Assembly: GCF_964204645.1 (NCBI RefSeq) | Contig: NC_134031.1 | Span: 16,913,807 to 16,977,806, forward strand | From: Tubulanus polymorphus | Taxonomy: Eukaryota > Animalia > Nemertea | Direction of reading: 5' to 3' | Length of the DNA stretch: 64,000 nucleotides | Shown: piece after piece, positions 1 through 64,000 of the stretch | Layout: the number at the start of each line of letters is the position of its first letter | Position numbering within the stretch: position 1 is the stretch's first letter | The notes under the pieces: generated by a model | Told to the model about the DNA's origin: nothing | Seen by the model: only the letters and a program-made list of their open reading frames with translations | The model's database searches: none | Translations under genes and position numbers: made by a program

Positions 1-39
1 CAAAAACGAATTGCAGTGATTACCGATATATACAATGTA

Positions 40-570
40 CACGGTAGAATCCTCTTAATCCGGATCACGATGTAAATCCATATTTGAATTGCATTGCTTA
101 TTGATCTACGGTATAAGTGTAGGTTTAAAAAGTGGAGCGCGAGAGTTTTTGACTCCGGGATCCAGTTCCACAGTTGCGAGTTAGCGTTAAGTCTGAGTTG
201 AAATAAGTTCATTTTCTATAAGTCAGATTCAAATCTGAACTCAAAACCGTGGAGCTGGGTCCGGGATGTCAAATCCCTACAAAACTTTAGGTGTACTGCT
301 TATCCACATAGCGTCTCTCCGCGCAAATATCTGGCCTGATAGACAATCGTAAGCACTAAGTTCAGTAGCTCGGATGTCACTTCTTCCCAGGGATGACTTT
401 GTATTTATTCAATTACTAATTCTTAGTTGTAATTTGGATAAGTCATCAACGTAATGATCGTCCCAACTATGATGACTTAACCGAATTCGACTGTACATAT
501 TGTAATAGTGTAGCCGTCATTTGAATCAGATTCCTGCTTAAAGATACGGATTAAGCGGGTTTTTACCGTG
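40..570. mobile_element. TA-flanked MITE-like non-autonomous DNA element containing nested insertions
   Basis: Imperfect ~27-bp terminal inverted repeats (CACGGTAGAATCCTCTTAATCCGGATC at 40-66; GATACGGATTAAGCGGGTTTTTACCGTG at 543-570), TA on both flanks, no ORF. Confidence 0.6.
155..265. mobile_element. Short hairpin MITE nested in the 40-570 element
   Basis: Inverted ends CCGGGATCCAGTTCCACAG...CCGTGGAGCTGGGTCCGG; similar to 3515-3620. Confidence 0.55.
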
Positions 571-702
571 TACGTACGATGCTTGTTACTCCGATGCCCC
601 GTGTTGTGAATTTCGGTTGCGGAAAAGATTTATTTTTCTACTCCCCGAAAGGCTTCTTACGGTAGTTTGAAGGCGGCAACGAGAATAAATGTATAACCAA
701 TA

Positions 703-727
703 TATATCTATATATATATATATATAT
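703..727. repeat. (TA)n microsatellite
   Basis: Direct reading of the sequence. Confidence 0.8.
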
Positions 728-1483
728 GTATGTATACTTACTAATAGTCTCAACCGTCAATGGAACCAGTTCAGGAAAACGGCTCCATGTTAATTGGCAC
801 ATTTATTTCGTAACAATGTATTTATAAGGTTTGAGTTGATATTTCATGCTTTTGAGATTGAGTTTAGTGGTCGGTGAGCGGCGCGTGTATTTTTTTTTCT
901 TTTCATCGATGATTGTTTTAGTGATTCGTGAAATACAGTATGCAGGGAATACATGTGTATGTAAATATGATAATAATAATTAATTGAATAGAGAGGAGAT
1001 CGTTTCCAAGTGTAAAATAAACTACGTCATCAGAAATGAAATATATATCGTCATTTTCACTAGTTCGTTTCTTCGTTTGTCATATCAGAAGAGAGGGAAG
1101 CCAGTTACGTAGATGGCGGTTGAAATTTTGCTGCCGTCTGATTGTTCATCCATGAGGTAGGCATGCAAAAAAACGAAGATTTAGACGGTGTTACTTTTTG
1201 GCCAAAATTAAAATTCTTTATTTTAGGCTTATAGGCATAGGCATATTATTCTGCGTAATTGGATGATGTGCATGAATAATAGGAGTATCGAGACTAAAAA
1301 ATCCTGTGCCAAGCTCTACCCAAAAAAATAGCCAAAGATTGGTGTTGGATGGCGGTCTATAGTACAGCATGCTTTGAATTTAGAGGTTTTGAATAAATTG
1401 AACAGTTTTCCTCTTGCTAATTAAAGACACCGATTAAAATGATATTTCAAAATTTATTTGAATCATTTATCATTACAAATTGG

Positions 1484-2962
1484 TCAAGTCTGATTTGATT
1501 TTAATTTCGTGGTCTTATTCTTTTTCTGGAATTTCTTGGGTTTCGTGGTAACCACCTCTTCGTCCTAAAAAAAAAAAAACAAATCGGTAATAGATCAAGC
1601 CACATTACCAGATGCATGTCCATACAAAACAGTATTTCTGTTAATGTATACCTCGGATGCTTCTCTTTTGACTGAGTTATTTTTGCTGTTGCCGTTATTT
1701 GCGTGTATCTCCGGTTCGAGGTCTTCGAATTCGAAATCCGAATCGTCCGTAGTATCCATGTCATCATCATCATCACCATCATCATCGCTGCCATCTTCTT
1801 GCTGAAAATCAGCTTCTGAAGAAAACATTAAAATCGAGATGATTTGATGAAGAGAAATGAAGCATATTTGACGTCTATCGAAGTTTGTTAAAACAAGGTT
1901 TGAATTTTAAAATAGATACCTGGATAAAGGTCACTCATATCATCGATGTGATCCTGATTTTTTTCATCACCAGAATCGTTATTTGGTACTTCTTTGTTGG
2001 ATTCAACACCGGGCACGGACTTCGGTGTATTGCCGGTTCTTGGTTTGAATTCAATTCCCTTTTCTTGACATTCTTTCCCTACAAAAATGCAGCAAAACGG
2101 TCAACAGCTAATTCAAGTTAAAAATCTATGCGATTATGTTTCAACTTCTTACATCTGGCAAGCGCCCTTTTATATCGTTTTCCATTGACATGACGTTCTA
2201 AATGCCCTGGTTCTTTATTCAGGTGTCTGAGGGTTAGAGTACAGAATAATTGAGACCTGAAAATTGAATAAATCAAATCAATCAACAAAACTCATGTTCA
2301 ACTGAAGCACACAAGTGGTCATTTTTCCAAGGACCATAACTGATTGGAATGTGTAATAAGTAGAATCCAACCTTGCTTATAATCCTCACTTTCCTTAGTT
2401 AGTTACATAATTGTTAGTGGTAAAATCAGATGGGCTTAAAATAGGGCCTCATCCAATCGTGAAACTTAACCACAGACAGGTTACTAACTACGCTTTCATT
2501 TTCTAAGTTTTTTAAAACCAGAGATTGACACTTACTCACGACCCTTTTTACCACTAGGTACTATATGAGGCTTGTATTTCTCTATTGCTGCTATGGCCGC
2601 GGCCTTCTTGTATTTTCTGCCTTTAACGTACGTTTCAATTGCGGCGACATTGACATTCATTTCGTGTCCTGTGTAGTGACATTTCAACTGTAAATATTCA
2701 ATAATTTCTGTCTAAATCGGTTAGGTTGAAATTGCCCATGTTTCAATATATTTGATTTGAATTTGAGAAGTGTTCATGGCTTTTCACTGTAAACACTGAT
2801 TAATCTAGCACGGATAGAACAACATTTACTTCCCTAAAGCTGGTTTCATCGAGGTCTTTAATTTACCTTTCCATCCGATGTTATCAATTCTAATGAAGGG
2901 TGGTCTTTTAACAGGTTTTTCACGTTTTCGGGCAAATCTTGCATTTTCATGGGCGCGGCCAT
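1484..2962 (-). CDS. SURF2: Surfeit locus protein 2; exons 2962-2867, 2687-2536, 2256-2153, 2078-1920, 1815-1652, 1564-1484
   Basis: GT-AG splicing gives MAAPMKMQDLPENVKNLLKDHPSLELITSDGK-LKCHYTGHEM...YKPHIVPS...SQLFCTLTLRHLNKEPGHLERHVNGKRYKRALARWKECQEKGIEFKP...DDMSDLYP followed by an acidic then basic tail. This matches recalled SURF2 motifs (EHPSL, GHEL, PHIVPS, QLFCKLTLRH, DDSMTDLYP). Confidence 0.93.
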
Positions 2963-3367
2963 CTTGAAATGTTCAAAGTAAACGATGAAGTCGGATTCGG
3001 AATCAGAGCTAATCGGATCACGGGTACCGAATTTTAGTCCGGTTCTCAGTCCGGTCCGGCATCAGTGTCCTTGGCGACAATAAACAATATGGTGGATCTG
3101 TCATTTACTTCCGGGTTTGTGAGTTTTCATAAATTTTGCAAAACTTTTTGTTCCTCTCGCTTCTGATCTTCTTCATCTCCGATTTCAATTCATTGTCACG
3201 TATCACGCCGTCGACCTTTCTGTCTCATCAAATTGATTTCGTTCTTCTTCTCCAGGGTAGAGATAATTTGAGGAGAGAATGAAATAATCATCCGGCAACA
3301 ACTCAACTGAACAACCAGTTTTACTTTTTTTTAGAGTTGATTGAAAAATCAACCAAAATACAAAAAT
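2963..3367. promoter_or_regulatory. Bidirectional promoter region shared by SURF2 and AXDND1
   Basis: The divergent ATGs are about 405 bp apart. Motifs: X-box-like GTGTCCTTGGCGAC (3065-3078), forkhead ATAAACAA (3080-3087), ETS ACTTCCGG (3107-3114), YY1-like AAGATGGCCGC overlapping the SURF2 ATG. Confidence 0.65.
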
Positions 3368-6300
3368 ATGTCAACTGCTGAAGTAAGCGTGCATTATAGC
3401 TCTATACAGAGCTCATCTCAATCTCGGGTCTCACAACCTTCAACTCCTAAATCTAACAGCAGAAGTGCAACCAATTCCGCAACAGGTACTGACGATCTTA
3501 AACATAACAACTGGAATCAGTTCCACAAACCACAGTTGTGAATTAGAGTTGAAATTAGTTTATTTTCAATGAGTTAATCGTCATTCAAATCTTAACTCAC
3601 AACGGTGGAACTTGGAACTCAAGAATTCAAAAAATTACGCAGCGTGGATAACAATCTTTTCTTTTACGTTTCTGAATCTTAGTTGCGTTACCTGCGCTGA
3701 AACAACAAGATTTAGACACGACGAAGCCTTTGCCGACGTCTTTACAAAGTGACTTTATACCTGAAGATGTACTCAAGGCTCTTACTCAACCGACAACTCG
3801 CGGGGAAATTTTGGGACCTCCATCGCGATATAGAAATCTTGCAACTACTAATGTATGTTCGATGATATTAGTTTTTGGTATTATCTACTTTATCAGTCGC
3901 AATGGTTTTATTTTGGATATATAATGTTTGTAGGTTGCATCCAGGAAACCTCCGGCTAATGTATGGAGCCATCCGAAGAGGAGGGAACGCTTTAAACATT
4001 TGACTGAGAATACAGTTTGCATCTGTGGAGCTGGAAAGTAAGAGATTTTAATATCTAGAATCATTGTGCATTGAAATTCAAATCTAGTTGAATCACCTGA
4101 AATGAACTAATTGGACCCTAAACAAGAATTGGACCCTTTAAACATGTAAAATTTGACCAAAAACTATCAATCTTTTCAGGGACATTTCATTCTTGTACGA
4201 TGTACCGCCGAATAAGAACAAACCGATTGAAAAACCTGGCTTGTATGACGCTAGTGCTCAACGAAATGAGGCTCAAAAGGATAAACAATCGAAACCAGTA
4301 TGTACAATTCAGTTCGATAATTAGGTGCAAACTATGTTTTTATAAAGATATACTTATAAGAAAATACGGAATTTATATTCAGTCTCTACAGTTGCCGGAC
4401 ACATTGATACCGGAAGAATATCATATCGTAAAGAATAAAGGAGTAATGGGACTTGAGTTTAATGAAGAGTAAGTAATGCACTATCCGTCAATTTATTCAT
4501 CCTAAATGATTTTCTGGACTTAGTATCTATGATTCCATTACAGAAAGTACGCAATCCAAGCAACTGACCACGAGAAACATCTGGTGGTTTTCCCTTCCAT
4601 GTAAGTTATTTTCTTCAATTCGAACCCACCATGGATTGTCAACAACAAAATCAATACAATGCTAACATTATTCTCTTATGGTCGTGTTTTTATTCTAACC
4701 GACTTCACCAATTATATTCAGTGAAAATAACCTGTTAGAAATATTTTGAATATGCTTGGAAAAATGTTAAATGGTGTGTATTGTTTTTCAGGGTTCCGGT
4801 CAGTCGCAATGAAGTTGTCCAACTGAAGAAAACTATGGAAGAAATGTTGAATAAACTCGATGCGCGAGTTTCCGATGTACTCGTGGAAGGCGAAACACAG
4901 GTATAATCCAGTTAAAATGCCAGTATATTTGGTTCTAGTAGGAGATCTAAGTGTACACGGATTTATTTTATAGATGCACCAACTGCTAGAATTGATAAAA
5001 ATGGAACAAGACATCTACAACGTTGTATTCCATGAAATAATCAGACAGATCAGCGTAGATTGTATCGACAGGGGTGAACTACTCGCAAATTTAAGGAATA
5101 AATATTCTGATCTTCTGAACAGGATTCCGCTGCAAGTTAAAAGGTAAGAGAGCGATTAATTAGATTAGATTGAATCGATTTAAGAAAATCCCATTTTGAA
5201 CACTGGTGCCTGATGTGCAATTTCTATGTTGTAGTTTACACGAAGAAGTGATGGCCCAAAGAGCTTTAGACAGGAGACTAACTGAAGAACTGATGCGTTT
5301 CAAAAACACAATTGGTATTCTTACCAAGTAAGTCAGCTTTCTATTCATTACTAAGCGTAGCGTTTTTTAAGCCTATCTGATGCTGAAGGTGATGTTGTTT
5401 CATTACAGTGAACTGATCAATGTCAAGGAACATGATAGAAAAGTAACAAAAGAATGTCAAATGGCGCAAGAAGATGTAAGTTTGATTTCGAATTACTTAC
5501 TGAGGTCTGTCTGAAGTCATATGAAAACATTCGATGATATTCTCATGTACCGTATTTTTGCAGTTAAGCGCTGCCCTAGAGGAATCGAAACGTAACTCCA
5601 GCCTACTGTCCGAATATCATGAACTTTACGAACTGCAGAGAATGAGATTGGAAAATCAGGTGAATCTTCTGACTGATGAGAAGGAATTGTGGAGCACAGC
5701 AGCTTACTGTCTGGCCTTAAAGGTGAATATTTCAAGGCATAGCTTATATGTAAATTATCATCAGGAACATCCATAGAAAGCTGGATCTTCTCCAAGTTTT
5801 GTTCACTTATTGCATATGGTCTAATGGTTTACTGCTGCCATGAATTTTCAGGTTACAGCTGAGCGAAACTTACAAACTGCTCAAAGACTCCACGTCAGCG
5901 AAAAGGCTTGGCAGAAATTAGGCAATCATTTCGTGATTGTATTGAGCGATCAGGATACCGAAGTGTTAACCCGGTTACAAACACACGTCGACACCTGGCG
6001 CGATCTCATCGAAGGGTTCAATTTCGGCATGAAACAGCGCGATGAAGAAATGAAAGTCTCGCTGCATAAAGTTCGAGATAGCATGTCGGCTCTGCGCGAG
6101 GATTTCGAACAAACTCACATGTTAGTGTTGTATTCGATTGCTTAGATACAGGAAAAACTTTCAATGAATTTTACTTGTGTTGTTGCTAAATAATTGTTTC
6201 TTTCGCAGAGATGAAGATGGTTGTATGCATCATGTACCCGACAATGACAAAGTGACAGAGTATTTCAACACCATCAAACAATGGGAAGAGGTTTGTATCT

Positions 6301-9300
6301 AGAGGGAGGTTTTGTTTCATTTGGTTGGCTGTATTTGTTTTGTGCAGCCGGTTGTATTTCATCAGTTTGAAAAAAAAATGACGAGCTCCTAATCTTTGTA
6401 GTCAATCGGACAAGCGGTCGAACAGTTCGGAGGTGACATAATGTTGACGCAGCAAGAAACTCTCGAAAACATTCGCAAAGAAGTCGAAGGTTGGACCGAT
6501 TGCGGTTTGATCGTGTTTAACAGACATCGAGGAGAAGACGGCTCGCCGTACCCCGACCACGATAATATGATGCACATGAATTCAGAGATCGATGATCTGT
6601 TGACGCAATATCAGATCAGACTCACTGGAGAAAATGGTATTTATCGCATTGACAATTTTTCTAATCGATGATTCAAGATACTTCATACGCAATAAAGTAG
6701 GACATACAAATACCGAAATCATTGCTCATAGAAATTGTTAATAATCGGAGTAAAAACATTTAATGAAATTACAATCAAATGATTGTATCTTTTCTAATTA
6801 AATAATCACGTTCAATCACCGGTAATGCTGAATTCTATATTATAAAGGTGTGGCTCGAGGTATCATTCAATTGCACAACATAATTGAAACATGGGACAAC
6901 AAACTGAACACGATGCTCCACGGCTCCAACCCGTTGCCCGACATGGAATGGATGAGATTTTATCAGCTGATCGAAGAATGGGTCGCCAGCATCAACGAAA
7001 CAGAAACATACATCGGAACAACTCAAAAAGAAGAGGACAGGGAAGCAGAGAAAAAACATAGACAGTAAGTAATGATTAATTCGTTAAATTTACCTGTTTC
7101 ATGTTTTATGTCTGAACATTAAAAAGGACAACCAACTTTACTTCTAATTCTAGGGCTGTGGTTCTGTATATCAGTTTGTCATGAAATATGTTATTCGCGT
7201 TAGTTTCATTTCGTTTGCTTTATGAAAGTTGTCATTAAACATTACAATTTAGGGAACAAGCGAAACTGCAAGGGATTCCCGAGGATGAGGTCTTACCGCT
7301 CGAAACGGATAAACCTAAAAAACGAAGGTATACTGGTTATCACCACTAACTGCTTCTTACCCCCCTACTAAAATTTCAGTTACATCTTATTTCAGGCTTA
7401 CTCATTTATCGTTTATGCTCTATTACGACCCTGTTTATCGCAAGCATATACATTCATATACGCAAATCTACTTATTTTTGTTTCTCCAGTGTAGCTATTA
7501 CACTTATATTTTGCTTTTGATACTAATAATCCATGGTTACTGGTTAATCCATATTTTTTAGTTCTTGTTTCCATTTTAAATTCATGATGGTTTTTGTAAA
7601 ATATCGTTTCATATTTCAATTAATGATTGGTAATATATTTAAGTCATCATAAATCTTCTTTGTCCAGATTGATAATAGTGGATAAGAAGCAACGTTTAAT
7701 GGATGCCGACAGGTATACAAATATTATACAGTGCTCTACAGTCTACGCTTCTTCCATACATATAGCATGACGGTGGTTAGCTGTTCCTCTCCCCTCTCCC
7801 CGCCTGCTGATATTAACTACACGTTTTAAACAAACATATTTTCGATTCGAACTTTTGAAACTCGTTGAATACGTGTAGTTAGTCTCTATTGCGTAGTCAG
7901 TCGTCGCTCATCCAGATGTACGGTGTTGTCGAAGCCTATGTGTTTTATGTTATTTATCTGGAAGCTTTTAGGTTGCCTGCATTATTGAAATGGCATCTTT
8001 CCAAAGATTAATCCTTGCATAATGATTGCAGCGCATTGCTTTCAGATTAGAATTTAAAAATGTAGGTATATGTAGTGTGCTTTGATGGTGGTGAATTGCA
8101 TGGTCTGTTACTATTTTTCAATGTACCATGTTTTTAGTATGTAATCGTTAAAATTGGGTTGCGGTTAACGATAGTATTTATTTTTAGCAGTTCATTTTTT
8201 ACGTCTGCAGAAAAATCTTTTTAACTGTATGTACATATTTGTTCTACGCTGTAATAATATGTGTAATTTCAGTTTTATTGCTCAAAAGGAAGAAAGAATA
8301 CGTTGCTCTTAGATATATCAGATCTTTAATAATTATGTATTCATTTCAGTTCAAGCGCTAGCGTAAAGCCACCTCCTGGCTACGATCGAAGGTACCCATA
8401 CTTAAATCTACTACTACCATCTAGACTCCTGCCTAATATCTAATATCAAATAGAATTTTCAAACGGATTTGGCTTCCTTTCATGAAGCCAGCTTTATAAA
8501 CCTATTTATATCTTGGATCTATCTGGTTGAGGTTTTACAAGTAGAAAATGTAGTTCAGTTGACTTTGAACTATTGTGTGTAATCCTGCCTATTCCTATCA
8601 CTGCATGTTATCATATATAATCTCCTTTCAGGAACTAGTATAGAAACCCTCCCTTCGTAATGCTTACTCTCTGAAATTGGTGTCGTTACTTATTCCGTCC
8701 TTAGAAATATCGCTTCTGCTTTCTACATGTATATATAAGTTATGTTTGAATCATTTTGGGTTTGTCTTAAACATGTGATAAGGTCCCCAAGAATGTTGTA
8801 GTTTTCAATACATCACATGATATCTAATGATCTTGTTTTATTTCAGTGAGATTGAAAGGTTGCCATCATATTTATTTACAAATCACATTTACCTATCGTC
8901 ATTATTCTAATCCGATCATCTACGATACATATCGATAGTTGACTATTTGATTCATTCTATTGGGTTTTGGTTTCAGTGTGGAGTACTTTGACGCCGTGAA
9001 AATTACTCAACGTTGGGTTTCGTCTGCCACTAATGGAATTGATAGTGAAGATGCCAAACTCACTGAACAGGTTCGAATTCTACACTCGGCACTAAAATCT
9101 ATCCTTTCTTGATTCTTCGTCATATTTTTTCTATCTGGTGTTAATTCGTTTTCATACAGGTGTCTAGTTTACATACGGAAATGGTGAAATGGATGGTACA
9201 TATGTTGTTGCACATAGCTCCCGATCGCGAGGAAAATTCCGCCGAGGCTAAGGAGATGGTTTTACTCGGTGCATCGAGCATCACTGAACTGACGAACAAT

Positions 9301-11056
9301 GCTCATACGTTGTTTGAACGATTGGACAATTTTACTCGCTACCTAGCCATGTAAGTTGTTATCAGTTTTCAAATTGGTTATTCCATTGGCTTGTTCTCCT
9401 GACAGTCCCTAGTCTGATATATTCTGTAGGTCGCATTTCCATCCAAATTAGTTTTGAGTCTCAACTTTCATGTGTGCATTAAAACCAAACTATTTGTGCC
9501 AACTCTACAGTTTGCTGCTGTTCCTCACAATAGTCTATGTTTTAAATGTTCATATTTTGAAAATTTTAATTTGAAAAATGTGAAAATTCCACTTTAAACC
9601 AATCGCTTCACTGCATTTCTTTTTAAAAAGTTGCTGTGAAAATGTAGTCCGCGCTGAAATGCAGAGAAAACTTGATTTGCAAGAAGAAAACGCCGATCTC
9701 GAGTTTAAAGATTTACAGAGGACACAAGTAAGTGTTGAGCAACATTACACTCGGTTGAGTTTTTGTGAAAAGATCGTATTTTATGAATATTTTCATTTTC
9801 AGAACGAGTGCGACGAGTGGATCGACACAGCTATGTTACTGTTAAACGAACTCACCGGCGAAGTTATACATTTTAAAAGCAGATCTTCAACGATGATTAA
9901 ATCAGAGGCCGACAGACAAAATACTGATCTATCATCTGTTACAGTTCCGATTGAAAAACCGATCGAATCAGTCGAGGTAAGCCATCGGTTTTAATGAAGA
10001 GTTTGCGTTAGAATTTACTGTTTGACTTGGTACAATTTCTTACAATATTTGCATAGCCGACGGTTGCTGAAGAAGAGGACATTCAGAAAGAAGAAGATCA
10101 CGAAGAAGTAGTCGGCGTTTCGTCGGTGTATGACGGCCCCGAACCTGAAACCTCGAAAACAACTGCTGAAATGGTGAGAATTTCTTCATTTCATTCGGTT
10201 CCGGTGAAAAACTTTTCCAGGAGGTTTAACGGTATATCATCGTTTTTGTATTCTTCGCTCAGGTGTCTGTCCCTATCGAAACGGTCGAAACCGATCCGAC
10301 AGAAGAAACGGATCAAGCTGCAGCTGCGGAAGTTGTCGAAGAGGAAAAGCTCGAAAAAATCGGCCACGATTCGAATACACATTTCGCCGATTTGCAACAA
10401 GATCCGGACGGCGCACCACCCCCGACTGAACACAGAATGAGTTCCGAAGATATCGTTCCTCCCGATACGGAGAAGGCTTACGAAGCATTAGCTACCGTGC
10501 AAACCCTACAAAACCAACTCGTGTAAGTCTTAAGCCTAATGTAACACGACGCAGGGAAATGGGAGACAGAACCTCATGTTTCTGAGTGTTTCCCCGTGTT
10601 GTGTGCGTTTATGAGAAACAAGAAACATGGTTTTGGTAACAATTTTTCCTAGATTTGACATGGTTGTTTCCGTGTTTCCCTGGGTTTTGTGTAAGTCCTT
10701 TGATCAAGAAGTTTTTCTTCAGTCCTTCGATCTATGTTAGTGTAATCTGAATGAGTTCATCATTGATTTATTGATCTATTTCAAATTTCAGGGCTGCCGA
10801 GGAGCGAGCCCAGTTGGCTGAAGACAAAGCGCGCAGTATGGAGAACGAGCTCATTTCGGCGATGGAGAAAATCCGAGCCCTTGAACGGCAAATGTTCGGA
10901 GCAGATCCGCTGAAAATAGACCAAAAATCCGATTCGAAAGACGACGCTAAAGACGATAAACACGACTCGGGGCAGAGGGGTGATAAATCGCGCGGGCCGT
11001 CTCGGACTGGGGCCGGGTCTCGTCAGGCGTCAACTAAACACGTGAAAAAGAAGTAA
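3368..11056 (+). CDS. AXDND1: Axonemal dynein light chain domain-containing protein 1; exons 3368-3485, 3683-3852, 3934-4037, 4180-4297, 4383-4468, 4544-4600, 4792-4900, 4974-5143, 5235-5327, 5409-5475, 5564-5722, 5852-6120, 6209-6290, 6402-6636, 6848-7064, 7253-7327, optional 7668-7712/8350-8391/8847-8858, 8977-9070, 9160-9350, 9631-9727, 9803-9976, 10057-10173, 10263-10522, 10792-11056
   Basis: Phase-consistent GT-AG exons encode [56 protein letters not shown] and [27 protein letters not shown], all matching recalled AXDND1 motifs, followed by long coiled coils. Confidence 0.9.
3515..3620. mobile_element. Hairpin MITE in an AXDND1 intron, same family as 155-265
   Basis: AGTTCCAC...GTGGAACT inverted ends and shared internal GAGTTGAAAT...TTCAAATCT. 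Confidence 0.55.
10532..10700. mobile_element. MITE family E copy in the last AXDND1 intron
   Basis: Shares ACACGACGCAG and GAGAAACAAGAAACATGGTTT blocks with 14211-14385 and 48745-49182. Confidence 0.6.
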
Positions 11057-14000
11057 TATTTGTAGACCGTGTATTAGATCATTTCATTGAATGTAAATAT
11101 AAACAATCTGTGATAAACCAAGTTCGACAAAACTACAGCAATTACTTTAGTAATAATATATATGCTTATATTCTACAGTTAAGTTCTCGATTATTGTAGA
11201 CTTGCCTTTTCTTGCTTATATATGAAAATACATAATATAAGTTCGTTTTTCGAACAACTGCATATATTTGAATGTCAAAACTATATTGTTTGTCGATTGT
11301 GAAAATCTAAAATGTTTAACGTGATGTTGTAGGTTGTCGATAATCAAGAAAACCAATCAATTCATGATTCTCTGATGGATTTGTTTTTTCCTAATTATTT
11401 AATTTCATATCGTATCTATATATTTTAAGATTAATTGATTCCGTCCAAATGAAATGTTTTTGTTGATAGTGTCTTATTTAAAAAAGAAATCCGTCCTACG
11501 CATACATTTATAGTTTTTATGGAAGTTTTGGAAATCTCTGATAGAATAAAAGATGTATGAGTAATTTCATTTGTTCTGTGTATGATGATTGTCGTGGTTT
11601 ACTTTTGTGACGAGGAGTTAAGTTTTAGCATGGAATTTAAAGTTTAGAGTCCATAGTTTTAAGAGACTAAGAGACCCATTTGAAGTGGAATATCACGACA
11701 TCTAGGAATTCGGGGGGCGAATCCAGTGACCAGTGTTGACGATAGAAAAGGGCTTAATCCAAGACAAACGAGGGGTCTTTGAAAAAGCAATAAAGGAAGT
11801 CCTGATGCAAAGTTGTTTTAGATAACTTGCTGTATTGAGTTGTAGTTTCCAGACAATAAAGATGGAATCCGGAAGAATGGTGACTTGTGCCTTTTTGTTG
11901 AAATTTGTCAGCCAGATCGTCTTGTGAAAATGACTCATTTTCTACTTCGAGCCGTCTAAGTGTCCTTTCTTAATTTTTTTTGGAATCGACTGAATCTGCC
12001 GTTTTGTTTAGAATTTCTGCCTCGTCTTGTAAAAATGTGCCCTTTTCTACCTTTGGGATTGATTGGGACGACTGAATGTGCCCTTTTTACCTAGCGGATG
12101 AAAAAATGCCCAAGTGGTTGCCGTCTGTACCCGCACCTGGAAATGATACGCCCTATCGCAAGAGGATCAATCAAAATATATATGAAGGAAGATATTTCAA
12201 ATGAAGGAAGTCATTCATAGTTTATTAAGAATCTGCCATATTTTTTTGCAAAAATCGTCACAAACATGTAATCTGCCGGCTTTAGAGAATTCATTTCGGA
12301 CAACAGTTCATACAAACAACGAGGAAATAAAAGCAAATGTTGATCGAACAACTGTGATTTGCTCGGTAAACATTTGTGAAGGGCGTCATCTCGACGGTAA
12401 ATTAGTAATTAAATAAAACCATTGATTTCAAGTATTGTTTCTGCTTCTTATGTTTCAACGAGTGTGATGTTTTACAAACATCCATCGGTCGACTTTAACA
12501 CGTTCGACAAATCGACGGCTCCTTAACTGAAAAAATCTCTCCCGCATCCATTTTTCCGTTCAACGCCTTCGAAGTAAAAACAGGCAGACAATTTTTGTTA
12601 AAGAATCGTATGTCACTAAGATGCTTTCGTAATGATAGAAGACATCGCAGTATCGATATTCTATTAGTAAATGTTCGCGCGTATACATTATTGAGAGGAA
12701 AAACATGCAGACATTTTTTTTAATCGGACGTCTCCAAACCAAACGGCTTTCGTAATGATAAAAATCTTCGCAGTATTTACTATCGTAACAGTAAACATTC
12801 GCGCGTATACACGACGGAAAGTGAAATTCGAAAGTCTCCACCGTAAAGTTTTGACGGATGAGAAGCGAGAATACGTGTCCTTGATATACTCGGTGCTTGG
12901 ATAGCGAAGGAAATTCAGCAAACAGATGCGAAATATCATAGACATCACAAGACGGGTTATTTGAAGTATATGAGAACAGGACGATATTTGATCCAGTGGT
13001 TATTTGATATCCGCAGTCGTGTCTGATTGTAGAACTCCGCCACCATCCTTGCAAGCCGATATCGGTAGTTAGGTACGCATAGATGACCACATACCGTAAG
13101 AAAGGGTCTCAGAAACATTGAAAACGTTAATGACGTCATATTCTTTATCACAGGAATTCGTCTATCATCATTTTTTTATCTATCTATTGATCATCTTGAA
13201 GAAAAAATCATTTTTATCAAAAATTTCATTATTTTACAGTTCCTACGAAAAAACTGCAAAAAATGTCTCTGTTTTCTGCGCCAGGCAGATATTGATGCCC
13301 GCATAACCGAATGCATTGCGTTATTTGACGAATTGGTTGAGAGAATACGCATTTCAAAATTCGAATCATTTTCTACAAGAACGCATTACGTTTTATAGGA
13401 AACCTTCCATATTCGACGGCGTTAAAACATTTTAAAATGTCTAAATCCTAAAACATTTTTGAAAGCGATGCGGTGATATTGTAAGATTTCACACGAATAC
13501 GGAATAATTTCGCTGTCGTCGTACCTATCGTAATGTTACCGTAGATCAAAGAGAAATGTTTTTTTTCTTTCTGTCTGCAGCTGTTGCGTTTTTCCTCGAT
13601 CCACTGATTTTCACCCCTTTTTGTCAATGGTACTTTCGCCGAGAAAAAAACCCACTTTTCTTTCTTAAAAACAAACAAGTATATTATTCATGATACTTTG
13701 TCAAAGATCAACGCCACATTTCTCGCTCGCGACACACTTCCCTGTGCACGATATCTGTATTCGAGTAAACGTATTCTGATTTTAAAGGCGAAATCAGTGA
13801 AATGTCATACATATCGTATAGGTTCGTGTATCACGCCGCAATGTAACGTCATCTTTGTCAATATTCCCGATGAAAGACAAGACTTAAACACCGGGATACA
13901 ATTACCGTCAACGCTGTACTTGTCCTGTATTTTTCTGTCCGTGTGAAATCGGAATATCTGCAATAATCTTCCCCACGAACAAGCGAGCTTGTCGTAATAT

Positions 14001-14210
14001 GTAGCAATTTGTTAAGAAATAAAATAATTACCGATAATAAACCACGTTTTAGTTTCTATTTTCGCTGAGTTACGGGAAAAAACTGTTGATTTTTGCCACT
14101 GGTATTCTGTGCGTTTTACTAATGCCATTGTACAGAATTGGTAAACAGTTTAGTATCGGTAAAGATGAATAGTTTATAGTATCATGTCTTATCGATTTTT
14201 TTCTCTCAAT

Positions 14211-14385
14211 GAACCCATCGCACACGACGCAGAAAACAGGGAAACACATAAAAATGGAAACAAACATGTTTGATCTCGGAAATATTGTTTCCCAAAACCA
14301 CGTTTCCCGTAAACGCGCACGACATAGGGAAACGCTCGGAAACATGTTTCTCCTGTTTCCGTGTTTTGTTTGCGTCGTGGGCTTT
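14211..14385. mobile_element. MITE family E copy (reverse orientation)
   Basis: Inverted ends CCCATCGCACACGACGCAG...TTTGCGTCGTGGGCTT; internal similarity to the 10532 and 48745 copies. Confidence 0.6.
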
Positions 14386-15514
14386 CAGTATCGAAAATAG
14401 AAATTCTTTATTATTTGTACCCTTCTTTAATTAAATCGATAGGCGAGAATAACCTTCTTTTCTGATTAAGAAAAGAGAAATCTGCAAAACAACGTAGCTT
14501 GTATTTAATGTTCCGAACAAGCAAAACGCAGGTGATGATACTGTGAATTTTGGTGACAGTTGTGGTTTTTATTTACTGGCAATAACTGTTGTGAAGTGGG
14601 GGTACGTTTGACAAGCCCGTTTCATGTAGTGGTTGGCTTCAAACTCGCCCCATGAATTATAAATCGCGTGTTAATGGTGGTATGCACGGTAGCCATTAAA
14701 GAGCAAAGGCGAACGGGTATGACTGTTGAATACTGATTGACGGCAAACCAGATTGCCTTAAACCGGCAAACAAAGGCGCTGACATTTTCATCGACTTTGC
14801 TACGATAACCAAGTTAACAAAATCTATTTGATATATCATTTACTCGATTTGAGTCCTGACGTGGTATCTCTCCTCCATTTGTTTGATTCTAATACTATTT
14901 CGACATCGACGCCAATTCAATAAAACTGCGCGCTTGCTTACAGACGACATACGGGCGGGTTCACAGTATTATTGGTCACCGGTACTGGGTATGACAAATA
15001 CACTCATATTGTAGAAACAATTTTGTTGTCTTATTCCTTTTAATTTTTTTTTCTTATCGTGAAAATATTGGGCGTTAGGAAATCATCAATTTGCACGGGA
15101 TTCACTGTCCATGAAAATCTCTCAATGCAACAACGTCACCCAATTTTTGCATCTGAACACTCCTACTCAGGGGTGGATCTAGGGTCTGTGCACCCCCCCC
15201 CAAGTAGGGCTTATCATATTATAAGGGCACCCGAAAAGCTCATCGGAAGAACAAGCTCATGTAATTATAATCTTTTAGGTATCAGTTTAATATTTTTCAT
15301 ATTCCCGTAAAATTTCTGGGCAATTACTTGACATACTTGACATATTTGCCCCCCTGCACTCTCCTCCTGGATCAGTCCGTAGAAAACCATCATTAGATCG
15401 TCGTGTCGAGTAGACGTTAATCATGAAAACTACATTTTAATATCAATGCTTCAATTCTGAAAGAATGTTGTTTCATTTTACAAATCGTGACTCCGCGAAT
15501 TAGTTCAGCAGTTG

Positions 15515-15777
15515 AGGAAAGGATCCCACAATGATAATAAAAAGTCCGAAAATGAAACTTCGAGATAGTAGTTTATTTCAACGTTTCGACTATATCCTAA
15601 TAGTCATTTTCAGGAATAATGAGGCTAATAATAGGATTATTCCTGAAGATGACTATTAGGATATAGTCGAAACGTTAAAATAAACTACTATCTCGAAGTT
15701 TCATTTTCGGACTTTTTATTATCATTGTGGGATTCTCTCCTCATCGCGTCAACACGGATATAGTGTTCTACCAATCG
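15515..15777 (+). mobile_element. Penelope-like retroelement remnant: inverted pseudo-LTR pair with 3' tail and 14-bp target-site duplication
   Basis: Arms 15513-15620 and 15636-15743 are near-perfect inverted copies around a 15-nt spacer. A ~35-nt unique tail follows. TAGTTCAGCAGTTG is duplicated at 15501-15514 and 15778-15791. Each arm carries a hammerhead core. Confidence 0.8.
15636..15683 (+). ncRNA. Minimal type I hammerhead ribozyme motif
   Basis: ATTATTC-CTGAAGA-T-GACTAT[TAGGAT]ATAGTC-GAAA-CG-TT. The mirror copy on the minus strand of the left arm reads CTGAAAA (core mutated). Confidence 0.65.
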
Positions 15778-16897
15778 TAGTTCAGCAGTTGTGGGTTCAA
15801 CTGAAGCTACATATAATCATATTTGCGATATATTCTGTTTATGCAAATTTTAAAATGTACTTAATATGGGGGATCGGGTATAGCTGAACTAAGAAGGCGA
15901 ATAAGTGTTCAGGAAATACAAAACAGCAGCATACACCCGGAAGGCGGTTCAGATTGCGGGGTATTAAGCATCGTCTCCCAGAATTCACCGATTTCTTCGC
16001 GTCGGAAATCGTTATTGGAATCGTAAATCCGGTTGATCGAGTTTTATAGAGAACTTGGTTCGTTCAGTGTCCAGTTGAGTAGACCCGCGGGAAAATACTA
16101 GCCACCAAACCGCCAGTACCTGGCATCATTAAAATCCGACAAAAGACACACATAACAGACATGTGAAGACACGTCGCTATTCCCAGGTCGGTAATGATCG
16201 ACCATTTGGACATCGTACGCCGGGTATTTCAGCCTAGAACTCGCGGTATTAAGTTCACTAGACTGTATCGGACTCGATAAACAAATCTGCATACGTTAAA
16301 TAAACTCCGTAACGAAATCGTCGTTAAACATCGATAGGCTCGTTAAAATCAGGGTGATTTGGGTCTTAAGCAATCATTGTTAGAATATTCAAGTCGATCT
16401 GTCAAGTGAGAGAAGAGAGAAATACCCCTCATTTACATTTTGATAATCCACTGGATCGCCGTTATGAAATACATACAGTTTGTTCTTCTCCAATCGGTTA
16501 ACATTTGAGGATTATGTTAAATGACATTATGATGTCGGCTTTATTTCTTTTTTAATTTTTGCATCCGTGGATATTTTCTTAATTGTCTATTTTCTGAACA
16601 GTATGGTTCACGTCGATCCATAATAGCACGGTGTAATCTGGAGAATATTTAAGTCGACACGTTCGAAAAAATATCGAACTTATATATTTGTAGATTCTTA
16701 TTGAAGATCAGAAATGGCATGGCGTGGTTTTGGTAATTATATGTCTTCGGAATTATACATTTTTCGAGACGCGCCCTCGCTGCGGGCATCCGGAGTCGCG
16801 TTAGCCTGATGGGTGCACCATGTTAGACACATTGTTACCGCGAAACACGAATAAAGTCATGTTCAAAATCAAAATGAAAAAGCTATTCATCTTTTCT

Positions 16898-17179
16898 CAG
16901 GCCCATGCTGAGCTTTTCTGAGGGGCAGTTCTGATTCAGGAGAAGGGACATTTTTTCACCGTGAAAAGAGGAACTTTCCCTATTGAAAAAGGACAGATCT
17001 TAAATATGAGTATTTGATGTAAATCATTTGCGAATGGATAACTTTTCATTAAAAAAAAACAACATACAAATCTTATCCAACTTTCGAAAAATCTCGACCA
17101 GAACTTTTTGTCACTGATATTCAGAAGGGCGCCTTGAAAATTTTAGGGGGTTCGTTCGCTACCCCTCGGCACGGGCCTG
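16898..17179. mobile_element. CAGG-ended MITE family K (hAT-like termini)
   Basis: Inverted ends CAGGCCCATGCTGAG...CTCGGCACGGGCCTG; interior closely similar to 24180-24430 and partly to 50570-50706. Confidence 0.65.
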
Positions 17180-19124
17180 TTTCTATTTCGCGTGGAAAGC
17201 GCACGCGAAAATGCCGCACGCGGTGCTAATATCGCTAATGCTCGAACTGAAGGCATTAAGCAGTTTATATTCCCAGAAAGGCAAATAGAGTTAGTTGAAA
17301 GCGAGTGAACAAAAGCGGGTAATATCTGTACCACCGAGCCGTTCTGCTAATAGTTAGTAATAATGTGATTACGTGGCGTCACCTACTCGACGAGTCCGTA
17401 GCCGCTAAAAGCAGCCTGTTCAATTCAAGCATCACTTCCAGGCTCACGAGTGATGCTGAAGTATTAGCTGTAATATTAGTCGCAATCCGTTGAAAACCAT
17501 TCCAAATCGCCCAAAGATACCGCAAAATCAAATGCGCAGTTCGGAGTCGCTTTTGTCTTATTTTGAAAGAACGTGTGTCGCACGAAACGCTTTTTCGCCG
17601 AGCTCGCTCTCGACTGCGTGTCCTGACGCGAAAAACCAACTTCAAACTCACGACGATGGCCATTTAACAAAACGCTCATATATACTTTGAAATTCACGCA
17701 GATTTTTCTTTAGAATGTTCGTTGTTTCACAATTCTTTCCAGGTATTGTATTTGTTTTCGAAGATTCATCGGGAATATAACATGTCTTATACGGTGACTG
17801 AACAAAATAACTTCCTCAATGCGCACGAAACCCGTCTAGTTTTACAGAATCCTGCAGCGACATTTGAATTAGAACAACAGAGCCATTTCGCGCATCAATG
17901 CACTGATATCCTATCGAACTCGCTTTCGCGCTAAAACAATAGTTCGAAAGGTCACCAATTGCGCCATATCTCATTTGAAAAACATCTGTACGGATGACGG
18001 ACTCTAAAACGAGACTCTGAAACGTTTTAGAGTCCACGAAAGACAACAGAGGTGTCATGTACAAGAAAGATACAATTCAATTAACATAATTGGATTGATC
18101 GTTAGATTTTATTTGATACGTGAACGTTTGTTCAACGACCAGAAAAAAAATTTTCCATAGAAATACAACTGATATAGTTTAATACCAACAAGGAATAAAC
18201 ACGCCATAACACGAATTTATAATGATATACTTTACTGCTTATTGTGGGGGTTCTAATTAGTCCCGGAGAGACCGTGAACGGATATACACGTATCATTTCG
18301 GATGGGTTTCCTAGTATCACTGGTATATGTCGACGGTACTAATTAATACAACATAAGTAATTAAGCTAATGACAATTCCCGGCCCTTTATCACTCTTGTT
18401 CTTAACTATTCAATCCATATTCTCAAAATTTCAAAAATCCTTATCATTCCTTTATGAAAGAGAAATTAAACATATACGAACAAATTTGTGAAAATAGAAT
18501 ATAAATTCAGACTATTATGCAGCGCATACTGCCCGCAAAAAAAACTTTTTTGCACTTTCTGAGACAAGGTCGGGGGAAAAGTTAAAGATATTTGATTAAT
18601 TTGACAAGTAACACCACCACGCAATGTGTCATACACTCAGCGTATGAATGATTCATTTGCGAAATGCGGCACTTTGCCGAAAAAACCTTGTTGAAGGTGA
18701 AATTCGCGGAGAAACACATCGGAACATCCCTAATTAAAATCTAATTCACTTTTGTCGCCTTTGAAATCGAAAGGCGTAGGATCTTGCAGTGCCGAGCATG
18801 CGCAGTGTCATCGGCTGAGTTCTATGAATACGTCACAGCACTTGAAAGTGTCTCTCCTTTGGCGCGTCAAAACCGCAACATAAAGACTAAGAGTGCCACT
18901 CTATCCTGACTTCGTTAGTGAGCGCCTGAAACTTCGAGAAAACTACATCGGGAACTGCGGATATCCAGACGACTCATACAAAACACTCATAACGTAAGTA
19001 CACATTTTCTCATCGCTGACATTCTAACATTGTTTCTTGATATTCGTAGAGTAGACGTGTTAACCAGGTTTAAAATAAGTAACGAGAAGAGTAGTACTGT
19101 ATAGGTTAACTATTTATTTAGACG

Positions 19125-19165
19125 CACGAGCTTTCGCTTCTGATGAATAGAAGCTTCATCAGGTG
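19125..19165 (-). ncRNA. Intact-looking minimal type I hammerhead ribozyme (Penelope-type)
   Basis: Minus strand reads CAC-CUGAUGA-A-GCUUCU[AUUCAUC]AGAAGC-GAAA-GC-UC^GUG: full catalytic core, 6-bp stem II, palindromic AGCU in place of helix III, stem I CAC/GUG, and AAUAAA just downstream. Confidence 0.75.
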
Positions 19166-20804
19166 AATGAGTCAATGAGGTGAATGAGTGAATGAGAATT
19201 GTTTCTTATAACTGATCGCTTTTTTTCTCTTAAAACTTGAATAAGAAATGTGAAAAAATATTTGATTTGGATTTTTCGATTAGTTGAGCCGATTAAGCCA
19301 AGACTGGTAGAAATGTCAGAGCACTTCAATAAGAAATGATTGAATACCAACGAGCATGAAATATTGTTCGCTTGATAATAATATTTGATCGCAGAAAAGC
19401 TTGCTGCCCATTAGATAGAAAATATGGGAGATGAATTGGCGCTGTTATACGTTTTACGTTTTTTGGGTAATCGGCTACTCTAAACAAAGACAATAACCCC
19501 AGTCCTGTGTTGCGCGTCTATTCGCGTTATTCAATCACGTTTAATAGCATACCTGCGCTAAAACGTTTTTTTTTCTGGAAACTACGAACATTCATTCCCA
19601 GATCGTATGACCAATTCTTTTCCAGATATCTGATAATTTTCGACGTTTCAGCTGCTTTTTGCGACGGTTGGCGTTTTATTAACCATGTTATATATAATAA
19701 TCCTTGCTATGTTTGGTTATAAACAAATAAACCGGCGGTAATCTTATTATCCCACGAGATACCGCTCTATGGTCAGATACAATAAACGGACTGGTAATTC
19801 TGGATTCTGGCGCATCCTTTGATTGTCGATACCGAGCATTCGGTCATAAAAAACCCTTATCACAATAAACCATATCTTATTTTACAACGCCCAGCAGGCC
19901 GGCGGTGGCGCAACGAAAGATAATTTCCGCTACATCTTCCTTCGATTTTCTATAAAAGAGATTTCCACGGAAAGCTACTTTTAATCTGAACGAAAAAAAG
20001 GAGTTTAGATTAATTTCTAATGGCGTTTGGATTACGAACTGAGGTTACATGCGTCGTAACGTCACAGCGCGCCATAGTGACGTCGTATTGTCAGTCAAGC
20101 TGCTCACTGAAGTCGCAGCTGGACCCAGGGCCCGGTTTCACGAACTTTGGTTAACTTTTAATTAGAATAAGGTAATCAACCCGTATTAGGGGCTTAATTC
20201 CCGTTTGTGAAACGGGGCGGTTACAGGCTAAAAGAAAGAAAGGGGTTCACCTTGCATGAAAAGGGCACTCTATAGTCGAGGCGGGCGTCCCGGCGAGTGC
20301 TACAGGCGCGAGGTGCTTGTCGGGGTCTGAACATCCACCAAAACATTTTGAAAATGTAGATACATTTTTATGCGATTTTAGTGCATATTAGATCAACACC
20401 GGTACCATGGATTTTCAAAAGGGCACTTGGTCAGAAAAGGGTGGGGGACCCCGGACTCTGGGTCCGCCCCTTGATTGGTGTAGATATCGGAGAACAGAAT
20501 CGTAATTTAAGCATTTTGATAACATCTTGACGTCGAGGATGCCATTAAAACAAAGATAAACAAGAAAACTAACTCGAAGTTTATTGACGCCTTTAAAAAT
20601 AACACGAGATTAACAAATTTAGGGTTTGTGTTGAGTTACCTCAACTTGATTTATTACCCCTAGTTTTGCCGTTTGCTATTGCTTACCCTGTACTCTATTA
20701 TTGTTTTCCTATCTTCATTTCAAATTACTTAAATCTATATTCAACTTTTTAAATCACTCACTCCAATCAATCGCTCACACTCTTGTTAATCTATCTTGTA
20801 TCAG

Positions 20805-20846
20805 TACGCCTGATGATGGCCAATAGGTTTTAGCCGAAACGTTGTT
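20805..20846 (+). ncRNA. Degenerate minimal hammerhead motif in a Penelope-like pseudo-LTR remnant (~20700-20915)
   Basis: CTGATGA (20810-20816)-T-GGCCAA[TAGGTT]TTAGCC-GAAA-CGTT; stem I is weak. Downstream ATTATTGTGGGATTTCTCTC matches ATCATTGTGGGATTCTCTC of the 15.5-kb element. Confidence 0.55.
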
Positions 20847-23792
20847 CTAATCACATTCTCGTCTATACTACTAAAATTTAACATCTCTCTATTATTGTGG
20901 GATTTCTCTCGACTATAACGTGAAGAGTCCTTTCAATGAATACCTTGAAGTCCGAGATATAAACCAGGATTAAACATACTCGGCATACTCCCCTTATCCT
21001 GGATTATATAACTCTGGGTACGCGCCGGCAATTATACTACATGTCCATCTACGTCGTCTTGGCGGTCGTCTATCTGTAAGTTCGATGACTTTTGAGATTG
21101 GATCGCGTCGAAGTGTCCACAAAGCACTTACGCTAACTGCGAGAAATCCTTTCTATATTCGCGCCATCCTAAATAGACATTCACGTTCATTACGATCCTG
21201 TCGATATGGCCCCCTACTTAGAGAACCGCTATGCCAGAATGCTCAGTTGAACAGTCGTGTTGCACGAAGAAAATGCTCATATCTACAAAACCGTTTGGGA
21301 CTTTTTACTCTGCAGCAAGACAACTGGTCGTTTTGTGTTCCCTTAAATAGCATGATTGTAATTTTTACAGACACGCTGCAAAATTTTCCTCAAATCAATA
21401 TTTTTGAATACTGTTTTTATATCTTTAATAAGACTTGATTTTTATCGCTTTAAGTCAAAGTATTTTGAGGCAAATTTCAATTTTTTGTGCGGTTAAGTGC
21501 TTTTGACTCCACCCAAAATTAGAACGGAACAAAGCTCGCGCCTTTGGCAGCTGTCTTTCAATCTTTTCTATTTCATTTGAATTTTTTTTCCAGAAATATT
21601 CGTTAAATCACTCATTTCAAATGATGAATGTTGCTGAAGGCCATGAAGCCCGTAGTCGATTCGAAAAAGAAATCGTCTGCTTTGATCATGGCGGTTTTTT
21701 TATCGTCAATTGCGAACATCGTGTAAACATTCCGATTAATGTCAATTAAAAAACGACAAAACGAACACAAAAGGATAAGTTTTAGCAACATTTTCATCTA
21801 TTGTTCTGAACGACGTAGACACGAGTTTTACAAAGGGATCCACAATTCATGTCTTTCGTCGAGATCGTTGCATTAAATCATTAAATATTCCCCGAGGTCC
21901 CGAGTGAGAGTATACGACACGAAAAATCCCAAATCTTACGAGCGTATATAAGGTTTGGACTCGAGAGTTTCTTCTGGTTAAGCCACAGAGACAGACTTGT
22001 TAACAAATATGCACCCATCATGAGAGACTTAATCTCAGGAGTAAATTAGTTAAAGCAGATACGCCCAGAGTGTCGCATATAGAACTATCAGTTATTTAAC
22101 TAATCAACAGAGGTCACCGACAACTGAAATGAAAACGACAACACCTACGTCACCCATCTTCAAAGGGTAATAGTGATGAAACATCAGATCCTCTCAGGTC
22201 TATTAGTTAATGACAACTACTCTTCACACCCCTTTTATTCTAAACATAATCTGATCATACTGTATACGTACGACCTGTACCACATTTTGAATCATTGTTC
22301 GCTCTTCAGAACTAACTGACAAATCAACATCGAATATTTTATCAAATACACTTTCAGTCGAGATGTCTTTTTTCGGCATAGCAGGCGTTTGATATGAAGT
22401 CGAACGCGGATAGGACTGCTGCAGTATCCTCCGTCGCCTGTTATCTTTTTAATATCGCCTGAAATGTAATGTCGTCGTCAAACCAGAACATGTCAATTAC
22501 GAGAACACCTCTGAAGAAAATTTGATCTTATCCGAGCACTAGAACTTCTTATCAGTGGGTTATTTTATGGTGAATTAGATTCGATCGCTTGACGCACACG
22601 ATATTTTCAAACTTACAGTTTTAAAACGCGGCGATGTAATAGATTGTTTATCGCGGATATTTCGGATTTAGTGCCGTAGTGCTGATCATCTTCGTCAAAT
22701 TAGTTTCTCGTTTCTATAGCGGGTCTCCCTTAGACAGATAATTGCTATTAAACAATCTTATTAAATTCCGTGTCTTACGTCTTACACGGAAGTATCTTCA
22801 ATGCGCGCTATGTACTCTGTGGCTCGGAAATTCTTTTTGGAGTGCATGGTGGGACTAAAAACTATGATAAGCATTTCCCTAATCTGTAAATTGAATAAAT
22901 TAGCTACCAATACTACGGCGCACCTAGTGAGTCAGATACGCTTAGATATTCGCATTCCCGTATTGACGAATTTCATAAACCATAGACATTTTTATAGAAT
23001 TCACATCGACTTTAAAAATACGGAAAATGAGTACGTCAAAACAAATCCGCTTGATCAACGGCCTCGATTTTTTTCGGGCGGAAAACGTCTTTCCACAACA
23101 TTTCCCAATCCATACACGGAAAAGCCCAGTACGTAGTACGCCGTCTTACGTATGGATTACGAGAAAATGGATCGTTCGAGAGAACCCAGATCCAGTGACA
23201 CTAATCTAATCAAATATCACCGATAAAGCCGTTTAATGAACTATTGTTTATGACGTTAGCTGCTCTCTGATGCCAGTTTCGATATGAATGTTTTGCTGAA
23301 GGCGCTTCTCTCTGCGACGCTCGCGTTGTTGTCGTGTAGCGCACGGAACCGACGACTTTCAATGAAACAATTAGAAAAACTTCGTGGATCGTCGGTAATT
23401 TTTTTCACAATTAAGACGTATTCGTATGCGTCAATTGAGATGGTATGGGGAGCGCTTGGTCGGTCGGCAAATGGATGTATTTGACCGGAGAGTTGATTCA
23501 CCCAAAAAGACCACATTACATCTTTTTAGTTATATGAGATTTTACCATTTTTTTGAAAGGCTTTTCTTTTTTTGTGTAACTTACATTTTTCCCACTACCA
23601 AATTTCCTTGGCATAGACTTCAGATAAAAGGTTGGGTGACAGTTCATAGTTGCTAACATGTGATATATTCTGAGAGTTTGTTATCGAGTTCATTGAAAAA
23701 CAACGATATCGACGATTTCATAAGTTAGTCAAAAATATTGAGAATTCTACGAAAATATATTTGCCATCTTCCGTTATTTTCAGACAGCGATC

Positions 23793-24568
23793 ATGACCTA
23801 TTATCGTCAATATATGCAGCTATTGCTGGTCATCGCCAGTATCATACTCATCGCCGCGTATCCTGCTGAAAAAAGGAAGAAGGAATGCGCGTCGTCAAAC
23901 GATCCAGAAATACCCGACCGCAGAGCAAATAATAAAGCAGGTAAAGATGCCTCATCCGCTGCACATGTTGTAGACTACGCAATTTTAGGCCCCCGTGGTT
24001 AATTCGTGTATTTCTTTTTTGGTTTAATCCTAGGTATAGGAGATTTATTTCTGAAGCATCTTCGATTCCGGAATGTAGACGACGAGGAAGAGAAAAAAGA
24101 ACTGGCGAAAGAAATGGGTCTGTTGGACGATAAAAGTAAGTCAAATGATCTATTCGTTTCGTCCGTATTTCTGGTCGCTTCGCTTTTTGAGGGGAAGTTC
24201 TATTTCAAGAAAAATGGCACTTTTTCACAGTGAAAAGCGGCACTTTCCTATTGAAAAAAAAGACATCTAAAATATATGAAGTGCCCGGGTACATAAATCA
24301 TTTCAGAATGGATTACTTATTCATTTTCCAAAAGGCATCATAGAAATTGTATTCAAATTTCGAAAAATCTTGACCAAAATCATTTGACACTGACTTTTTG
24401 AAGGTCACTTTGAAAAGTTTAGAGGGTTTGTTCGTCATTTCAGATTATAGAAAACGCGCTGGAAGTCTGTCAGTTTCGGCACTAGCAGATATGCTTTCAA
24501 ATATGAGACAACGACAACAAAATGGCGGTGGTGTACGCATGCAAACTCTGCGATTCGGTCGCAAATAA
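23793..24568 (+). CDS. RFamide neuropeptide precursor, QRFP/26RFa-like, 124 aa; exons 23793-23940, 24034-24135, 24444-24568
   Basis: Spliced product MTYYRQYMQLLLVIASIILIAAYPAEKRKKECASSNDPEIPDRRANNKAGIGDLFLKHLRFRNVDDEEEKKELAKEMGLLDDKNYRKRAGSLSVSALADMLSNMRQRQQNGGGVRMQTLRFGRK*. It has a hydrophobic signal peptide, an acidic spacer, an RKR convertase site and a C-terminal RF-G-RK amidation signal. An acceptor just before the ATG (23783) implies an upstream non-coding exon. Confidence 0.85.
24180..24430. mobile_element. MITE family K copy filling intron 2 of the neuropeptide gene
   Basis: Collinear similarity with 16915-17160 (GAGGGG.AGTTCT, GTGAAAAG, CTATTGAAAAA, CGAAAAATCT.GACCA). Confidence 0.6.
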
Positions 24569-25895
24569 ACGGCTCCAAGTATCAATTTACTAACGTACTG
24601 TTATTGTTTGAAATATTGTACTAATTCTTATAAGCCTCAATAGTACAACTTCAATTTCGCAACAACGCGACGCAACAGCACCTTCAACTACGAACATGGA
24701 TGAATTTGTTTTTGTCACTTTTGAAAGTCGGAATTTCAATACTTCACGAAACTGAATTTTTCGGTGACGAAATATGTTTTTAAAAGCACCATTGCCGAAT
24801 TCTTATAGCGGAACTGTGTCGTATATTTATCGAGGTTGATAATAAAATCAATATCGTCTTGTAAATAGATCAATAAAGAGTTTTCATACCAAGAAAATTG
24901 AGAAATTTTGTTTTTCATTTTGTGGAGGCCAGTGCGAAAGATTTATCCATCTGAATAACGAATCGGACCGCTCCATATTTGCACACAACATAATACGAAA
25001 AAAAGTTGTTTGGTTTTGGTGAGGTGTGGCAATTCATCAAACTCTAAATCTCGTGTCAAAATCTGTATAGCAACTTAAAAACCCTAACGTGCAGCCCCCA
25101 AATATTACATTGACGGCGATTATGCGAACTAAATCCGACGGGGTAGTCTACCTTTGGCATGCGAGGAATAGGTTAGTTCACATATTCACCGCTTATGTTA
25201 TATATAGAGGCAGCACTTGTCGGTAAAAATCGGACGCAGATACTCCTAATGTGGCATGTGGGAAACGATACCGTACACTGCATCAGTACAAAGTGAAATT
25301 TCTTTTTTTTAGTACCCTAAAGCCGTGTTCTTCTTTTGTCGTAAAATCCATGTTCTATTGTCGGACTCCTTAAGTTTAAATGACTCTTGCTGGACTTGCC
25401 TTTCTTTAATACAATAAACACTGATGGCACCCCTGGACCACTTGATGTTGCTGTAAGTAAACAGCCGAGTTGTGGTTTAGTCATTTCAATGAATTTTTTC
25501 GGATAAGAACAGTTTCTTTGGGATTGTTCAGTCACAGTTGACGCGGATAAGACTGAAGACGTATTATTCTACATCTAACCAAGAACGCTGCCTGTTTGCC
25601 TCGTTTATAGAAAATACTGATTCTTTATTGGCGAAATATTACAATTCATAAAAGGATAGGATAGCAGCAATTTAGTGCCAGTACGGTTTCACGAAATGCG
25701 GGGCATTCCGGTGCGCCAAATTTTGACCGTCAAGTGCTGCTGGAATACTGCCTTAAGCGTCGAATATGTGAACTAAACTGACAAGGATTTTGCTAACTCT
25801 GGCATGCGAGTAATAAAGGGCCCAAGGTCGTCGAGCGAGACAATTAATCTGGACAACATTTAGGATACTTTTTGCGATCAAAACCGATCAAAGCA

Positions 25896-27930
25896 ATGCC
25901 TAAAGTTGTATCACGCAGTGTCGTATGTACAGACACGAGAGATCAAGAAGAATATCAGGGAGAAAAACCTCTTTACGTCTATTATTGTTTGTGTGGTCAG
26001 ATGAGCTGTATTTTAGGTGAGTCAGTCAAACTCTTTTTTGAAATCACAGACAGGGCCAGGGGCTCGTAATTGAATTTCGGGGGTTGACCGACCTGTTAAC
26101 TGTAGCTTAGATCATCCAGTATCCCTGGTACTATGTATATTTATACGAGGGATATTGATACCCACAAACTTCAAATAGGCCTACAAGCCCCTTGGGAGGG
26201 ATATGATGATGATCCGTCTTGGCTGCTCTCATTATCTCGTATTTTCACAGATTGCCCGCTTGAGAAATTGCCGATGAGAAGAAGAGACGACGCCAGAGTT
26301 ATAGACCGTTCAAAACATGCGCACAAATTAACATTTGATATTGGTGACACGGTCCACCTTCGTAGGTAAATCTAAATGCTGTTGAAATAAAATGGTGGCT
26401 TTTTCAACACCAGAAAATGAGGGTTTAGTGTCTAGAGGGTGAGAGAAGAGTGTCCAGTGGCTCTAGGGTTTAGGGTTTAAGGTTATGCTTGTGTATCTAA
26501 GTCCCAATTTTCTTGGTTTTATTACTTAGAATTTTTCATTTACAGTGGACTCTCGTTAGTACGAACTTCATTGTCGTTATATTCAGTTTACGAAATTGAT
26601 TAAATTTTCTCACTTGGGACGAAATTCTATATTTTTGTTATATCATCCGATGAATCATTGTATCCGAGTTTCTTATAATGAGGTTCCATTGTATACTATT
26701 TCACAGGATTAGATTAACAATCCAAAGTATTTTAAAATATTTGAACGATCATCTCCCTTTTTAGACCGGAAGGAATTGAACGGCAATTCAGGAAGAAATG
26801 CAAGAAGTGAGTACATTATATCTTGAATCTTTCCTTTTGATTCAGTTCATGCGAACGTCTGACAACTGTTTCTAGTTTTTCATTGTGTTCTGGTTGTTTC
26901 TTGATTGTAGATGTGGCCTGTGGATCTTCTATCAGCACAAAGAGAAAGCAGCAACTGTTACGTTCATCGTCGACGGGGCTTTGAAACTATCGGCTGAAGG
27001 AAATGCTAAAGCCAGTCTTTACGGGCAAGTCGCGGCTAAACCTAAAAAGGCAAGTACATTCTTATTCTTTATAATTATGTTAATTTTCAGGGTGCCCACT
27101 TAACTGGAAGTCGAGGAAAGTCGGCAAAATTTCTTTTCTTCAAAAAAGATTGCTAGATTATTTGATGTTAGTAATATGGTTGAAGGAGCAGTGAGAAGTC
27201 ACATAAAAGGCAAATATCTCCCCTCCCCCTGGTGAAAATCCTCCAGGTTGGCGATGTATAACTTAGTGGTATGAAATTTATAATCTCGATATGGAAAATG
27301 ATTATGGCCAACCCGTGGGAACCCTGGTGTACCATCTATGTCTTACTTATTTGTACTTGACTGTGTAATTAATTAATTGGATTCTTAGCAGATCAAGTCA
27401 GGGAAAACAATGTGCATGTGCTAGTCATAAATAAAAGTGGCCACCCTGGTTTTGGATTTTCTTATTCTTACATCTTGAAATCAATGTTAGTTAATGTTTT
27501 CTTTGTTTTCAGGTCACGTTAACGAAACATACGAAAAATATGGGTAAATTCAGTTCTGTTACAGTTTCGACGGTGGACGAGGAAGAAGAGGAAATAGAAG
27601 CCGTAAGTTTATTCGATCTTCAGTCCAATATTCACGTAATGTTTTTAACTTTTCGTGTAATGTTGAAAAACTCTTTCTTCCCCGAACAACAGAAAGAAAT
27701 AGCCGATTCATACGCAGCTAACGCACGTGTTATCGAGAAACAGCTCATAAGGAAAGGTCTCAGCAAGCGAAAGTTACTCGAACAGGTAAATCAAAATTCC
27801 TTGAAAAGAAACTAAAATGTTTTAGGGCAATTTTCAATACAACGTAAGCGAAATAATCGTTCATTTCTATTCGCAGGCTGAGGAAGATGCGAAGAAAATG
27901 CGTCCTAAGGGTACTCTGATTGATAAGTGA
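25896..27930 (+). CDS. STEEP1: STING ER exit protein 1 (CXorf56/UPF0428); exons 25896-26016, 26251-26365, 26765-26806, 26911-27049, 27513-27602, 27693-27785, 27877-27930
   Basis: [20 protein letters not shown]...[24 protein letters not shown]...[16 protein letters not shown]...[39 protein letters not shown]...KGTLIDK matches recalled CXorf56/STEEP1 throughout. Confidence 0.95.
26543..26691. mobile_element. Tc1/mariner (pogo-like) MITE in STEEP1 intron 2
   Basis: TA-CAGTGGACTCTCGTTA...TAATGAGGTTCCATTG-TA imperfect inverted ends with TA flanks. Confidence 0.6.
27088..27448. mobile_element. CAGGG-ended MITE in the STEEP1 GC-AG intron
   Basis: Inverted ends CAGGGTGCCCACT / AGTGGCCACCCTG. Confidence 0.55.
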
Positions 27931-28063
27931 TGGTGGATTAAAAACAACATGAGATAGTTTGTACTAACATGGAATGGAGTGGTGAACTTGTGGCACTTGT
28001 CGCTAATACCAATTTTCATCAGCAGCAACCGGTTTTTCATCGACATTTTTGTAAATATTTGTA

Positions 28064-28069
28064 AATAAA
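28064..28069 (+). terminator. Candidate polyadenylation signal for STEEP1
   Basis: AATAAA about 135 nt after the stop codon, followed by U-rich sequence. Confidence 0.45.
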
Positions 28070-29237
28070 TGAAAGTTTTATATAAATCAATTTTCTATTT
28101 CGAAACTTTTTTTTTGGGTAAAACTTATTCTAATTTCCTTTTTGAACACACAGGAGTATTGAGGATGCATTAGTTGGACCCTCGGGACCATAAAGTTGAA
28201 TTGGCTTTGAAGCTTGCTACACACATGTATAGAAATGGAATTTCTGTGTGGCAACACACAGACCCTGTATTGACAGAAAGTAACTACTCATCGCATAAGG
28301 AAAGCCTGTCCCACCTGAATGCATATTTCTATGGTTCTAATCTATCTAACTCTGTCACCTACTTCATCGGAAAGATGTGCTTCCACACTAAAACATACCC
28401 TGGGACCCTCGACTAGAGAAATTACATGATTCCTGGAATTTTTTATTTTTCACCTGGAAAACTGGAATTCCTGTTGCCCTGAAGTGTACGACGAACCTTT
28501 CTATCCATCCGGGATATCCAACGTTACGATCTAGAGATTGTAAAGCCCAAGACCTAGGGTTAATTCAACTCGGAAATGATAAATTTTATTCTTTGGTTCG
28601 AATACAAAAGGATTCTATACACAATACTTGGGTAATAGAAGGTTATATCATAATACTATAGCTTCAAATTTATAATCGACGTATACCGGTACATGTATTA
28701 ACTTATACTTTCAACAGTTTCTTTAAACAGTTTTCATCACTATATCAACTTCGCTCAGAGCTTTTCTATACAAAATAACACGATGCACAATGCAACCATG
28801 CAAATAGTTAACGAATGAAAAACACTTTTACATATATTACATCTGGTGAAATGTACATAAGTTTTCGGTTGTTTTTTTCGCGATGATCTTTATACATCTG
28901 ACGAAAAGATTGAAATTCTATTCATAAGTAGCCCTTTTAAGTCGAAAAATTAAAATTCGTACTAATAAAACAATACGAAAGACTTCTATGAACCTGAACT
29001 TAAACTTCTGCTTGGAAAAAAGAGAAGTTCTCGTATGAACGAAAAGAGAAATGAAATAAAAAGTATCTTTTTACAGTTTATCTTAAAAAGAAACAAATGT
29101 TACGCACTGGAATTAAGATAAATCTCATGCTTTTAACTGAAATTCTTAGTTTCTAGAGTATTATTGAAAATGATGATGGGTGAATCTCCTGTTAGATTAT
29201 GCTTTGAGACAGTTAATCAATGTCGACATTTTAATGC

Positions 29238-29402
29238 CAGACCTGGGTACCCGACATCTTTAATCGCAGTAGTCTGCAACAAAATTCAGAGTAATTTCAC
29301 ATAAAAAATCATAGAATTAGAAATTATTTGACAGTATTTTATTTTTTTGGGAGTTCCAGTAGTTGAGGTCTAGAAACTACCCTCTAGTCGTACCCAGGTC
29401 TG
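29238..29402. mobile_element. CAG-ended MITE in the NOS1AP 3' UTR
   Basis: Perfect 13-bp inverted ends CAGACCTGGGTAC / GTACCCAGGTCTG. Confidence 0.65.
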
Positions 29403-29428
29403 TTATGCTCATTGAGATGGAGTATTCT

Positions 29429-32400
29429 TCAAGGCTTGTCCTGGACATGAGCATTATCGGGTGGGAGGGAAACCATGGCTTCGTCGTCGGAAAAACTGAT
29501 TCGTAGTTTATTTTTCAACTGCTCGCTGCTCAAGCCGAGATTTGGAGAAGAGGATTCGTTGATGACGTTCATGTTTTCCTCTTGTCGTTCGTTGTCGGCC
29601 GTCAACGACGTGCGCGGACTCGGGTTCGGCGAACTGCTGATACTACCGCCCGTACGAAGCGACGTGTTCACGCTCAGTTCGTTCTGGTTCAGGCCGGTGC
29701 GCGGTTGAAATTTACAACCGTAAAACGGACTGTGCGACTCGTTTCCGCTGCCCGACGAACTCGAGTTGTACGAGTTGCGATTCGAGTCGGTCGTCGAGGT
29801 TTCGCGCGCCGTTTTCGGCGAACGCGAACTGCTGCGTTTGACACGCGGCGGCGGGTCTAACTTTGGAGCGACGTTCAAATCTAACCGATTACCGGTCGCG
29901 TCGTGCATAGACAGCGGCGTTATCACTTTCCACTGGTAGGCTGGCGATGGATTCTCCGATTCGACAGTTTGTTCGATGGGTTTTAGCTCGGCCAGGTTGT
30001 GGCGCCAGGTCGGTATCGAGCTCAACGGGGAGGCGTGCTTATAGAAAGGATTCGAATTTTCGACGGCAGACACCGAGGCAGCGTTCGCTTGCTGCGTATC
30101 TTTATGACTGTTCGATCGCAACCACAAATGATGAGTATTATTGTTACCTTCCGACTGATTATTGTTACTCATATCCATCAAACTTAATCCCTGTCGATTG
30201 AGGTGAGTATTCTGAGCGGTCGAATCCGGACCCGGTAAACTGAACGACAAACTATCGGACGACATTTCGCGATGGCCGCTGTCCGGTGAGTCGGACGTTT
30301 CCTGTTTAGTGTTCGTGTTTTCGAACATCGCCTGGCGTTCCGGTATGGTCGCCATGTGACTAGCTTCGACATCGGGGAACTCGGGCAGCGTGACCGTCGA
30401 GGCTTGCGGAGTCGTCGGATCAGGTAAAACCGGTATCTGTTGGAATAAATAGAAAGGTTGTTTTTAATGATAATATATTCATTCTTCACTATTGACAGAG
30501 CCTCAGGAAAATATTCAAGGCCGACCTGAAAAAAACAAATCTGAGAAAAAATACATATACTCTTTACGTATTTTTGATCATAGTTAGTGCAGTGAGAATC
30601 ATGCTGTTTTGCTTTGTTGTAATTTGTTGCTGGTGGTAATTTTATAAACGCAGTTTTGTTACATACATGTATAGTCAACGCAAGTGCGATTACGAAAATC
30701 AAAAATACAATTTTTGGTAAAAATGAAGAACATTTTGAGAAAAAAGCTTGCGTCTTTATATCCATGCGCTTATGGTTATGGCATACAGATATAAGTGAAG
30801 TAGATATTTCAGTTTCAGTTGATGAAAGCATTAAATTAAGGTTAGTTCATTTGAGTATAATATGACCAGCTCTCTGACTCAGGGATTATTCGATTTCAGT
30901 AAAATTCAAGCCTACAACTTATGCAAATAAACGCCAAGTCAATTTCGATACTGGATCTATAAATACGATTGTTAAGTTGTTAGTTGCGGTATGAATGTGG
31001 ATAACTCGACTCCATGCGTTTTTACCGTTGAAAATGGTCTCGGTCGACGATGTCGATTCGAATAGACACGCGATATGGTGCCCTCCGAAAACAGAGGCAA
31101 TTCCGACTCCTATAGAGAGCAATATCAGCATTTGAACGTTAGGAAGGAAGCTTCAGCTGTATTGATTACGAGCAATTTTCACACGTTACATCAGACTGTG
31201 ATGTTTAGAATATATATAATTTGTGAGATGTTACTCTTCAGACTGTGTGAGCGTTATAATTTTTAACAGTAATACAGACCTGTGCTGGCATGCGTAGTAA
31301 CATGTCTGCGGACGGGATCGTGCCATTCACCTTCAATTCCAGCTCTTGTAACTTCCCGACGAGCGTATTAATCGTTTCTAACAGTTCGCGATTATTCAAC
31401 ATGAGTTGATGTATACGAGCCTTGAAACAAATCCGACATAAAAAATTAAGTTCGGTGCTAATTCACAACGCGCGCGAATTTCCATAAAAATCGATGTTTT
31501 CACTTACCTGCGCTTCGATTCTGGCCGCAGCTTCCGCGGCTAGCTGGTCCTTCAGCAGATGCACCTGCGCAATCGCGACCTGCGTCTGCTGTACCTGTTG
31601 ATCTAATTGGTGCCGCATCAGCTGCATTTGATGATGTGTGCTCAAAGGAGTCGTTCCATTCGGCAGTATGTCGCACAAGAGCTCAGGTGAACCGAGTGGT
31701 GAACTAATCGTTCCTGCCGCAACCTATAAGATAAAATATTTTCACTGATTGAAAATAGCCGCGATCACACGGAGACGATCTGACCCGGGCCAAATTGGCA
31801 CGGATCAGAGCCAAATCAAATTTGGCCCGTGCATAATTAGAAAGCGCGTTCACACACAAACCACCACTCGATATTAAACAATACTTAAACATAATAATAC
31901 TTAAAGCGAAGTGAGTCACTCCAGTTGCAATTCACACGCAATAATTTGACCAGAGCTAAAGTTTGGCCGGGCTTAGTAAGGACGCCCAATTCAGCCCGGG
32001 CAAAAATGCTTGTGTGATTGTATTTTGTTGTAGTATTTATTTTCATTTGTTTGTCACATTAATACAACATTATTATATAATAAACGGTGAAAAAATGTAC
32101 AAGAAAATGCGGGCTACACGTAGAGATCACAAGGATCAATCGGACACAATGATTGTGGCTAATGATTTGAATACATGGTTTGACTGTGAAATGTCGCCGT
32201 TTCGTTTTAGGAATATACCTGTGGTTTAGCCTGTTGAACTTGGTTCAACAGTTGCTGCGCTTGTTTAAATGCTTCTTCGGTTTGAGCAGAAATACTTTTA
32301 TCCTCTTGAGTCGGAGTCGGCTCCGATTCGTAATTACTATCGGGAGATGCTTTCTCTGTAAGAGAATATAAACGAGAACAGTTATCACACAGTTCGGATA

Positions 32401-35400
32401 GATGGCAGATAAAGTAGTGAAAATGAGAATGCACAAACGGGTTTCCGTATTGCAGACGCTGCATGAATGAAATTGTCGTCTGCTGCAGATCAGCAGACGC
32501 TCAAACCCGTCGTAGCAAACACAGATCATAAAGCAATTTACGAAGACCTCGCGCTCACCTTTAGGCTGGTCTGCTGTTATAGTCTGTTCCGTCTCTCCGT
32601 CGCCTTTTCCATTCAGATTCAGCGTAAGAGTGTGACAAACTTCGAACGCTTGTCCTATAGTTCTCACAAGTCGCATCGCGTGACTCTGTAAAACGTTTAA
32701 CGACATCTTGAATACAGATTTATACAGAAAAATTTTCCGCAAAGTTTGTCGGTTTGAATATCTTCGTAGTTCATCTTTTATTCATTCGATACTAAAACTT
32801 AAAATACGGATTACCTTCTTGAACGCTTTGAAAACGTTGCATTTGAATACGTTGCTGGACTGATCGCGGGCGATGTAACTGAATATCTTCAAATCCTGTG
32901 AATCGTGAGACACATAGAATATCCTGCGCGATACGAAAATAAAAAAAAAAAAGAAATGAAAAGAATGACGAATCACGAGATTATCGAATCGAGCGGTTAA
33001 TCTCGGACAATCCTATTACAGGCAGAAAAAGCCAATTCATAATGCATAAGAACATTAAGGCTGTAAACTCGATTCGGCATGAAATCCGATTCTGTCTTCT
33101 TCGACGGGATTTCAGTCGTAAATGGCGAAACTGGTCGTATTTCCGAGAAACGATTAATACTTAAAAACGGCGACAATGTGACGTAAGTTCAGTTCACACG
33201 TACCGGTAAATAGGATGCTCCATGACTAGCAGTTTACTTTCATCCCATTGCCACGTTTGATTTCTCTGCAAAAATAATCGAAAAAAGAATTTTTAACACG
33301 ACGAAACACAACAAAAACCTAATGAAGTAAAGAAGAGCTCGAAGGGTTCTATTTATTTATCAAAAGTTTAACACTAAATAGTCATTTGATTTCGCAGTCA
33401 GGTTAGTTTAAGTGCATCCGTTGATATTTTTAAAGGTAATCTTAAGACCTTTTTAGCCAAACCTATTCTGTATTGTTTTATTACGCATGTATACTTAGTG
33501 ATTTTAACAGTTTCTTTGTACTGCGTTTTATATCGATTATTTTATAGATATGCGCTATATAAGAAAATATATTATTATTATTATTATTATTATTATTTAT
33601 TGGTTCATTTTCAATGGTTTTGATTGCGGCGAACATAAGACCCCTGCGAAAGTTTTCAAGAAGCCAAGAAGCCAACTGCTGTCATTGGCCGACTTCTTTT
33701 TCATTAATCACCGAATACGAATTATATAAATAATTCATGTTTTTTTTTCCTGAGCCAATTAAGAGGAAGATGACTAAACCCACACGTTAACCTAGATGTA
33801 TTTCTCTAATACGCACATACCAGTAATTATCCCCCCATGATCAACGAGTTTAATTACCAAATTGTATATGCGTTCGTTCGTCGGGGTGCGACAAAAATAT
33901 CGTGACGACATATAATTTATAGAAGCAATTCGTGCATCTGAGTCTATGTGCGCAATAGTATAATATCATCTAATTTTGGTGAACTAGTGTGACTGTACGC
34001 GATACCAATGCCTCCTGCCAATACGTCTGACCACCGACATCGCTCTCATGTCCACACTTATCCCGCCAGGATAGCTTGGACAGCCCAGATAAGCACGGCG
34101 ATAAGCATCACAGGCATGGTGGTCGCGTGACCGCCTAATTCGCAACACAACGCTTCGATTCTGTCCATCGAAAAATAGCGAGGAAATATTATGTAGAAAC
34201 GAATTCGGTGAACTGAACTTAAAAATGATCTAACAATCTCGATTATGACCACAAAAATTTGATTTAAAATGAACGACCGATTCTACAAAGAACTAATTGA
34301 TATAAATCATTCGCCAATTACAGGTAATGAAATCATTATACAATAGAACTGAATTATTCATATATGATTGTGAACACGACACTAGGAACTGGGAAAATAT
34401 CTATTTATCGCCCGATTGTGATTTCAAATTACATCGATAAAAAGCAGTTAATTACTTTCAAAATCAAAATAGAAGGTAATAAAACCACGTAAGCGCGAAA
34501 CGCCAGTCCAATCGACAGAAATCAGTGTTGCGTGGCAACTTGAAAACGATGTGATACAATTAATTGGCTTTTCATTGGGGGTGGGGGAGGGGGTCGCAAC
34601 AGAAAATTTCAGATTATCGATAAAGATTAAATACAACCAGAAATACGAGTATATAGATATATAGATGATTTTACCATCAGGTAGATCTGAAATAGAAGAT
34701 AATATACGCAGCTTGTAAGTAAAAAGTAAAGCTCATCTTTGAAAAAAAAATACAGATTAATCTAACAACGTTACACGTTGTTTCCTACTAGAGAAACGTG
34801 ATATATTCCGAAATACCCGTTACGCGATGTTATCAAACGTAAAGGGGCAGCGAAGCGTAATTTATGGAATCTATCCCTGATAACCAGACAAGAAGAGAGG
34901 GTGAGGGAGTATTCTCTGAACGGAGACGAGATTAGACTGCTCACGATTTCGAGCGGGTCCGATTTCATTTCGAGTAGAGACAAAAATCAACTGATATAAT
35001 ATAGCCGCGATCGGATGAGCATTTTTTTGCCAAACATTCGCGCGGGTACCAAATGGGCCGTGCCAGATTTTCTAATTAGGCACGGGACAAATTTGATTCG
35101 GGACCCGATCCGTGCCAATTTGGCCCGGGCCAAATCATCTCCGCACGATCGCGGCTCCACGCGTATCTGTCTAACAGACGTTGAAGTGGCTACAGTGATT
35201 TTCATTACACAATATACGCTCCGATTCACTCGTGCCGATTCACTCGATTCACTCGACTGACTTATATTAAAAAGCGATACGTTTATAGGGGATTTTTATT
35301 GCCTACGAACGATGAGAGACCGATCACCAGCGCTGGTAAAACAGACTAAAGTGCCGGCTGAAGTACTGAATTATCGATCGCTGTTAAATTCGATCAGAAT

Positions 35401-38400
35401 GATCGTTGTATGAATATATACTCGATACAGACCGGATAATGAACGATGAATAACTAGAATAGAATAGTATCTGTGCCGGGGCGGATCCAGGGGGAATCGT
35501 ACGAGTCCATCAAATATTTTTGAGTGCCCTTTTTCATTTTTTCAACAAAGATAGTTGGTGCATTTCAGTGCGGTCGTGCCCTTAATATTGCCTCTTTGGA
35601 CATCGAAGTGCCTTTTGGGATGTTCGTCAAAATTGGCCTCTTGCTTCTGCTTTGTAATGACGCTAGCATAAAAATTTCATAAGTAACAGCGTTACTCGTT
35701 TTAATGAATTGACATTATAATCGCAGAGTTGCAGTTTTCGAAGCAGCACGCGATGATAATATTTGTTGGCTGAATATGGTTTAATCTTAAGAAACGAAGC
35801 CAAAACACCTTCATATTTCACTCAGTGCTTGAAGGACTTCATTGAGTCGAATTTATACCATTCGATACCTCACTGTTCAGGATGCCCTTTCAGTGCTGAC
35901 ATCAATACGCGAAAGTGCTGGAGATGATTTGAAAATTTAAAAAAATTCCACCGCAGCGCGTTGAATAACAGGTATACCGCTATAGTACATCGTATCATTA
36001 GTTACTAACATTACCCCATGTTTGACAGGTGCTGCCATCTTTCAATAGAGATTAGAACTAATTTCTAATAACATCAATACACCATGGTGCGGCGTACTAG
36101 CAAAGTCCATCACCGATTTATACACTTTGTTGTGGTGTAAACGCACTGAAAGGGTTAAGTCTTTGAAATATAGCACCACAGGTATGGAATACATTTCCCG
36201 ATATATGAAATACTTGATGATTTTCTGCTATGTGTATATAATGGGCCTCTGAAAAGTCTGTTTTCATTTTCTGAAGAACTGCTGAAAACTCTTACTGGAT
36301 ATTGAATGACATTGTGATAACGTGCTCACGTATATAAATGCATTTACAACTCCACGAATCACATTAGAATCAAAATGAAAATTGTCAGTTACTTTCACTT
36401 CAGCGCATAAAAAAGCTCTATTTCTCGCATAAAATGCTTTTTGAATAATTCGATAAAGCTATCTTTACCACACAGCACCGCGCATCTGCTCAATAGAAAA
36501 TAGAAAACATCTTCTGCTTATGATAGATTTTTCGTGTTTTTAAATTGTAGCAGGTCAATGGAGGTTTGAGAACGCTTCGAAACTTTTATTCTCGAAATCA
36601 ATGCGGCTTTCGCTTTCTGGCTTATCGATGGAATTCAAATGTAGTTCTTTTTTAAATCTATAGACGCGACTCGGGAAGGCACTCCACGTTTTCGGATAAA
36701 GATAGAAGCTGTTGAAAATTAATAATACGTTTCGTAAAATCGAAAGGTCGCGTGGTGGTACCCAATAATATTTGTTCAGCGACGGAAAAAGCCAAAGGGA
36801 CAAAATGCTAATGGACAATTAGGCAATCGATATCGAAGGAAGATAAATATTCGCTGAAAGCAAAGTCTTGTATAATAGCTTACCTGCCGGGCAAGGCTTC
36901 GCCCAAACAAGTAATAAAACATATCCTGAAAATATTCACGAATTCAGTAAAAGACGCTAGGGAAACAGAAGGCTTTTTACCAGGCGTCGAATTAACGACG
37001 TCGTTCTTCGAGTAGGATATTACGCCGGTTTTGAGAATCGCTTTTTATGAGCGCGGATTTAACGGCAACACGCGAAACATCTACTCAATCGAGGACTCGT
37101 TCAACTCCTCATTAAAAGTTGTTTTTGAAGAACGCGAACGATGACACGCTTTCAAGTTTTAAATCGAACATGAAAACCATGGATCAATCGAAGGGAAGTC
37201 TCTTCTAAAGCGAGGAGCAAGCGTTTATGCACGACGTCAAGGAATTAGAAGCGCATACTCTTTATGGAATTGTTGAAAAAGGAAATTGATGCAAACTATA
37301 AGGTATCGGATGCCCAGATTAATGAAGTTGGACCTATGTGAGTGTGTGTGAAATCATCCAGTAGAAGATTGTCTTCTTTTTCCATTGCGCGAAGCTGCTT
37401 CTTACCTTTTTCTTTTTCTGCAAGATGACTTTCACTCCGGACGTGGAAACTGCTAAAGTCACCTTCTTCTTTTTGATCGCTTTCGCCTTGAACTCGTACT
37501 GCAATGGATAAACACGCGGACTGAATTATTAAAGGGTTTACGCGACGTTCGAACGACTTTTAAATGAAATTTAAAAAAATCTAAAGCAATAATTAGTATG
37601 ATTCAATTCTTCTGTTACATTCAAGCAATAAATCAAAAATGAGTAACTTTAAATTATAAAGAGATAAAGCCCTAACTCAATGTGAACAAGAAAACTTAAT
37701 TGAAAGTTTATCAACGCCTTGAAAAATAGCACACATATATTGCTTAATATTGTCGACAATGAATAATATGATATAAATTACATAATATCTATAATCAATG
37801 AAGTTATTATGTATTTGAATATAAGGCAAACTCAACCAGTGGCAAATTCCACCATTGGCAAACTCAACCAGTGGCAAATTCTACCATTGGCAAACTCAAT
37901 CAGTGGCAAACTCAACCAGTGGCAAATTCCACCCTTGGCAAACTCAACCATTGGCAAACTCAACCAGTGGCAAATTCTACCATTGGCAAACTCAACCAGT
38001 GGCAAATTCTACCATTGGCAAACTAAACCAGTGGCAAACTCAACCAGTTGCAAATTCTACCATTGGCAAACTCAATCAGTGGCAAACTCAACCAGTGGCA
38101 AACTAAACCAGTGGCAAATTCTACCATTGGCAAACTCAATCAGTGGCAAACACTCAAGGAATACACAACATCGTCTACACAGAAAACAATGACAATATCG
38201 TTACAATTCCGTGATATCTGAAATCCTGTGAGACGTCGGAACGATAGCTTACAAATTACCCGAGTGGAAATGATTTATAACTTTCTCCCTCTCGATGAAA
38301 GGTAGAAATAAGATGGATAGGTGTACGCGCTGTAGCATTATTGCTGCTGAAGAATCCTGATTCTCTGGAGGCAAGTTGTTCTCATCAATTAACCACCTAC

Positions 38401-41400
38401 TGAAGAGTATATAGTCGAGTCTGGTTGAAATAGTTCAACCGCGGATATACCGCCTCTCGAGCCGAACATCTATACTTAAGCCATTTTTTGCGCAAGTAGC
38501 TTTCGTTACATGTATCTGTTAGAAAAAAACAACAATTCATCGTCGCTGATAAAACTTCGGCATTCCCGATAATGAAGCCGAAGGGCTTTATCTGGTTTTA
38601 TCCGGGATCTCAGCAGCTCCATCAGCTGCAAGCGGCATTTCTCAGACTGATTAAGATTATGTAAGTACAAGATAAAGTAAAGAAGCAAGAAATAGTTATG
38701 TATACCTAATATCAGGGAACAGCACTTGATGTAATGATGAATGTAAGTTGTCCCTTTGGGGGCCATAGTAATCCAATCCGGGGCTCAATTAGTGATTGGC
38801 TCTGGAGCTTTGATGGCTGAAGCTTTCGAGGGTACTCATAGAAAATATTTTCTATTGGAAGAAATATGGTTAATTGGAAAGCCAGTGATTGCTGACAAAG
38901 TGCTCACGAAGAATATAAGTTCTCTGGGGAGAGGCTGACCACATCGCCCGACAGGTCGTATACCTCCTAGTGAATATACCATGAAAAAATTGCCACAGTA
39001 GTTAGAACCAGTAATTGATACGCTGAGTTTTCAAGAAATACATAATTGTACAGGGGGAAAAGTTGCCCACTTCTTCAATCATCGAATATCATGAGAAGAA
39101 TCTCCGCCGGTAATAAGGACTTCGCCGCGACAATTGATGCGTCTACAGTTTTCAGCCTCTAACCGTCGAGATGCCGCGCGGTTAAATGACAGGTAAGGAA
39201 ATCCGTTTGACAGTCGATTGACTGCAATTGATCGCATGAATGCCAATGTTTCACGTTCGCTGCGAAAAGTCGATAACACTAATCTCGACGTGACAGAGCG
39301 AGAATAACTTTCTTCGATTCCTTGAAAAAAGTCTCCGCCGATGAGAACGATTCCACGCGCCACGCGCGTGTGTGTAAAATTAACCGTCTGAATGGCGGTT
39401 TTTAACGCCGGTTATTATTACGCAGCTATTGCAGTAGAGAAGATAGGATTCTACGACGAAAACGTTTTGTCACGTTTGCCTGGGAGAGAATTGTTCAGCA
39501 TCTGATTAAGAATTGATGGAGTTTCCAGTCGGTAGTCGTATTCATAAGCATAAACAAAAATAACGCGAAAGAACGAAGTGTAACTCGATGCATCTGTTGA
39601 CACTGGCGACCACTTCTCTGTGCCGGCATTATATCGCATGAATCATGGTCATTGCTCTCGGTTTCCAGTAACCGGTTAACGTCAGAAGAACAACCATATA
39701 TGCATAAACATATCTACAGTACGTTCTAAGATGTTCTACCAACAGAAACATTGAAGATGGTTTCCATTGTCAAGTGACTGTCTATAATTGAAACAAATGA
39801 ACGAAAAACCTATAATATTGAAGGAAAACTAGGAGAGAAGTGACACTTTGACTCAATTGCTGTGGGCCATTTATAAAACTGAACATCTTGAAAATGGCTC
39901 AGTCAAAATTCAGTCAAAATGTCGCCACTCTCATATGTTCATCTTCAATTTTGTGATGTTTATTCTTCAACATCGCAGATCAACAGAAAATCTGACATTG
40001 GAATCACACAAGCATTTTTTTGCCCGGAACAACTGTTCACACGGGTGTCAAATGGCCAGACGGCCCAGAATTGGCCCTAACAAAAAGGTCGGACCAGGCC
40101 TGAGCCATATTTATTGTTGCATGTGAATTGCAACTGGTTCACTTCGTTTTGTTTAAGCATTGTTTAGTATCGAGTGAATGGATTACGTGTGAACGCACTC
40201 TCTAATACAGGCCAAATTTTACTCCAGATCCTGTGCCAAATCATCTCCGCATGATCATGGCTTTAATGTTCCAGTTGAAGATGAATATTTGAAACAAAAG
40301 GCCCAGATGTTGGAAAGAAAAGGCAATTTTCAAAGTGGACAGCAGCAGTAGCACAACATCATGAGATTATCAGACGACAAGCCGCAGAAAAACTACTTCC
40401 GAATGACTGCAATCAGAGGCTGGCGTTCTTTACTGCAGGCAACAATTTGTCCGTATCGCGACAACCTTAATTACGCATTCATCCCTCATGTACAATACAT
40501 TCCACGCGACAAGAAATTAAATTCCCATAAGACCAAACCGAGTCCCGCGGCCATTTTCCGCAAAAAGAATCAATTCGGTTTATTCCCGTCGTCGTGCACG
40601 CGCGCGCGTCCTCACGAGTGACGGCGAAATCACCCCGGTTACCCGGGCGCCGGAAAACAATTAAATTTACCTCGCAAAAACACACCCGTGGCAAGCGGCG
40701 AAGTTGCGTCTCTGCGGAGAGCCGAGGCTAATTGACAGTTGCGCGGACTTCTTAATCACGAGAACCGTCGACAGCGGGATTTAATGGTTTTTCGTCGTCG
40801 AATAAAGCAGCCCGAGACGCCCAAGGTACAATCGACGATGCTTTTAACAAATAAACGGCTTGTTAATGCAAAGAAACCGGTGTGTACGCTAACACACAGG
40901 CAATATTGTGTACACACTAAATGGCGGATAATGGAGTCTCTTGACGAAAAAACGATTCCCGTGAATTAGCCATCGTGATGTAACACTAACCGGCACTCAG
41001 AGACAGCTCTCACGTAAACGTGATAATCTTGATTTATATATTCATTAAGATAATTAGATTAGTCAACAAAGATAGAGGAAATGAGAAAATGAATTGCCCA
41101 TGGGCAAAGTGGTTTACCTTGAAAACTGGAGATTGTTCGGAGCAAGGGCATTGCTTATGAGAAATCTTTCTAATTCTTGAGTTCAAAGTTCTATTTTATA
41201 TTGTATTTCATCTTTTTCGAAGAATTATTTTGTAGTCAAATAAGATAAAAAATATACATTTGTTTACGGTCTATGTCCAATAATTAATTAATCAAATTTT
41301 GGTCTTGCCCACTAATCCGAGAACGGTGGAGCCGCTCCTCATGAATAACTTTAAATCGAAAATGAATTGGAAATAATTCATGTAGTCTCGGCAGACAAAG

Positions 41401-44400
41401 CTTACGACTTGACACTCCTTCAGTCCAGTCGGATTTCTGACTAGGAACCCGCCCATTAATTCTGCAAATAGTCGGGCAAACGACTCCTGAAGTCGTAAGA
41501 CTGATGTGAGCCATTAAGCGGCGAAACGCCATCAGCACAAATTCAATCGGCAATCAACAAGTAATTAGGGAAAACGAGCAGAATCGAATGAACGTTTAAT
41601 CACTGTTTCTCCAGACGTAATAAGCTGCATTTCTTTTCAAAACGCTCGCTCGAAACTGATTGAATTCATCGGCCGCAAAGTCGTTAATGAAAGCGCAGTA
41701 AAATTACGAATGACTTTCAGGCAATTATCGCCAGACGAAATGAAGACTAAATGCGATACGATGTGTTACCGCGCCGGTTGTGCTTCACTCGCTGTACGAC
41801 AAATGATAAAACGGTGTTCGTTGAATAGAGACACAACACGCTACTGTTCGATATACTGTAGCGTTCTCTTTTTCGTGTTATGTTGTGGTATCCGAAAAAA
41901 ACTTTCACTGGCTTTTTTTTAAACAAACTGATGACAATGGTTTACGCGATTTAGAGGCTGTTGCATGCGACATAAACGAAATTACAAACAACGACCTTTT
42001 TCTATGTTTGAATACGGTCTGCTCTAAACAAATGCACCTGCGTGTGAACACAGGATTGATTAGAACACGGACATACATGTCCACGATGAGAGCGGTCACT
42101 TAGATCATCAAACACGTTCACAATACACTCTACATTCTAAACTTAGTCCCATGTTCTCCGCAACATATTTTAGAGGGGCGGCCACCCCTTTCATTCTAAA
42201 TTCAACCCCTCTGAAAATGAGGTACCCCTCATCAAATATCAGCTGCTCCTACCAGAATGGATATCAAATATTCTATCGACGATGATAATTTCTTTGAAAT
42301 ATATTGAGCTAATGGAGAATAGACGATTACACCTAAGTTAGGGACTCTATTTTCTGTCTATGTTTTAGGGGCGATTGAAAACCTTGCTAGTTCAGCAGCC
42401 GTGATTTCATACACTCAACAATGAATGCAGCCCCTTAAAAATTCCAGCACATGGATAACACTGTTGTCCGTTTCAATTTAGAACAGACACTCGTGAAAGG
42501 TCCATTTTTTTAGCCCGTTTAAAATTGTATGCCTATGCACTGCATTGATTTGGTTCTGGTCCACAGGTACGAACCAACCACCTGATAATGATACATACCC
42601 TAACCCTACCCTTAACCACTAGACCCTAATTTCCGCAGTTGAAAAAGCGGCCATTTTGTTTTTGAGGATCGTTCGCTTGGTTATAGCATGTACTCGAGAG
42701 TCCATGGTTATAGGAACTGACATTTAGCGCGAAACACGAGCGGCTATTTCATTCCCTTCAAACGGAGTCGTGTTGACGGATGAATACGGCGCTCGCCGCT
42801 CAACCCGGAGCATCCTTCGTTTACGAGTACGAAACTGAATTACTTCGCGTCATTGTTACGATGTGTTCGGGTTTCGCAATCAGTTTACGACCGTCGACGA
42901 TTCGATGAATTACCGAGCGAAATTACGATAATTCCGAACACCGACCGCGCGTCGATCTCGAAAATTGCTTTTCAATTTCGGCGTCGTTACCGTCAAAGTC
43001 AGTTTGCGCGTTCTCCCTGATTTCTGATGCGTCGTCTGTTTGCGTCGTAATGAGCGCGTATTTAACGACGCGACATCGAACCGCGAAAACCTTCGCAAAT
43101 TCTATTTACGATACACGAGACACAAACTTCCCCCCTACCCCCCCCCCGAAGTAGTTTCCCAAGGCGATTCATCGTTACTTACCATCGGAAAACTTTCCCA
43201 AGGCGATTCATCGTTACTTACCATCGTAAAACTTATCACGAGTTCAACTACTCGTTTTGTAATCTTTTTGAATTATTGTCAACCACGAAATAGAAATCGG
43301 GAAATAGAAATAGATCTGAAAAATCGAATTTATCACAAGGAAGTTTAAGTGCAAAAACGACGGTCGTATTAGAGAAGTCAATTTAGATACGACTACTCAA
43401 ACAGACCCTTGGCACTTCTAGCGGCAACAAAAAGCACTTTATCGCCGTAAATATAGTCGAAAGTTTTGATTCAGTGAGGCCACTTTTTATATATTTGATT
43501 CATCTTTTTCCTTGACTACTCCTTGACATGCACGTTGTTTTCCATGACTTCATCTGCTAAGAATCCGATCAATTAACACAGTCAAATAAGCAAGACTTAC
43601 GGAAACTTTTGATTTTACGTGTGATCTAGCAATCTCAACCTGACTCTCCCCAGATTTTTAGCATTTTAGCAAAATTACCCGACTTTTTTATTCCTAATTT
43701 TTTTCAAAGAAAATTACCTGACACTATTGATAAATCAAAATATCAGGTTTTGTGGTGAAAATATAGAGAGACAATGATAACGAAAGACAAAGTCCGAAAA
43801 TGTTTTCTAGAGCCAGTAGATCATTAGATCTAATAGTCGTAATTCTAATTCCACCACTTTTCCCTGATTTCCAGGTTAGCCTGAAAAATACATAAACTTC
43901 TCCAATAAAGAAAAGTCGAGTAAGAGTTTGATAAAAATGGTTATTTACGCAGTGGAAGCAAATAGTACATGCACCGGGTAGATGATGGTAGTGTGAATGG
44001 AACAAGATACAGTCAATAATTCAGAGCAATAACCAGAGTGAATAACAACCCCCTCATTGGCAATAAAACACACACTAGGTAATACCATCAAATAATAATG
44101 TGATTGAAGCCGTACAAGACGAGATAAACTGTTTTATAAGTAGATTGATATCAGGGGGTGAGTTTGATTTGATGTATCTAGTAAAACTTTCCGAGCGACC
44201 TGGATTTCAGGCATTGAAGTTTTTTTTGAAATACGAATATTATTTGCAGCAATTTGAGAGTTAGCTGGAAACTGTAGCCTTGGCTCTTAGAATGGCGAAA
44301 ACAGTGTTTAGTTACTGCGATGACGAAAATCGAAGGCATCACAGTCTGTGACTCCAAGTTCCGAAAAATTAATGCAGAGGAGTAGAAAAGATACATGCAT

Positions 44401-47400
44401 AAGTGCCCTTTGAGGTTCCGCAGAAAACTGTTCTACAAATGAATTTACGTAAAAATTCACATCTTCATCTAAATTTTCATATTTCCGGATTTTTCAAAGA
44501 AATTCCAACATTAAGAATTTTTCACATTTTTCATATCAATTTCAACGCTACGACATGATGGGATCCGATGTACTGAATTTACGAGCAGGTATCTGCTAAC
44601 AATTTACAACACATATTCAAGAAGTTATCGAAACAACTAAGACTCTTTCATCGCCATGTAAGTCTGTAAGTCTGATCGTTAGGACCCGTGTTGCTCGTAA
44701 AGCTAGCTGATTTGTTTTATGATATATTGCTACCAAAAGAAATACCGGGATAAAATATAAGGAAATTTCCAGGTCACATCCGCGAACATAATCGAATACG
44801 ATCAAATCGGGTGTGAAATAGGCGTAATGATACGAATACTAATTATATGATAATTACGTGCAATATTAATGAACCTCTGAATGCGATAACGATGATAAGT
44901 ATCGGTTTCATGTTGTTGTGATCGCAATTAACAATGACGTTAAAGCCAATCGTTGTTTGATTACGGAGCCCGGGTCTCAGTCCGTTTGATAGGTACGTCT
45001 CATTAGGGAGTAATTACACCGCGCACCGCTGCGATGTTGATTCGTTTCCGTGATCAGCATCCGAGCAGCACCACCGGTAACAAGATGATTTCACCTGCGA
45101 AATTCAAATTGCTCCGGTCAGGACTTCGTTTATCGCGTGTCTGCGGAGGAAGAGATTTGTCGATGGAGAGCGGTAAATAACAGCTTACGATCAGCAGCTT
45201 ACACAGTAATACATCCATCATTCGCGACATCATTAACGAATCAGCGTTTAAACCTGAAGTCACACCTCATTTGTGGCTTATAGCTGTGAAATGTCAGTCG
45301 GACGAACGCAGAATGACAAAACATAACTCAAAACAAATCCCAAATCCGACTACGAATTTGATCGTAAAAAGCGTTTCGTTCAACAAATTAGAACGGGCAT
45401 CTTAAACTCATAACTGTTTCAAAATCGATCATCGCTCATTTTATTCAGGTCGCTATCTTAAGCACTATCATTGATTTGCTTTGGTTTGTGTCTTGAGAAG
45501 GGGTGTAACGATTAAGAGAAGTGACAGTGATATTACGCGCACTCAACGGGGATCGAAACCAGGTCTCGTAAGTAGAAAGCAAAAACCAGTAGACCAATAG
45601 AACTAGTCCACTTGGTCAGTGGTTATACAGCTTGTCCTATATTCCTAACAGACGTAACCAAACTTTTTCATTCCCGGACTTTCTTTTTAAAGAAAAGGAA
45701 ATTCCCTGACACCATTGATAAATATCCGGTGTTTTGGTGATAATATAGAGAGACAATGATAACGAAAGACTAAGTCCGAAAATGTTTTTTAGAGCCAGTA
45801 GATCATTCGTTGTTCTGACTGTATTCCAATAGTAAGGAGACCAGGAATCGAACCTAGGTCTCAAGTGTGGTAAGCAAGTGTGCTAACCAGTACACCAATA
45901 CAACTGTCTGTCTTGGCCAGTGGTTAAACAGCTTGTCCTTATGCCTAACAGGGGGGGGGTTCCCATGATAAAATAGATGATAAAATAGATAAACGAATCA
46001 AGAATCTGTTAGTTCTTTATGGATATTCAAATCCGAATACGACTTCATTGAATTCAAAATCCGGTATCACTGTCACATGCATGCTTTTGAGAAAGCGCGA
46101 TTCACTTAATCATATCAGACAGCTTTCAGACATTGCAGATCGTTCTAGATTTTGAAATTCTGAAAACTTACATAATTTTCATAATCAAGCCATGCGACCG
46201 CGCGGTAGAGCGTGCGGCGACGTTCTCAAGTCGTCATTCATTTTTCGCATCGATTTTGACAATTTTTCAATAACGACGCTTAAGAGCGAAGGGAATGAAC
46301 GAACGAACGTGCGCTAGAGAGAAACAAGACAACTCAATCATTCGAACACACACTGCCTTCAATCGCGGTCATGAATTTTTCATTAGCCGCCGATTCTTTT
46401 CAATCCGTCGCCGGATTTCCGATAGCGCAAAAACGAAAAAAGATGATAACGTAAAGTCTAACTCGGATCCGATCCTCAGGACACTCATGTCGCATCGCGA
46501 GGTCGAATCGTCGATTCGGCTAAGATTCTTTTGTCGGATCTTAGCTACGCTCAGGTCACCCTAGATCCACGATCGTTTTGAACCGAACGCTTAACCCTTT
46601 CAGTGCGACTACACCACAGTGCAGTGTTTAAATCAGTGATAGATTTTTCTAGTACACTGCAATGCGGTGTATTGATGTAGTTGGTAATTATCTCTCTTGA
46701 AAAATGGCAGCACCCGTCAAACATAGAAATATTAGTAACTTACGATACACCGCGCCGCGGTGTAGACGCATTATAGTGGTATTCCCATTATTCAACACAC
46801 TAGGGTGGAATTTCTAAAAATTTTCAAATTATCTCCAGCACTATAGGGTATTAATTAGTCAGCACTGAAAGGGTTAAGTCATGTGATGTAACATCGCTGT
46901 TCATTGGCTGCGAACTTACGATCGGTCATGAGTGCACTCAGGTAACGTAAGATACATTCCGAGCATCGTAAAAAATAGTATATGTACGATTGGCTTTTGA
47001 TTGGTCTTGCGATCAGTTTTAACAATCAGTACATTCATTTGTGTCCTGAGTTGAGACGTGGTTGAACCATCTTTTTCATTGGTAGGGATTCAATTCAATT
47101 CAATTCAATATATATATATTTGCATAGAAAAGGTTAACATATATACAATCTACACAGGCCTAGCCAGAAAGGCCGCTTAATGCTCGCATTCATACAACAA
47201 AACAAAACAAAGTACCGTAACAAAAATATACACAAGTAAATATGTAAATACAAGGTCCTCATTAGACGTGGACATAAAATCATATGAATAAAGATTGCTT
47301 TCCACGTTCACGGCGCATCAGCGGCAGTTGTAAATGTCCCACTAGTTTTACGAGCGAGCGGTTTCATGAGCGTCGTAAAAAGGTGACTGGAAGTTCAATC

Positions 47401-50400
47401 GCAGGACGATGCTGATGTCACGATGGTTAAACAGCGGTGGGTCATCATCTCCCGATGGATCGCAGGGCCGAGTCGTGTCGGGTACGTAGAACACGTACAA
47501 GCGCCACCGGCGCGCGATATTACGATCGCTGAATACCGATCAGGCTTTTTAATCAGCTAATGGCCAGGTCAATGCGGAAATTGCCAGGATGCCATCGGTT
47601 AAAAAGCGAATTGTGAATCTCATCCTGATATGGCAATCCGGAACATTATATTTCATTAGCCGCGATCACTTGAGCACTTTCGGCCCAAAGCAACTGTTCA
47701 CAAGGGTGCCAAATGGACCCGTGCCTGTTTGGCCCTACCCAAATTCCTATTGGTCATAATGGTTCGTGTGAACTGGTGCTGGAAGTGATTTGATTCACTT
47801 CGCTTTGTTCAAGCATTGTTTAGTATCGAGTGAATGGTTTAAGCGTGAATGCGCTCTCTCTAATTAGACACAGACCAAATATGACTCGGGCCTAACCCAT
47901 GGCAAATCTGCTAGGGCCGAGTAATCTGCGTGTGATCACGGCTATTAATATTCGCCAGAAGTTCTACATATCTATTTCAAAAATGAATATTTTTTTCGGA
48001 TAAAACCCAATTTCAAGGCCCACAGATACTTATGATCAATTGTAAATCATGGTTGCACTTAAGGATCTGATTTCATAATAGGTTAATACTGTAACCGTGG
48101 GCAACATTTCTAGAGATTACTGTCATTAGCACTCAGCGTCTGATAATTGCTACTGTTACTTATCCGACTATTGATAACGATTTATGCCTAGGGGTAACTT
48201 CAATACCCAAAATAGATAAACGCAGTTATTATCATCAGACAAATGACGATGGACCTCTGGCATCCGGCATATCAACAAGCGAGAGAAAATTCGTACACTT
48301 CCTCTTAAGCTTTAATTATGTTTTTCGATTGATAGGGAGTTCGATGAGTGCGTCGACGATGCGGGGCTCGGTATTTTAGAAATGCGCGATACGACACAAT
48401 CGGAAGTCGGTCGATCTGAATCGTCGCTCGTTAACTATCGACGGAATGTCATCCACGCGTTAGCGTCAATTGTCGGCCTTTTTTTTCGTATTTTCGAATA
48501 TCGCTTCGCGTTCGTCGCGATCTCTCGGCTTCGGGCGTCGAACGAAATTAAATTTTTGCATATATTTGCGAACGACGTCCCGCGGGCTTTAAAACGAATG
48601 GAAAGAATACAATGTCGTTGATCACCGCGACTTCAAATTTTATTCCGAAGATGAATCGAATGAGAGCGAAGTGAACGAGGCCTTGAGATAGAAAATTGAA
48701 TATTAAAAGATATAGAAAGTTGGAGAGATATTTGGAAAGCGAGTTTGATGCAGGGAAACATTGGATACAGGAGAAGGAAACATGTTTCCGAGTGTTTCCG
48801 TATGTGGTGTACATTTTCAAAAAAAAAAAATGGTTTTGGGAAACAATAATTCCAAGATCAGATATCCATAATTCTGTGTTTCTATGTTGTGCACATTTAT
48901 GAGAAATAAGAAATATGGTTTCCGAGATGAAAAATCCTTAATTTTGTGTTTCTCTGTGTCGTCTGCATTTAAGAGAAACAAGAAACATTGTTTCCGTGAT
49001 CAAGCATCCTTAATTTTGTGTTTCTCTGTGTCGTCTGCATTCACAAGAAACAAGAAACATGGTTTCCGTGATCAAAATTCCTTGATTTTGTGTTTCTCTG
49101 CGTTGCGTGCACGAGAAATGAGAAACACCTGTAATCAAACATGTTTAATTCGGTACTTCCCTGTGTCGAGTGCGTTAGGCTTTAAAGGGCAGAGTTGGAA
49201 AGAGAAGAGAGAAGGAAAGAGACGAAAGGAATGACACGTAAGGAATCAAACATAAGGAAAGAGAGTAAGGAATGAGAGGTAAGGAATGAGAGGTAAGGAA
49301 TGAGAGGAAAGGAAGGAGACGTAAGGAATGAGAGGTAAGGAATGAGACGTAAGGAATGAGACATTAGGAATGACAGGTAAGGAATGACAGGTAAGGAATG
49401 ACAGGTGAGAATGAGACGTAAGGAATGAGACGTAACTAATGAGAGGTAAGGAATGACTGGTAAGGAATGACAGGTAAGGAATGAGAGGGATGTAGAGGTA
49501 TGATGAAAGAGTGAGACGAGAGAAGGAAGCCGGGCACCGGACGTCGGATGATGATGTGATTTTGTCGGAGCTCATTTCACGGAAACTCGTACGTGATTTT
49601 AACGAGCGGTACAATCGCGTATAACGTCGTCGTCAAACCAACTGAAAAATGATTTCCTACGAGGCATTGTCGCGTGTAATTACCTAATCATACATGCGCT
49701 TTTATCTGCTCTCATCTGCCTCCGAGTGTTTCGTCAATTACACTGGAAAATAACCTGATTAACTAACGCGGGCGAAAAACGAAAAGCCCGTCATCAAAAT
49801 TCACTTGTCCGATCTTAATACGCTGGCGGTGATTTACAAGCCATCGCGCCCATACCTGCAACAACATAGATAATTATACGCGGAATACTAAATTTAGCTC
49901 GTTCGGATTGGGATGGTTTCAACAAAAAAATCCAATCATTAGTTCTATCGGCGACAGAGTGATTTTCCAGGAAAGTCATTTGAACTACGATGTACCAGGA
50001 AGGTTGGCGTTCGTGTTATAAGTATGCATGAATATTCGGATAAAATCGTTGAAGTAATTGTGTACAAAATAACGTATCAAATGATCAATAGAGTCAGATT
50101 ATCTACGGACACAATATGAAAGCGGCTGGAGATGATTGCTATCTTAATTACATGTTATGGAACATGAATCTTTTTTGATGAACATCGATGTTCCAACTAG
50201 GAAATCATTTATGGATGAATTTATAACGTTCTCAGTTTGTTCGAAGCTTGTAGTGGCTAAGAGTGGTTCGAGCATCAAGGATTCATGGGTTGAATCCTCG
50301 GCTAGTACCAGATTACCGCATAACGTTATCAAAACTGATCTAAATCTAGTCCATTCCAAGCGTTTATACTAACAAGTTTATAGGTCTAGTTTATATGTCC

Positions 50401-53400
50401 ATACGCTAAATTGGCCCATTTTGTAACGGACCAATATTGACTGACCGAATAGGCCGATGCAAGTTCAATCTAAATTCTAGAATCGGTGAGTAGAAACTTT
50501 GATTGAGCTGCCTATCACATTGTTGCATATTGCTGGGCCAGTGATAACAGCTGATTTGAAAATCTGAGTGAAGCTTTTTCGAGGGGCAGTTCATGATTAT
50601 TGTATCCAAATTTCTCAAAATCTTAGTGCGAATTTCTTATGCCGACATTTTGAAAATTGTAGGGGGTTCGTTTTGCTTCCCCCAAACCCCCCTTGGCATA
50701 GGCCTGGTGAATACACAGCATCGATTTGGTCCATTCTCGATTGGTACCTCCGGGTACAGTCAAATAGTAAAGTATGTCCATGCTCATGATAGTGTGAATG
50801 CAGCAGCAGTTAAGACAAAAGAAAATGTAGTCCACGAACTCGATGTCATAACTATTGAATATGTTAATGGTTGAGGTTTTCCGGTACGAACTGGACACAA
50901 ATGAACGAGATACATGCGATAATCAACTACAATCGCGATGATGATGATCACGAATACTGAATATTGTCTAATCCGTAATAAGAGCCGAATAGAAGGGAAA
51001 ACCTAATTCAATCAAGCGTATAAATCCATCAATATGCATTCATTAGAAGAACGCCCAGCGCTCTCGCTTGTACAACGTGTCATTCGATGAACTCGCAGTC
51101 GGTGTAAGTTGCGGTAATCACGAAGAGGAATTTCTCCACACCGTCATTCATATTTCCACGGCGGACTAGTTCGTTTCTTCGTGCGCACCGTACACACAAC
51201 ACACGCCGCCAACGTCGTCGAAGAAAGAACTTTAAAAAATCCATAATCATGAAATTAACTTGATGAAATCTTCGCAAACAACGCCAGCGCAGGCAGGCAG
51301 GCAGGCGAGCGCGGGGCAGTGAGGCAGGCAATTTCGCGTGATATGTCACGTAAATTGCAAGTGACAATTCATGATTGAATAATCAGTTATCCCATCATAT
51401 CTTAAATGCACAGCCATATCTATTTCAGGAAATGCTCTTATGACTTAAAAATATTACGTAGGTATGTTCGCCAAAACATCTTTTTTACATAATCGCATTC
51501 CGTTATCTACACATATAGAATTTCATGATCTTATAAGATGATTTTTTTTCTAAATTACAAAATCATAAAACTGAATAGATGGGAAGAAATTATATCAAAA
51601 CTTGAACTAAGTAGAATTATCATGACAACCGCTTTCTTTCCATTATTCCACTCATATAGCTGATGGAGATACTACACATTAGTAGCTAGTACCTTAGAAA
51701 AAAACTAAATTATCTATAAAGTACTACCTGCCTCTACATTTCACTGATTTTCAATTCCATAAACCATTTTTTCCATTCTTTCAGTGTATCTACACTGCAG
51801 TGCGATGTATAAATCTATGTTAGTTCATCACATCCCAGCGTAATGATCTTATCAGAAATAAGCTTTTATCTCTAGTGGAATTTTTTCAAATTTTCAAATT
51901 GTCTCCAGCATTAGGGTATTAATCATTCGGCAATGAAAGGGTTAATACACAGATTTTCTTATGAATTAAGCATTTCGAAGAGAATCGAGATTTATCTTTC
52001 ACTCGTAATGTTTGAAGTGGTGAATATTCGTACAGCCTGAGAGAGAAACGCACACGTTCCCGGGCGTTGGATCAACTTTTTGTTTTCATTATTAATACGT
52101 TTATCAGTTCATCAAATCTAATACCGACAATGTCTCATCATATTTGTATATCGGGAGCAATTACATAAAACAATATTTACTCGACATCGATTCACATCAG
52201 CGGAATGCTTTCAGCGATCGGAAAAATGCGTAAAGTATAGACGCCGGCGGGAGAGAAAATATTGTTGTTTTAAAGGCCCTACAGTTTTCATCGGAGAGCA
52301 TTCTTTTACCGCGGCATGTTACAATTTCTCGTTATTACTTCGGATACGATTCTTGAAAACGTCTTCGCTGACACTCTTGTTTCAGAGTCTAGGAAAAAGT
52401 CGAAAACGTCGAGTCCGAAGATAATTTTAACGAATACGCAATTGCAGCAGTCGTTATATAGCCTTCAAACGATGAATTTGCGAAGCGAATAAAAAAGCAC
52501 GAAACTTTTTAACTTTTCATCAAAGAGATTCATAGCGACCGAGTGCAAAACTTGCTGTCTCGTCGGACCGACCGATGAATAGAACCTCAACCCCTGACAT
52601 TTCCGTCAACATGAATATATCAATAAGATCAGTAAAAGGTGAACGGGTGCTTTTGTTTCGAGGAAGATGAAGATCTTAAAGGCCACCTGCCTCAGCGGTA
52701 AAACCAAGGCGGTTACTAAGTAGAGCTTAATTCGTACTCGAAACTACTTCACGCGAAACAATGTTTTCTTGAAAAAAAAAAGAAAAAACTCCACAGAGGA
52801 TTATTGATTCATTCGCACCACCAAGTCTGAGTTAAATGGGTTTTATGTACGAAGACATTTCAAAGAAGTAACGTAGACATGTCCAGGCATCTCTTGATGT
52901 CGTAGACGCTTAAGCTAAATTACTCATAGAAATCGTACTTGTATGCTTCAAATAATGGGGAAATGAACTCCAACGATCAGTTCGTTACCCCGCAAACGTA
53001 AATATAAGACTTGTCTGTTATTACCAGTCATTCGGGAAAACTTTATGATACTCGTCATAAGCCGCGTATTCATCAACTCAATGAAATCTTTCATAGAAGT
53101 CAACTTTTTCTCAGAAACGACAGTTTTTATAAGAATATATACTCTAAGCAGATGTGACTTCGCCGAATACAATCATTCTTTTGATCATTAACCCTTTCAG
53201 TGTGTCGACACTGCAGTGCGGTGTATAGATCGGTGATGAACTTTGTAAGTACACCACATCGCAGTGTATCAATTAGTTTTCATCCCTATAGAAAAATGGC
53301 AGCACTTGTCAAACATAGAGTAATATTAGTGAGTAACAATACACCGCACTGCAGTGTAGATGCAATATATGCCGCATTTCAAGGTTTTTCAATTTATCTC

Positions 53401-56400
53401 CAGCACTCTCAGGTATCAATTAGTCAGCACCGAAAGGGTTAAACTGTTCAAGATGTATATCATTTACATCGTCTTACCGACCATATTTAAAGTCGAAGTC
53501 ATTACACCAGTCAGACGTTTGGTCTATCTAAAAGACGGTTTGGTTTTTGATATCGTCGTATATGATGAACACGATGCGACGATACATGATATTCGATGTT
53601 ATACGGCGTGCCATCCGGGACATTAAAACGACATCATACGAACTACAAGCGGGAATATCAATCTCGGTTTTATTACGCAGAGTCACGAGAACGGCGCAAA
53701 GATAGAGACGGATGGGGAATCAGAAGTCTTCTAGATGCTGCGATTTATCGGTAACGAAATCAGCTAAATGGCAGTTATTATGATAATGTATATGAGAAAC
53801 ATTAATTATACCATTTCTGTTTGAGGTTCATCGGCGTTTTTCAGTCGATTATCAGAACGATTTACAAGCTATGCACATTTCCAATTTCGAAATCAAACTA
53901 CGCGTTTCGTTTCCGGCGGGGTTTGTAAGGGACACGAAATTCAAATCAAATCGTCAATCGAAAGAATAAGAGGGATAATTCTTTATTGAGATGAAAAAGA
54001 ACTCGTCGTGGAATACGCCCCAAATACCCGACGTTGAAGCCGATACTGGTTACAAGAGCACTAACGTTAAAACTAAACAGAAATCAGAGGCGCAGGCAGC
54101 GACGAAATAAGTCGATCTTTAGTTGCTGCCGGGTAGAAACGCTCATATAGCCGTTTAAAAAGTTGTGTCACAGCGCCGGCCTATTGAAGTAAGGTGTGTA
54201 GAGAGAAAGGAAGAAAGAGGGAGGGAGAAAGAAAAAGGGTAGAAAGAGAGACGGGCAGAGATTTTTAATTCAATATAGTGAATTATACATGCTTCATACC
54301 CCACGTCGCTGCCGTCGTCGTTCCTACCGGCGCGACACGAGAATTATTTAGATTAAGAATCTACTTCGAGTGATCTGAACTGGAAACGATAAAGACTACT
54401 GTTCGCAAAGTAATGACTGCCGTTGTCATTGTACATGGTTTATAGAGAAGACGGTTTATCGAGGTTAGAAGACGACGCGCAGCCACTACGCTGCAGTCCA
54501 TTAAGGAGATGAAAGTTCATATTGAAAGTACTGATGAATCTCTTATCACCCGATGGACAACTTGTGTCATCCTCTTCGAGAGTTTAGTCGATTATCTACG
54601 GACTAACGAGTGAATTTGTATATAAACATCTGACCACATGCCACGGATAAGTAACGCGCGGCAGATAAGTGGAATAATGTCACCGGGGAGTTCGCCGCAG
54701 TCGGAGTCTGTCGAAGACAATTATCAATTTAAAACTCGCTTGGGAAAAATTAGGACTTTGTGCATAATGAACTGAACGGCACATCATAAGATCTATATGG
54801 ATGAAGAGAGAAAAGCGAATTGCGTTTGGTGCGGCGGAAATTCGACGGGGTTTTTTTAAACCTGCCCTATCTACTCGACGCGAAAAAGAAGCCAGCGGCA
54901 AAAGAAGCCACTGTTCACCACACGCATGCGCGCGAACATGAACATGAATGACATAACGTAATCAAAGACAAAGTAAATGAGATTATAACATACAAAGCTT
55001 ACAAAAGACATTCCTGCAACGTGCCCCCCCCCCCCCCCGTAAAAACGACCTTATTCGTAATAAAACCCTCACAAAGCATCGAGTCATTTGAAACAGAACA
55101 TTTGTAGGTGCGCAACGGAGATGATAGGAATCACCTTGTTAAGGAGTGTTAAGATATCAAAAACAAAAAACCTTAGAAGATTGATACAAGAGGTTTTCAT
55201 ACGGCCATAAAAAGGAGAGGAAAATAGTCATCAAGATCGTTGTAAAGGATTATTTATGCCGCTTCCTTCGCCCTGACGTAAAACTGATAGTTTCTTCAAT
55301 ATCATTGATCTCTATATTGATTTTATAGGGGTAACCGTCTTTCTACGATAACATCAACACGGCATCGGTATCTGTTTAATGGCTAATTAATCATATAGAA
55401 TATCAATCGGGATTCGAGTGAGGAATCCCGTGATTCGACTTTTATGATGCCGGCGTTTAACCTTTCGCGTAAAAAACCGAATACGCGATCAATTAAAAAT
55501 GGATGTATCAGCCACGATCACACAAAACAACTTGGCCCGTGCCAACATTTTTTTCAGCCAAATTCGGCACCCATGTGGGGAGTTGTTCCGGACCTGATTT
55601 GGCACTGGTCAAAAATGCACCAGCCGAGTTCATGGATATTTTTACTTTGTTTCTATCTTAATCAAATCCAGAGATATGAACGAAATAAAAAAATCAAACC
55701 GGAGAAAAATAGGGACAAAAAATTCAACGATGCGGACCCGGCGGGTACCCAAAAAAATGGCGCCTGGAAACTGTAAAAAGGCTTATTACCAATACTTTAC
55801 TAATGTACATTTTTAATTCGACCAAAATACGCATTTACTGCATCAACTCATATATATTCGTTATTTTCATTTAGGACATCACCGCCGGCTACATCAAATT
55901 ATGTTTCAATTATAAACATGATATAAATGACTGGCTCCAAATAAATGTAATTATTATCTTATTAATGATGTTGTCCCGTTATTTAATTGTGTAGACAGAC
56001 TTATTAGTGGCGCTATTCACCGGGGAAATACACTGAGGATGTAAATATTTGAATTTGAGTGCATTACATAAGCGTTTACGTGCTTTTTTCATCAGTAACA
56101 ATTTCACTGTATAAAATGAAACCTTGTTATAACGACCTCGGATTTAACAATTTATCAGTTATTACAAACCTAGAATTTTGTCCCAAATAGGAAAATCCCA
56201 TATTGGATATTACGGTTATTACCTATCAGTTAAAACGAACAGATTTTCTGGTCCCGTGAAGTTCATTCCGCGTACTACACTCTCAAAACGTTGGAACACC
56301 TCTGGAATGCAAAACTAGAACACTTGTTTGTCGCAAGTGTTCGGAGAACGTAAAAGGATATTTCTTGGACAGAATGGAACACGAGAACGGCGTTGGGAAA

Positions 56401-59400
56401 CGTTCTGAAGCGTTCCAGGGTTTTTGAGTGCAGCTTCAAGTTCAAAGCTTCCGCGTCCGAAGCAAGGTTCCAGCGTTTAATGGAAATATAAATGTATTCA
56501 ATTTTGTGCGAATGCATCAACTTAAGAGACAGATCGAAGCGGATTCACTTCAAAAACCGACTTGTCCCGTGTAATTGGAATCTAATGCACTGGAAAAAGA
56601 AAATGGTGCAGTAAATAGCAATATAGAGAGCGAAAAAGAATCGCGAGAAGACTCGTCACCGGAGTAGACATCATTTCTCACTTGGCCGGTTCAGAGTTGC
56701 TGCCGTGTTTGAAGCAATAATTGGTGATCGCTAGGTAAACATCGAAGACTCGTCGGGTTTGGAAGCGCCCGTTCTGCAAGCCTCGTCATTGCCGGTAGAG
56801 GAGCGAAGAGTAAACAATCGCGAAGCTGCCGACGAACACCGCTGCGCGAACGAGGAACACGGAAACGTCGTTTCTACTCAGCGGCGCCCGGCATTGACGA
56901 GAGATTCTTTTCAGAATCTCGTTAACGAGTAATACAAACCTTACAACTGAAACTGAACTCACAAATCAAAATAGATTCATCTGAATTCTGCCTTCAATTC
57001 GCTTGTCAATTGGTAATCGCGTGGAATTGCGATCGGCGACAATTCATATTTCCTAACAGTTGCCATGAAATAGAGAATTCATTTATAGCTATATTCGGTA
57101 AAAGATGATTGAATTTCATTGCGAAAAATCTGGATTTCTAGTAATTATCCTAATAGACAAAACGTTAGAAAGCGTTTCCTAAGTCTTGTCGGATTAGAAT
57201 TTCAATCGAGATGGTTGAATTGAAATTTTAAGATCGCGCTTGTTAAGCGTCTTATTGCTAATAAATAATGCACCTGTTTCAACGACTAAAATCGGTAATC
57301 GACCGGTAATCGACGAGTAATCCCCGGCAGAAATTTAATGGGAACGTTAGTTACCCAACAAATCAATCTCGAGTAAAGCAACGTCGAAACAACGACGGAA
57401 CAAACTGATAAAGACTCCAGACTCTTTAAGTATAACTAACTACAAGTAGAGGATATAAACCTAGAATTCAAATCGTGTTAGAGACCATGATTCAATTAAT
57501 AGGTGTTGCTAAATGTTTAGTTAGGGAAGCAAATAAGTCGAATTTCAAGTTTTTTATTGATTTTCAGTAGCAACTAGATATTAAAGCTAAAAAAGTATTA
57601 AGTGCTGATTTTGACCAACAAAGATGGCCACCAGTCAGCCATTCCTGATAATGAAAGCGCTACTTTTTGCCCTGCAGATGTGTCTAGGGTAGATACATGT
57701 ACAAATTGAACATCGAGACAATCCGTCGAAGCGTCTTTAAAATAATTTCATGGATGACAGTTCTTTAATTACACCGATTAATGTAAAAACGATAAACAAA
57801 AACAGTCTTTTAGGGAATGAATAAGTAAATATGATCAAAGAAAAACAATCGTCATCAGCACATCGCGTAGTCATATCCGATTGATGAAACATGATATATT
57901 TGCGATGTCACGCATGACTGCTTTGTCATAAATCCGTAGACCAACGACTAAGTGACTGCTCAACCACAAGATCATGAATGCCACCAATCCATCATCGACG
58001 CGAGCAATCGATAGCATCGCCACGAACGCACGTATCCCCGAGATGGGAAAAAAAACGCACGTATCCCCGGCGGAAAAAAACGTGCAGCCACCAAAGATGA
58101 AAACAAATCCGGCCGTTGGCTTTTTTTAGGTGTGAGGTCAATATACAAAAAACCTGGTACCTGCACCGGTTCTAGACCGCATTCTGCGAGTCTGGGGGCT
58201 AGGATTTAATGAATAACTCGCGGTGAGGAATTAATGATTATATCTCAAGGCTGCGATTTAAAAACCAGTAAACGAGAAAATGGACGAGCACGCAAGAATG
58301 GCTTGAAGAAAAGTTAGGCTCGATGAAGGCGTTCAAATCGGTGCAATCAATGATTGCCCTGACATATACCTCAGAATTCAATGACTGACATCTTCAGTAG
58401 AGCAGGTTGGTGCAGTTTTGTGTGGCAATATTGCATAAATAACTACGCATCCAGGGGTTATTATAGGTGTATGAGGTAGTTGTCATGTTTAGGAAAATAC
58501 AGGTGGCACAGCCCACCCACCCTGGAAATAAACCAGTTGTCAAAGATGTTCTTCATAAGGACCCAAAAGCATACTGAATTGACAAGCCAAACTTTTTGAA
58601 TGCGATGGGGCAATTATTCCATCGTTCACTCACTATAAATACTGTGGTAGATACATGACCCAAACCATGAATGTATGCTAAATTCAACAGAACAACATGG
58701 CCGAACCTTGCGCCTAATGAATCTCAGCTAGAGGCCACAAATCTATCACCATCTCCGCTTCCTCAAACTAACCGGCCATATCAATTTCTCCATCGGTTTC
58801 CACAGAATATAACAAACTACTCAATCCAAGAGAAGCCGAAGGAAGGAACCGAATACATCGATGCATTATTCACGAAATAAACCACGCGTTCAGTCGCCGC
58901 CCGGGATGAAGATGATGATGTTGACAACGACGTTCAATACAAACGTTTGCGTTGTAAGAACCGAGAACTCTATCTGTAAATACAGTCAATATTCATCCAA
59001 TACATTCAATACAATGAGAAATAAACAGTATCCGTGCTGATATAAATATTGCATTATTTGGTTATCGATGCTCCAACCGTCGTAGGTAAACACGAAGCAA
59101 GTGAACCGAGATGAGAACTATCATGCGTAATGGTTAGGTGCGAGATATTATTAGGTACGTATGTCTTTAGTTCTTTCTCCTGCTCGTCGTCGACTACTTC
59201 GAGAGTCATTCATTCGGCGCGATTACTCGAAACCTTCACAACCTCATTTCCTCCGCTTGCTTTCATCGTGTAGTTTTATCAGATTGTTGAATATCACGTT
59301 GTTCACACTCGCAGAAATATCCATGAACTTACCGACGTCTACGTGATTTCTTCGTTTAATCGTCTGACCAGTCTCTTCGTCATCCTCATGAAACAGCTAG

Positions 59401-61037
59401 CTCCATAAGAGGTGGGCTGTGATCATATGAGCATAGAATTTTGTCCCTGGCCAAATTTGTGGCCACGCTGGTGCCAAAACCGGGTCCGCACCTGTTTGAC
59501 ATGAGCCAAATTTAACCATGGGACCAGGCCCGTGCCAAATTGTTTAGACGGGTAAGCTAGTCATGTGAATGCTAGTTGGTTCTGGAAGTGATTCACCTCA
59601 CTTTACAACAGCATCATTTTGATAACATTTAAGTAACTTAAGCTGTACATACGTGCTCTCAAAATATGACTCAGGTTTGGTTCTGGCCTGTTTGACCAGG
59701 GACGAAACGTCTGCGTGCGATTGCAGCTTATGTCTAGATAGTTTCTTGGTTCGAATTCTTAAACAGTTTCTTGGTTCTGATGAACCAGTAGTATATATTA
59801 GTCTAGCCGCATACAGTGAGGAGCTATAGCTCCGTGAAGCGTGACAATCCGAGAATTGCAAAAAATAGGAGTTGAGGATGGAAGGGAAGAGAGTGGTAAA
59901 TGTGACAGCGATAAGCTCAGTACACCCAACTACAATCCCCATCTTCGCCTAAATGTATAGAGTTCCATGGGGAATGCAACAATAAACCAGCAGACACCTG
60001 CCGCAACATCTAATGGTATTTGATGCTGATACGACAATAATTCCGTCGACGAATTCTCCGAGGCCGTTCCCGTTGCGAGCGTCGGGAAACACGCGCCGAA
60101 AAAAGTAATCTCACAAAGAGATTACCGAATATCAGATAAACGGATTATCCCGATCCGAAAACACGAACGAAACTCGAATATCTTTACGCCCCCAGTGAGA
60201 CGGTATAAAGCAAGCGATCAATCGAAAACTAATACGAACTATTGTTTTAAACACACGCGGATACCCGCTATTGGGTACGGATAAAATCTCGCGCGCGGCA
60301 TAACGCTGTGGTGCGCCAGAAATCTCAAGTTACCGCTTGCGCCGCAACCACTTCGTAAATACTATACCCGCTTAATTCTTTTTTACGAGCAGTTGCTTCA
60401 CGGATAAGCTCTAACACCGGGTCTTAACAGATTTACGTTGTTTACATGTTTGAAGTACTGGCTGTTTTTCTAAACAGCTCGATGTACTACATGTGTACTA
60501 AATCATGTTGAATTTAAGAGTTTTCTTAGCACATTTAGTTTAAGTAATTACAAGCCATAGGCCACAACGGTTCATGGGCACAAACTCTAACGCTGCAATT
60601 GCCAAGCATTAGTTCCTATTGCATTTTGGATATGTTGCATCTAGGACCAAGAGCTAAATTTTGTAAGGACAACTTTTTTGACCCCGTTCCTCAGTTACGA
60701 GGTCATTTTCAAGGTCATGTCGCCGAGATACAGATTTTTTAGTGTCTAGTTCTGCCGCTAGGTGGCGCACTGGGACCACTCTTTACACTGAATTACTAGA
60801 CCCCCATACTAACATTGTTCTGGTACCCAAGTTTCATCAAGATTGACACACTATTAACAAAGCTAAGTAGCTGAAACAGACACACACATATAGACGGACA
60901 GTACGAGAATAAGGGTCTCACGGAAGCCCGCGAAACAATATGAATCTATGAATTTGGATGCTTACCCGAATGCGTCTCATGGCGGCCACAATTTCAACTC
61001 TACTGCTCGGTCTTGGTACATCCAACGTTCCGATATA
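29429..61037 (-). CDS. NOS1AP: NOS1AP/CAPON PTB-domain adaptor, 5'-incomplete; exons 61037-60966, 37498-37406, 33265-33204, 32923-32815, 32685-32559, 32355-32219, 31723-31508, 31420-31280, 30436-29429
   Basis: Phase-consistent exons encode [24 protein letters not shown] / [13 protein letters not shown] / [15 protein letters not shown] / [20 protein letters not shown]...FKCNVFK / [16 protein letters not shown] and the coiled coil [36 protein letters not shown]. The first coding exon presumably lies beyond the right end of the window. Confidence 0.95.
31757..32022. mobile_element. AGCCGCGAT-ended MITE family D copy
   Basis: AGCCGCGATCACACGGAGA...CCCGGGCCAAATTGGCACGGATC shared with copies at 35.0, 40.0, 47.7, 55.5, 59.4, 62.9 and 63.5 kb. 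Confidence 0.7.
33570..33596. repeat. (ATT)n microsatellite
   Basis: Direct reading of the sequence. Confidence 0.85.
35003..35156. mobile_element. Family D short internal-deletion derivative
   Basis: Inverted ends AGCCGCGATCG...CGATCGCGGCT; about 155 bp. Confidence 0.7.
35885..36154. mobile_element. piggyBac-like MITE family P copy (reverse orientation)
   Basis: CCCTTTCAGTGC...GCACTGAAAGGG-TTAA; interior is the reverse complement of 46595-46873. Confidence 0.7.
37825..38150. repeat. 16-bp minisatellite, about 20 units
   Basis: Units GGCAAACTCAACCAGT, GGCAAATTCTACCATT and GGCAAACTCAATCAGT. Confidence 0.9.
40002..40262. mobile_element. Family D copy
   Basis: AACTGTTCACACGGGTG.CAAATGG and the CCAAATCATCTCCGCATGATCATGGCT end. 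Confidence 0.65.
43155..43233. repeat. 39-bp tandem duplication
   Basis: TTTCCCAAGGCGATTCATCGTTACTTACCATCG(G/T)AAAAC twice. Confidence 0.85.
43725..43825. repeat. ~100-bp dispersed repeat, second copy at ~45713-45807
   Basis: Both copies share AATATAGAGAGACAATGATAACGAAAGAC(A/T)AAGTCCGAAAATGTTTT(C/T)TAGAGCCAGTAGATCATT. Confidence 0.8.
45545..45651 (-). mobile_element. tRNA-derived SINE-like fragment, copy 1 (degenerate)
   Basis: Minus strand has TGGTCTACTGG (A box-like) and GGTTTCGATCCC (B box-like); aligns with 45838-45951. Confidence 0.55.
45838..45951 (-). mobile_element. tRNA-derived SINE-like fragment, copy 2
   Basis: Minus strand TTGGTGTACTGGTTAGCACACTTGCTTACCACACTTGAGACCTAGGTTCGATTCCTGG has A and B boxes at tRNA spacing, but the cloverleaf stems are broken. 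Confidence 0.6.
46595..46873. mobile_element. piggyBac-like MITE family P, best-preserved copy
   Basis: TTAA-CCCTTTCAGTGC...GCACTGAAAGGG-TTAA: TTAA target duplication with CCC/GGG termini. Confidence 0.8.
47658..47943. mobile_element. Family D copy
   Basis: AGCCGCGATCAC...GTGATCACGGCT inverted ends. Confidence 0.7.
48745..49182. mobile_element. Family E copy with three internal 72-bp tandem units
   Basis: Units start near 48901, 48973 and 49045 (AGAAA(T/C)AAGAAA(T/C)AT.GTTTCCG.GAT...TTTTGTGTTTCTCTG); the end is CTGTGTCGAGTGCGTTAGGCTT. Confidence 0.65.
49228..49488. repeat. 14-bp purine-rich minisatellite
   Basis: GTAAGGAATGA(G/C)A(G/C) repeated about 18 times with degeneration. Confidence 0.9.
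51776..51941. mobile_element. Family P degenerate, internally deleted copy
   Basis: CTTTCAGTGT...ACACTGCAGTGCG...TCTCCAGCA...GCAATGAAAGGG-TTAA. Confidence 0.55.
53192..53438. mobile_element. piggyBac-like MITE family P copy
   Basis: TTAA-CCCTTTCAGTG...GCACCGAAAGGG-TTAA; interior AAAAATGGCAGCAC..GTCAAACATAG shared with 46595. Confidence 0.78.
59415..59728. mobile_element. Family D degenerate copy
   Basis: GGCTGTGATCA...CGATTGCAGCT ends and CCCGTGCCAAAT interior. Confidence 0.5.
60645..60938 (+). mobile_element. Helentron-associated (HINE/DINE-1-like) non-autonomous element, tentative
   Basis: Starts ACCAAGAGCT, contains AAGTTTCATCAAGATT and a short CAGA/GACG-type microsatellite before a GC-rich end; this layout is typical of HINE-like repeats. 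Contains a CTCF-like motif. Confidence 0.4.
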
Positions 61038-62946
61038 CTGCAAGAAAAAACGAAACAAACATATATCACTGAAGTCATATAGCAAAAAGAGGAGGCCCTG
61101 AAACTGATTTTTGATTGCAGAAATTGATATATTAAACATTGAAAAATATGTCTGATAAAAATGAGGATCAAAATCAGAGATGATAGGGAAATTCCAGTTT
61201 TAACTGCTTTGGGCAGTGGGCCTCCACTCGAGCACAGCGTCCTGGTTGCCCACTGTCCTTTCCCCTTTTAACCAAACATCCACTGCTGTATGAATGAAAT
61301 TGTATGAAATCTATTGTAAAAAGGAGATAAAGAAATACTATCATCATTATTATGAGTTCACTGATACTGCCATGTCCGCCATTAATCAACCTTTCACTGG
61401 GGCCTCTAAAATACAATGGTCCCAGTGGACACGCAGTTCACAGGTGTCCGCTTCGACTCGATTTCGGCGATTCGGTTATCAATTCCGATTCACCGCGATT
61501 CATAGAGATCGTTCCATCAAATATCGAAGAGCTTCGAGATATAGCTTTCCTGACAGTTAATTGAAAAGCATCAAACCATCGTGCGCTTGTGTAAATATCC
61601 ATTATTTTCTATGGTACTTGACGCTTAATTCACTTTCGCGGTTCTTCATGTCTGCGCATAAATAATGAACGTGGATCGCGATGTTCTCCCCCCCCCCCAA
61701 AAAAAAATTGACCATGGCCGAAGGAAAATGGTGGTTGTCTAGTTTACAAAGTGCTAAGTCGCTCTGATAACCGGCAGTGTTCGCAGTTCTGATGATGCAA
61801 GCTATCAAAGATGACAGTGTAAACATGAAGAGCTCGGGCATACCCTACGGTTTGTAGCAGAGATAAGGAAAGCATATTTACCAGGCAATTCACAGGTTTC
61901 ACGCTTAACACTGTTTACAAATAGCCCGGTAACAAATAATTTTCATACTTCGGTAAATTCTGAGAGGAGAGAGAGAGAGATGAGAGCAGAAATCAGGGTG
62001 CAAGAATAAGAAGATTTCGTAGGACTTCACGATCTCATTTTCCATAACTTTTCCATATAATATCCAGAAACGTTTTCTCCATGCCCTAATTTACACAGCA
62101 CCAACCTAGAACAAGCAATGTAAGCCCATTCAAAGTAAAATATGTGCCGATTGTCAGTCCCATCAACAAAGTGTTTCCATAAAAGTGTTTCACAAAGTGT
62201 TTTGTTATCAGATATGTTCGTAGTAAGACATCTAGGTGTAATAGCCTAAAATTCGAAAAAAGAAGGACATTTTATTTCAGGATCATTTTCTTGCTTTCCG
62301 TACCTTTACCATTTGAGGAATTATAACAACATTTCCATTGATTTTCCAGGGCCTGGGAAAAAGCAGTTTTACCCATTTTCCAAAACCTTCCAAATCCCAT
62401 AAGAACATATAAGGTATATGAATGAATCAGCATCTTTTTCTAGACGAAGAAGACTAACTGGTATAAATTTCATCTATTACAGCAGATGAAAGGATCAAAT
62501 CGCGAGAGACACGCTATTTTCAACGAATCGACTCAATTGGTCGTCGCCACGCGAAGAAACGCGTCTAATTTTCGAAAAAATTTTTTCTCCCCTATTTCGA
62601 AGCGATATTTCAACGAATTGCTGTCGCTGTCAGACGACGCTTTAACTGCGTATTGAAATGATCTATCGGTTTGATTACGAGACGATTTGATCGCTCCGTA
62701 GGGTACGCGACTAGGAAATTCCCCGCGCAAAAATGCACTCCGCGCGCTATACGGCTTGAATACTAAATAAAGCAATCAGTACGGCGTTTGTCTCGAGCGG
62801 GCACCAGTGAGTACTCCGCCAGTTCTAGTTCGTATACAATATCGAAATCAATGTCTGTAGTCATATCTCATATGATGAACTGATAGTCCTCGGGAGAATC
62901 TGTTCTCATCTACCCGTTACTGTATTTATAAAGGAAAGGACATCGT

Positions 62947-63202
62947 AGCCGCGATTGCATGGAGATGATTTGGCCAGGGCCGAATTGGCACGGAGATCAG
63001 TCCTGAGACAAACTTGGCCCGTAAGAGTCAAACTTGGCCCGTTCACACATAAACTACTCGATGCTAAACAACGCAAGTCATTTCCGGAACCGTGCTAGAA
63101 TTTGGCTTGAGCCTGGCCGGGCTAGGGTCCATTTGGCCCCTGTGCGAATAGTTGTTTCGGGCCTGATTTGGCACAGGAAAAATTGCTCCTGCAATCGCGG
63201 CT
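62947..63202. mobile_element. Family D copy
   Basis: Perfect 13-bp inverted ends AGCCGCGATTGCA / TGCAATCGCGGCT. Confidence 0.75.
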
Positions 63203-63519
63203 CATATCTCTCATGAGCTCGATGCTGATTACAATTTCTTAAGAAATCGTCATTTAGCTCTATCTAGATGTTGCCGCTGCTACGCACGACGGTCTGTCTT
63301 AGATGTCGTAGCTACCGTTTTACGGCATCTGGCTAATTTTCTGTTTTCCTTTCCACGTATCAGGCAATCCTACGAACGTCTTGAATAATTGAAACGATGT
63401 TCAAAACTCGGAAGAAAGTTACGCAGACAACTTGACATTTTCAGCTCACGAGTGGACGAAATTGTTATATTGTTACGACGATTACATGAAATATTTCCAC
63501 TCCATCCCCGATGACATAT

Positions 63520-63836
63520 AACCGTCATTACACATTTAAGCATTTTTAGCCCGTACCAAATTTGGCCCGGCAAAACTGTTCACACGGGTGCCAAATGGGC
63601 CCAAGCCTGTGTGGCTACAACGTCGGACCAGACCCGAGCCGAATTTTAGCTTGGGACAAATGATTGCGTTTAAAAAACTACAACTGGTACCAACGTTGTT
63701 TAATAAAAGCATTGTTAAGTATCGAGTGAGCGATTTACGTGTGAGCGCGCTCTCTAATTAAGCACAGGCCAAATATGATCAAGCCTGATCCGCGCCAATT
63801 TGGCCCGGGCCAAATCATCCCCACGTAATCGCGGCT
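63520..63836. mobile_element. Family D copy
   Basis: AACTGTTCACACGGGTGCCAAATGGGCC and TTTGGCCCGGGCCAAATCATC...AATCGCGGCT end. Confidence 0.7.
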
Positions 63837-64000
63837 ATAAACAGTAACAACATAACGGCCTCAGTTTAATAGGAAATAAATCGGGATTCGGTATTTTTCG
63901 AAGACGCGCGATTAATGGCATTCGTTCCGAACGAGCTCGTCGAAAACATTCGCCGACTTTAATAACGGCGCAACATCGTTCTCTACGATAACATAAATCT

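Follow-up and report, generated by a model that had tools for sequence, protein, structure and literature searches.

SLRFamide neuropeptide precursors have been described from Platynereis dumerilii (as SLRFa; PMC3890597), Urechis unicinctus (PMC7737342), the scallop Patinopecten yessoensis (as 'LRF' peptides; PMC5996578) and the oyster Crassostrea gigas, in which the C-terminal peptide of Cragi-SLRFamide was detected by mass spectrometry (PMC8398477) and shortened forms of the peptide have been found. These precursors were called annelid-specific in 2013 and 2020 and bivalve-specific in 2021, and the family is not listed in the 2021 survey of nemertean, brachiopod and phoronid neuropeptides. 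The members printed in the supplement of PMC8557429 (Platynereis 'SLRFamide', Capitella CapteP226322, Patinopecten, Modiolus and Bathymodiolus) are laid out in the same order: a signal peptide, an internal block that reads ..G-L-G-S-L-L-L-K-N-LRFRDL.. (L-I-L-K-K-LRFRDL in bivalves), an acidic spacer, a KR site and a peptide that runs up to the end of the protein.

The window analysed here, a stretch of 64,000 nucleotides from the nemertean Tubulanus polymorphus, carries a gene (LOC141909126) whose product follows this layout, and, judging from its sequence, we put the probability that it is the nemertean orthologue of the lophotrochozoan SLRFamide precursor at roughly 85%. What the original prediction had proposed, a spliced and hidden gene for a protostome neuropeptide precursor, lies at exactly the coordinates given for it. 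Three coding exons on the + strand (23793-23940, 24034-24135 and 24444-24568) encode a secreted precursor of 124 aa, with coding starting at the ATG at 23793 and stopping at 24566-68. The first of these exons (23784..23940) follows an AG acceptor, opens with 9 nt of 5'UTR and ends in codon phase 1 at a donor GT at 23941; its translation comprises the signal peptide (MTYYRQYMQLLLVIASIILIAA...) and the beginning of the spacer, with KRKK and RR sites. The second (24034..24135) supplies the conserved internal block, G-I-G-D-L-F-L-K-H-L-R-F-R-N-V, together with an acidic spacer. The coding part of the third (24444..24568) comprises N-Y-RKR, a 33-aa peptide, a Gly that can serve as amide donor, R-K and the stop. 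A protein search with the exon-3 translation recovered RefSeq protein P0001 of T. polymorphus (XP_074655610.1/XP_074655611.1, labelled "uncharacterized"), which is also 124 aa long and equals the spliced model letter for letter: the first coding exon gives its residues 1-49 without a difference, and the third matches residues 85-124 at 100%. The gene is single-copy in the 268-Mb host genome, where the exon-3 peptide, used as query, brought up no paralogue.

The gene is transcribed and spliced as predicted. A 492-nt contig of sequencing run X2 (depth 31) covers 24032-24135, skips 308 bases bounded by GT..AG and resumes at 24444-24814, and thereby contains the joint 24135>24444 across intron 2 (24136..24443, + strand); it extends the 3'UTR over 24569..24814, with AATAAA motifs beyond its reach at 24841 and 24872. 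Coverage of run X2 is confined to exons, and it is from this coverage and the splice joint that we infer the run to be RNA, hence the term RNA-like. The same joint was not found in run X1, which covers everything at about 30x and rises to a depth above 1000, with many partial contigs, over 24113-24415; intron 2 carries a dispersed high-copy repeat at about 24184-24416. A second X2 contig can be placed from the acceptor at 23784 onwards and has 103 unplaced letters ahead of this point, which implies at least one extra 5'-UTR exon upstream of 22800. The count of three exons originally given is thus right for the coding exons and falls short for the gene as a whole.

The precursor has a simple architecture. 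Behind a charged start lies a hydrophobic stretch, LLLVIASIILIAA, which constitutes a predicted N-terminal signal peptide, with its cleavage site judged by eye. Pfam scans of each exon translation separately and of the full proteins P0001 and P0002 identified no domain, and a low-confidence AlphaFold model has a helix over residues 2-22, a second helix through 82-109 and a free C-terminal tail. The protein closes with RKR, a single C-terminal peptide of 33 aa and the string GVRMQTLRF-G-RK-stop, so that the predicted mature product, AGSLSVSALADMLSNMRQRQQNGGGVRMQTLRF(-NH2), at 24458..24556 on the + strand, is framed by basic sites and, because it ends in RF-Gly, is presumably amidated. Signal peptide, spacer, dibasic site and a lone 33-aa peptide with an RF-Gly end had all been foreseen, and all are in place, the first of them as a prediction. 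A language-model search of the ESM-Atlas with P0001 returned generic neuropeptide-precursor neighbours (DH31, NPFF, myosuppressin, gastrin and QRFP), a search with the 40-aa exon piece gave weak and mixed leads only, and a sequence search of the PDB at E<=10 produced no match to the peptide.

Both hallmarks of the SLRFamide family, the internal block and the C-terminal peptide, have a counterpart in this precursor, as seen in a by-eye alignment with the annelid and bivalve sequences printed in the supplement of PMC8557429. Like its proposed relatives, it carries a signal peptide on a short protein (about 120-145 aa) without a folded domain, followed by an internal LRFR block, an acidic spacer and a C-terminal LRF-Gly-basic peptide. 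The internal block conforms to G-x-G/S-x-L-[FLI]-L-K-[HNK]-L-R-F-R-[DEN]-[LV]; it reads GIGDLFLKHLRFRNV in the window, GLSGLLLKHLRFREL in Lineus, GLGSLLLKNLRFRDL in Platynereis and Capitella and LILKKLRFRDL in bivalves, and by eye 9 of its 15 positions are identical between the window and the annelids. At the extreme C-terminus, after a KR site, there is one peptide of ~31-35 aa that ends in V-[RK]-[LM]-x-[ST]-LRF-Gly-basic, namely GVRMQTLRF-G in the window, GVKLQSLRF-G in annelids and VRM[PS]SLRF-G in bivalves. When the window and Capitella peptides are aligned by hand without gaps, 15 of 32 residues are identical, and the mid-peptide R-Q-R falls on a [KR]-x-[KR] that all members of the family have at the same place. 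There are differences of detail: the Tubulanus peptide ends in TLRF whereas the described members end in SLRF, it contains a Gly-Gly-Gly hinge, its internal block has His where theirs have Asn or Lys, and, at 124 aa, the precursor is shorter than the others (about 130-145).

The gene also has an orthologue in Lineus longissimus, which phmmer recovered at E=4.5e-5 on 40 residues against 1.8 billion proteins. At E<=0.001, phmmer against 1.84 billion representatives returned two nemertean proteins (XP_074655610 and XP_064650097) and no others, and word-index protein searches likewise turned up no relatives besides these two. The Lineus and Tubulanus proteins are 43% identical overall, their genes have two intron positions in common, and nine residues at the C-terminus of their peptides do not vary, with an invariant RMQTLRFG at the end. 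In a tblastx comparison of the Lineus locus with the window, the peptide exon was the sole match and no conserved neighbours were found. Given an orthologue in two distant nemerteans, with conserved introns and both blocks, these genes would form one family at least as old as the common ancestor of annelids, molluscs and nemerteans. With an orthologue in Lineus and no SLRFamide in the 2021 catalogue, the gene would add a third phylum, Nemertea, to an orphan family that is already known. The precursor itself is less novel than first claimed: it was said that its novelty would fall if it was already catalogued, and it matches the catalogued SLRFamide family in both conserved blocks.

Standard prohormone processing suggests how the peptide might be produced. 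The signal peptide would be removed, prohormone convertases would cleave behind RKR88 and ahead of the basic pair at the C-terminus, a carboxypeptidase would trim the basic residues, and peptidylglycine alpha-amidating monooxygenase would use Gly122 to leave ...TLRF-amide. Shorter forms may also arise, for example by a cut after R-Q-R that would release a 14-mer starting with Gln. As V-[RK]-[LM]-x-[ST]-LRF is kept across three phyla while the N-terminus of the peptide differs between members, it is most likely the amidated C-terminus that activates the receptor, as is the case for RFamides that act on rhodopsin-type GPCRs.

Similarities to other peptide families have to be weighed against this assignment, above all the one on which the original prediction settled, QRFP/26RFa. 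Were it correct, the peptide and the SLRFamide family with it would be the protostome orthologue of QRFP and would signal via an orphan lophotrochozoan QRFP-type receptor; such receptors are reported in nemerteans, as orphans, so that the receptor type exists in the phylum of the host. The Tubulanus peptide resembles QRFP/26RFa of vertebrates and amphioxus in that it is the one long RFamide at the C-terminus of a short precursor and has a helical middle and a basic patch, a cut at R-Q-R would leave an N-terminal Gln, and the QRFP cluster stands at rank 13 (0.90) among the language-model neighbours. Against the 26RFa string as quoted in the original prediction, the Lineus peptide scores above shuffles (p=0.003), but this alignment pairs its internal GFR with the terminal FRF of 26RFa and leaves the amidated ends out of register. 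The window peptide itself scores at the shuffle mean (Smith-Waterman 16 against 16.5 +/- 3.4, p=0.57). Neither Pfam RFamide_26RFa (PF11109; hmmscan of P0001 and P0002 at E<=1 and of the exon-3 peptide at E<=10) nor the PDB gave a match. Residues said to define QRFP-type peptides are Leu4, Ala8, Lys18 and Gly20 of the 25-mer, but at the offsets at which the quoted 26RFa carries them, 5, 7, 17 and 21 back from the amidated Phe, Met, Val, Met and Met stand in the window peptide; to reach the conserved Leu/Ala/Lys/Gly positions two indels are needed, and the RF-amide is all that is common. The two also differ in length (33 residues against 25-26 or 43) and in the C-terminal pentapeptide (QTLRF against FSFRF, within GGFSFRF), and the precursor is unreported in brachiopods and phoronids although both have the receptor. 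We therefore regard a QRFP orthologue as improbable, and the SLRFamide gene provides no evidence for the ancestral bilaterian QRFP system that had been inferred from it. Vertebrate kisspeptin ends in LRF-amide, as does the window peptide, and the SLRFamide family could be the missing ligand of the lophotrochozoan GPR54/kisspeptin-type receptors, which are orphans. According to the tables of PMC8557429, these receptors occur in nemerteans, molluscs and annelids, the three phyla with SLRFamide precursors, and not in brachiopods or phoronids, but this phyletic match is based on incomplete transcriptomes. Kisspeptins are characterized by a conserved residue six positions, and a Phe/Trp three or four positions, from their amidated end (PMC4062910), whereas in the window peptide these places are taken by Arg (six) and Thr/Gln (three and four), which leaves the L-R-F-amide end as the sole shared feature, and we give a kisspeptin-type ligand only a slim chance.

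A further reading would make the gene a divergent CRH/DH44/ELH paralogue, whose product would be long and helical, would act through a class B (secretin-type) receptor and would have its RFamide end incidentally. The faint resemblance of the start to ELH/CRH, remarked on in the original prediction, is the one similarity of the Tubulanus peptide that exceeds shuffles (p=0.0008; p=0.005 for Lineus). The host has a DH44/ELH gene of its own, at G000:C8:5981000-5981437 (L003:1213-1647; Pfam ELH E=0.022), and BLASTP against its peptide yields a weak but colinear alignment that spans the KR site, the peptide and the Gly-basic site (E=0.006). The peptides are of similar length and have GSLS[VI]...ALADM[LI]S in common, from the start to a helix segment, the annelid SLRFamide starts MSVNEL and VSVSQL resemble the [LI]S[VI]N..L of ELH/DH44, oyster ELH peptides end in ..LFRY-amide, and the language-model clusters nearest to P0001 are DH31. 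However, the alignment requires two 4-residue gaps, the Lineus protein and the DH44/ELH precursor gave no BLASTP alignment, and neither P0001 nor P0002 is matched by Pfam CRF (PF00473) or ELH (PF02323). DH44/ELH peptides end in a hydrophobic amide instead of RF-amide, and their precursors have no internal LRFR block. Class-B ligands activate their receptors via the N-terminus, but here conservation peaks at the C-terminus, the N-terminus is not conserved between the nemerteans, and the bivalve SLRFamide members have no S-V-N start. A CRH/DH44/ELH paralogue seems improbable. Regarding the host DH44/ELH gene, which was found with Pfam ELH, we note that it differs at several residues from the 'T. 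polymorphus' DH44/ELH transcript of 2021; a degenerate DNA pattern made from that transcript had no match in the genome even with two mismatches, and Pfam CRF had none in the host genome. Two further families resemble the Tubulanus gene in that a short precursor yields a long amidated peptide with R-F/Y at its end, and both were rejected because their motifs are absent: NKY has FWQ..GPLPVETR, and NPY/NPF, already judged the worse fit in the original prediction, would call for an RPRF end and a proline-rich start, with no match to Pfam Hormone_3 either. Finally, the product might be no signalling peptide at all but a small secreted or non-functional protein whose dibasic and Gly-basic sites stay unprocessed. 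The RefSeq label "uncharacterized", the low confidence of the AlphaFold model and the lack of any ...MQTL... peptide from the Lineus mass-spectrometry tables of PMC8557429 would all be compatible with this. But distant nemerteans have kept the cleavage site, the signal for amidation and the C-terminal nonapeptide, as have family members in other phyla, the protein lacks a folded domain, and the corresponding oyster peptide was found by mass spectrometry, all of which makes a non-signalling protein very improbable.

The SLRFamide assignment amounts to a modest but useful annotation. It defines an orphan ligand, SLRFamide, for the orphan QRFP-type, kisspeptin-type and FMRFamide-type-1-related receptors. 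That the family, in Annelida, Mollusca and Nemertea, is the endogenous ligand of an orphan receptor of either the QRFP type or the kisspeptin/GPR54 type is possible, if rather unlikely; if true, a vertebrate RFamide system would have its protostome counterpart in SLRFamide.

The neuropeptide gene at 23793-24568 (+) has three coding segments joined at canonical splice sites, as read from the sequence and its reading frames: exon 1 at 23793-23940 (+; ATG at 23793, donor GT at 23941), exon 2 at 24034-24135 (+; acceptor AG at 24032-33, donor GT at 24136) and exon 3 at 24444-24568 (+; acceptor AG at 24442-43, stop codon at 24566-68). Exon 3 translates as Y-RKR-AGSLSVSALADMLSNMRQRQQNGGGVRMQTLRF-G-RK-stop, with the peptide at 24458-24556, exactly where the original prediction had put it. 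Across 22800-25800, one sequencing run (X1) is DNA-like and covers everything at ~30x, and a second (X2) covers only 23784-23920, 24032-24135, 24444-24814 and one repeat, a pattern from which we infer that X2 is RNA, no run being recorded as such. An X2 contig of 492 nt (depth 31) joins 24032-24135 directly to 24444-24814, leaving out 308 bases bounded by GT..AG; its first 17 letters plus an ambiguous AG match the end of exon 1. Another X2 contig starts at the 23784 acceptor and has 103 letters that match nowhere in 22800-25800, which implies at least one non-coding 5' exon further upstream. Both contigs are interrupted at position 23921, where a C/T polymorphism probably represents an allele of the animals sampled. 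It falls in precursor codon 43 (Arg; CGC>TGC, provided the coding strand is the one read). Further single-base differences between the assembly and the runs lie at 22855, 23022, 23641, 23647 and 23749. Intron 2 contains a dispersed repeat of high copy number at 24184-24416 (summed contig depth 800-1600 in X1 versus ~30 in its flanks), with numerous partial contigs and spurious 'joints'; the repeat occurs in the RNA-like X2 as well.

The gene is already predicted in public data, where it has no name. The exons were searched separately rather than joined, and phmmer with the 40-residue exon-3 translation returned two proteins from 1.84 billion cluster representatives: P0001, the 124-residue Tubulanus precursor (XP_074655610.1/XP_074655611.1; 100% identity), and P0002, its 128-residue orthologue in Lineus longissimus (XP_064650097.1; E=4.5e-5). 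P0001 is identical by letter to the spliced model which, together with the X2 joint, bears out the three coding exons first proposed. Tubulanus polymorphus is a palaeonemertean ribbon worm, and the precursor gene is single-copy in its 268-Mb assembly. The two precursors are 43% identical, with L-K-H-L-R-F-R, S-A-L-A-D, M-R-Q and R-M-Q-T-L-R-F-G-R invariant, and the Lineus coding exons end (...PKSG|GLSG... and ...EEPGK|EYSKR...) at the same places as those in the window (...NNKAG|IGD... and ...LLDDK|NYRKR...). In Lineus, ~10 kb separates the start of the gene from its first coding exon, consistent with a 5'-UTR exon in the Tubulanus gene as well.

Elsewhere in the window, tandem arrays at 37825-38151 (16 bp x 20), 48850-49100 (72 bp x 3.5) and 49212-49486 (14 bp x 20) account for the repetitive 'ORFs' at 37809-38192, 48884-49234 and 49246-49614. 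A 308-residue Ser/Asn-rich open frame at 29429-30355 (-), with no Pfam family at E<=1, is probably a large exon of an adjoining gene.

Judged by its sequence, the gene very probably belongs, as the nemertean orthologue, to a described, poorly known orphan family of lophotrochozoan neuropeptides, SLRFamide. Its relatives appear in the query collection of neuropeptide precursors in the supplement of Thiel et al. 2021 (PMC8557429): 'SLRFamide_platynereis_dumerilli' of Platynereis (...NGLGSLLLKNLRFRDL...KR-GDMSVNELAQILNHLKARNVDGGVKLQSLRF-GRRRR), CapteP226322 of Capitella (...NGLGSLLLKNLRFRDL...KR-STVSVSQLAALLHNLRSRDLDEEGVKLQSLRF-GK) and three bivalve proteins (...LILKKLRFRDL...KR-...VAALLS.LK.RQ.DSP.VRM.SLRF-G). 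Aligned by eye from the printed sequences, these share both blocks with the window protein, in identical order and relative places. The internal block GIGDLFLKHLRFRNV matches the annelid block at 9 of 15 residues, and the terminal peptide matches that of Capitella at 15 of 32 without gaps (S-V-S, L-A, L, N, R, R, G-V, Q and L-R-F). In every member a [KR]-x-[KR] triplet occupies the same position; in the window peptide it is R-Q-R. On these alignments, two blocks and a whole layout cannot reasonably have arisen by chance. The internal block L-F-L-K-H-L-R-F-R-N-V (24040-24084; P0001 residues 52-66) is conserved in three phyla, no less well than the beginning of the terminal peptide, and ends in LRF like that peptide but without the following Gly.

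Two other affinities had been raised. The original prediction assigned the peptide to the QRFP/26RFa family, which our searches do not support: Pfam-A, including RFamide_26RFa, gave no match to the peptide exon, P0001 or P0002, nor did PDB chains to the peptide. Chordate QRFP-type peptides feature 25 residues, Leu4, Ala8, Lys18, Gly20 and a C-terminal RFamide (Elphick & Mirabeau 2014, PMC4062910); the corresponding 26RFa offsets of 5, 7, 17 and 21 from the amidated Phe fall on Met, Val, Met and Met in the window peptide, and RF-amide is the sole common feature so counted. Against the 26RFa string as originally quoted, itself unverified, it scores 16 (shuffles 16.5 +/- 3.4, p=0.57), and its resemblance is not above chance. 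The Lineus peptide scores higher (p=0.003), with an internal G-F-R paired with the F-R-F end and the amidated ends unaligned. The comparison with ELH/CRH, made in passing, merits greater weight. A Pfam ELH match identifies a single-exon 145-residue ORF (G000:C8:5981000-5981437 (+), L003:1213-1650), ending KR-SDGSLSIVGSLDALADMISAQEAKKLQNQLKANKMRLMRL-GKR, as the canonical DH44/ELH precursor of Tubulanus. P0001 aligns with it colinearly from cleavage site to amidation site (BLASTP, E=0.006 in one comparison), the mature peptides outscore their shuffles (Tubulanus, p=0.0008; Lineus, p=0.005), and the annelid SLRFamide starts M-S-V-N-E-L and V-S-V-S-Q-L resemble the [LI]-S-[VI]-N..L start of ELH/DH44 peptides. 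However, the alignment requires gaps, the Lineus protein gives no BLASTP alignment with the DH44/ELH precursor, Pfam CRF and ELH match neither P0001 nor P0002, and the conservation gradient, with an invariant C-terminus and a variable N-terminus, is opposite to that of a class-B ligand. The resemblance is a weak signal that may reflect deep kinship or convergence of amphipathic helices. The genomic peptide SDGSLSIVGSLDALADMISAQEAKKLQNQLKANKMRLMRL differs at several residues from a transcript labelled Tubulanus polymorphus (GGGSLSIVGSLDALTDMLSAQQARKF...; PMC8557429), so the 2021 transcriptome and the present genome may come from different populations or cryptic species.

The SLRFamide family itself has been described piecemeal. 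For Conzelmann et al. 2013, SLRFa was one of the precursors "with recognizable orthologs only in annelids" (PMC3890597), a view repeated in a Urechis study (PMC7737342). A scallop study put forward GQDLRKLILKKLRF and QISDSPSVRMPSLRFamide, its "LRF" peptides, as new RFamides (PMC5996578), and an oyster study named Cragi-SLRFamide, called bivalve-specific and expressed mainly in larvae, with truncated peptides, among them the conserved SLRFamide peptide of the C-terminus, found by mass spectrometry (PMC8398477). No protein with ..QTLRF, ..SLRFG or ..LRFR[DEN].. occurs in the catalogue that Thiel et al. compiled for nemerteans, brachiopods and phoronids (PMC8557429, supplement files 2 and 3), so the nemertean member was previously unlisted.

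Gene structure, transcript, conserved cleavage and amidation signals and conservation pattern are observed, and established prohormone biochemistry would add the processing steps. The signal peptide would be taken off, convertases would cut at RKR88, the C-terminal basic residues would be trimmed away and Gly122 would become the amide of a 33-residue ...TLRF-amide. A cut at the conserved R-Q-R may also release QNGGGVRMQTLRF-amide, with an N-terminal Gln, paralleling the truncated oyster forms. The internal L-K-H-L-R-F-R block may give a second ...LRF peptide that is not amidated, a product suggested in the scallop study (PMC5996578), or may serve sorting or processing. AlphaFold predicts, at low confidence (mean pLDDT 55), a helix at residues 82-109 and a free G-G-G-V-R-M-Q-T-L-R-F tail.

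Its invariant amidated tail suggests that the peptide acts on a rhodopsin-type RFamide receptor; the literature found naming the family reports no receptor. Receptors of the kisspeptin/GPR54 type are listed for nemerteans, molluscs and annelids and not for brachiopods or phoronids (receptor tables, PMC8557429), and those first three phyla are exactly the ones with SLRFamide precursors so far. The window peptide lacks the sequence features quoted for kisspeptins (PMC4062910). QRFP-type receptors, present in all five phyla (PMC8557429), are orphan in lophotrochozoans, nemerteans included (PMC4062910, PMC8557429), and a functional pairing with the peptide may be considered as a candidate. The practical value of the Tubulanus gene is that it provides a defined candidate ligand for orphan receptors.
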